Source of the DNA: a virus
Taxonomy: Duplodnaviria; Caudoviricetes
Length of the DNA stretch: 32,496 nucleotides
Virus record (IMG/VR): IMGVR_UViG_3300048856_000017
Span: 1 to 32,496 of that record
Strand: one strand, 5' to 3'
Shown: positions 1 to 32,496 of the stretch, one piece after another
How positions within the stretch are numbered: the first letter of the stretch is position 1
Layout of the letters: each line of letters begins with the position of its first letter
The notes under the pieces: generated by a model
Databases searched by the model: none
Told to the model about the DNA's origin: nothing
Seen by the model: the letters and a program-made list of their open reading frames with translations, nothing else
Made by a program: the position numbers and the translations under genes

Positions 1-127
1 TTTCGCGGAGTGGAACGACTCTTGGGTGAACCAGCCGGAGATCAACTCCATTTTGAAGCTGCGAGCAAACTCCAGGTAAGCGCGAGCGGTGGCTGTCGGG
101 GCGTTGTCGGATGCCGGCGCGAGCTTG
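1..127. repeat. Terminal overlap identical to 32370-32496 (circular contig signature)
   Basis: tttcgcggagtgg...gcgagcttg occurs at both ends, and the replicase ORF reads through the junction. Confidence 0.97.
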
Positions 128-357
128 CTCCAGTCTTGGAACAAGTCGTCGTAGATCTCTTTGACGTGCAGGGTGTGGCCACACTTCTCCTGGCGGCCAC
201 AGTTGAGCTGCCATGGCGCGTCATGGCGTGTGTACAGCTCCCGCTTATTGCATTTCGGGCAAGTACCGCCGCGCATGTAATGGGTGCCTGGGCGGTGCTT
301 CAAGCCGTAGTCGTGCTCGATGCGCTGCAGGACGTTGTGACGAAGGTCGTCTCTCAT
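1..357 (-). CDS. N-terminal part (Zn-binding domain) of the primase-helicase replicase; continues across the junction into 32369->30033
   Basis: ATG at 357 overlaps the upstream stop (ATGA). Manual translation MRDDLRHNVLQRIEHDYGLKHRPGTHYMRGGTCPKCNKRELY...NCGRQEKCGH...SFKMELISGWF runs in frame into the 795-aa ORF, giving about 897 aa in total. Confidence 0.92.
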   Translation of the reverse strand, partial: MRDDLRHNVLQRIEHDYGLKHRPGTHYMRGGTCPKCNKRELYTRHDAPWQLNCGRQEKCGHTLHVKEIYDDLFQDWSKLAPASDNAPTATARAYLEFARSFKMELISGWFTQESFHSAK

Positions 358-593
358 GATTGCTTCACTGCTTTAAGACTTTGGGACAGGGCCGCCATAA
401 GGCGTTTCTGTGCAGACATTGCGGGTATGTGAGCGAGGATTGCGCCGTGGCGCATACCGATCGGCACGAAGCGAAATTGATCGTCGTACCAGTGCTCGTT
501 GAGGCTCGCCCGGTAGTGCGTACGCAGGGTTTCGAGCAGCGCTTGCGCCTCGATCGAGGGCAGTGGGGTGTTGATAATTACGGCGTTTCCCAT
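354..593 (-). CDS. Hypothetical early protein (MGNAVIINTPLP...)
   Basis: GAGG RBS upstream of ATG 593; stop is coupled to the replicase start. Confidence 0.75.
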   Translation of the reverse strand: MGNAVIINTPLPSIEAQALLETLRTHYRASLNEHWYDDQFRFVPIGMRHGAILAHIPAMSAQKRLMAALSQSLKAVKQS

Positions 594-666
594 CGTGAAA
601 CCTCGATTTCGGGCGCAGCTCACCCAAACCCACGGGGGTGGGGGCAGGCAATGTGTTGGGTTGCTG

Positions 667-1032
667 TTACGAGTTGGCTAAGCGGTAACGCCCGTTGTCC
701 GGTGCGTTGATGATGCGTTCGTAGATCAGGCTGACCGGGATTGCCCAGGCGTTGCCGGTTGTCGGGTCGACGATGACCGAATGGGTCGTCGAGCTATTGA
801 GGACGTCCAGACGCTGCCGATCGCGGATCGCATTCATGTCGCTGTACGCCAGGTGGACCATTTTTTCGGCCAGCTGAGTCAGCACGTCGTAATCGGCCAC
901 CAGATGGCGGACGGTCCGTGCGATCAACTGCTGGTCATTGCCCAGGTGTTCGCAATGGTGGCGTTCCAAGAAGGTAAGGGCGGCGGCTTTCAGCACGTCC
1001 TGGTATTCCTGCACTGCAGACAAGTTATTCAT
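667..1032 (-). CDS. Hypothetical early protein
   Basis: 121-aa ORF whose start overlaps the stop of the upstream CII-like gene. Confidence 0.8.
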   Translation of the reverse strand: MNNLSAVQEYQDVLKAAALTFLERHHCEHLGNDQQLIARTVRHLVADYDVLTQLAEKMVHLAYSDMNAIRDRQRLDVLNSSTTHSVIVDPTTGNAWAIPVSLIYERIINAPDNGRYRLANS

Positions 1033-1508
1033 TGGGCTGGCCCTGATTTGGCGCGGTAGAGGTCAATGGCTGCCAGCACTTCTGCGTGACGTGCGGCCAT
1101 GTGCAGGTTGTGTGCATTGAGGATATGTTCGGCCTCGGCTTCGTTGATGCAACCATCCGCGAGTGCCTTGGCAATCTCCTGGTCGACGCACCCGCGCTTT
1201 GCCGCCACCTGGACGGAGAGCGTGTACATCTCGACGTTATCCAGTGAATCCGTATCCGGCACCGGGACGAACAACCCGCCATACATCGCCGCCACGTAGT
1301 TGGGGAAATGCTGCGTTCCCGCTTCCTGCTCCAGCTGGTAGAGCTGGGCGTCAGTCAGCGGGCGGCTGCTGTTGTTCTCGTAGGCGTGGTTATCGAACTT
1401 CTTCAATGCCAAACCGATCCGCGCAGCTGCACACTCGCGGCCGCCTGGATAGCTGCAGATGATTGCACTGACGACTTCGCGGCGAGTCTTTAGAACTGGA
1501 CTTTTCAT
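1029..1508 (-). CDS. CII/YmfL-like phage regulatory protein
   Basis: MKSPVLKTRREVVSAIICSYPGGRECAAARIG...; N-terminal HTH-like region and C-terminal ALADGCINEAE motif typical of 186 CII-like proteins; second gene of the lytic early operon. Confidence 0.7.
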   Translation of the reverse strand: MKSPVLKTRREVVSAIICSYPGGRECAAARIGLALKKFDNHAYENNSSRPLTDAQLYQLEQEAGTQHFPNYVAAMYGGLFVPVPDTDSLDNVEMYTLSVQVAAKRGCVDQEIAKALADGCINEAEAEHILNAHNLHMAARHAEVLAAIDLYRAKSGPAQ

Positions 1509-1537
1509 GTTCTGCTTTTCCCTGCTAGAGCGTGCCA

Positions 1538-1750
1538 TTACTGTGCAATCACGCCATCTTTGATCCCCAGCAAAACGGCGGCTCGATGTGCCTCCCCACG
1601 TCGACACTGGCTTTGGCCACTCAGCACCGCGTACACGGTGCTGGGATTCAATTGGTGCTTCGCAGCAAAGTCTTTTGCTGTCTGACCCTTTCGTTCGAGA
1701 GCTTCCCGTGCTTCACGGCGGGCTTGCTCGGTGATGGTGCTGTTCGGCAT
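1538..1750 (-). CDS. Cox/Cro/Ner-like small HTH DNA-binding protein
   Basis: MPNSTITEQARREAREALERKGQTAKDFAAKHQLNPSTVYAVLSG...RGEAHRAAVLLGIK; divergent from the repressor. Confidence 0.85.
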   Translation of the reverse strand: MPNSTITEQARREAREALERKGQTAKDFAAKHQLNPSTVYAVLSGQSQCRRGEAHRAAVLLGIKDGVIAQ

Positions 1751-1817
1751 AGTGCAAATCCTTGCGACTTCGTGTGATGTAGTGCAAAGGATGTGGCAAA
1801 AAACTGCCAATGTAAAT
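1750..1817. promoter_or_regulatory. Lysis/lysogeny switch region with candidate operators
   Basis: Short spacer between divergent HTH genes; TAGTGCAAA direct repeats at 1750 and 1780; inverted repeat TGGCA-N6-TGCCA at 1794-1809. Confidence 0.6.
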
Positions 1818-2186
1818 ATGGAAAGTGGAAATATTTTGACTCTGTCCGAAGAGATAGGCGCAAGACTGCGCGAGCAGCGCACTGCAAACGGCCTGACCCA
1901 AGATCAACTGGCTGAAAAGCTGGGGATTTCTAAACGGACGCAGGGAAACTACGAGTCGGGGGCTAGTGATGCGCCGGCTGCGTATTTGAGCGTCATTGGT
2001 CGGGACTTGGGTTTTGATGTTCTGTACATACTCAATGGTGTGCGCAGCACATTGGGAAGCGATGCTTTGGACCCTGCCGAGGACTCGATCATTAAAAGAT
2101 ATCGCAGCATTCCAGAGGACGACCAGAAGACGATTCGCCGCCTTCTCGATGCTATGGCCGTGATGGAAGCGAGAGGCTTGAACTAG
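1818..2186 (+). CDS. CI-like XRE-family repressor, with no S24 autopeptidase domain
   Basis: IGARLREQRTANGLTQDQLAEKLGISKRTQGNYESG is a canonical XRE HTH; start could be ATG 1818 or TTG 1836. Confidence 0.9.
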   Translation: MESGNILTLSEEIGARLREQRTANGLTQDQLAEKLGISKRTQGNYESGASDAPAAYLSVIGRDLGFDVLYILNGVRSTLGSDALDPAEDSIIKRYRSIPEDDQKTIRRLLDAMAVMEARGLN

Positions 2187-2287
2187 AGCGTTACACGTTG
2201 TTAAAACCACCTAGCTTCCCCTTTGTGCCAACGACCGTTTCTGCTCGATAAAGTCGATTCATTTCATGCACCTATGGAGCAGTACGC

Positions 2288-2485
2288 ATGTTGGATCGAA
2301 AAGACTTTGAAGGCAGTTACAACGAATTCGGTGAGCTGGATCAGCAAGCGCTGACCGTATTTGAGCTGCGATTAATCAAACTTTATCGGCGCATGACTGA
2401 CGAAGATCAGCAGCGAATAAACCGAATGTCGGAAGTGCTTTCGGAAATTCCTGACGGTCCGGTTATGGGCGAAGCGTTCGCTTAA
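2288..2485 (+). CDS. Small protein resembling the repressor C-terminal helical domain
   Basis: GGAG RBS; LTVFELRLIKLYRRMTDEDQQRINRMSEVL aligns by eye with CI LDPAEDSIIKRYRSIPEDDQKTIRRLLDAM. Confidence 0.8.
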   Translation: MLDRKDFEGSYNEFGELDQQALTVFELRLIKLYRRMTDEDQQRINRMSEVLSEIPDGPVMGEAFA

Positions 2486-2547
2486 CCGGCTCGCTTTTCG
2501 ACGTGGAATCAGGCGCTGGCCCCTTGCGGCTAGCGTTCCCGCCCAGA

Positions 2548-2799
2548 TCACGCAGCCCCCAACTGCTCGAACAACTCTTTCTGCTGCGCCGCTGGCAACC
2601 CCTTCAAACGATCGAACAGCAAGACATCCAGCTGCTGCCCGGACGGTCTGAGCGTGTGAGAGAACGTCAGATTGGCCACCCAGGTGTGCCCGCACTTCGC
2701 GTCGAGGCATTGGCAGTACAACTTCACGTAAGCGCGGGTGACTTCTTCCCGCGAACTGATCCGTCCTTTGTGTCCGCACGTTGTGCAATGAATTCGCAT
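2548..2799 (-). CDS. ogr: Ogr/Delta-like zinc-finger late transcription activator
   Basis: CTTCGHKGRI...LYCQCLDAKCGHTW is the Ogr C4 pattern; GGGAGG RBS. Confidence 0.9.
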   Translation of the reverse strand: MRIHCTTCGHKGRISSREEVTRAYVKLYCQCLDAKCGHTWVANLTFSHTLRPSGQQLDVLLFDRLKGLPAAQQKELFEQLGAA

Positions 2800-2870
2800 G
2801 TGTCCCTCCCCAGGGATGTCCAGTGGCCAGCATTCTATCTCAAGATTTAGGGTTATCGGCTGGACCTAGC

Positions 2871-3905
2871 TCAAGATGTAGTGTTTTCGCCTGAATTTTG
2901 TGGCTTTCTCCAGCTAAAACGCCTGTCTACCCGCAGGCACTCGTTTGCTTGCTCGAACAGCTGACAGATCGGTCTGATTTCGTTGCTTGTGTACACGCGA
3001 TCGATCTTCTCGATATCGCCGAATCCCGCGCTGTTCTCCGGAATGATGCCGGCGAGGGCAGGGTTCATGCGCCACGCCGCGATGACGTCGTTCCGCGTGA
3101 TGTTCTTGACCTTCTCCAACTCGTCCTTGGCCTGGAAGTCACCCACCGGGATGATCTGGATCGCGTTTTCCTTGCCGTTGGGGATGTTGACGAACATCGA
3201 CCGGAAGTTACCCACCCCCTTGCTGGAGCTGATCTGGGCGCGCAGCTCGTCTTCGTCTTCCTGGGTCATGTCCGGGTCGTTGGTGTAGAAGATGTAGCCC
3301 GCGTGCGCACCGTTGCTGTAGTAGCGCCGGCGGAAGAGGGTGGCCGCTTCGTTCAGCAGGAGCGCCTGCAGGCCGCCGAGATAGTCCGGGATCCCGTAAA
3401 TGTTCTGTTCCACGTCGTAATCCATGACGTGCTCGATCTCGTCCTGGCCGAACTCCATTTCCTTGTTGTCGGGCAGCAGCATCACGTAGCCGCCGTCGAC
3501 CTTCACGCGCATGTTGATGGCCGGCATGTGCTGCAACTCCAGGACTTCACCGAACGCGCTGCGGTTGCGATAGAAATACGCCTCGCCGAACACCATGTAG
3601 TCCAGTCCCGCCCGGCCCATGGTCTGCGCGCTACAGCCGGCAGACGGGACGAACTCACGCAGCAGCAGGTTGCGCTTGAACTTGGGGATTGCGCCGTGGT
3701 GCGCGTTGGCGCGCAGCAGCTTGGCCAGGCCCGCCCGCGACACCGGCGGCTTGTAGATCTTGCCGTCGTCGCTGGGGAACACCCCAACGTACTCGCCGAT
3801 GTTGCCGCTCAGGACTTGCTCCGGCTCGCCGAACGTGAACGACCGGACGGGCTGCTGCTGTGGTGCCTGCTGTCTGACCTGAAGTTTTTTGCGTCGATTG
3901 GGCAT
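2871..3905 (-). CDS. Portal protein (P2 gpQ/PBSX family)
   Basis: YGIPDYLGGLQALLLNEAATLFRRRYYSNGAHAG and GVGNFRSMFVNIP motifs. Confidence 0.95.
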   Translation of the reverse strand: MPNRRKKLQVRQQAPQQQPVRSFTFGEPEQVLSGNIGEYVGVFPSDDGKIYKPPVSRAGLAKLLRANAHHGAIPKFKRNLLLREFVPSAGCSAQTMGRAGLDYMVFGEAYFYRNRSAFGEVLELQHMPAINMRVKVDGGYVMLLPDNKEMEFGQDEIEHVMDYDVEQNIYGIPDYLGGLQALLLNEAATLFRRRYYSNGAHAGYIFYTNDPDMTQEDEDELRAQISSSKGVGNFRSMFVNIPNGKENAIQIIPVGDFQAKDELEKVKNITRNDVIAAWRMNPALAGIIPENSAGFGDIEKIDRVYTSNEIRPICQLFEQANECLRVDRRFSWRKPQNSGENTTS

Positions 3906-5712
3906 TGCTTCCGCTCATGAGGTAGCGGCTGCGACGCCGCTTATTCGTGTTCAAGGGTTCGTTGGCCAGGGCATGCATGATTGCCCAGGCGATATCGGCG
4001 TGGCCGGTGGCTTCCGTGCGGCTCGCGCTGTAGGTGATCTGGCCGCCGTTGGTGGTGCCGCGCTTGATGGTCAGGAACGCCTGGGCGATATCCGTCCAGC
4101 CAGCGTCCCACTCGATGCGGCTGCCTTGGATCGTGTCCTGGGCCTTGAGCACCAACATGTTCTTGGCTTCAAGGCTGTAGTGGATCGGTGTGACCTTCGC
4201 GTAGAAGTCGCGCACCAGGTCGAATACGCCGTAGCCCACGCCGGTGATGTCGATGCCAATGTGCTGGACGTTGAAGCGCTCGGTGAGCTTTTTGACTTGG
4301 GCGGCCTGGTGAGTGAACGACGTCCCTCGCCAGCTGTGTTTTTCCAGGATCCGGAACTTGGCCCCCGGTTCCAGCGGCGGCGCGACCACCACGCAGGTGG
4401 CATCGTCGCGGGTCCGGCTGGGGTCGTAGCCCAGCCAGACCGGACTGTTGCCGAACGGGCGGTCCAGTTCGGGGTTGTAGTCGTCCCACAACGTAAGGTC
4501 CGAGTAGCAGCGCTCCAGGTCCTTGAGGCCGAACGCGCTCTGCGTGCTGTCGATGAACTTGCAGTAGAACAGCTGCTGAAACTTGTCTTCGTCGTACTCC
4601 AGCTGCAGCTGCTCGATGTCGAACAGATCGCACCCGCCGGCGATCGCATCGTCCAGCGTGATCGTCTTGCGCCATTGACCGTCCGGGCACAGTGCGCCTT
4701 TCGTGTAGGCCGCCTCGGTCGGCCACTCGCCGCCGGCTTTCTTGCCACGCTTGCTGTTGCGAAAGGCCTCGCCTGTCCAGAACGGGTACGCCTGGTGCGA
4801 CACAGCGCTGGGCGTCGAAAAGTAGGTTTTGCGCCACTTCTTGTGGGTGCCCATGGCGCTGGCCACCGTGCTCAATTTCTCGAAGTCACGGATCCAGAAA
4901 TATTCGTCGACGTAGACGTGGCCATGGTAGCCCTGGGCGGTGCTGCTGTTGGTGCTCAGGAATCGCAGCTCGGCACCGTTGCTCAGGGTGATCGGGTTGC
5001 CGGTTAGCTCGATGCCGAACCACTTTTGGGCAAACCCGATGATGTAGCTGCGGAAGATCTCCGACTGCGCCCGGGAAGCCGACAGGAAGACTTGGTTGTC
5101 GCCAGTCAGCACGGCGTCCATGAACGCCTCGCCAGCGAAGTAGTAGGTCAAGCCCACCTGGCGACTCTTGAGGATGTTCCGGACCCGGCACGTCAGCGGG
5201 TTCTGTTTGGCATCGAACAGCTCTTTCTGGTAGTCGAACATCTGGCTGATGAACTTATCCAGGAAGTCGACTTCAGTCAGGCCGCTGACGTCGTTCTTGG
5301 CCTTCTTCTCGCGCTTCTTCTCGCTCTTGTCGCCTCGGCCGCCACGCGGTTTGCGGGCAGGCTCGTTTCGGCCGCTGCTGCCGTCGTCCTCGCTGGCCGG
5401 CGCACCTGGTGCCGCCGGCACTGCCTTGACGCATTGCTTCGCCAAGCGCTCGCGCAGCGTCGTCAGCCGGTCGAGTTCGTCCAGTTCGCCCTTGGTGAGG
5501 ACGTCGGTTTTTTCCAGCAGCAGTGTGATGCGCCGACTGACCGCCGTTAGCGGTTCCTCATCGGTGAGCATGTCTTCCCAGCCCCCGACGCGGATCCAGT
5601 GATAGACGATCCGGATATTGGGCAGGTTGAGCTGCGCCTGAATTTCCTTGGCCTTGTAGCGGCGCAGAAACAGGCGTTTGGCGGCTTCTTTAACTTCGGT
5701 CGAGTAGTACAT
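3655..5712 (-). CDS. Terminase ATPase (large) subunit, P2 gpP-like
   Basis: Walker A-like KSRQVGLT, Walker B VYVDE, FSTP, nuclease motifs GYDP and GHADIAWA; likely start MYYSTEVK at 5712. Confidence 0.95.
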   Translation of the reverse strand: MYYSTEVKEAAKRLFLRRYKAKEIQAQLNLPNIRIVYHWIRVGGWEDMLTDEEPLTAVSRRITLLLEKTDVLTKGELDELDRLTTLRERLAKQCVKAVPAAPGAPASEDDGSSGRNEPARKPRGGRGDKSEKKREKKAKNDVSGLTEVDFLDKFISQMFDYQKELFDAKQNPLTCRVRNILKSRQVGLTYYFAGEAFMDAVLTGDNQVFLSASRAQSEIFRSYIIGFAQKWFGIELTGNPITLSNGAELRFLSTNSSTAQGYHGHVYVDEYFWIRDFEKLSTVASAMGTHKKWRKTYFSTPSAVSHQAYPFWTGEAFRNSKRGKKAGGEWPTEAAYTKGALCPDGQWRKTITLDDAIAGGCDLFDIEQLQLEYDEDKFQQLFYCKFIDSTQSAFGLKDLERCYSDLTLWDDYNPELDRPFGNSPVWLGYDPSRTRDDATCVVVAPPLEPGAKFRILEKHSWRGTSFTHQAAQVKKLTERFNVQHIGIDITGVGYGVFDLVRDFYAKVTPIHYSLEAKNMLVLKAQDTIQGSRIEWDAGWTDIAQAFLTIKRGTTNGGQITYSASRTEATGHADIAWAIMHALANEPLNTNKRRRSRYLMSGSNAQSTQKTSGQTAGTTAAARPVVHVRRAGASPERQHRRVRWGVPQRRRQDLQAAGVAGGPGQAAARQRAPRRNPQVQAQPAAA

Positions 5713-5758
5713 GGGCCGCAGTCTATGCGGCGAAAACACGGAAAACGTGCAGATAAAA

Positions 5759-5799
5759 TCCGCGTTTCTCCTAGAAATCAAAAATCGGAGAAGCGCGGA
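5759..5799. promoter_or_regulatory. Inverted repeat in the divergent late-promoter region
   Basis: TCCGCGTTTCTCC-N15-GGAGAAGCGCGGA (12/13 match) midway between the terminase and scaffold starts. Confidence 0.55.
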
Positions 5800-5874
5800 A
5801 ATGAACCGTTTGTTGGCGATGCTCGGGCTGCATATCTTGGGGCCTCACTTCACCGATGAGCGCAGTTTGAGCCT

Positions 5875-6798
5875 ATGCCCCGTTCCCTTGTCAGCTTCTG
5901 GAAACGAGTTGCCACCAGTGGTCCCACCATTGATGGGCGCGTGATTACCGTCCAGGAACTGCGCGACATCGCCGAGACGTACAACACCGCTACCTACACG
6001 GCGACGATCTGGTCCGAGCATGAGCGCTGGCCGGGCTCCTACGGCACCGTGTTTGCCGTCCGGCTGCTGGAGGGCGTGGGCGGATTGAAGCCAGGCCAGG
6101 TCGCACTAGAGGCGCAGCTCAAGCCTAACGACAAGCTCCTGGCTTTGAATGACCAGGGCGAAAAGCTGTTCACCAGCATCGAGATCACCCCAAATTTTGC
6201 GAATACCGGCAAAGCCTATCTGTCGGGTCTGGCCGTCACCGACTCGCCGGCAAGCCTTGGCACCCAGGAACTCTACTTTTCCCGCAAGACCGGCCAGCCG
6301 GTGCATTTCGCTGCCGCCGTGCCCCTCGGCTCCCTCCAGGAAGATGAATCAAAGAGCGAGCTGGCCAAGCTGTTCAGCGCTCTGGCCGGACTGTTCAAGG
6401 GCTTCGCCTCGGAGCCGGCCGCCGAAGACAACCCAACCCCAACCACCGAGAGCAAACCCCCAATGGATGAAGCTACCGCAACGGCCCTCAAGGCCCTGCT
6501 GGCACAGCTGCTGGTCGTCGCTGCCGGCATCCAGGCTGTGATTGAGCCTGCTGCTGCAGATGCACCCGAGCCTGAACAGGCTCCGATCGACGAGGTAACC
6601 ACCGCTGTGGACGCCATCGTTACCACCGCCGAAGAAGAGCGTGAGTTCGCCCGTAACGGCGGCGCGTCGAACAAGGCAGTGCTGGCCGCTCTGGCGGACA
6701 TGCAGAAGCAGTTCAGCGCCCTGCAGAACACCCCGGCCGGTCGCGTTGTTCCCCGCGTCACCGGCCCCGCTGCTACCACCGCCAAGAAGGTGCTCTGA
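5875..6798 (+). CDS. Capsid scaffolding protein/protease (P2 gpO)
   Basis: VATSGPTIDGRVI, FTSIEI, YLSGLAVTDSPASLGT motifs. Confidence 0.95.
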   Translation: MPRSLVSFWKRVATSGPTIDGRVITVQELRDIAETYNTATYTATIWSEHERWPGSYGTVFAVRLLEGVGGLKPGQVALEAQLKPNDKLLALNDQGEKLFTSIEITPNFANTGKAYLSGLAVTDSPASLGTQELYFSRKTGQPVHFAAAVPLGSLQEDESKSELAKLFSALAGLFKGFASEPAAEDNPTPTTESKPPMDEATATALKALLAQLLVVAAGIQAVIEPAAADAPEPEQAPIDEVTTAVDAIVTTAEEEREFARNGGASNKAVLAALADMQKQFSALQNTPAGRVVPRVTGPAATTAKKVL

Positions 6799-6799
6799 C

Positions 6800-7816
6800 A
6801 TGGCCCAGTCTCTGAGCAAATTCGGCGCGCAAATGTTCGCCAACCTGCAACTGGCGCTTGCCGAGAGCTACGGCGTCGAGCTGGCCAGCAAGACGTTCAG
6901 CGTTGAACCGACCATCGCCCAGGAACTCAACGAAGCGATCACCGCCAAGTCGGACTTCCTGAGCCGCATCAATGTCATCGGCGTGAGCGAGATCAAGGGG
7001 CAGAAGGTGTTCCTGGGCGTTTCCGGTCCTGTGACCGGCCGCACCAACACCAAGACCACGGACCGCGAGGCCAAGGACGCGTCGGCGCTGGATGACAGCA
7101 CCTACGAGCTGTTCTCCACGGAATCCGACGTCAGCCTGCCTTACGCCAAGATCGATGCCTGGGCGAAATTCCCTGATTTCCAGCAGCGTTATTCCGCCGC
7201 CGTGCAGAAGCAGATCGCGCTGGATCGCATCATGATCGGCTTCCACGGCCTCAAGGCCGAAGCGCAGACCGACATCGCCCTCTACCCAATGCTGCAGGAC
7301 GTGAACAAGGGCTGGCTGCAGATTGCCCGCGAGCAGATCCCAGCGCAGGTGCTCAAGGAAGGCAAGGTAGCGGGCAAGGTCATCCTGGGTGAAGGTGGCG
7401 ACTACGCCAACCTCGATGCCCTGGTGCATGACACCAAGCAGCTGGTGGACGAACGTCTGCGCGACGGCGGCGACCTGGTGGCAATCATCGGTTCCGATCT
7501 GCTGGCCGCTGACAAGGCGAAGCTGTACGCCAAACAGGGCGACACGCCGACCGAAAAAGAGCGCATCGAAGACGCGCAGGTCATCGCGACCTATGGCGGT
7601 CTGCCGAGCTTCAGCGTGCCGTTCTTCCCGGTCAACGCCGTGGTCGTTACCAGCTGGGACAACCTGTCGATCTACTTCCAGGACTCCAGCTGGCGCAAGC
7701 AGACCGTGGACAATCCGAAGCGCTCCCGCGTCGAGGACTACAACAGCCGCAACGAAGGTTACGTGATCGAGCAGCTGGAAAAGTTCGCACTGACCGAAAA
7801 CGTGGAGCTGGTCTGA
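6800..7816 (+). CDS. Major capsid protein (P2 gpN family)
   Basis: FSVEPTIAQ, ALDRIMIGFHG, LQDVNKGWLQ, DNLSIY motifs; true start MAQSLS at 6800. Confidence 0.95.
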   Translation: MAQSLSKFGAQMFANLQLALAESYGVELASKTFSVEPTIAQELNEAITAKSDFLSRINVIGVSEIKGQKVFLGVSGPVTGRTNTKTTDREAKDASALDDSTYELFSTESDVSLPYAKIDAWAKFPDFQQRYSAAVQKQIALDRIMIGFHGLKAEAQTDIALYPMLQDVNKGWLQIAREQIPAQVLKEGKVAGKVILGEGGDYANLDALVHDTKQLVDERLRDGGDLVAIIGSDLLAADKAKLYAKQGDTPTEKERIEDAQVIATYGGLPSFSVPFFPVNAVVVTSWDNLSIYFQDSSWRKQTVDNPKRSRVEDYNSRNEGYVIEQLEKFALTENVELV

Positions 7817-8541
7817 TGAGCCTGGCCCTGGCGCATAAACGTCGCACCCAGGCCATGGGCAGCGCAGCGCTCGCAAGCGCTGCGGTTGCCGCCGCCTTGC
7901 CGTACTCGGCTGCGGAAGCCTTGAGCAGCCCCGCCAATGCGCGCAAGCATCTGGCCTTGCAGGAAGCGGCGTTGGATCAGGACCTTGAACGCCTGAGCGC
8001 GATCAAGGGACTGGCCGGGAAGCAAGACCTCAAGCGTACCGAGCTGTTGCCCAAATACCAGGACTACATCCAGCGCTATTGCGAGTCGGGTCTGAACTTC
8101 CCGAACCGCGTCCTGGTGCAGGTGTTGATCTGGCTGTTCGACATCGAGCAGTTCGTCGACGGAATGGAGCTGGCCGACATCGCCATCGAGCAGGGTCAGC
8201 AGATGCCGGAGCGCTTCAAGCGCCGTGACATCCAGACCTTCGTGGCGGATGCCGTGATCGAGTGGGCTTACGCCGAATACAACGCCAATCGCAGTCCGGA
8301 GCCGTACCTGTCCGACCTGCTGCCGCGTGTGGACGGCGAATGGGATCTGACCGAACAGATCCCGAGCAAGTACCACAAGTTGATCGGCATGCGCGCCATG
8401 GAAGCCGGGGAGTGGGACACCGCCCTCAAGCACCTGGAGCGCTCCACCGAGCTGTATGCGAAGGCCGGTAACGAAACACGCATCAAAAAGTGCCGCCTGG
8501 CACTGGCCAAACAGCGAGCCGGCATCACCGGCACCGAATAA
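7816..8541 (+). CDS. Terminase endonuclease/small subunit (P2 gpM-like)
   Basis: KRTELLPKY, IWLFDI, AIEQGQQMPERF motifs; position after the capsid gene. Confidence 0.9.
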   Translation: MSLALAHKRRTQAMGSAALASAAVAAALPYSAAEALSSPANARKHLALQEAALDQDLERLSAIKGLAGKQDLKRTELLPKYQDYIQRYCESGLNFPNRVLVQVLIWLFDIEQFVDGMELADIAIEQGQQMPERFKRRDIQTFVADAVIEWAYAEYNANRSPEPYLSDLLPRVDGEWDLTEQIPSKYHKLIGMRAMEAGEWDTALKHLERSTELYAKAGNETRIKKCRLALAKQRAGITGTE

Positions 8542-8556
8542 CCGACTACCCCCCCA

Positions 8557-8618
8557 GCGGGGAACTGTGGAAGTGCGCCTGCCATTCATGGCCCGTCCCG
8601 CTGAAACAGTCTCCCCGC
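8557..8618 (+). other. Multi-stem inverted-repeat element after gpM (candidate structured RNA)
   Basis: GCGGGGAACTGT pairs with ACAGTCTCCCCGC; inner hairpin GCCAT-TC-ATGGC. Confidence 0.5.
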
Positions 8619-8673
8619 CCTATTTAAGGTTTTGCCGAAGGCGAGGCCATGAGAGGCAACGATGGTCAGTGGA

Positions 8674-8976
8674 TCACCGCGAGAATTTATCGATCGTCAC
8701 CTTCCCCTCTGGAAAGGTCGCGATGATCTCCACGCTTGTACCCCCCTGCGCTCTGACCGCTTCACGCAGCGTGCTGATGTAAGCGTCGGCGAACCTGACC
8801 AGCTCATCAACGATATCCGGCCTGATCTGGTGTGTGGACAAGACGCAGGCACGAGCCAGATCGAGTGCATCCGCAAGCTTGTCATGGCGGATTTTCTTCT
8901 GAAGTTCTTCGTAGGCCCGCAATGCATCCGAGTGTTCTTTCACCAACACAACTTTTCGATATTTGATGTCGGTCAT
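8674..8976 (-). CDS. Moron: orphan HigA/XRE-antitoxin-like protein
   Basis: GAGG RBS; C-terminus DAYISTLREAVRAQGGTSVEIIATFPEGKVTIDKF resembles the D-x-Y-I-S-T-L..GG..EI.A.FP tail of HigA-type antitoxins; antisense to the late operon. Confidence 0.7.
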   Translation of the reverse strand: MTDIKYRKVVLVKEHSDALRAYEELQKKIRHDKLADALDLARACVLSTHQIRPDIVDELVRFADAYISTLREAVRAQGGTSVEIIATFPEGKVTIDKFSR

Positions 8977-9011
8977 GGCTCATCGTCCTCTGCTGCCCGC
9001 CAGGTAAGTCT

Positions 9012-9473
9012 ATGAGCTTCTCCGGAAAACCCACTGTTCTGGTGGACGAGCGGGTCGAGAATGATGGTTTTTGGCCGAACCTCACGGTCGCTGAGTTCCA
9101 GAAGGGTTACCGCCTGCCGGCGGAATACCTGGTGGACATGCTGGTCGCCGAACTGACCACGGCCATGGTCGAGGTGAACACCGACCTGGCCACGTGCAAA
9201 GCGCGCTGGCAGGGCGCTGGAGTGTCGAGCGTTGAGTCTGCAGACACCACCGTCCTGCCGGAGCGCACCTACAAGGTCGCGCTGTACAAGCGGGCCGTCT
9301 ACACCCGGGCGAAAGCCACCCTGTTGACCCAGTTCGCGACCGTGGCCCGCCGCGACGTGGCCGAGAACACCGGCAAGGCGCTGCCCGAGCGCGGCGAAGT
9401 CTTCCTGGAGTTCAGCCAGCAGGCCGTCCGCGCCCTGCAGGGCCGTGGCCGCATCACGGCGGTGCTGCTGTGA
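9012..9473 (+). CDS. Head completion/stabilisation protein (gpL)
   Basis: NDGFWPNL and YKRAVY..AKA motifs. Confidence 0.9.
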   Translation: MSFSGKPTVLVDERVENDGFWPNLTVAEFQKGYRLPAEYLVDMLVAELTTAMVEVNTDLATCKARWQGAGVSSVESADTTVLPERTYKVALYKRAVYTRAKATLLTQFATVARRDVAENTGKALPERGEVFLEFSQQAVRALQGRGRITAVLL

Positions 9474-9913
9474 TCAAGCTGCGGTCTTTGACCACCTACC
9501 TGATCGAGCGCGGGCTGGTCGCGCCGGAACAGCTCGAAAGCTGGACCGACCAGGTAGAGGTGGAATTGATCTGGAAGCCCGATACCAAGGGCATGCACAT
9601 GGGCGACATGAATTACCAGGCCACGATCGCGATCGAGCGGTTCGCGGACCATCCGGCGCGCCTCTTTGCTCTGGTAGGCGGTTGGCTCGAAACCCATGAC
9701 GACGACCGCGACGGTCTGCCAGCGCCGATTTTCGACGTGGTGATGCTCGACAACGATCTGGCCGACGTGGACATCAAGCTGTCTTTCACCGAGGCGCAGT
9801 ACCTGGCCGAGGATCTGGAAGGCGAGATCGAGGCCTACGGCAAGTCCTGGTCGTTCGTGCCGTTCGACCTGTGGATCGCTGAATCCGGCGAGGTGACCGG
9901 CCATGGCGCGTAG
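9470..9913 (+). CDS. Tail completion protein (gpR-like)
   Basis: Synteny and GTGA coupling; MIKLRSLTTYL N-terminus typical of P2-like R proteins. Confidence 0.8.
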   Translation: MIKLRSLTTYLIERGLVAPEQLESWTDQVEVELIWKPDTKGMHMGDMNYQATIAIERFADHPARLFALVGGWLETHDDDRDGLPAPIFDVVMLDNDLADVDIKLSFTEAQYLAEDLEGEIEAYGKSWSFVPFDLWIAESGEVTGHGA

Positions 9914-10580
9914 CACGTTCGAGCTGGACATTCGCGGCATGCTCGAAGCCCAGGATCTGCTGGCCCTGATGGAGCTGCCCGTGCCCAAGCGCAAGCGGTT
10001 GCTGAACAACGTCAGCAAGCGCGTGGGCAGCCTGAGCCGTCGGCGGATCCGCAACCAGGAGAACCTGGACGGCACACCATTTGAGGCGCGCAAGGACACC
10101 AGCAAGGGCAAGAAGAAGATGGAAGCGGGCCTTGGCAAGTTGCTGGAGGTCACCCGTCTGAGCCCGACCGAGGCCGAGCTGGGATGGCGCAACCAGCTGA
10201 CCCGCTGGATCGCCTCGCAGCAACACAACGGCGTATCGGAACGGCGCACCGCCGCGCAAATGCGCCAGTGGAACCGGGTGCCGCCGGGCACCGCGGCTAC
10301 CGAGAAACAGGCCAAACGCCTGCGGCAGCTGGGCTTCAAGGTCCGTCAGCCGGGCAAGAAAGCCGCATCACGGCCAGCCGTTGCCTGGATCCAGCAGCAC
10401 CTGAACTACGCCCGGGCGGGATTGCTGATCCGCGTCCTGGACACCGAACGAACCGCGACAACCGGCGCGCAGAGCTGGGATATCACCCTGCCGAAACGCC
10501 AGTTCCTCGGCGCAAGCAACAGCGAAACCAGCCAGCTGGTGAACCTAGTGCTGCAGCAAATCATCAATTCACCCCGCTAA
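9903..10580 (+). CDS. Virion morphogenesis protein (gpS-like)
   Basis: RIRNQENLDGTPFEARK and LPKRQFLG motifs. Confidence 0.88.
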   Translation: MARSTFELDIRGMLEAQDLLALMELPVPKRKRLLNNVSKRVGSLSRRRIRNQENLDGTPFEARKDTSKGKKKMEAGLGKLLEVTRLSPTEAELGWRNQLTRWIASQQHNGVSERRTAAQMRQWNRVPPGTAATEKQAKRLRQLGFKVRQPGKKAASRPAVAWIQQHLNYARAGLLIRVLDTERTATTGAQSWDITLPKRQFLGASNSETSQLVNLVLQQIINSPR

Positions 10581-10591
10581 CGAGGCACCAC

Positions 10592-11704
10592 ATGGCACTC
10601 GGCAAAGTCAGCGTCAACAATCTCAACCTCGGCCAGGGTGCCGTGACCGAGATCGAGCGCTATTTCCTGTTCATCGGTCCAGCGTCCAAGAACGTCGGCA
10701 AGCTGGTCCCCCTGGACACCCAAAGCGACCTGGACGTCCAGCTGGGCGTTGTAGACAGCGAACTCAAGGCCCAGATCACCGCAGCACGCCTCAATGGCGG
10801 CGACCGCTGGGCGTGCGTAGCGGCCCCGATCGCTGCAGACGGCAGCTGGCAAGACGCCCTGGAAGCGGCCAACCGCACCTATTCAGTGGAAGCGGTCGTT
10901 ATCACCACGCCGGTGACCACGACCGCTGAGCTATCCGCCATGCACGATGCGGCCATCGAGCTGGGCAACCGCCTGGGCCGTCGCCTGTTCGTCATTGCTG
11001 CGCTGGCCGGGATCGCCCAGGCGCAGACCTGGAACGACTACGTGGTCAGCGCCAAGAAGATTGTCGACGGACTGGCCGCGCCGCGCGTGCTGGCCGTTCC
11101 GCAGCTGCACGGCAACAACCTGGGCGTGCTTGCCGGTCGCCTGGCCAACGCCGCCGTCAGCATCGCCGATTCGCCAATGCGGGTCGCAACCGGTGCAGTT
11201 GTGGGCTTGGGCGCTGAGCCCGTCGACTCCGAAGGCACGCCGCTGCAGTCGGCCGTCCTGAGCCAGCTGGACGCCGCCCGTCTGTCAGTGCCACAGAGCT
11301 ATGCGGACTACCCGGGCACGTTTTGGGGCGACGGCAACCTGCTGGACGCGCCTGGCAGTGATTACCAGGTGATCGAGCATCTGCGGGTCGTCGACAAAGC
11401 GGCGCGCCGCGTGCGGATCCTGCTGATCCGTTACGTCGCCGATCGTTCGTTGAACAGCTCGGACAACAGCATGGCCACGACCACTTCGAAGCTGATGGCC
11501 CCGCTGCGTGCGATGGCCAAGTCCACCCGATTCGCGGGTCAGGTGTTCCCGGGCGAGATCGAGCAGCCCAAGGACGGGGACATCGTGCTGACCTGGAAGA
11601 GCAGAACCGCCGTCGAGGCCTTCCTGAAGCTCAAACCCCTTTACTGCCCGAAAGACCTGACCGCGAACATCGCGCTGGACCTTTCGACTACCGAAACGGA
11701 GTAA
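10592..11704 (+). CDS. Tail sheath protein (HP1-type, DUF2586-like)
   Basis: GAGG RBS; MALGKVSVNNLNLGQG...EIERYFLFIG; GVLAGRL, DYQVIEHLRVVDKAARRVR. Confidence 0.88.
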   Translation: MALGKVSVNNLNLGQGAVTEIERYFLFIGPASKNVGKLVPLDTQSDLDVQLGVVDSELKAQITAARLNGGDRWACVAAPIAADGSWQDALEAANRTYSVEAVVITTPVTTTAELSAMHDAAIELGNRLGRRLFVIAALAGIAQAQTWNDYVVSAKKIVDGLAAPRVLAVPQLHGNNLGVLAGRLANAAVSIADSPMRVATGAVVGLGAEPVDSEGTPLQSAVLSQLDAARLSVPQSYADYPGTFWGDGNLLDAPGSDYQVIEHLRVVDKAARRVRILLIRYVADRSLNSSDNSMATTTSKLMAPLRAMAKSTRFAGQVFPGEIEQPKDGDIVLTWKSRTAVEAFLKLKPLYCPKDLTANIALDLSTTETE

Positions 11705-11707
11705 GTC

Positions 11708-12160
11708 ATGGCTGCAAAAGTTGGCGGCAAGAACTTCGACGTGAACCTGGGCGACTCGCTGGTTCACGTTGAGGCGGCAACCCTGGATATCACTGACAAC
11801 AGCACCGTCGCCCAGACCAAGGGCGTGCCGAATGGGCACGTCGACGGTGACGTCGCGGCGGCCGGCGAGATCGAGCTGGACACCACCAATTTCAACCTGG
11901 TGATCGAGCAGGCCAAAAGCGCGGGCAGCTTCCGCGAACTGGAGCCGTTCGACATCGTGTTCTTCGCCAAGGCCGGCGAGGAAGAACTGCGCGTCGAAGC
12001 GTTCGGTTGCAAGTTGCGCGTCTCCAGCCTGCTGAGCATCGATCCCAAGGGCGGCGCGAAGAACACCCACAAGATCCCGTTCGACGTGACCTCGCCGGAC
12101 TTCGTGAAGATCAACGGCGTGCCGTACCTGGGCGCAGCAGAGATCGAGGGCCTGACCTGA
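11708..12160 (+). CDS. Tail tube protein (HP1-type, DUF2597-like)
   Basis: GVPNGHVDGDVAAAGEIELD; VTSPDFVKINGVPYL; follows the sheath gene. Confidence 0.88.
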   Translation: MAAKVGGKNFDVNLGDSLVHVEAATLDITDNSTVAQTKGVPNGHVDGDVAAAGEIELDTTNFNLVIEQAKSAGSFRELEPFDIVFFAKAGEEELRVEAFGCKLRVSSLLSIDPKGGAKNTHKIPFDVTSPDFVKINGVPYLGAAEIEGLT

Positions 12161-12372
12161 TGGTTTGCCCGTTCGATCGCGCCCAGGCCCTGGAGCAGCG
12201 GCAACGCGACCAGGCCATTGCGGCCCAACTCGCCCGCGAGCGCCCGAGCGGGCCAAGCCTGACCCATTGCCAGGACTGCGACGCAGAGATCCCGGCAGCG
12301 CGCCAGGCGCTGGGCGGCATGACCCGTTGCGTGCCGTGCCAGTCCACTTTCGAGACAGAGGCTCATCGATGA
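12160..12372 (+). CDS. TraR/DksA C4-type zinc-finger protein
   Basis: MVCPFDRAQALEQ...CQDCDAEIPAARQALGGMTRCVPCQ. Confidence 0.88.
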   Translation: MVCPFDRAQALEQRQRDQAIAAQLARERPSGPSLTHCQDCDAEIPAARQALGGMTRCVPCQSTFETEAHR

Positions 12373-12575
12373 GCGCAAATCAGGTTGTTCAGGACACCGC
12401 GATTGCGGTGGCCAAGGTATCGCCCGCCATCGGTGTAGCCGCCACGGGTGCCACCGGTGCCGTCGACTGGTCCGCAGTGGCCTACATGCTGACCGCCCTC
12501 TACATGGTGCTGCAGATCGTGCTGCTGGCCCCCAAGTACCGGCAGATGCTGCGCGACTGGAAGGTAAAGCCATGA
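12369..12575 (+). CDS. Holin (probably pinholin-type)
   Basis: 68 aa, hydrophobic segments, basic C-terminus, directly upstream of the endolysin. Confidence 0.75.
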   Translation: MSANQVVQDTAIAVAKVSPAIGVAATGATGAVDWSAVAYMLTALYMVLQIVLLAPKYRQMLRDWKVKP

Positions 12576-13096
12576 GCCTGCGCGCCAAGATCGCCGCCGG
12601 CGTCATTGTCCTCTGCAGCGGCACGCTGACCGCGTTCTTGGGCCACTGGGAAGGCGAGGGGCAGAACGTCGTCTATGCCGACCAACTCGCCCAGGGATTG
12701 CCGACCGTGTGCAAGGGCATTACCCGCTACACCAGCCCCCAGCCGGTGATCGTCGGTGACTACTGGTCCGACGCGCGCTGCGCGGAAGTGGAATCCCTGG
12801 TGATCGCCAAGGGGCAACTGGCCTTGGCGGACTGCCTGACCAACCAGGCGATCGGGCAGAACACGTTCGACGCCCTGAGCAGCCACGCGCACAACGTCGG
12901 CACGCCGAGCACCTGCGCCAGTCGGGCCGTGAGCCTGATCAACGCCGGACGCATTGCCGATGGGTGCAAGGCGCTGGCCTGGGGCGCAGATGGCCGACCG
13001 GTGTGGGCATCGGTGACCCAGGCCAACGGCAAGAAACGGTTCATTCAGGGGCTGCATAACCGCCGCCTGGCTGAAGTGAGGCTGTGCCTGTCATGA
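12572..13096 (+). CDS. GH24 lysozyme, probable SAR endolysin
   Basis: Weakly hydrophobic N-terminal helix followed by E-G...Y.D...PTVC.G triad region; GLHNRR C-terminus. Confidence 0.9.
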   Translation: MSLRAKIAAGVIVLCSGTLTAFLGHWEGEGQNVVYADQLAQGLPTVCKGITRYTSPQPVIVGDYWSDARCAEVESLVIAKGQLALADCLTNQAIGQNTFDALSSHAHNVGTPSTCASRAVSLINAGRIADGCKALAWGADGRPVWASVTQANGKKRFIQGLHNRRLAEVRLCLS

Positions 13097-13572
13097 CCAT
13101 CGGCCCGCTGCAGCTGCTGTTTCGCACCCTGTTCGTTGGCCTGGTGATCTGGCTCGCCGTCGACTGGGCGCTTGACCAGTACGAAACGGTTGTTCGGGAA
13201 CGCGACGAGCTGCAGACCGCGCTGGATCTGCAGGTCGCTGCCGCCAGTCTTGCCGCGCAGCAGCTGGCCGCCCGCGATTCGATCGATACCCAACGAACGG
13301 AGGCACTGACCCGTGCGCTCAATGAAAACAAACGTCTGCAGCGCGCTGTTGCTGATCGTAATCAGCGGCTGCTCGTCCACGCCACCTGTCCAGCCGTACC
13401 AGGCACCGCCGGCACCGCCGGCCTGGCTGATGGAAGCGCCGCCGAACTCACAAGAGACGCTCGATCGGCTTATTTCACCCTCCGGGACGAGCTTGCCCGC
13501 AGCCGGGAAATGATTCTCGGCCTGCAGGACTACATCCGCCGCGTCGTGCAAAGCACGCCGGCACAACCCTGA
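13093..13572 (+). CDS. Rz: i-spanin
   Basis: N-terminal TM helix, coiled coil, RLLVHATCP, GLQDYI motifs. Confidence 0.88.
   Translation: MTIGPLQLLFRTLFVGLVIWLAVDWALDQYETVVRERDELQTALDLQVAAASLAAQQLAARDSIDTQRTEALTRALNENKRLQRAVADRNQRLLVHATCPAVPGTAGTAGLADGSAAELTRDARSAYFTLRDELARSREMILGLQDYIRRVVQSTPAQP
13322..13513 (+). CDS. Rz1: o-spanin lipoprotein embedded in Rz (alternate frame)
   Basis: MKTNVCSALLLIVISGC lipobox followed by Pro-rich PPAPPAWLMEAPP. Confidence 0.85.
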   Translation: MKTNVCSALLLIVISGCSSTPPVQPYQAPPAPPAWLMEAPPNSQETLDRLISPSGTSLPAAGK

Positions 13573-13592
13573 ACCACCCTACGGGAAACACC

Positions 13593-13883
13593 ATGAGCGA
13601 AGTAAACCGCGACATCACCCTGGAAATCGGCGCGCAGGAATTCACGTTCAGCCTGACGCCCCAGGACATCACCAAGTACTTCAACTCGACCACCCAGGCC
13701 AACAAGGTCGCCCCGGCGCACAACCTGCTGATGGGCACCGTGAAACAGGACGAGAAAGCCGCGCTCAAGCCGCTGCTGGAAAACCCGGTCAGCACCATGA
13801 CCATCGCCGGCGCGCTGCTCGAAGAGTACTCGCCTGACGTGGAAGTGATCGTAAAAAAGCCCTCGCGCACGCCGAAGGCCTGA
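13593..13883 (+). CDS. Tail assembly chaperone
   Basis: NKVAPAHNLL motif; lies upstream of the tape measure gene; ends with a slippery A AAA AAG. Confidence 0.85.
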   Translation: MSEVNRDITLEIGAQEFTFSLTPQDITKYFNSTTQANKVAPAHNLLMGTVKQDEKAALKPLLENPVSTMTIAGALLEEYSPDVEVIVKKPSRTPKA

Positions 13884-14047
13884 CCGAGGACGGACTGGGC
13901 CAGTTGCTGGCCCTGACCCAACGCTGGCTACCCGGCGCGCCGCCCTCGATCGAGAACCTGGGCACCGCCAAGTGGCTGGAAGACGAACACTGGAGACGCA
14001 TGGAAATCGCCGTGGCCAACGGCATTTCCGTTGCCTTTAACGGATAA
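13853..14047 (+). CDS. -1 frameshift extension of the tail chaperone (G/GT-type)
   Basis: After A AAA AAG (13853-13859) the -1 frame is open, ALAHAEGLTEDGLGQLLALTQRWLPG...AVANGISVAFNG, to TAA at 14045-14047, just before the tape measure start. Confidence 0.85.
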   Translation, partial: KKALAHAEGLTEDGLGQLLALTQRWLPGAPPSIENLGTAKWLEDEHWRRMEIAVANGISVAFNG

Positions 14048-14052
14048 CCCTG

Positions 14053-16083
14053 ATGGCTGACCGTTCCGCCCGCCTGGCTTTCATCCTGAGCCTGACCGAC
14101 AAGGTCAGCGCGCCCCTAGGCAAGGTGAAAACCAGCTTTACCGACCTTGCCGACCAGGGCCAGCAGAACATCGTGAAGATGGGCGCGGGCCTTGCCGGCA
14201 TGGTCGGTGCCGGCGTGGCCATCACTGAGTCCCTGGAACCGGCGTTGGAAGTCAATCGGGCACTGGCGGACGTGCGCGCGCTGGGAGTCGCTGAAGACGC
14301 GCTGACCGCGCTCAACAGCAAGGCGCTGGAGTTCTCCGTGAACTATGCCACCAGCGCCGCCGAGTTCGTGGCGTCCTCGCGCACCATTGAAGGCGCGATC
14401 AAAGGTCTGGTCGGCGACCAGCTGGCATCAATCACCGCCGCAAGCGGCCTGCTGGCCAAGGTCACCAAAGCCGACACCGAAACCACCAGCGCTTATCTCG
14501 GCACCATGTACACCCTGTTCAAGACCGAAGCCGACAAAATGGGCAAGGTCGAATGGGTAGAGCAGCTGACGGGGCAGACAGCCCTGGCCGTGAAGCTGTT
14601 CCGCACCGACGGTGCCCAGCTCAAGGACGCCTTTAAGGAAGTCGGGGCGATCGCCACCACGGCCGGCATCAGCGTGGCCGAGCAGATGGCGGTAATCGGC
14701 ACGCTGTCGAGCACCATGGAAGGCGGCGACGCCGGCGGGCGCTACAAGGCGTTCTTCGAAAACATCGGGGCTGCTGCAGAGAAAACCGGTCTGAAGTTCA
14801 CCGATGCCGCCGGCAACACGCTGCCGATGATCCAGATCATGGACAAGCTGCAGGGCAAGTACGGCGACCTGACCACGGCGGCCGCCGGCACCAAGCTGAC
14901 CGAGGCCTTCGGCGGCGAAGGTGCCCAGGTGATCGCGGCACTGGCCAAGGACACCGATCGGCTGCGCAGCGGCATCAGCGAGCTGGGCAAGGTGCGCGGT
15001 CTGGAGAACGCCGAGAAGATGGCCAAGGCCATGGTCGATCCGTGGCAGCAGTTCGGCGCGGCCGTGCAGGCGCTGCGCATTGCCTTTGGCCAGGCGCTGA
15101 TCCCGATGCTGACACCGCTGATGGTCCGGCTGGTCGGAATCGCTACGACACTGACCCGCTGGACGCAGCTGTTCCCCAACATCACCCGCGTGCTGGGCAT
15201 TACCGTACTGGCCGTGTTCGGCCTGGTCGCGGCGATGTCCGCCATGACTCTGGTGGTGGGCATCAGCAAGATGGTCTGGCTGGTCCTGGTGACGGTCTGG
15301 AAGATCCTGACCTGGACCGGCTTCCGCTCGATCGCCATGTTCCTTTACCACACCGTCATGGTGACCGCGTTCGTGGTCGGCCTGGTGGCCATGTACACCT
15401 GGATGGCCCTGGTGCGCACCGGCATGTTGCTATGGCAGGGCGCGATCTGGCTGGTCAACGCCGCCATGCTGGCCAACCCGGTGCTGCTGATCGTCGCCGG
15501 CATCCTCGCGCTGGGCGTGGCGGTCGTCGCCGCAGTCGTCTACTGGGACCAGTGGACCGGCGCGCTGATGAACACCGCTGCGTTCCAGTGGATCGCCGCG
15601 CAGCTGCAGAGCCTGTCGGACTGGTTCGGCTCGATCGGCGGCTGGACCGGCATGGCGTCGGCTGCCTGGGACGGCATCGTCGCCATCTTCCGCACCGCCA
15701 TCAACGGCCTGATCGACATGCTCAACAAGATTCCGGGCGTCGAGATCGATGCAGCCTTTGGCGACATGCCCAAGGCCCCCGAGATCCCGGGCATTCAAGC
15801 ACCCGTTCTACCTGCAGGCATTCCGCAAGGTGCTGCATTGCTGGCCGCACCTGCGCCGGTTCCTCAAGGCGCTGAACTGCTGACGCGGCCTGCCGCGACC
15901 ACTGGCAGCCTTTCACCCTCGCGGCCAGAAGCGGTGCCCCGGGGCGGGCTGCTGACCAGCATCCAGAACAACACCAACCAGAATTCCAACGGCAACAAGG
16001 TGGGCAACGTGAACATCTACACCAGCAAACCCATGACCCCTCTGGAGATGGAAGGGATGATGAACATGGCGATCGGCGGATGA
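14053..16083 (+). CDS. Tape measure protein
   Basis: 676 aa, Ala/Gly-rich helical protein with NAAMLANPVLLIV motif and hydrophobic segment. Confidence 0.93.
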   Translation: MADRSARLAFILSLTDKVSAPLGKVKTSFTDLADQGQQNIVKMGAGLAGMVGAGVAITESLEPALEVNRALADVRALGVAEDALTALNSKALEFSVNYATSAAEFVASSRTIEGAIKGLVGDQLASITAASGLLAKVTKADTETTSAYLGTMYTLFKTEADKMGKVEWVEQLTGQTALAVKLFRTDGAQLKDAFKEVGAIATTAGISVAEQMAVIGTLSSTMEGGDAGGRYKAFFENIGAAAEKTGLKFTDAAGNTLPMIQIMDKLQGKYGDLTTAAAGTKLTEAFGGEGAQVIAALAKDTDRLRSGISELGKVRGLENAEKMAKAMVDPWQQFGAAVQALRIAFGQALIPMLTPLMVRLVGIATTLTRWTQLFPNITRVLGITVLAVFGLVAAMSAMTLVVGISKMVWLVLVTVWKILTWTGFRSIAMFLYHTVMVTAFVVGLVAMYTWMALVRTGMLLWQGAIWLVNAAMLANPVLLIVAGILALGVAVVAAVVYWDQWTGALMNTAAFQWIAAQLQSLSDWFGSIGGWTGMASAAWDGIVAIFRTAINGLIDMLNKIPGVEIDAAFGDMPKAPEIPGIQAPVLPAGIPQGAALLAAPAPVPQGAELLTRPAATTGSLSPSRPEAVPRGGLLTSIQNNTNQNSNGNKVGNVNIYTSKPMTPLEMEGMMNMAIGG

Positions 16084-16397
16084 GTGTCTATATCGATTTG
16101 CTGATCGAGGACAACGACCTGGTGCTCGATCCCTCCCGTCAGCCTGAGCCGGTCGAAGACCGCGCCTGCATCGCCCAGGACATCGCGCACATGATCCGCG
16201 ACAGCGGCCTGCTGGTCACCCTGGTGGCCGAGCGTGACCGCCTGCGGCAGCGTGACTGCATCCAGCAGCTGGAGCTGCTGGTGGAAACCGACCTGCGCCT
16301 GGTACCGGGCACCGCATCGATCACCCAGGTCGAGCCGGGGCAGTACCTGGTCACCGCGACCACGCTTGAGTTCGGCTCGATCGAGGTGACCCTGTGA
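16080..16397 (+). CDS. Baseplate protein (DUF2590/gp25-like)
   Basis: YIDLLI, IAQDIAHMIRDSGL, RLVPGT; HP1-like synteny. Confidence 0.8.
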   Translation: MSVYIDLLIEDNDLVLDPSRQPEPVEDRACIAQDIAHMIRDSGLLVTLVAERDRLRQRDCIQQLELLVETDLRLVPGTASITQVEPGQYLVTATTLEFGSIEVTL

Positions 16398-17569
16398 GCG
16401 ACGTCGATTTCAAGCAGGCCCTGACCGACGCCGGCATTCCGACCACCGAGGCCGGGCTGCGCCAGGCGTGGGAAAAGGAAGTGGCCGCCCAAGGCAGCAA
16501 GGTGGCCAACACCAGCGCCTATTCGCCGTTCTGGCGGGTCATCACCGCGCTGGTGACCAAACCCGTGCTGTGGATCCTCGATTTTTTCGTGGCCACGGTG
16601 CTGCCGAACTTCTTCGTCAAGACCGCCAAAGCGGCCTGGCTGGACATGCTGGCCTGGGCGGTCAACGTCGAGCGCAAAGGCGCGACCCGCGCCGCCGGCG
16701 TGCTGCTGTTCACCCGCACCGCACCGGGCGGAGCCTTCACGGTGCCGATCGGCACCCTGGTGCAGTCCGCGGCGATCAATGGCCACGTCTACCAGCTGCG
16801 CACCACGGCCGCCGGTGAATTTGCCGACGGGCTGATGCAGCTGGAAATCCCGGTCGAGGCGATCGAGGCCGGCTCCGGCTTCAACCTGGCCCCGGGTTAC
16901 TACGCGATTTTGCCGGTACCGGTATCGGGCATTGCCCAAGTCGTGAACGCCGACGGCTGGCTGACCACGCCCGGATCGGACCCCGAGCCCGACGACGAGC
17001 TGCGTCTGCGCACCCGCAACCAGTTCTCGGCGGTCAACCAGTGGCACACCGATGCGGTCTACCGCGCGCTGATCTCGGCGTTCCCGGGCGTGCGTCCGGA
17101 CGGCGTGTATTTCGAGCACGGCGCGCCACGCGGCCCGGGCAGCGCCAATGCCTTTGTGCTGTTCGACGCCGGCGTCCCGGCCCAGGCGTTCCTGCAGCAG
17201 ATCAACGCGCACATTCGTGACCAGGGCAACCATGGCCACGGCGACGACCTGCAGGTCATGGTCATGCCTGAAACCTTTCACGCGCTGCAGCTGCAGATCT
17301 GGCAGCGCACAACCCTGACCGCCGAACAGCGGTTGAACCTGGAACAACAGGTCGAGCAGTTCGTGCGGGCAGCGTTCCGCGAAAGCACGACCAGCGACTA
17401 CCAGCCGACCCTGACCCTGCCGCAGTCGCGCTTTTCGTTCAGCCGCCTGGGCGAAGAGCTGCACCAGCAGTTCGCCGGCATCGAGTCGCTGGACTTCGAA
17501 AACGCCGACATCCTGTCCGAGCTGAACATTCCCCGCATCCAGAGCCTGGAGATCGTTCTGCATGATTAA
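16394..17569 (+). CDS. Baseplate J/gp47 family protein
   Basis: GSDPEPDDELRLR, PRGPGSAN motifs. Confidence 0.92.
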   Translation: MSDVDFKQALTDAGIPTTEAGLRQAWEKEVAAQGSKVANTSAYSPFWRVITALVTKPVLWILDFFVATVLPNFFVKTAKAAWLDMLAWAVNVERKGATRAAGVLLFTRTAPGGAFTVPIGTLVQSAAINGHVYQLRTTAAGEFADGLMQLEIPVEAIEAGSGFNLAPGYYAILPVPVSGIAQVVNADGWLTTPGSDPEPDDELRLRTRNQFSAVNQWHTDAVYRALISAFPGVRPDGVYFEHGAPRGPGSANAFVLFDAGVPAQAFLQQINAHIRDQGNHGHGDDLQVMVMPETFHALQLQIWQRTTLTAEQRLNLEQQVEQFVRAAFRESTTSDYQPTLTLPQSRFSFSRLGEELHQQFAGIESLDFENADILSELNIPRIQSLEIVLHD

Positions 17570-18086
17570 GCTCGGTTTGCCGTTCTGGCTCGAAGGCAAG
17601 GAGCTGACCAAGCTCAAGGCCGCAGCGCAGGGCTGGTGGGAAACGGTAGAGGGCTGGCTGCGCTGGCCCTTGATGCAGATGGACGCGGACACCTGCCACC
17701 TGGTGGTGCTCGATCTGCTGGCCTGGCAGCGGGACATCACCCGCTTCAAGAACGAGCCCGAAAGCCTCTACCGCCTGCGGGTCAAGTACGCCTTCATCAA
17801 CGCTGTCGACGCGGGCAGCACCGCCGGGATGAAACGCATCCTGGAGCGCCTGGGCGTCGGTTACGTCGAGATCGAGGAGCGCATGCCCGGCCGCGACTGG
17901 GACGTGGTGCTGCTGCGGTTCTCCGACTCGCAACTTTCCAAGAACCCCGAGCTGCTGCGCGTGCTGATTCAGCAGTACGGCCGCACCTGCCGCCGCTATG
18001 ACTTCGTGACCCTGACCCCCGTAACGCTTGGGGCCGGCCTGGTCGAATTCAACGACGACCAGCAGACGCTGATCGCCACTTTGTAG
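17562..18086 (+). CDS. Baseplate/tail protein (P2 gpI-like)
   Basis: LDLLAWQRDI...YRLRVKYA motif; lies between J and the fibre gene. Confidence 0.85.
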   Translation: MIKLGLPFWLEGKELTKLKAAAQGWWETVEGWLRWPLMQMDADTCHLVVLDLLAWQRDITRFKNEPESLYRLRVKYAFINAVDAGSTAGMKRILERLGVGYVEIEERMPGRDWDVVLLRFSDSQLSKNPELLRVLIQQYGRTCRRYDFVTLTPVTLGAGLVEFNDDQQTLIATL

Positions 18087-18094
18087 GAGCCCCC

Positions 18095-20053
18095 ATGGGA
18101 GCCAGTATTACCCTCGCCGGCGAAAGCCTGATTGCCCAGAAGATCGTCGCGAAAAAGCCGCTCAACGTTGTGCGGTTCGTTTTTGCCAACGTGCCCGGTC
18201 TGGATCCGGCGCTGCCGGTCGACCGCGCCGCCGGCAAGCCGCCTGCTGGTCAGATCGTCTACACGCACAACATTGCCATCGACAGCGCCGGCTATGTGAA
18301 CCCCAACCAGGTGGTCTACAGCGCGCAGCTGGGCTCTGACCAGGGCGATTGGGATTTCAACTGGATCGGTCTGGAGACGGACGAAAGCGTCCTGTTTGCG
18401 GTGGCCACCGTCGCCCTGCAGGAGAAGCGCCGCAATATCCCTCCGCTGCAGATCGGTAACAACCTGACCCGCAACTTCCTGGTGGCCTTCGACGGTGCCC
18501 AGGCGCTGACCGGCATCACGATCGATGCCAGCACCTGGCAGCACGATTTCACCATCCGCCTGGCCGGCATCGATGAGCGCGAGCGCCTGAGCAACCGCGA
18601 CATGTTTGGCCGCGCCTGTTTCTTCGGCAGCGCGCTGCAGTTGGAGAAAGTCGGCAGCGCCTACCAGTTGAAACCGGGCGTTGCCTACGTCGAAGGCATC
18701 CGCCTGATGCGATCAGCCGTGCTGCCGGTCGCGCCGGCGAGCTTTCCGACGACCGCCTGGCTGGATGTCGCCCTGCAACGGGAGCTGAACGACGTGGTGG
18801 CCAGCTGGCAGATCGTGTTCGAGGCCGAGCGCCAGGACTACGTCGACAGCCAGGGCGTGCGGCACTACTGCGTGCCGCTCGCGAATCTGGCGACAGCCAC
18901 CAGCATTGTCGACCGTCGCACGGTCGAGCCGATCGATAGCCCGCTGGTCAGCTACTTCGCGTCCCGGGCGTTCGTGCGTGACGAGATTAACAAGCTCGAC
19001 AGCAAGCAGTCGGTCGTGGTGGCGACCACTGGCCCCATCGGCCTCAATGGCTCGCAGCGAATCGACGGGATAGCGGTCGGCTATGGCGATCGGGTTCTGG
19101 TAAAGGACCAGGCAGACGCGGCGCAAAACGGTGTGTACATCGTTGCCGGCGGCAACTGGACGCGGGCCGCCGATGCCGACGTCAGCCTGGAAGTGACGCC
19201 GGGGATGCTGGTTCCAGTCGAGCAGGGCACGCTCAACGGCGACAGCCTCTGGCAGCTGGCCACCGACGGCCCGATCAATCTGGGCGTTACCGCGCTGCAG
19301 TTCGAGGTGGCATCGGGTCCGGCCGGCATCGCCGCCGGCACCTACCGCAGTGTCACGGTCGACAAGCGCGGCCGCGTGATCGGCGGCACCAACCCAAGCA
19401 CGCTGGCCGGCGCGGGCATCACCGACGCGCTAACGACGCTGCAAACCCTGCAGATGCTTCCGTTCCGCGCGCACAAGGTGTTCGCCGTGCCTGGGGTGTT
19501 CTCCTGGACCGTGCCCGATGGCGTTTACCGGGTTTTCGCCAAGGTCATCGGCGCCGGTGGCGGCGGGCGCAACAGCTCCGTGTTCGGTGGTGGCGGTGGT
19601 GGTGGCGGCGTGGCCGAAGGCTTGGTCAACGTCACCCCTGGGCAAGTGATCTCCATCACCGTGGGGGCCGGCGGCGCGGGTGCGTGGTTCGACGTGACCA
19701 ATGGTGTCGGTGGCACCGGTGGTTCATCGGCGTTCGGTCCGTACATGTCCGCAACCGGCGGCAGCAGCGGACAGACCAGCGGGCAGGGCGGTTACTCCGG
19801 TGTCGGCACCGGCGGCGACCTGAACTATGGGCTGGGCGACGGCCACGCGGGCTATCGCGTCAGCACCACGTCCCCGGCGGTCGCCGGTTCCGGCGGCGGT
19901 CCCGGCGGCGCAGGCGTGGCGGTGACGGCATCCAGCGTGAGCAGCGGCGCGCTGCGAACCGGCCGTGGGCCGGGCGGCGGCGGTGGTGGCCGGATGGACA
20001 ACGGCGGTTATGCAGGCGACGGCGCACCTGGTGCCGTCACTATTCTGTACTGA
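18095..20053 (+). CDS. Tail fibre protein
   Basis: N-terminal GDWDFNWIGL anchor domain, DRVLVKDQ..AQNGVY module, AGTYRSVTVDKRGRV repeat, Gly-rich C-terminal domain. Confidence 0.9.
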   Translation: MGASITLAGESLIAQKIVAKKPLNVVRFVFANVPGLDPALPVDRAAGKPPAGQIVYTHNIAIDSAGYVNPNQVVYSAQLGSDQGDWDFNWIGLETDESVLFAVATVALQEKRRNIPPLQIGNNLTRNFLVAFDGAQALTGITIDASTWQHDFTIRLAGIDERERLSNRDMFGRACFFGSALQLEKVGSAYQLKPGVAYVEGIRLMRSAVLPVAPASFPTTAWLDVALQRELNDVVASWQIVFEAERQDYVDSQGVRHYCVPLANLATATSIVDRRTVEPIDSPLVSYFASRAFVRDEINKLDSKQSVVVATTGPIGLNGSQRIDGIAVGYGDRVLVKDQADAAQNGVYIVAGGNWTRAADADVSLEVTPGMLVPVEQGTLNGDSLWQLATDGPINLGVTALQFEVASGPAGIAAGTYRSVTVDKRGRVIGGTNPSTLAGAGITDALTTLQTLQMLPFRAHKVFAVPGVFSWTVPDGVYRVFAKVIGAGGGGRNSSVFGGGGGGGGVAEGLVNVTPGQVISITVGAGGAGAWFDVTNGVGGTGGSSAFGPYMSATGGSSGQTSGQGGYSGVGTGGDLNYGLGDGHAGYRVSTTSPAVAGSGGGPGGAGVAVTASSVSSGALRTGRGPGGGGGGRMDNGGYAGDGAPGAVTILY

Positions 20054-20064
20054 GGAATCCTCAC

Positions 20065-20589
20065 ATGTGGGCACGAATTGAAAACGGCACCGTGGCCGAA
20101 CTCACGGACATTGACCCGGCTGGGCGCTTTCATCCGTCCATGATCTGGATGGCCTGCGCCAAGACCGTGCGCCCGGGCTGGATGCTGGCCAACGGCAAGC
20201 TGCAGCCGCCTGGTGAACTGCTGCCACAATTGCATGAGCGCAAGCTGCAGGAGATCGATCGGGCCTGCGAAGCGGTGATCATCGCCGGCTTCTCGTCGTC
20301 TGCGCTCGGCACACCGCATGCCTACAGCAGCGAGATTCATGACCAGCTGAACCTGACAGGCGCAGTGCAGACGGGGCTGGACCTGCCGCACCCTTGCCGC
20401 AGCGAGGACGGCACCAGGGAATTCCTGATGCACACCAGCGCGCAGCTGCAGGAGGTCGGGCGGGATCTAGCCGTGTACAAGGTCAAGCTGCTGGAATACG
20501 CGCATCTGCTCAAGCACAAGCTGGACCTGGCCCTGGCCGCCGAGGACCAGGCCACCATGGAAGCCGTGGTCTGGGGCGAGCAGCCATGA
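20065..20589 (+). CDS. Tail fibre assembly-like protein (DUF4376-like)
   Basis: GAGG RBS; MWARIENGTVAELTDIDPAGRFHPSMIW...; GFSSSALGTPHAYSS..DQLNL. Confidence 0.78.
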   Translation: MWARIENGTVAELTDIDPAGRFHPSMIWMACAKTVRPGWMLANGKLQPPGELLPQLHERKLQEIDRACEAVIIAGFSSSALGTPHAYSSEIHDQLNLTGAVQTGLDLPHPCRSEDGTREFLMHTSAQLQEVGRDLAVYKVKLLEYAHLLKHKLDLALAAEDQATMEAVVWGEQP

Positions 20590-21512
20590 ACTGGACCCCC
20601 GTGGCCATGCGCTGGCCTGAACAGTCCACAAAGTGGATGGACGACCTGGCGGGTGTCCAGGGCATGGCCACCGCCGAGCTGGGGAAGACGGCCGAGCGCG
20701 TTACAGGGCTGGTCGACCTGGTCAAGATCGATGCCAGCCAACTGGGCGCGCTGGCCAAGACGGCAGCGGACAAGAGCCTGGCCGCGCTCGATGCGCAATT
20801 TGGCGAGGTGCCGCGCTGCATCACCGTGACGCCGTTTCAAAGCGGCGTCGGCCAAGGCAAGGGCAGTCAACGCTTCCTGTCCGCGCCCAACCTGCTGCAG
20901 CGGCTGGCCGACAAGCTGCAGGACGGCAACGACGGCAACCTGCCGACCGGCGAGCAGCACGCCCTGGTGATCCTGTTCCTGGGCACGCGGTACGACGGTC
21001 TGGCCAGCAGCCTGGCGAAGTTCAACGCTCTGCTGCCGATCGCCGATCTGCAGAAGGCCGAACGCCGCGCCGGCAACCTGTTCACCCTGGAGGCCGAGAA
21101 GTGGACCTTGCCCACCGCCGGCGCGCTGCCGCGCTGGTCGGATCTGCCGCTGGAGCGCTGCACCCTGGTGAAGGACGCCAAACAAGCCATCAGCAGCCAG
21201 GTGGCCCGGTTGGAAAGCTACGCGGCCGACAGCTCGCCGCTGAGCGATCTGGCCGCGATGGCCCAGCGCAAAGCCGACCAGGCGGTCAGCCAGGCCGGCA
21301 ACCTGACGGCGCTGAAAGAGCTACTGGCCAACGGCACGCCCGACGCCACGATGCAGGCCCGGTTGCTGGGTCCGGGTGACACCACCGAGCTGCGCAAGCA
21401 GCTGCTGGCCGGCGACGATTCACCAGGGCATGAATGGGTGTTGTCGTCCGGCGTCATGCTGGTGGGCTCGCTGCAGGGACTCGCGTTCGTGCGCGAGCTG
21501 GTGGGCCTATGA
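20586..21512 (+). CDS. Conserved tail-region hypothetical protein
   Basis: ATGA coupling at both ends; MNWTPVAMRWP...; high-GC codon usage. Confidence 0.8.
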   Translation: MNWTPVAMRWPEQSTKWMDDLAGVQGMATAELGKTAERVTGLVDLVKIDASQLGALAKTAADKSLAALDAQFGEVPRCITVTPFQSGVGQGKGSQRFLSAPNLLQRLADKLQDGNDGNLPTGEQHALVILFLGTRYDGLASSLAKFNALLPIADLQKAERRAGNLFTLEAEKWTLPTAGALPRWSDLPLERCTLVKDAKQAISSQVARLESYAADSSPLSDLAAMAQRKADQAVSQAGNLTALKELLANGTPDATMQARLLGPGDTTELRKQLLAGDDSPGHEWVLSSGVMLVGSLQGLAFVRELVGL

Positions 21513-22054
21513 CGCTGTTGCTCAACGGCCAGCAGATCCTCGGCAACCGCATGAAGGTCACGGCCAACCTGCGGATCGAGGCCGACGACATGGGCGGGCA
21601 GACGTCCGGTACCGAGAAGTCGCACAAGGGTTTCAAGCCCAAGACGCTGACCGTGGCCATGACCATCCCTTACCGGGAGAAAGCGGACCTGCGCACCCTG
21701 ATGCGCCTGGCCGAAGGGACCGAAAAGGGCGGGCAGCTGACCACCTACCGGGTCGTCAACGACACGGCCGAGGCCTTCGGCATCCGCCAGGTGACGTTCG
21801 CCGATGGCGTCAGCGCCCGGGAGGACGACAGCCTGGCGCAGTGGATCATCCAGTTCACCCTGAGCGAAAAGCTTTCCAATCCGGAAAAGGTCGAGAACCG
21901 CCGCGCTGGCAACGCCGTGACGTCGCAGTCTGCCCAGGGCGATGGTGTGGCCGGGTCTGGCAGCGCCGGCGGATCCGGCAGCGCCCCCAAGGAACTGACC
22001 GGCTTTGAGGCCGTGCTGAAGAAAGTCGACACCTACCTGGGCGAACCGGCATGA
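21509..22054 (+). CDS. Tail/baseplate-associated protein
   Basis: MTLLLNGQQI...DMGGQTSGT..KGFKPKTL; coupled to its neighbours; HP1-like synteny. Confidence 0.75.
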   Translation: MTLLLNGQQILGNRMKVTANLRIEADDMGGQTSGTEKSHKGFKPKTLTVAMTIPYREKADLRTLMRLAEGTEKGGQLTTYRVVNDTAEAFGIRQVTFADGVSAREDDSLAQWIIQFTLSEKLSNPEKVENRRAGNAVTSQSAQGDGVAGSGSAGGSGSAPKELTGFEAVLKKVDTYLGEPA

Positions 22055-22749
22055 GCATGAAACTGCACAAGGTGCTGACCATCAACGGCGCGGTCGTTTC
22101 CCTAGTGAACGACGACGTTCGGCTTGACCTCAAGAGCCCGGGCCGGGCCACGTTCACCGTCCAGGGCGGTGCACAGGTCAAAGGCCTGGTCACGCTGGAC
22201 ATCGGTTACAACGAGTCCGCGCTGCAGCGGCACTTCATTGGCTACGTGGAGCGCTGCACTGCGGCTAACGGCATCGAGCAGGTGGTGTACTGCCGCGAGC
22301 TGGCCGCTGTGCTCGCCGGCAAGCTGCCGATGAACCTGCGGCACGTCGACATGCGGGCCGTGCTGGTCGACGTCAGCAGCAAGACCGGTCTGCGTTTCCG
22401 CGTACCCGATCGGGACTACACGCGGGTCAAGGCACCGTTCTTCTACAGCCTGGCGTCCGGCACGCTGGCCATGGACAGCCTGGCCAAGGTGTTCGGTATC
22501 GACGATTTCATCTGGCAGCAGCAGGGCGACGGCGAGGTGTTCGCCGGATCCTGGGCTGACAGCTTTTTCGGCGCACGCGCGCCGCTGCAACTCCCGCCCA
22601 ATCTGTTCGACGGCTACCAGGGCAACCAGAGCGCAATGATCGCGGCCCTGCCCGGCCTGCGTCCGGGCGCGACAATCAACCAGGGGGAGCGCATCACCAG
22701 CGTGACGCTCGCCGGCACACAGATGGCGATCAAATGGACGAGTCAATAA
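22051..22749 (+). CDS. Baseplate hub-like protein
   Basis: Coupled ORF; IWQQQGDGEVFAGSWADS; position before the spike gene. Function inferred from synteny. Confidence 0.7.
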   Translation: MSMKLHKVLTINGAVVSLVNDDVRLDLKSPGRATFTVQGGAQVKGLVTLDIGYNESALQRHFIGYVERCTAANGIEQVVYCRELAAVLAGKLPMNLRHVDMRAVLVDVSSKTGLRFRVPDRDYTRVKAPFFYSLASGTLAMDSLAKVFGIDDFIWQQQGDGEVFAGSWADSFFGARAPLQLPPNLFDGYQGNQSAMIAALPGLRPGATINQGERITSVTLAGTQMAIKWTSQ

Positions 22750-23708
22750 AGCGCAGCGTAGAGCGCCAGTTTCCCGAGCTGACCGGCGGGTACCACCTGC
22801 CGCGCTTTGCCCGGGTGGTGGGAGTGGCCGACGCGCCGGCCGGTGCTGGCCTGTGTGACGACTTCCGGCCACGCTACGCGGTCGACATCGAGGTGCTGAC
22901 ACCAGACGGCGAGGCCGATCCGGACATGCCGATCCTGTCGGGCGTGCCGCTGCCTCTGGCCAACGGCGGCGAAGAAATGGGCATGTACGGGTTCCCGGAA
23001 GAGGGCACCCGCGTGGTCGTGTGCTTCGCTTACGGCCTGCCGAGCAGTCCCTACATCCAGACGATCTTGCCGCATGGCCTGAGCCTGCCCAGGGTGCCGA
23101 AGGGCGACCAGGTGTGGCAGCACAGCGACGCGGTGCAACAGCGCGTCGACGCGGATGGTAACTGGACCAGGAGCACTGACGGCAAGATCCGCGACGAAGC
23201 GATCGAGCGCGAGGTGCAGGCCCTTGGCAACCGCGAGCAGTTCCAGAGCCACACGCAGGCCGTCGAGCAGCATTCGACCGAGACGGTGGGAGGCGTGAAG
23301 AAGATCGAAGCCCTGGGCGCGCTCAAGCTGCTGTCTGGCGGCACCGCGAGCCTGGCGGCAGTGGATGATCTGCACCAGGCGACCGGCCGCGATTACAATC
23401 TGGTGGTAAGCAAAAAGTACAACGCGGCGGTCGGTGGTGATATGGCCGAGCGGATTCATGGCATTCGCGAGAGTGTTACCCAAGGCAGCCAACGCCTGCA
23501 GGCAACGAAGAACTGGGTGGGATCTGGCAGCATCAACATCTTTCAGGTGGTGTGTGACTTGCTCGATCTGGTCCAGGAGATGAACATGCAGATCGCCGCG
23601 CATGTCCATCCTCAGAACGGCCAAGTTCCAACCACTGCTGCAGTTTTCGCCGACGATGCTGCCCAAGCGGCCCTCCTCGCGGCAATGCTAAGGAGCGTAA
23701 CGCTTTAA
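22734..23708 (+). CDS. Baseplate spike (gpV-like) protein
   Basis: DDFRPRYAVDIEVL, FPEEGTRVVVCFAYG OB-fold-like region, beta-repeat region and terminal HVH metal motif. Confidence 0.75.
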   Translation: MDESIKRSVERQFPELTGGYHLPRFARVVGVADAPAGAGLCDDFRPRYAVDIEVLTPDGEADPDMPILSGVPLPLANGGEEMGMYGFPEEGTRVVVCFAYGLPSSPYIQTILPHGLSLPRVPKGDQVWQHSDAVQQRVDADGNWTRSTDGKIRDEAIEREVQALGNREQFQSHTQAVEQHSTETVGGVKKIEALGALKLLSGGTASLAAVDDLHQATGRDYNLVVSKKYNAAVGGDMAERIHGIRESVTQGSQRLQATKNWVGSGSINIFQVVCDLLDLVQEMNMQIAAHVHPQNGQVPTTAAVFADDAAQAALLAAMLRSVTL

Positions 23709-23714
23709 CAGACG

Positions 23715-24833
23715 TCAAGCCTCGGGGGCTAGGTCGCCAAATTCTCCAGATTCCAGACATTCTTTTGCGCAATTCACTGTCTGTTCCAAAACCGCTCTCG
23801 GGTCAGCTCGTCCATTGATCTGCTCCATCACATAATTTCGGACGTAATACATGGGGTGTTTTTGCGGGTCTAAGATGGCCAGCATTGTCTCTTTCAGACA
23901 GGTGCGAAATTTATCTTTCAGTAACGTATTTATTGTATCAGTCGAAGCTTGCATGTCATTGGAGTGCGGCGCTTGTATTTTTGCGTCTATGATTTCGTCT
24001 ATGACTGATCTGTGCCAGACGACACCGATTTGGGCTTCAAGTTCTGATGTGTCGCCAATCCTACCGATGTATATGCCCGTCAAAATTGCAGCCGGTTTAC
24101 CTAAGTGCTGGGTCACGCCCCCCGCCTTTAGAATCCCATGCTTACTGTAATGAAAAACAGGAGCGCCGGACATCCCGCTTTTGGATGCGCAATCAATCAA
24201 GAACTTTTGTTGGTTATTCCAGCCTGGGGATACGGAGGAGGCCACGGTGGCCCGTTTCCAAATTGGATTTCCGGTCCAGTCGGTGATGCCCTGGGGGTAA
24301 CCAGGGATGAACAATTCATCGGTGGGCTGCAGCAAATTCAGCCAGCTATTGATTAGGTCTTTGTCAGCCGGCTCGCAATCCTGTACCGAGGTAACGGTAA
24401 GGTCAGGTTGGCCGAAAACAGGCTGGCGAAGCGTCATCCTATGAGAGTGATTTTCTGTGCCGGCATAGTACTCGTGTACGTACGGATGATTCATATCCAG
24501 CGGGATAGCGACTACATCTACTCTTGGCCATCCTAGCGGATGGATGTAGTAGTACGTTGTGTCATGGAGATCCTCAACAGGCAGAACAAACTGCATTCGA
24601 AATCCACCGAAACTCGAATTTCTCGAAAGCCCGACCAAGATGTTGTCAGGTACTGCCAAGTACTTCTTATCTAAGAGCTGGTAGTTTTCGTTATGCCTAC
24701 CGGTGACATTGTGCCAAGCGGTTACCAAATAGTGGTTGGAATCCTTCTCATATATAACCCCTGAACCTATAGCTAATACGGTCGAGCCCCTACGCATTGT
24801 GAGGTGGGTGACGGTGTTGCTCGCGTCGTACAT
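23715..24833 (-). CDS. Cargo trypsin-like serine protease with C-terminal helical extension
   Basis: GSG, LVTAWH (H41), VDVVAI (D106), GYP, SGMSGAPV (S222); AT-richer than the flanks; AAGGGAG RBS; no signal peptide evident. Confidence 0.88.
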   Translation of the reverse strand: MYDASNTVTHLTMRRGSTVLAIGSGVIYEKDSNHYLVTAWHNVTGRHNENYQLLDKKYLAVPDNILVGLSRNSSFGGFRMQFVLPVEDLHDTTYYYIHPLGWPRVDVVAIPLDMNHPYVHEYYAGTENHSHRMTLRQPVFGQPDLTVTSVQDCEPADKDLINSWLNLLQPTDELFIPGYPQGITDWTGNPIWKRATVASSVSPGWNNQQKFLIDCASKSGMSGAPVFHYSKHGILKAGGVTQHLGKPAAILTGIYIGRIGDTSELEAQIGVVWHRSVIDEIIDAKIQAPHSNDMQASTDTINTLLKDKFRTCLKETMLAILDPQKHPMYYVRNYVMEQINGRADPRAVLEQTVNCAKECLESGEFGDLAPEA

Positions 24834-25236
24834 TGGTACTCCCTTAATTTGTAAAGCGGCATTTGGCTATAGACTCTGAAGTCGTTCTATTCCGGGGAAG
24901 TATCACAACCCAATCTAGACGAGGCGAGCTGTGCGAACCCAACATATAAAGGCTCAATTAAATCCGCCGCGAAGCCGCCGCTAGTATTGAGGCCGAGTGC
25001 GAATCCTTAGGCCCCGTGTCAGGTGATCAGCAACGCTTGCTGTGATTCAGCCACCACAATCATGGCTTTCGGCCGGGCCACGACTCTCTTCAGCTCTAAA
25101 TGCATTTCGAGCCCGCTCAAGTCAATAGTCCTTGAACTCCTCATCACTAAATCTCTCACCCGCCTTCCTCGTCGCACTGCAGAATATATCCATGCTTCGT
25201 AAAAAGCCCGCTGCGAAAAAAAACTGCTGGAAAAAA

Positions 25237-25260
25237 CACTTATCCCCCTCCCGCCGACGG
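25237..25260 (-). other. Candidate cos site
   Basis: Minus strand CCGTCGGCGGGAGGGGGATAAGTG resembles P2-family cohesive ends (P2 GGCGAGGCGGGGAAAGCAC); located between tail genes and attP, as in HP1-like phages. Confidence 0.55.
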
Positions 25261-25610
25261 GTTCCGTATCCTTTTTTTGTGCAAACCGAAAGGCAGTGCA
25301 AACGATTCCTCAGGCCAGGCGGGCTGCGGGCTTCTGTGGGGCAAGGGCAATTGCACAGAGTGCAAAGTTTTGAGAAGAAATGAAGCGCGCTTGCATGGCG
25401 TGATAAGGACCCGTCACGAAGGGGGAGTTGCGGAAAGGCCCGGATTCATTGGGCAAAAAATCTTAAAACCCTAGGTTTGTCGGGTTTCCAAATTGGGCTG
25501 TGATGAAATACTTACGGGATTCAGGAGGAATAGGCCTACAAGGAATTCTCCTGCAAGCCTTGTGCTGGAAGGCCTGCAGGCCGGTGGGGGTCGTTCACCG
25601 CATTGCACGG

Positions 25611-26081
25611 CTAATCTCGGGGTTCAAATATCATGCACCGGACTGACTTCTTCGATAGCACGCTGGCCACGCTTCGGTTTGGCTCGATGAACCTGGGGCT
25701 TTCGGACTCTGCTAAGAGCTTGCGTAACGATGCGTCGATTGTCAGTCCGCAGCGGTATTTATCGAAGCGGATTTGTAGGTCTTTGAGGTTGATCGCCAGT
25801 GTCGACTTAGGGTTTGCTGAGTGGTTGTAAGGTTCACCCTTACCGTCAAGCAGGTCGAGTGCCGACCAGAACGGTGCTAAGGCCTCTGCAGTCGACTGTT
25901 CGGGCAAGCCGATCTCCTGGAGTGGTGGCGGCTGTAAGCCAAGCAGGGTAGAGAAGTGGGTCAGTTGTTCATGGATGGCCGAACGCAGCGCGTTATTCCT
26001 GGTTCGATGCAGTTCTCTCAGCAGGAAAATCCTATGACGGGACATTGCTATCTGTTCAGTCACACTAAAACTGGTCGGCAT
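25611..26081 (-). CDS. Protein with a stand-alone homologue of the replicase C-terminal domain
   Basis: GAGGAG RBS before ATG 26081; FW..L..NHS..AINL.D..S..P.FIE.NRS..S..K.VRC..F shared with the C-terminus of the 30033 ORF. Confidence 0.85.
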   Translation of the reverse strand: MPTSFSVTEQIAMSRHRIFLLRELHRTRNNALRSAIHEQLTHFSTLLGLQPPPLQEIGLPEQSTAEALAPFWSALDLLDGKGEPYNHSANPKSTLAINLKDLQIRFDKYRCGLTIDASLRKLLAESESPRFIEPNRSVASVLSKKSVRCMIFEPRD

Positions 26082-26371
26082 CTTTATCTCCTCTGTGCAC
26101 TTCGGCAAACGTCATTCCAGCTAACTGCAGCACCCTGCTCACGTCCTCGCCAAGCACCGCCATGGAAAACGCCATTATCTACGGTGTCATCGAATTTAGA
26201 CGCTGAACCTCTCTGACGAAGATCGTCACCAGCTGGATGGAATCCTGGCTCCGGCGCAACTTGTCGAACTCATCTTCTATGAGAGCTGTAGGGGCGGTCG
26301 TTGCGCACCGCCTTCGGCTCTAAGCGTTCCACGCAAAACGTGACTGATTCGCTTGAATTCGTTCTAGGAAA

Positions 26372-26685
26372 GGGGGTGGGGTAGAAAAAATAGCGATATG
26401 AGCGATACGCCACATCAAAGCGGCTGGAGCCCGCGGATTTGCTGGGTTCCCATATCGCTATGAGAAGGTAATACGAAGCGATATTTACGTAACATTTTCA
26501 CCAAAGGCCCGGATTCATTGGGTTCTAGGGAAAAGAAATATAGCTATTAGGAAAGGTAATACTATCGCTTTCATATCGCTCAAATATCGCCTTTTCTCGA
26601 AAACGCTGAAAGCCTTGATTCACAAGGGCTCTAGCCGTTTCCGTGGCAGCATATTACTTATATCGCTCTTTTTTTGGCCCCCCAC
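26372..26685. repeat. Iteron cluster, candidate replication origin
   Basis: AGCGATAT/ATATCGCT and GGTAATAC variants in both orientations (26392, 26401, 26452, 26466, 26477, 26555, 26562, 26573, 26584, 26651, 26660); the two ends form an imperfect inverted repeat; AT-rich and non-coding. Confidence 0.7.
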
Positions 26686-26838
26686 AAATTTTCAGGAGGC
26701 GGGCGCTACGGGGGCTGTGGTCAGGATCTCGCGCTGCTGTGCTCAGGCATCCATGACCGCTGGGGAATTTGACTCACTGAAGCGCGCAAGGCGATCGCAT
26801 ACCGTGTCTTGTTACGTGCCTTGTTACGTGTGACGCAA

Positions 26839-26874
26839 AAACAAAGGGCCTGCATCGCTGCAAGCCCTTGTTTT
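26839..26874 (-). terminator. Terminator that would follow the reconstituted tRNA after integration
   Basis: AACAAAGGGC...GCCCTTGTT hairpin with A/T tails, immediately 3' of the tRNA CCA. Confidence 0.7.
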
Positions 26875-26877
26875 GTA

Positions 26878-26922
26878 TGGTGCCGGCACCAGGAGTCGAA
26901 CCCGGGACCTACTGATTACAAG
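26878..26922 (-). tRNA. 3' half of tRNA-Thr(TGT), serving as att core; not a full tRNA gene
   Basis: CTTGTAATCAGTAGGTCCCGGGTTCGACTCCTGGTGCCGGCACCA contains the anticodon loop, T-arm and CCA; there is no D-arm or 5' acceptor strand. Confidence 0.92.
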
Positions 26923-27221
26923 GCAGATGCTTCTAACTTATAGATCAATGGGTTACACGTTTTCTTATTACGTCGCTCATGTGTGAAAGTCCTATGCCGC
27001 TTGGCCCGTTCTTCTCTTATTACGTGGCTCTGTTCCGCAGGGAAAATGGATGGCCGCCAAGACTCGACACGTCCGCCGAACCGTCCTGAACCTTTTGCAC
27101 CTCGCTGCCTCTACAGTTTTGTTTACCGCCGAAGCTGCCGGCAGCAGGACCTAGGAGACATGAATGTCTAATGTCCGGCCTCCTGGCTGTGAATGCGAGC
27201 AGCAGATATCAGGGAGGCTTC

Positions 27222-27482
27222 ATGCCTATTAGTAGCGTCACCGCCATCAATCGAGTCAGGGCCCGCATCGGTGAGCTGCACACAGCATCCAGCCTGAGCC
27301 ATTGCGAGAAGCTGCACGCCGACGTGACCGGTTATTGTCGGGCGTTGCTTGACTGCGGTGTGATTGACGAGAACCAATGGCACCTGTTGACCCGTCTGGC
27401 CAATATTGAGCTGGCCGCGTGGATGCCGGCGTACAGACCAAGCGTCCGGTTGCCAGGGTGGACGGCCAAGGACTACGAATAA
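27222..27482 (+). CDS. Hypothetical protein
   Basis: GGGAGG RBS before ATG 27222 (alternative start 27171); followed by a terminator. Confidence 0.7.
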   Translation: MPISSVTAINRVRARIGELHTASSLSHCEKLHADVTGYCRALLDCGVIDENQWHLLTRLANIELAAWMPAYRPSVRLPGWTAKDYE

Positions 27483-27514
27483 CGCGCCCTATGTTCAATC
27501 GGCCCCCACAGCAG

Positions 27515-27537
27515 AGCCCGCCTAGGCGGGCTTTTTT
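27515..27537 (+). terminator. Rho-independent terminator
   Basis: AGCCCGCC-TA-GGCGGGCT followed by a T run. Confidence 0.85.
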
Positions 27538-27621
27538 GTGGCCACTGGCAGCCAGCCCCCTGTTTCTGGTCTACCATTTTCGCTGCTTATGGTGAGTCAT
27601 ACGAATGTCCCGGAGGACTGC

Positions 27622-27912
27622 GTGTCGTTACCCATCACCGCCCGGCAGTGGAACGCCCTGCGCGCACTGCAACGTGACCGGCCCGATTTGGGCGAACTGG
27701 CCGCCGCGATCGCGCTGGCCTTCGATGCCTCGATGATCGAGAACCCCGAGCTGGCCCGGACCATCCTGGAAGTGACGTGCCGACGGATCGTGTCAGGGGA
27801 ACCGTTTGCCCGGACCGCGTTGATCGATCATCTGGAACGTTTCCGAGAAATGGGATGTTTATCGCATGAGCAGGTCAACCAGTTTTCGGAGCAAGTCAGG
27901 AAGCTGGGTTGA
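27622..27912 (+). CDS. Hypothetical helical protein
   Basis: GGAGG RBS before GTG 27622; next gene starts 2 nt after its stop. Confidence 0.75.
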   Translation: MSLPITARQWNALRALQRDRPDLGELAAAIALAFDASMIENPELARTILEVTCRRIVSGEPFARTALIDHLERFREMGCLSHEQVNQFSEQVRKLG

Positions 27913-27914
27913 TC

Positions 27915-28175
27915 ATGCGTCAGGGTATTCAGGAAGACACGCTACGAGCCATGCTCGAAGCCAATGCGGTGCGCGAGGTGCTGGTCAGCCGGCACGACGA
28001 GAAATGGTCCTTGGCGATCCGTGTGGGCGGTGCCGGCAGCCGCTGGCTACCGGTACGCTCGCGCCGTGAGGCGCTGCGTACCTGGGCCAGCCTGACGGCG
28101 GTTGGACGCTTCGCTGAATCGGCAGGCATCAAGGCGTTCCAAGTGGAAGTCTCCGGCCGTTCGCTAGGTTTGTGA
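27915..28175 (+). CDS. Small protein resembling plasmid-associated 'ParC/partition C'-like family
   Basis: TLRAMLEANAVREV...W.L.IR.G...RS.R...R.W..L..V......GI..F.V pattern, recalled from small plasmid proteins; not verified. Confidence 0.6.
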   Translation: MRQGIQEDTLRAMLEANAVREVLVSRHDEKWSLAIRVGGAGSRWLPVRSRREALRTWASLTAVGRFAESAGIKAFQVEVSGRSLGL

Positions 28176-29312
28176 GGCGTTGACCAGCGGAACGCTGAGG
28201 TCGTAGATGTCCATCATCGCTTCGCCCCGGTGCCCGCTGGCTTGCTGCTTGTCGGCGCGGTTGCCGGCCGTGTCGGTGATGCCGCGGCGCTTGAGGTCAT
28301 GCAGGCCAAAGCGCTGCGTCGCGTCGATGGTGCCGTCCTCGATCGCCGAGGTGATGAACCGCTGCCAGGCGGTGTCCAGGCTGGACTTGCGCAAGGCCCC
28401 ACCGTGGCTGGCGACGATGAGGAAGCGCCGATCGGGGCGGATCGGGATGACCGTCGTTTGGCTGGCCCACACCTTGGCCCGATAGGCCTTGGCCCCTTCC
28501 CAGGCCGCCCGCAATCGCGGCGTCCAGCGCACGATATTGTCCCGACTGCCCTTGCGCCGATTGGTCATGATGCCTTCGGGCAGCTCGTGGGCGTCGGTCA
28601 GCGTGATCGTTTCGATGCCGCGCAGCCGACACAGGTAGGCGATCTCCATCACGTAGCTCAAATACTCCGGACAGCCGCCTTTTTCGTTCCGCGCCAGTCG
28701 ACCAAAGGCCTGGGCGCGGTCGACCAGGGCGTCCATCACCGGGTGACTGGGCAGACGGCGGCGCTTGCGTTCCACCGGGGCCTCGATGCCCAGGGCTGGG
28801 TTCACCTCAAGGAACCCCCGGTTACGGCCCCACTGCAGCACCCGCCGCAGGTAGCGCAACGCGTGCGCGGCTTTCGACGGGGTGCCTTCGTCCGCCAGGC
28901 GATCGACGATCCGCTGCACCAGGGCGGCGGTGAACTTCTTGACCGTCAGGTCGCCGAGCGGTTTACCCAGCCGGGTGGGAAGGCCCAGCAGCACGTCCCG
29001 TGAGTAGCAGTAGTCCGCCTGGGTCTTGGGGGCCAGTCGTTGATAGCGATCGCTGCGGTGAAATTGCGCGCACACATACCGCAAGGTGCCCCGGTCCACG
29101 CCCGAGGTGTGTTCCATGATCTGGTGCAGGTCGGCCAGGCTGACCTGGGCCGGAGCAACGTTGCGCCTGCGCTGTTTGCCGGTCTCGTCGTAGTGCAGCG
29201 TGTACCACACGCCGCTGCCGCGATGATCGAAATAAATGGCCGCTGGAAGCGCGGCCTGGTCGATATGGGCGGGGATGTGCGGATTGTGCTTCCGCTTCCG
29301 TGCTTTCCTCAT
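28164..29312 (-). CDS. int: Tyrosine recombinase (integrase)
   Basis: YLCRLRGIE (R), RRKGS (K), HDLKR, SGH, IY catalytic motifs; transcribed toward attP. Confidence 0.92.
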   Translation of the reverse strand: MRKARKRKHNPHIPAHIDQAALPAAIYFDHRGSGVWYTLHYDETGKQRRRNVAPAQVSLADLHQIMEHTSGVDRGTLRYVCAQFHRSDRYQRLAPKTQADYCYSRDVLLGLPTRLGKPLGDLTVKKFTAALVQRIVDRLADEGTPSKAAHALRYLRRVLQWGRNRGFLEVNPALGIEAPVERKRRRLPSHPVMDALVDRAQAFGRLARNEKGGCPEYLSYVMEIAYLCRLRGIETITLTDAHELPEGIMTNRRKGSRDNIVRWTPRLRAAWEGAKAYRAKVWASQTTVIPIRPDRRFLIVASHGGALRKSSLDTAWQRFITSAIEDGTIDATQRFGLHDLKRRGITDTAGNRADKQQASGHRGEAMMDIYDLSVPLVNASQT

Positions 29313-29521
29313 AGGATGTCAGCGTCGTACCGTTCGGCGGCGGCCGGCGTCATGCCAGCGGCCTGGTTGATCAGGTCCAGTGTCGTCCACGGCCCGGTGC
29401 GGCCACGGAACAGGCGAATGCCCTGGTCGAGCAGTGACCGTTCCACGTCTGACCGGCGTTGATAGCCGGTGATGCGCTGCAGGTCGGTGAACACCAGGAC
29501 ATGGTCCGATCGGGAATTCAT
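29309..29521 (-). CDS. Excisionase-like small DNA-binding protein (DUF4224-like)
   Basis: DLQRITGYQRRSDVERSLLDQGI winged-helix-like pattern; stop overlaps the int start. Confidence 0.7.
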   Translation of the reverse strand: MNSRSDHVLVFTDLQRITGYQRRSDVERSLLDQGIRLFRGRTGPWTTLDLINQAAGMTPAAAERYDADIL

Positions 29522-29546
29522 GGCTAGTCCTCTATCAAGTGGAGAA

Positions 29547-29575
29547 CCCCGGCCAGTCTAGCGCTGTGGCCGGGG
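29547..29575 (-). terminator. Hairpin upstream of xis-int (terminator or attenuator candidate)
   Basis: CCCCGGCCA-N11-TGGCCGGGG perfect 9-bp stem with only a weak U tail. Confidence 0.5.
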
Positions 29576-29602
29576 CAGGGTTATCAGAAGCTGTCGGCCG
29601 AA

Positions 29603-29890
29603 TTACTGGCCGTTTTCCTGGGCGCGGTGGCACGCGGTTGAACCTATTGGTCTGGCCAGCAACCGGGCGACGACGGCGGCGTCGCTGGCGGTCAGGTCGC
29701 CCAGCTGGTGCGCCATGGTCGTGACGGTTTCGAGGCGGATCCGCGCGTGCGGCGTTTTCTGGATCTGGTAATCGACCAGCGCGGTCCCTACGATGCCGAT
29801 GGCCATAAGGCGGCGCGCCGGCGCTGACGGCAAGTTGGCAGACGTTGTGGTAGCCTTCGCTTCGCTGCTGATATGGTGCTGTGCTCGCAT
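29603..29890 (-). CDS. Hypothetical early protein
   Basis: MRAQHHISSEAK...; fills the gap between the replicase and xis in the same orientation. Confidence 0.7.
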   Translation of the reverse strand: MRAQHHISSEAKATTTSANLPSAPARRLMAIGIVGTALVDYQIQKTPHARIRLETVTTMAHQLGDLTASDAAVVARLLARPIGSTACHRAQENGQ

Positions 29891-30032
29891 GGTGTTGCTG
29901 CTTCCAGTGGTTGGTGTCGGGGAGGGGCCACTCCTCGACATCCCTTTCTCATCCGGCATCAGCCGGGTTCGTTACGCTCGAAACCTTCCATGCCTGACCA
30001 TAATCAGGTGACGGTTGGCTTCTTCAATCAGC

Positions 30033-32496
30033 TCACCCCGCCTGGAACATCCAACACCGCACGGTTTTCGGCTTATCGGCGGCATCAGTTGCCCAGGCCG
30101 AACAGATGCTCCTGTTGGACTCAATAAACTTTGGGCACTTGCTGGTTTTCAGGTGGCGTTTGAGTTCAGTCAGGTCTGGCACTTTCTGACGGTGCTCCGC
30201 GGCTTCTTTGGCAAAGTCGTTGAGGTTCACCGCGATGAAGGCTTCATTGCGGGAGTGGTTCAGGCCGCCGGCGGTGCTGTTCAGGTACTCGTACAGCTCC
30301 CAGAACTCGACCACGATCGGGTGATCGGCATTGATCGCCAGCTGGCGTTCCTTGGCCATGTTCTGGATCTCGCTGTGGGCTGCTTCCACCTGATGTTTTT
30401 TCAGCGGCACAACGTGCGTCAGGGCATCAACGAGGGCATGCAGTTGCGCGTGGTTTTTGGCGATCCGCACGGTGCGGATTTCCGGCAGGGCGAGCAGCTG
30501 CTGTTCGTACTTCGGCCCTTTCTCCCGAACCGTCTCCATCACCATGCTTTCAGTCATCGTGGACTTGACCAGAAATCCGCTGACCCGGTCGACCGGCATG
30601 CGCTCAAGTTTCTCGACCAGCAATTTTGTCTGCGGGGTCTGACCTTCTTTTGTCATGGCGATGTGAACGATGCGCTGCAGGATGGGCTCGGAGGCGTTCA
30701 CCGCATGGTTTTGGCCGATGACCACTGCGCCTCGAAAAGGCGGTTCGCGTGTGTCGTTGCCGTTGTTCTTCACGCCGGTGGAGCGGACGCTGCGCCCGTT
30801 GTAAGCGGTCTTCAGTTCATCCCAGTCGTACTGTTTCGTCGGCCCACCATCGCTTTTTTCCCGTTCCGACTCGATCAGTACGACCGGCAGGTTGCCGACC
30901 TGGGCGAAGTTACGGGCCCGAGCGACTGGCGTGCCTTTGGTGGGGTCAAACCCTTCGTAATCGATACGGCCGCAGAGCTTCCACAGAAACTCGATCAGCG
31001 TGGACTTACCAGCGCCCGGCTCACCGATGATTTCCATGAAGGGATAGCTTTTCTGGTGCTGCCGGATCTGCTCGGCGAACAGCGAGCCAAACCAGAACGC
31101 GAGCGCGACCAGGCCTTTAGCGCCGAAGCACTCCCAGATGATATCCAGCCACTCGGTGTCGAACTTCTGCAGGTCCGTATTGAGGTTGAGGGTGACCGAC
31201 TGGCTGAGGGTCTTGATGCTCAGCCGCTCCATATCGAAGAAGTCTTCTTCGTTCAGCTTGAACACCTTGCCGTCGCGTACCGCCACGTCGCCATAGACAT
31301 AGGCACCGTGCTCACGGGTGTAACCGGTGAAGTCGATGGTCTGCACGGTCTTGAGGGCGTCGGTCTGTTCCTCAATGAAGGCGTCCAGTTGCTGAGTGGT
31401 ACCGGTAAACATCCCGCCTGGGGCAATACCGAGCAGGCGCTTTTTGAACTCGGCAGACGATGCGATCTGCGAGCTGGTAAAGGTGTTCTTGATCGGCGCT
31501 GCGTCGTGGGCAAACGTGATCCGGAAGTAATACCAGGATTCGTCGGTCAGTTTGTTTTCCTGGTAATACAGCGCTTTAGGATTGCAGGTCGCAATACGCT
31601 GCAGCGCGCCGCACTGTTGCATGGCCTTGGCTCGCATCTGCTTGTTGTTCAGCAGCTGGTCGTCGTGGTGCTCGCTGTCCTCAAGCTCTTGGATCGCCTT
31701 GTTGTACTTTTCCAGATCGAGCTTGAACCAGTACAGACGGTTGCCGAACTCCAAGTGGAATTCGCTCCGGCGCTTCCAGTCGAACATGACCAGAGCCTTC
31801 TCTGTAGCGTTCTCGGCGATCAGGAGCGCGCCGTGGTGCCGTGCGATGGCAATGTCCTTCTCCACTTGCGCATCACGCTTCTCGCCTTCGTCCAGGAACG
31901 CCCAGCGCTGATGCAGGTCGTTCCAGTCAACCTTGCGTGCATCGCGCTGGGGGATCTGGGCCGCCTCACACACGAAGCCCATTTCTCGCGCCTGGCGGAC
32001 CCAGCGCTTCGTGTAGGCATGCGCGCCTGGCTCGTTATCGAGTGCCCAGACCAGTCTCGGCAGCTTGCCTGCGCGCTGTGTCACCAGTGCTTTCAGCGAA
32101 TCTTCAGGAAAGGCGTTTGAGGACATCGCTGACACGGCGTCGATACCGTTGTGCACCAGGGCGATCGCATCGAAGATCCCTTCGACAATCCACAATTCCT
32201 TGACCTCCTGTAGGTCAACGGACGGCGGGCACCACCACACGCCCTTGTAGCTCTCGCCAGGCATGAACCGCGCTTTCATTTTTCCGAAGCGGGCGGGCCG
32301 GTCGATCAGCCGTTCCCAGTACCCTCCTTTGTCGAGGGCAAACCGGACCGTGGCACTGCCGGCGTTGTCTTTCGCGGAGTGGAACGACTCTTGGGTGAAC
32401 CAGCCGGAGATCAACTCCATTTTGAAGCTGCGAGCAAACTCCAGGTAAGCGCGAGCGGTGGCTGTCGGGGCGTTGTCGGATGCCGGCGCGAGCTTG
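30033..32496 (-). CDS. Primase-helicase replicase (TOPRIM + P-loop helicase + C-terminal domain), P4 alpha-like architecture
   Basis: TOPRIM WIVEGIFDAIAL and WALDNE; Walker A GEPGAGKST; VLIE Walker B; N-terminus lies at 357->128 across the junction. Confidence 0.93.
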   Translation of the reverse strand, partial: KLAPASDNAPTATARAYLEFARSFKMELISGWFTQESFHSAKDNAGSATVRFALDKGGYWERLIDRPARFGKMKARFMPGESYKGVWWCPPSVDLQEVKELWIVEGIFDAIALVHNGIDAVSAMSSNAFPEDSLKALVTQRAGKLPRLVWALDNEPGAHAYTKRWVRQAREMGFVCEAAQIPQRDARKVDWNDLHQRWAFLDEGEKRDAQVEKDIAIARHHGALLIAENATEKALVMFDWKRRSEFHLEFGNRLYWFKLDLEKYNKAIQELEDSEHHDDQLLNNKQMRAKAMQQCGALQRIATCNPKALYYQENKLTDESWYYFRITFAHDAAPIKNTFTSSQIASSAEFKKRLLGIAPGGMFTGTTQQLDAFIEEQTDALKTVQTIDFTGYTREHGAYVYGDVAVRDGKVFKLNEEDFFDMERLSIKTLSQSVTLNLNTDLQKFDTEWLDIIWECFGAKGLVALAFWFGSLFAEQIRQHQKSYPFMEIIGEPGAGKSTLIEFLWKLCGRIDYEGFDPTKGTPVARARNFAQVGNLPVVLIESEREKSDGGPTKQYDWDELKTAYNGRSVRSTGVKNNGNDTREPPFRGAVVIGQNHAVNASEPILQRIVHIAMTKEGQTPQTKLLVEKLERMPVDRVSGFLVKSTMTESMVMETVREKGPKYEQQLLALPEIRTVRIAKNHAQLHALVDALTHVVPLKKHQVEAAHSEIQNMAKERQLAINADHPIVVEFWELYEYLNSTAGGLNHSRNEAFIAVNLNDFAKEAAEHRQKVPDLTELKRHLKTSKCPKFIESNRSICSAWATDAADKPKTVRCWMFQAG

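Follow-up and report, generated by a model that had tools for sequence, protein, structure and literature searches.

A conserved trypsin-fold protease with a GatB/YqeY-type tail in a phage cargo hotspot: a candidate single-gene defence protein

The window analysed here is the whole of a 32,496-nucleotide record of a tailed virus (IMG/VR IMGVR_UViG_3300048856_000017, positions 1 to 32,496). It carries a 127-bp terminal repeat (1-127 and 32370-32496), and the record is therefore a circular, probably complete phage genome. Its head and tail genes are of P2/HP1 type, and its host is likely a Pseudomonas, given that its baseplate protein is 67-78% identical to the counterparts in the Pseudomonas phages phi3 and UFJF_PfPro. 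Behind the last baseplate gene of the tail operon lies an ORF on the opposite strand that encodes a 372-aa fusion (P0001) of a trypsin-fold protease and a GatB/YqeY-type tail. The features of this locus, with their evidence in brackets, are:

22734-23708, plus strand: last baseplate gene of the tail operon; the cargo hotspot starts right after it (annotation, relatives)
23715-24833, minus strand: protease-GatB-tail fusion gene, P0001, 372 aa (ORF, homologue alignment, AlphaFold model)
24837-24850, minus strand: purine-rich ribosome-binding-like site, immediately 5' of the ATG (read directly from the sequence)
23973-24833, minus strand: trypsin-fold (HtrA/DegS-like) protease domain, residues 1-287, cytoplasmic by hydropathy (Pfam, fold searches, hydropathy)
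24711-24713, minus strand: codon of catalytic His41 (conservation)
24516-24518, minus strand: codon of catalytic Asp106 (conservation)
24168-24170, minus strand: codon of catalytic Ser222 (conservation)
24060-24071, minus strand: Tyr255-Arg258, putative lining of the S1 pocket (invariant in 75/75 family rows; presumed position)
23748-23972, minus strand: GatB/YqeY-type tail domain, residues 288-362, four helices (profiles, hhalign, models)
23799-23828, minus strand: Met336, Gly341, Arg342, Ala343 and Pro345, equivalent of the GatB pocket (alignment with S. aureus M452, G457, A459 and P461)

The fusion ORF converges on the baseplate gene from the minus strand and its end lies 6 bp past that gene's stop, bearing out the original prediction of a lone gene antisense to the tail operon. 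The description "AT-rich", also part of that prediction, holds only relative to the neighbouring operon (GC 49.2% against 64.5% in the head-tail operon; GC3 55% against 78%). Counts of promoters and terminators around the gene were at chance level. Within the window, ARAGORN found no whole tRNA gene and no Rfam family was detected; an RNA holder was also looked for, and none was listed. The phage encodes a scaffold protease of its own, apart from the fusion gene.

Two further features of the window were observed. A 45-base stretch on the minus strand (26878-26922) reads by eye as the 3' half of a tRNA-Thr(UGU) ending in CCA; it lies ~1.2 kb from the integrase gene (28164-29312) and is probably the attP core. 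To the left of this site, a 165-aa ORF on the minus strand (25611-26108; phrog_20645) is similar to the last ~90 aa of the primase that the phage itself encodes (phrog_1139), as a stand-alone copy of that domain, and is flanked by a 20-bp direct repeat (25434-25453 and ~26503-26522).

The fusion protein matches Pfam Trypsin_2 (E 5.8e-7). Its AlphaFold model, built on a 120-row alignment, has a pLDDT of 94 and a pTM of 0.93; Foldseek recognised the full model as a trypsin fold (double beta-barrel), and the best VIA-align match was DegS (Z 18.6, rmsd 2.8, 184 aligned). The catalytic triad had been placed correctly at H41, D106 and S222: among 120 aligned homologues H41 and S222 never vary and conservation of D106 is at least 90%, and the His-Asp-Ser residues occur in order and are kept in 75/75 rows of our tree, tail-bearing and tail-less alike, as are D214, G220, Y255 and R258. 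Arg258 is thus also kept in 54/54 tail-less relatives. We take Tyr255-Arg258 to correspond to chymotrypsin 213-216, with R258 at S1 pocket position 216, and such a pocket is predicted from sequence to favour, at the level of a hint, cleavage after acidic residues. Since the active-site residues are identical in both groups, tail-bearing and tail-less proteins probably share their specificity.

By a hydropathy test, the one measure behind this call, 0/120 proteins exceeded the cut-offs for a signal peptide or membrane segment, in line with the predicted lack of a signal peptide, and family members begin at about the same residue. HtrA and DegS provide the nearest solved folds and likewise join a protease to a small C-terminal domain; unlike them, the fusion has no signal peptide, anchor or PDZ domain, and identity is 18%. 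The NCBIfam HtrA model scored 16.7 bits against a cut-off of 650. A weak PADLOC match to LmuA covered residues 22-49 (E 1.9e-5), ESM Atlas returned only trypsin clusters for the family protein P0141, and a homodimer prediction score of 0.01 speaks neither for nor against a dimer.

The extra helical C-terminal segment noticed at the outset (the part quoted then being residues 300-351, window 23936-23781) forms four helices in the AlphaFold model (298-310, 314-320, 327-338 and 345-362). It is present in 120/120 listed homologues and is therefore not a chance extension. The protease-tail junction also recurs near-identically, with one mismatch each, in two other metagenome runs (X2 23887-24037 and X3 23823-23973). 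An assembly chimera or a chance resemblance is ruled out by these junction fragments, by the tail in all listed homologues and by the failure of the reversed and shuffled controls described below.

By sequence comparison, the tail is homologous to the tail domain of GatB and YqeY. In hhalign, the tail profile aligned with 28 GatB-type tails over 56 columns (89.4%, E 2e-6), and the best PDB match of a 23-row tail profile was GatB (3h0l_B, E 0.0027), followed by an annexin (E 0.1) and, third, S. aureus GatB (E 0.23). PF02637 was matched by 8/23 tails (best 3.2e-4), and each of 16 other families by 1/23. A GatB-tail HMM gave at least 10 bits for 37 of 139 tails (maximum 25.9) and for none of the 139 reversed (maximum 6.2) or 139 shuffled (maximum 3.3) controls. 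The window's own tail scored 8.2 bits with this HMM and had no Pfam match when searched alone, so the GatB match rests on the family. Searching five whole genomes with the tail profile returned seven matches: three own genes, two GatB, one long protein (by eye a glutaminyl-tRNA synthetase) bearing a GatB-type tail, and one chance match. Three of the four non-self matches were GatB-type tails; the divergent tail at locus L014 was missed. Pfam Trypsin_2 and GatB_Yqey occurred together in 5/8 full-length members chosen for GatB-like or divergent tails, all GatB_Yqey scores lying below the 27-bit cut-off (best 22.3). Only the ~60-aa tail domain is present (PF02637 positions ~92-146 of 148), and GatB's helical spacer domain is absent from the fusion protein.

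Fold searches with the tail agree with this assignment, weakly when taken alone. The isolated tail was modelled with a pLDDT of 85. Foldseek ranked GatB first and third at weak E values (0.98 and 2.4), with nothing at E 0.001. VIA-align placed three YqeY chains (rmsd 2.0-2.6) and two GlnRS chains in its first 23 rows, including YqeY 8xje (Z 6.2, rmsd 2.2, 56 aligned) and 8xjg (Z 5.6, rmsd 2.0), with an unrelated chain in the top row (Z 6.5) and all rows below Z 8. ESM Atlas gave no usable feature match for the tail, and a YqeY cluster stood at rank 9 of its structure list, under the bar. As a separate observation, a putative glutaminyl-tRNA synthetase with a GatB-type tail (L126:1489-3114, minus strand) is encoded ~9 kb from a protease gene of the family on the same contig (G002:C47), which is probably a coincidence.

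Earlier work on GatB (PMC2811023) describes a conserved pocket of V449, M452, G457, A459 and P461, ringed by basic residues; a docking model and SAXS led to the proposal that it reads the tRNA D-loop. The pocket loop also has a structural role and contacts within GatB. The same source places a Lys-rich motif, KXGKXK, near the tRNA variable loop, reports that its replacement lowers tRNA affinity, and describes GatE and YqeY as also lacking it. YqeY is called poorly characterised in PMC13374519. Four of the five pocket residues are found in the fusion, M336, G341, A343 and P345 aligning with GatB M452, G457, A459 and P461; the Val position (V449 of PMC2811023, which reads as V448 in the aligned GatB chain) is mostly Arg (R332, 61/120). 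The most conserved columns of the tail are R342 (119/120), G341 (115/120), A356 (113/120) and A343 (110/120), M336 is M or L in 115/120, and P345 is kept in 92/120. The pocket loop has Arg where GatB/YqeY tails have Lys or Gln. The helix-loop is as basic as in GatB (median net charge +3 vs +2), and the whole tail has a median net charge of -1 vs +2 in GatB. A relaxed pattern for the Lys-rich motif matched 0/139 tails vs 23/28 GatB-type tails, and mean column entropy was 2.17 bits in the tail vs 1.53 bits in the protease.

This pocket pattern favours RNA binding as judged from sequence, and a kept pocket combined with loss of the isoacceptor-sorting Lys motif would suit a general grip on the tRNA elbow. 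Because the pocket loop is structural in GatB, its conservation need not mean RNA binding, and the whole-model pTM of 0.93 suggests that the tail packs on the protease domain, so that the pocket could be buried. Weighing the residues kept, we give the prediction that the tail binds the tRNA elbow a little under an even chance. The likeness to GatB/YqeY first seen by eye stood as homology of the tail (hhalign, HMM, PDB profile), with weak agreement from the ranking of GatB by Foldseek and of YqeY by VIA-align, where unrelated chains scored as well. It did not extend beyond the ~60-aa tail domain, to the Lys motif, to a Pfam-level score for the window's own tail or to strong fold scores.

In the homologue search, 574/2218 candidates passed E 0.001. 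The 120 homologues listed are 351-416 aa long and 40-46% identical at 93-100% query coverage, and tail-bearing members come from at least two phyla. An exhaustive profile search gave 4343 representatives at E 0.001; among the best 150 of these, the top-scoring full-length rows were tail-bearing and the others were either fragments or proteins lacking the tail, most of the latter 240-300 aa long. The wider family is distantly related to PADLOC PDC-S45 and to phrog_7688 (function unknown), and the great majority of its members have no tail. The tail is therefore an addition to a protease whose large family is otherwise tail-less, and as the tail-less relatives keep the same active-site residues, the basic job of the family does not depend on it. 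A quick tree built from the protease domain only (21 tail-bearing and 54 tail-less rows, the latter every second one of at least 240 aa, picked by a profile of tail-bearing members, with a midpoint root) placed all 21 tail-bearing rows on one side of a branch with SH-aLRT 100. This fits a single acquisition of the tail and does not prove it.

The gene is rare and looks foreign. It was found at full length in 2/401 genomes of one Pseudomonas genus, one of them the seed, its GC content was below that of the flanks in 24/26 tail-bearing loci, and the family occurs in at least five different phage settings. Annotated phages gave no match at 1e-5 and a weak partial match in Shigella phage SfII at 0.01. 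Among plasmids, none of 91 matching records covered 80% of the query, and none of the 30 matches listed extends beyond residue 296; Klebsiella plasmids repeatedly carry a tail-less relative annotated as "serine protease" (H9-H30; 69/91 matching records). A search of 7995 candidates of 729-2080 aa for longer fusions yielded none, which is weak evidence, and the three matches to stand-alone tails or tails on small proteins among 523 candidates (43-109 aa) are probably fragments. Two groups of members stood apart. L014 and L015 (9962-11152), directly upstream of a PHP-ATPase (Ppl-like) gene, have a tail without the Gly-Arg-Ala motif and are natural controls for tail function. The homologues at L016:10001-10873 and L022:2965-4004 are broken by stops or a frameshift, through decay or MAG assembly error.

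In the best 80 of 469 related phages we compared the 4.5 kb that follow the corresponding baseplate gene, scanning 150/153 cluster representatives. The DNA there is low in GC and variable, and the first ORF fell into 50 clusters among the 73 loci having one. PADLOC matched in 21 of the best 80, which makes this a variable cargo locus that often carries defence genes and agrees with the original statement that P2-like phages carry defence cargo at variable loci; 11 of these loci held named systems (AbiL, bSEFIR, SoFic, RmrA/T, DrmD, and AriA-like, NsnA-like and HEC-06-like systems) and 10 held PDC candidates only. Left out of this count as spurious were a 63-aa PDC-M03A match, an orphan-type methylase and the homologue itself at L067. 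Other cargo was not defensive and included a 2OG-Fe oxygenase, an acyltransferase and a Tlde1 domain. The protease family itself occupied this locus in 1/80 (L067, the same contig as L035). The hotspot of phi3-like phages (L041-L120) also holds numerous large ORFs of low GC that match neither PADLOC nor Pfam (for example L045:2054-3484, L084:7059-7841, L116:7012-9051 and L092:7011-8018), and these are a source of candidate defence genes.

We also gathered 34 genome loci and 6 viral loci and scanned the neighbours of 21 and 5, respectively. The expected association of homologues with defence islands and prophage hotspots was found in part: a defence match lay within three ORFs in 9/20 tail-bearing genome loci, a raw count with no background rate, and was absent in 11/20. 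At L001 the neighbours are a NERD helicase and a WYL gene, with an E1-E2-JAB gene nearby; L002 adjoins gajA (Gabija), L003 follows qatABCD (Qat), and at L006 the homologue is flanked by a type II restriction enzyme and the cognate methylase, whose start it overlaps. The other loci with a match are L008, L011, L014, L015 and L017, of which L014 and L015 are not independent. A tail-less relative (L033) lies within a type I R-M operon. Loci L004, L005, L007, L021 and L022 have housekeeping genes as neighbours (mazG before L004, pfk and ppa on either side of L005, hisD before L021); matches to RlmD, RelA, a methyltransferase and TatD at L004, L005 and L021 were dropped as spurious. Two viral copies, L038 in the gap between P2-type tail S and baseplate genes and L040 between the Q and lysozyme genes, occupy what we take to be known cargo slots. 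In agreement with a single-gene organisation, no neighbour family within 3 kb occurred in more than 2/39 loci, leaving no conserved partner or effector gene; the 28 neighbour clusters each joined only 2/39 loci and were mostly near-duplicate loci or phage backbone.

The fusion's only strong PADLOC match was PDC-S45, a single-gene candidate (E 7e-18; Payne et al., 10.1101/2024.01.29.577857), which was matched by 21/21 family proteins scanned, with or without a tail. Such candidates are defined by their embedding in defence operons and are presented in that preprint as predictions. The match is confined to residues 164-267 (62.6 bits; best stretch 103 of the 293 positions of model PDLC05022), and the 293-position model does not reach the tail. 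A prophage gene named PDC-S45 in PMC12429752 scores E 4e-94, vs 7e-18 for the fusion. The fusion shares with PDC-S45 its single-gene form and the occurrence of members within R-M operons (L006 and the tail-less L033), and by sequence it appears to be a distant relative, not a clear member.

Other known proteins resemble parts of the fusion. With the GatB tail and the YqeY C-terminal domain (PF02637, PF09424) it has in common the homologous four-helix tail, the M/G/A/P pocket and the basic helix-loop; unlike in GatB, the tail sits on a protease in a mobile gene, with neither the helical spacer nor the Lys-rich motif. The GatB-type tail has a precedent as an add-on module, being appended to some GlnRS, such as that of Deinococcus (PMC2811023). 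The closest functional model is Lit of prophage e14, also a protease encoded by a single prophage gene. In the Gol-Lit exclusion, this latent protease cuts EF-Tu on infection and translation stops (PMC3014915). Lit is, however, a zinc metalloprotease activated by a phage peptide bound to EF-Tu, and the fusion is not homologous to it; no tRNA-reading domain is described in Lit. Trypsin-like proteases also act in phage defence in modules of Hachiman, AVAST, Lamassu and DRT systems, fused there to a sensor and cutting an effector encoded next to them (10.1101/2025.07.28.667249 and 10.1101/2025.11.14.688446). The fusion has no conserved adjacent effector; it is no module of this type, nor is it an HtrA protease. 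As the original prediction had supposed, we found no description of a protease-GatB-tail fusion in the literature covered, which included few subscription papers and the PDC preprint without its supplements. The fusion is real, conserved and apparently undescribed.

The explanation we favour is that this lone trypsin-fold protease with its GatB-type tail, carried in a phage cargo hotspot, would serve as a one-gene anti-phage defence. With no encoded substrate, a lone cytoplasmic protease must cut a host or phage protein, and the hotspot location makes protection of the lysogen the likeliest purpose; from genomic context, we consider a role in anti-phage defence probable. The location, together with a pocket kept and a Lys motif lost, favours a latent protease aimed or released by tRNA. 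The tail would grip the tRNA elbow and so aim the protease at the translation machinery or switch it on there. The target would probably be a tRNA-bound host protein (an elongation factor, a synthetase or a nascent chain); if it were cut on infection, translation would stop and the infected lysogen would abort, as with Lit and EF-Tu. The trigger is a guess, and could be free, uncharged, cleaved or phage-encoded tRNA. Taken as a whole, an anti-phage protease aimed or released by tRNA that cuts a tRNA-bound translation component with an abortive outcome is a tentative proposal. Its more specific form, a tRNA-gated immune protease in which a captured GatB elbow reader senses the tRNA pool, as signal or for homing, and destroys a tRNA-bound translation component, is a bolder conjecture that we hold to be doubtful.

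The tail may instead have lost RNA binding and act as a lid or as a protein sensor, released by a phage protein, on what would still be a defence protease. PDZ domains are the regulatory domains of HtrA proteases; DegS and HtrA are the closest folds to the fusion, with the regulatory domain at the same C-terminal place. The loss of the Lys motif and the slightly acidic charge of the whole tail (median -1 vs +2) would also fit a lid or sensor, the high pTM suggests fixed packing, and the context evidence is shared with the tRNA-aimed reading. Yet what the tail conserves is the proposed D-loop pocket, with a near-invariant Arg and a basic helix, though the rest of it varies widely, and we judge the lid or sensor to be somewhat unlikely.

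In a second alternative the protein would be a translation enzyme with no part in defence, its tail holding tRNA and its triad trimming stalled nascent chains or hydrolysing aminoacyl- or peptidyl-tRNA esters. Serine proteases hydrolyse esters, solo copies lie among housekeeping genes, and no partner substrate gene was found. Because Arg258 is invariant, the tRNAs concerned could be Glu- or Asp-charged, and GatB's own substrates are Glu- and Asp-charged tRNAs (PMC2811023). Against such an enzyme, however, the rare, low-GC, mobile distribution is unlike that of a housekeeping gene, Arg258 is also present in 54/54 tail-less relatives, and without the helical spacer the tail may not span the distance from elbow to acceptor end. 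We regard it as distinctly unlikely.

It is improbable, too, that the fusion is simply another mobile protease of the PDC-S45-like kind, with a tail that derives from a single capture of a GatB fragment and is retained for folding stability alone. The tail-less majority of the wider family, the greater variability of tail columns (2.17 vs 1.53 bits) and the loss of the Gly-Arg-Ala motif in L014/L015-type members would accord with such a relic, but the tail has been kept in 120/120 listed homologues at ~40-46% identity, across at least two phyla and with R342 in 119/120. That the protein serves the phage itself, in counter-defence, host takeover or virion maturation, is most improbable: although the family is present in at least five phage settings, only 1/80 related phages (best 80 of 469) has it at this locus, the gene is antisense to the tail operon in a phage with its own scaffold protease, and many copies lie outside phages.

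tRNA is a well-known target of bacterial immune nucleases. Defence proteases switched on by fused sensors or by phage peptides are known as well (10.1101/2025.07.28.667249, 10.1101/2025.11.14.688446 and PMC3014915). A tRNA-reading domain taken from GatB and steering a protease would, if the tRNA-aimed reading is true, join both themes in one 370-aa protein. The fusion lends itself to easy testing: it is a single gene, its catalytic site can be cleanly mutated, its tail can be removed, and natural relatives that lack the tail but share the active site can serve as controls. If the tail proved to be a lid or a relic, the fusion would be one more candidate solo defence protease with an unusual appendix. 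If the tRNA-aimed reading is true, the wide PDC-S45-like family (4343 representatives at E 0.001) would gain its first function, and a YqeY-type tail would be seen at work outside aminoacyl-tRNA formation.

What the first reader, a model, noticed from the sequence alone, without database searches (positions are those of the whole stretch)
25611..26081. Stand-alone copy of the replicase C-terminal domain encoded beside the candidate origin
Seen: PFWSALDLLDGKGEPYNHSANPKSTLAINLKDL...LRKLLAESESPRFIEPNRSVAS..KSVRCMIF aligns motif for motif with the replicase end (about 30033-30310) EFWELYEYLNSTAGGLNHSRNEAFIAVNLNDF...LKRHLKTSKCPKFIESNRSICS..KTVRCWMF. It has its own strong RBS, an unrelated ~60-aa helical N-terminus, and starts about 300 bp from the iteron cluster. 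Known: in P4 alpha the C-terminal winged helix is the origin-binding domain and the target of Cnr. Inference: an origin-binding decoy that silences the prophage origin, controls copy number, or blocks replication of related superinfecting phages or satellites.
Basis: partly seen in the sequence, partly recalled or inferred. Interest (0 to 1): 0.8.

Follow-up and report, generated by a model that had tools for sequence, protein, structure and literature searches.

The report
Headless antirepressor mimicking replicase's origin-reading wing
A small optional gene next to this phage's probable replication origin is a headless member of the shuffled "antirepressor-like" protein family, and the part predicted to read DNA matches the phage's own replication enzyme, so it likely competes for origin sites, which is untested.

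Summary
The homology is real: 28% over 147 aa, E 5e-12. The gene is intact and under purifying selection. It is not a recent copy of the replicase end. All 156 residues form the C-terminal module of Bro-network "antirepressor-like" proteins; 74 of 105 scanned relatives carry a Bro-N, P22_AR_N, KilA-N, ORF6N, AntA or Rha head. Close orthologs sit behind a C4/IsrK RNA switch, which a ~420-bp deletion removed here. The slot is optional cargo: 6 of 41 near-complete relatives have the gene, and phiCTX lacks it.

New here: the predicted wing, which reads iterons in SaPI5 PriRep5, ranks the cognate-type replicase first to third of 36, while the helices mostly do not. Across 13 gene–replicase pairs the wing core tracks the resident replicase (p 0.001; held-out five pairs p 0.18). 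Best reading: a likely iteron-binding competitor built on an antirepressor scaffold. DNA binding, origin function and expression are unshown. The scan noted this family before on other DNA (e1-5348165), judging it probably not an origin regulator.

The parts
25611..26081 (-). 156-aa headless Bro-network module gene (PHROG 20645)
   Evidence: dN/dS 0.04-0.25 over 21 pairs of 7 copies
25908..26063 (-). N-terminal helical hairpin (residues 7-58), a separate Bro-network segment
   Evidence: AlphaFold helices 7-26 and 30-46; found alone behind an AntA-like head in record G050
25614..25892 (-). Predicted winged-helix domain (residues 64-156), paralog of the replicase C-terminal domain
25626..25712 (-). 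Predicted wing (residues 124-152), with core 136-139 matching the cognate replicase
   Evidence: strands 130-139 and 146-152
26084..26302 (-). Decayed remnant of a 73-aa upstream ORF (start lost, frameshift, internal stop)
   Evidence: alignment with L023 and L024
26325..26335 (-). Junction of a ~420-bp deletion that removed the putative promoter, the C4/IsrK RNA switch and the first small ORF
   Evidence: alignment; Rfam finds C4, c4-a1b1 and isrK in L023 and L024 and nothing in the window
26392..26667 (.). Candidate origin: cluster of AGCGATA repeats in opposed orientations around an AT-richer core
   Evidence: same layout with other motifs in related phages; same position as the R3 repeat region of phiCTX. 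Origin function inferred.
26878..26924 (-). attP core: 3' part of tRNA-Thr, followed by a terminator-like hairpin at 26844-26869
   Evidence: whole tRNA at the same place in prophage relatives
25216..25469 (.). Conserved non-coding block, probably the cos region
   Evidence: conserved in relatives; phiCTX has attP, repeats, cos in this order. Inferred.
30033..32496 (-). Toprim primase-helicase (replicase), continuing over the circular junction to its start at 357; its last ~95 aa are the paralogous domain
   Evidence: (127-bp terminal repeat); 58% identical to phiCTX orf37

Best explanation
The gene encodes a headless Bro-network (antirepressor-like) protein, a helical hairpin plus a predicted winged helix, whose wing matches the phage's own replicase, so it likely binds the same repeats and would compete with the replicase at the probable origin. 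Shown: the homology, the family, the purifying selection, the optional position between the repeat cluster and the cos-like block, the ancestral C4/IsrK control, and the wing match. Inferred: that the cluster is the origin, that the replicase reads it with its wing (by analogy with SaPI5 PriRep5), and that the small protein binds it. With no primase or helicase attached, binding would most simply damp initiation, either on its own genome or on incoming relatives that share the repeat; most such relatives lack the gene. In the ancestral arrangement the C4 RNA would keep it off in the lysogen and allow a burst on infection or induction. How it is expressed after the deletion is unknown.
For: Wing match: in 10-aa windows starting at residues 124-144, five headless proteins rank the AGCGATA-type replicases 1st (6 windows), 2nd (2) or 3rd (3) of 36; the 28 windows starting at 68-122 rank them 3rd-35th, never 1st or 2nd. 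The 9 headless proteins take the top 9 places of 126 family members for wing similarity to that replicase type. In a quick tree built without the wing, the nearest relatives have different wings. Across 13 module-replicase pairs from the same phage, the four residues before Ser140 match the resident replicase better than permuted pairs: p 0.001, and 0.008 without this lineage; helices p 0.74; of 82 four-residue windows only those starting at 136-139 have p<0.03. Gene 3' ends match the resident replicase gene at DNA level in some phages, e.g. 26 of 27 nt in G085 (permutation p 0.001 over 9 pairs). PriRep5 reads iterons with its wing in the major groove (bioRxiv 10.64898/2026.10.17.759575, passages). 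Top structural matches include SaPIBov1 Rep 400-553 (Z 5.6, rmsd 3.6, 86 aligned) and oriT-binding TcpK (Z 5.2). The gene stays intact while its upstream neighbour decayed. In 4 of 41 other records a module gene lies just downstream of the replicase gene.
Against: The wing region was chosen after seeing the match; the five pairs added afterwards give p 0.18 alone, and the lowest window p (0.0034 of 82 overlapping windows) does not survive strict correction. Several pairs do not match (G006, G013, G069, G339). Replicase wings do not map one-to-one onto repeat motifs: the same wing core occurs with different repeats. The helix before the wing does not match the cognate replicase (ranks 32-35 of 36). 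In this phage the DNA similarity in the wing is not above shuffles. 35 of 41 records of 25 kb or more with a close replicase lack the gene; 17 of them show the repeat cluster and cos-like block at most 340 bp apart, and 4 carry unrelated cargo there. None of 13 named phages has it. No sigma-70-type promoter was found upstream. Structural Z-scores are under 6, which is within the range of common folds.
Confidence: 0.42

Rival explanations
1. It is an ordinary Bro-network regulator or passenger from a C4-controlled cassette, acting on promoters or on a repressor like other antirepressor-like proteins. It lies near the origin only because the att-origin-cos region is a cargo slot and a deletion closed the gap. 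The wing match is chance or neutral gene conversion.
For: 74 of 105 scanned relatives carry antirepressor-type heads. C4/isrK precede the orthologs in L023 and L024 and fused genes in L015, L016, L359, L361, L363, L365. The Gifsy-1 isrK-orf45-anrP operon has this layout and AnrP raises antQ transcription (PMC4825925, passages). Fused forms also sit on the far side of the cos-like block. The slot holds unrelated genes in other phages. Held-out co-variation is not significant.
Against: This protein lacks the antirepressor-type head. The match to the resident replicase is confined to the predicted base-reading element and is absent from the helices. All AGCGATA sites of the genome lie in the cluster, none at the regulatory region.
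Confidence: 0.33
2. It works like P4 Cnr: it binds the replicase protein through the paralogous winged helix and changes its loading, without binding DNA itself.
For: Cnr controls P4 copy number (PMC8628076, passages), and ORF106 lies in the cI-controlled operon next to alpha (annotation; ORF106 = cnr is recalled). That Cnr acts through alpha's winged helix is recalled, not read. Module genes lie next to the replicase gene in 4 of 41 records.
Against: No sequence similarity between the module or replicase profiles and P4 ORF106 or the alpha C-terminus. The co-varying residues are in the predicted DNA-reading wing, not in the helices.
Confidence: 0.1
3. It binds the repeats but helps rather than hinders: it shapes the origin or the neighbouring attP, or recruits a partner through its hairpin, coupling replication to integration or excision.
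For: Same wing evidence. attP lies about 210 bp from the cluster. The hairpin is a separate, conserved segment.
Against: Most relatives and phiCTX do without it. No direct evidence for a partner.
Confidence: 0.1
4. In this phage the gene is a silent leftover after its promoter was deleted.
For: Promoter region and RNA switch deleted, upstream ORF decayed; no promoter found. Of 15 headless loci, L010 is interrupted at its 5' end and L022 is truncated.
Against: The frame and ribosome-binding site are intact while the neighbour decayed. Switch-less Pseudomonas syringae-type copies also show low dN/dS among themselves (0.08-0.25, few changes).
Confidence: 0.05

Closest known systems
Bro-network domain-swapping proteins (Bro-N, P22_AR_N, KilA-N, ORF6N, AntA, Phage_pRha; PMC10111431 sections 7 and 20 read)
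   Same: The whole protein is the C-terminal module found behind all six head types; relatives are often behind C4/IsrK RNAs.
   Different: It has no head domain. The module has no Pfam family and is paralogous to the phage's replicase end. The paper's supplement listing 144 Bro segments was not read and may include this module.
SaPI Rep / PriRep5 C-terminal winged helix (PDB 8tch; bioRxiv 10.64898/2026.10.17.759575, abstract and passages)
   Same: Predicted fold (Z 5.6); origin of about 300 bp with opposed short repeats around an AT-rich core; the wing reads the repeats.
   Different: There the domain is part of the helicase. Here a free paralog exists, and the replicase is a toprim primase-helicase of a P2-like phage. 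Similarity is structural and modest.
Phage P4 alpha origin-binding domain and Cnr
   Same: A small gene in an RNA-controlled operon proposed to tune a primase-helicase.
   Different: No sequence similarity to ORF106/DUF5375 or to alpha's C-terminus. cnr-family genes are in 90% of P4-like elements (PMC8628076, passages), whereas this gene is in 6 of 41 close relatives.
Gifsy-1 isrK-orf45-anrP and P1 c4-icd-ant type operons
   Same: RNA switch, small ORFs, then an antirepressor-like gene, as in L023 and L024 (PMC4825925 passages; the P1 layout is recalled).
   Different: The last gene here is headless, and the switch is deleted in this phage.
Pseudomonas phage phiCTX (Peduoviridae)
   Same: Replicase 58% identical; attP, repeat region with IHF sites, cos in the same order.
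   Different: Different repeat motif, no module gene, and a different tail-gene set (HP1-like here).

Membership tests
Bro-network antirepressor-like proteins | N-terminal Bro-N, P22_AR_N, KilA-N, ORF6N, AntA or Rha domain | tested here: not met
   No Pfam hit; no head remnant upstream. It is a headless derivative.
Bro-network antirepressor-like proteins | Segment shared with, and swapped among, such proteins | tested here: met
   51% identity over 96% of its length to a Bro-N protein; 74 of 105 relatives carry one of six heads.
Bro-network antirepressor-like proteins | Location in a C4/IsrK-controlled operon | tested here: inconclusive
   Met in orthologs L023 and L024, deleted in the window and in P. 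syringae-type copies.
Bro-network antirepressor-like proteins | Antirepressor or transcription-regulator activity | not testable with these tools
   Needs expression in a lysogen.
Winged-helix origin-binding domains of primase-helicases | Winged-helix fold | tested here: inconclusive
   Model: three helices, short strand, C-terminal hairpin, pLDDT 83-94. Best matches Z 5.2-5.9 include SaPI Rep and TcpK; Foldseek gave nothing at E<=0.001.
Winged-helix origin-binding domains of primase-helicases | Homology to the C-terminal domain of a primase-helicase | tested here: met
   E 5e-12 pairwise; profiles hit the replicase end in every phage record searched.
Winged-helix origin-binding domains of primase-helicases | Sequence-specific binding to origin repeats | not testable with these tools
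   Only indirect wing co-variation.
P4 Cnr (DUF5375) | Sequence homology to Cnr | tested here: not met
   Four profiles against P4 ORF106 gave negative scores; no DUF5375 hit.
P4 Cnr (DUF5375) | Binds the primase-helicase and lowers copy number | not testable with these tools
   Needs experiment.

The most novel reading that the evidence does not exclude
P2-like phages repeatedly carry an antirepressor-type module whose DNA-reading wing is kept in step with the resident replicase, by gene conversion or selection. This gives a retargetable origin-binding competitor that an RNA switch releases on infection or induction, to throttle its own replication or that of relatives sharing the origin repeat. 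It would assign an origin-directed function to a large unannotated branch of the Bro network.
Probability: 0.25. Interest if true: 0.8.

Novelty: new variant of a known kind. Interest (0 to 1): 0.52.

Why it matters
Bro-network proteins are common in phages, labelled 'antirepressor' by default, and mostly untested. This module has 283 relatives at the 50% cluster level and no Pfam family. If its wing is tuned to the resident replicase, a share of these proteins would act at replication origins, linking the lysis-lysogeny RNA switch to replication control or to competition between related phages. The prediction is cheap to test, because the repeat, the protein and natural wing variants are all in hand.

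Tried and rejected
Recent duplication of the replicase end: rejected; identity 29% to its own replicase and 34% to a foreign one, and no DNA match above shuffles in this phage. Remnant of a lost head domain upstream: tblastn and nhmmer found none; the upstream remnant is a different small ORF. Whole-protein fold searches were dominated by the hairpin or gave nothing significant; P4 alpha's domain was not among the listed rows of any fold search, which does not exclude the relation. Complex prediction of the protein with the replicase C-terminal 111 aa returned no answer (score 0.00). GC skew does not mark the cluster in this phage or in phiCTX. RNA runs for a P. syringae-type locus: three RNA-library contig sets hold it but cover whole genomes, and the one raw-read run has no reads over the gene and appears to lack the prophage; inconclusive. 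ESM Atlas: unnamed viral clusters, one set with HTH_56 on 12% of members; a lead only. One-to-one code between replicase wing and repeat motif: not clean. The careful tree did not finish; only the quick tree of 62 rows was used. Pfam was run on 105 of the 150 listed hits. In the pair tests, near-identical lineages were collapsed (G001 with the window; G317 and G379 with G244; one of two G458 genes), and three fetched modules had no replicase match in the fetched stretch. Literature searches found no paper describing this module or a mapped origin for these phages; most subscription papers are not in that library.

Full report
Setting. The window is a complete circular genome of a temperate P2-like phage: it has a 127-bp terminal repeat, portal, terminase, capsid, tail and lysis genes, an integrase and excisionase, and a toprim primase-helicase that starts at 357 and runs over the junction to 30033. 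The replicase is 58% identical to phiCTX orf37. Close relatives are Pseudomonas prophages. The order around the finding is tail genes, a trypsin-like cargo gene, a conserved cos-like block, the ORF, a repeat cluster, attP (3' part of tRNA-Thr), three small ORFs and the integrase.

Observation. The ORF 25611-26081(-) encodes 156 aa. It aligns with the replicase end at 28% over 147 residues, E 5e-12, and the PHROG profiles cross-hit. All 7 AGCGATA sites of the genome lie in 26392-26667, 311 bp from the start. Related phages have a cluster of the same layout with other motifs, and phiCTX has its annotated R3 repeat region with IHF sites between attP and cos. SaPI origins are described as about 300 bp of opposed short iterons around an AT-rich core (bioRxiv 10.64898/2026.10.17.759575, passages). 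I therefore take the cluster as the probable origin; no experiment or paper I found shows it.

What the protein is. A profile search found 283 relatives at E<=0.001. Of 105 scanned with Pfam, 38 carry Bro-N, 25 P22_AR_N, 3 KilA-N, 3 ORF6N, 3 Rha and 2 AntA heads; 31 have no family, several of them headless proteins of 150-180 aa. The whole ORF, hairpin included, matches the C-terminal half of these proteins (51% to P0011). The hairpin also occurs without the second domain behind an AntA-like head (head identified by eye from the sequence). This is the domain-swapping Bro network described in PMC10111431 (sections 7 and 20 read, supplements not read). The model has a helical hairpin and an alpha/beta domain, pLDDT 94. 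The second domain alone gives four matches at Z>=5: an uncharacterised Coxiella protein (5.9), the C-terminal domain of STY4665 (5.7), SaPIBov1 Rep residues 400-553 (5.6) and TcpK on oriT (5.2). A winged helix is likely but the scores are modest. The domain is an old paralog, not a fresh copy: 29% to its own replicase end, 34% to a foreign one.

How it came next to the cluster. In orthologs L023 and L024 the cluster is followed by a putative promoter, C4/IsrK RNAs, two small ORFs and then the gene. In the window about 420 bp holding the promoter region, switch and first ORF are gone, and the second ORF has lost its start and gained a frameshift and a stop; P. syringae-type copies lost all of it and sit 100 bp from the cluster. 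The gene itself is conserved: dN/dS 0.04-0.25 over 21 pairs of 7 copies; 13 of 15 headless loci are intact. It is optional. Of 41 records of 25 kb or more with a close replicase, 6 were already known to carry it and the other 35 do not; 21 of those show both the cluster and the cos-like block, 17 with a gap of at most 340 bp and 4 with unrelated cargo. None of 13 named phages has a separate module gene; 4 of 41 more distant records do, just downstream of the replicase gene. In 401 Pseudomonas genomes there were 15 further module genes in 11 genomes, 11 of them translated and all fused, against 67 replicase-type matches.

The wing signal. PriRep5 of SaPI5 reads iteron bases with the wing of its winged helix (passages). 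I compared the module with replicases from phages using different repeats. For five headless proteins, 10-aa windows starting at residues 124-144 rank the AGCGATA-type replicases 1st to 3rd of 36, while the 28 windows starting at 68-122 rank them 3rd to 35th. The nine headless proteins hold the top nine places of 126 family members for wing similarity to that replicase type, and their nearest relatives in a quick tree built without the wing have other wings. Over 13 pairs of module and replicase from one phage, residues 136-139 match the resident replicase better than permuted pairs (p 0.001; 0.008 without this lineage), the helices do not (p 0.74), and only four of 82 four-residue windows, those starting at 136-139, reach p<0.03. 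One lineage shows an exact five-residue match (G244, G317, G379), and some gene ends match the resident replicase gene in DNA (26 of 27 nt in G085). Against this: the region was picked after seeing the first match; the five pairs added later give p 0.18 alone; several pairs do not match; shared host and codon use can inflate such tests; replicase wings do not map cleanly onto repeat motifs; and neutral gene conversion could give the same pattern.

Mechanism. The most likely reading (0.42) is a repeat-binding competitor: a free winged helix with the replicase's reading element and no enzyme, which would damp initiation on its own genome or on relatives sharing the repeat. The ancestral C4 switch would release it on infection or induction, by analogy with isrK-orf45-anrP (PMC4825925, passages). 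The main rival (0.33) is an ordinary Bro-network regulator or passenger in a cargo slot. A Cnr-like protein-protein inhibitor (0.10), a positive origin or attP factor (0.10) and a silent leftover (0.05) remain. No promoter was found for the switch-less gene.

Comparison with known systems. It works, if the reading holds, like the iteron-binding domain of SaPI Rep released from its helicase, and plays a role like that of P4 Cnr (copy-number control; PMC8628076, passages). It is not a Cnr family member and shows no sequence relation to P4 alpha's C-terminus. It is a headless derivative of the Bro network. Searches (listings seen) found no description of this module; the library lacks most subscription papers, including the original P4 and phiCTX work, which I only recall. 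The scan has noted this family once and analogous antirepressor-plus-replicase-domain fusions in other phages.

Verdict. Observation partly confirmed, interpretation partly supported. New variant of a known kind; interest 0.52, and 0.8 if the wing-tracking origin competitor is shown.

Noticed in passing
L300 5469-5745 (G069): A gene of about 88 aa consisting of the winged-helix domain only starts right at the replicase stop; the purest stand-alone form seen.
   Followed up: partly
L294 5653-6822 (G085); L299 (G083); L296 (G071): Module genes just downstream of the replicase gene; in G085 the last 27 nt are 26/27 identical to the replicase gene end, suggesting exchange between paralogs.
   Followed up: partly
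L371 2390-4222 (G458): Two Bro-N plus module genes in tandem, next to a repeat cluster.
   Followed up: no
window 25434-25453 and 26503-26522: An exact 20-bp direct repeat shared by the cos-like block and the centre of the repeat cluster; phiCTX has annotated IHF sites in the equivalent region.
   Followed up: no
window 23715-24833 (-): Trypsin-like peptidase cargo gene (Trypsin_2, E 5.8e-7) between the baseplate genes and the cos-like block; possibly a defence moron.
   Followed up: no
window 27171-28175 (+): Three small ORFs of unknown function (PHROG 33537, 13139, 22090) between attP and the integrase.
   Followed up: no
L002, L004, L005, L008, L009 positions 360-560 (-): A C4 RNA and its targets lie about 2.7 kb upstream of the headless gene on the other strand, beyond the tRNA, probably in a neighbouring element.
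   Followed up: no
L010 near 1903; L022 6001-6357; L023: Damaged cases: an insertion at the 5' end (L010), a truncated gene fused to a methylase-like fragment (L022), and an intact gene in a prophage whose replicase is split and whose repeat cluster is half replaced (L023).
   Followed up: partly
L330 7402-7720 (phage phi3): A 16-copy GGAACA cluster lies directly after the replicase gene rather than near attP, a different origin placement in the same replicase family.
   Followed up: no
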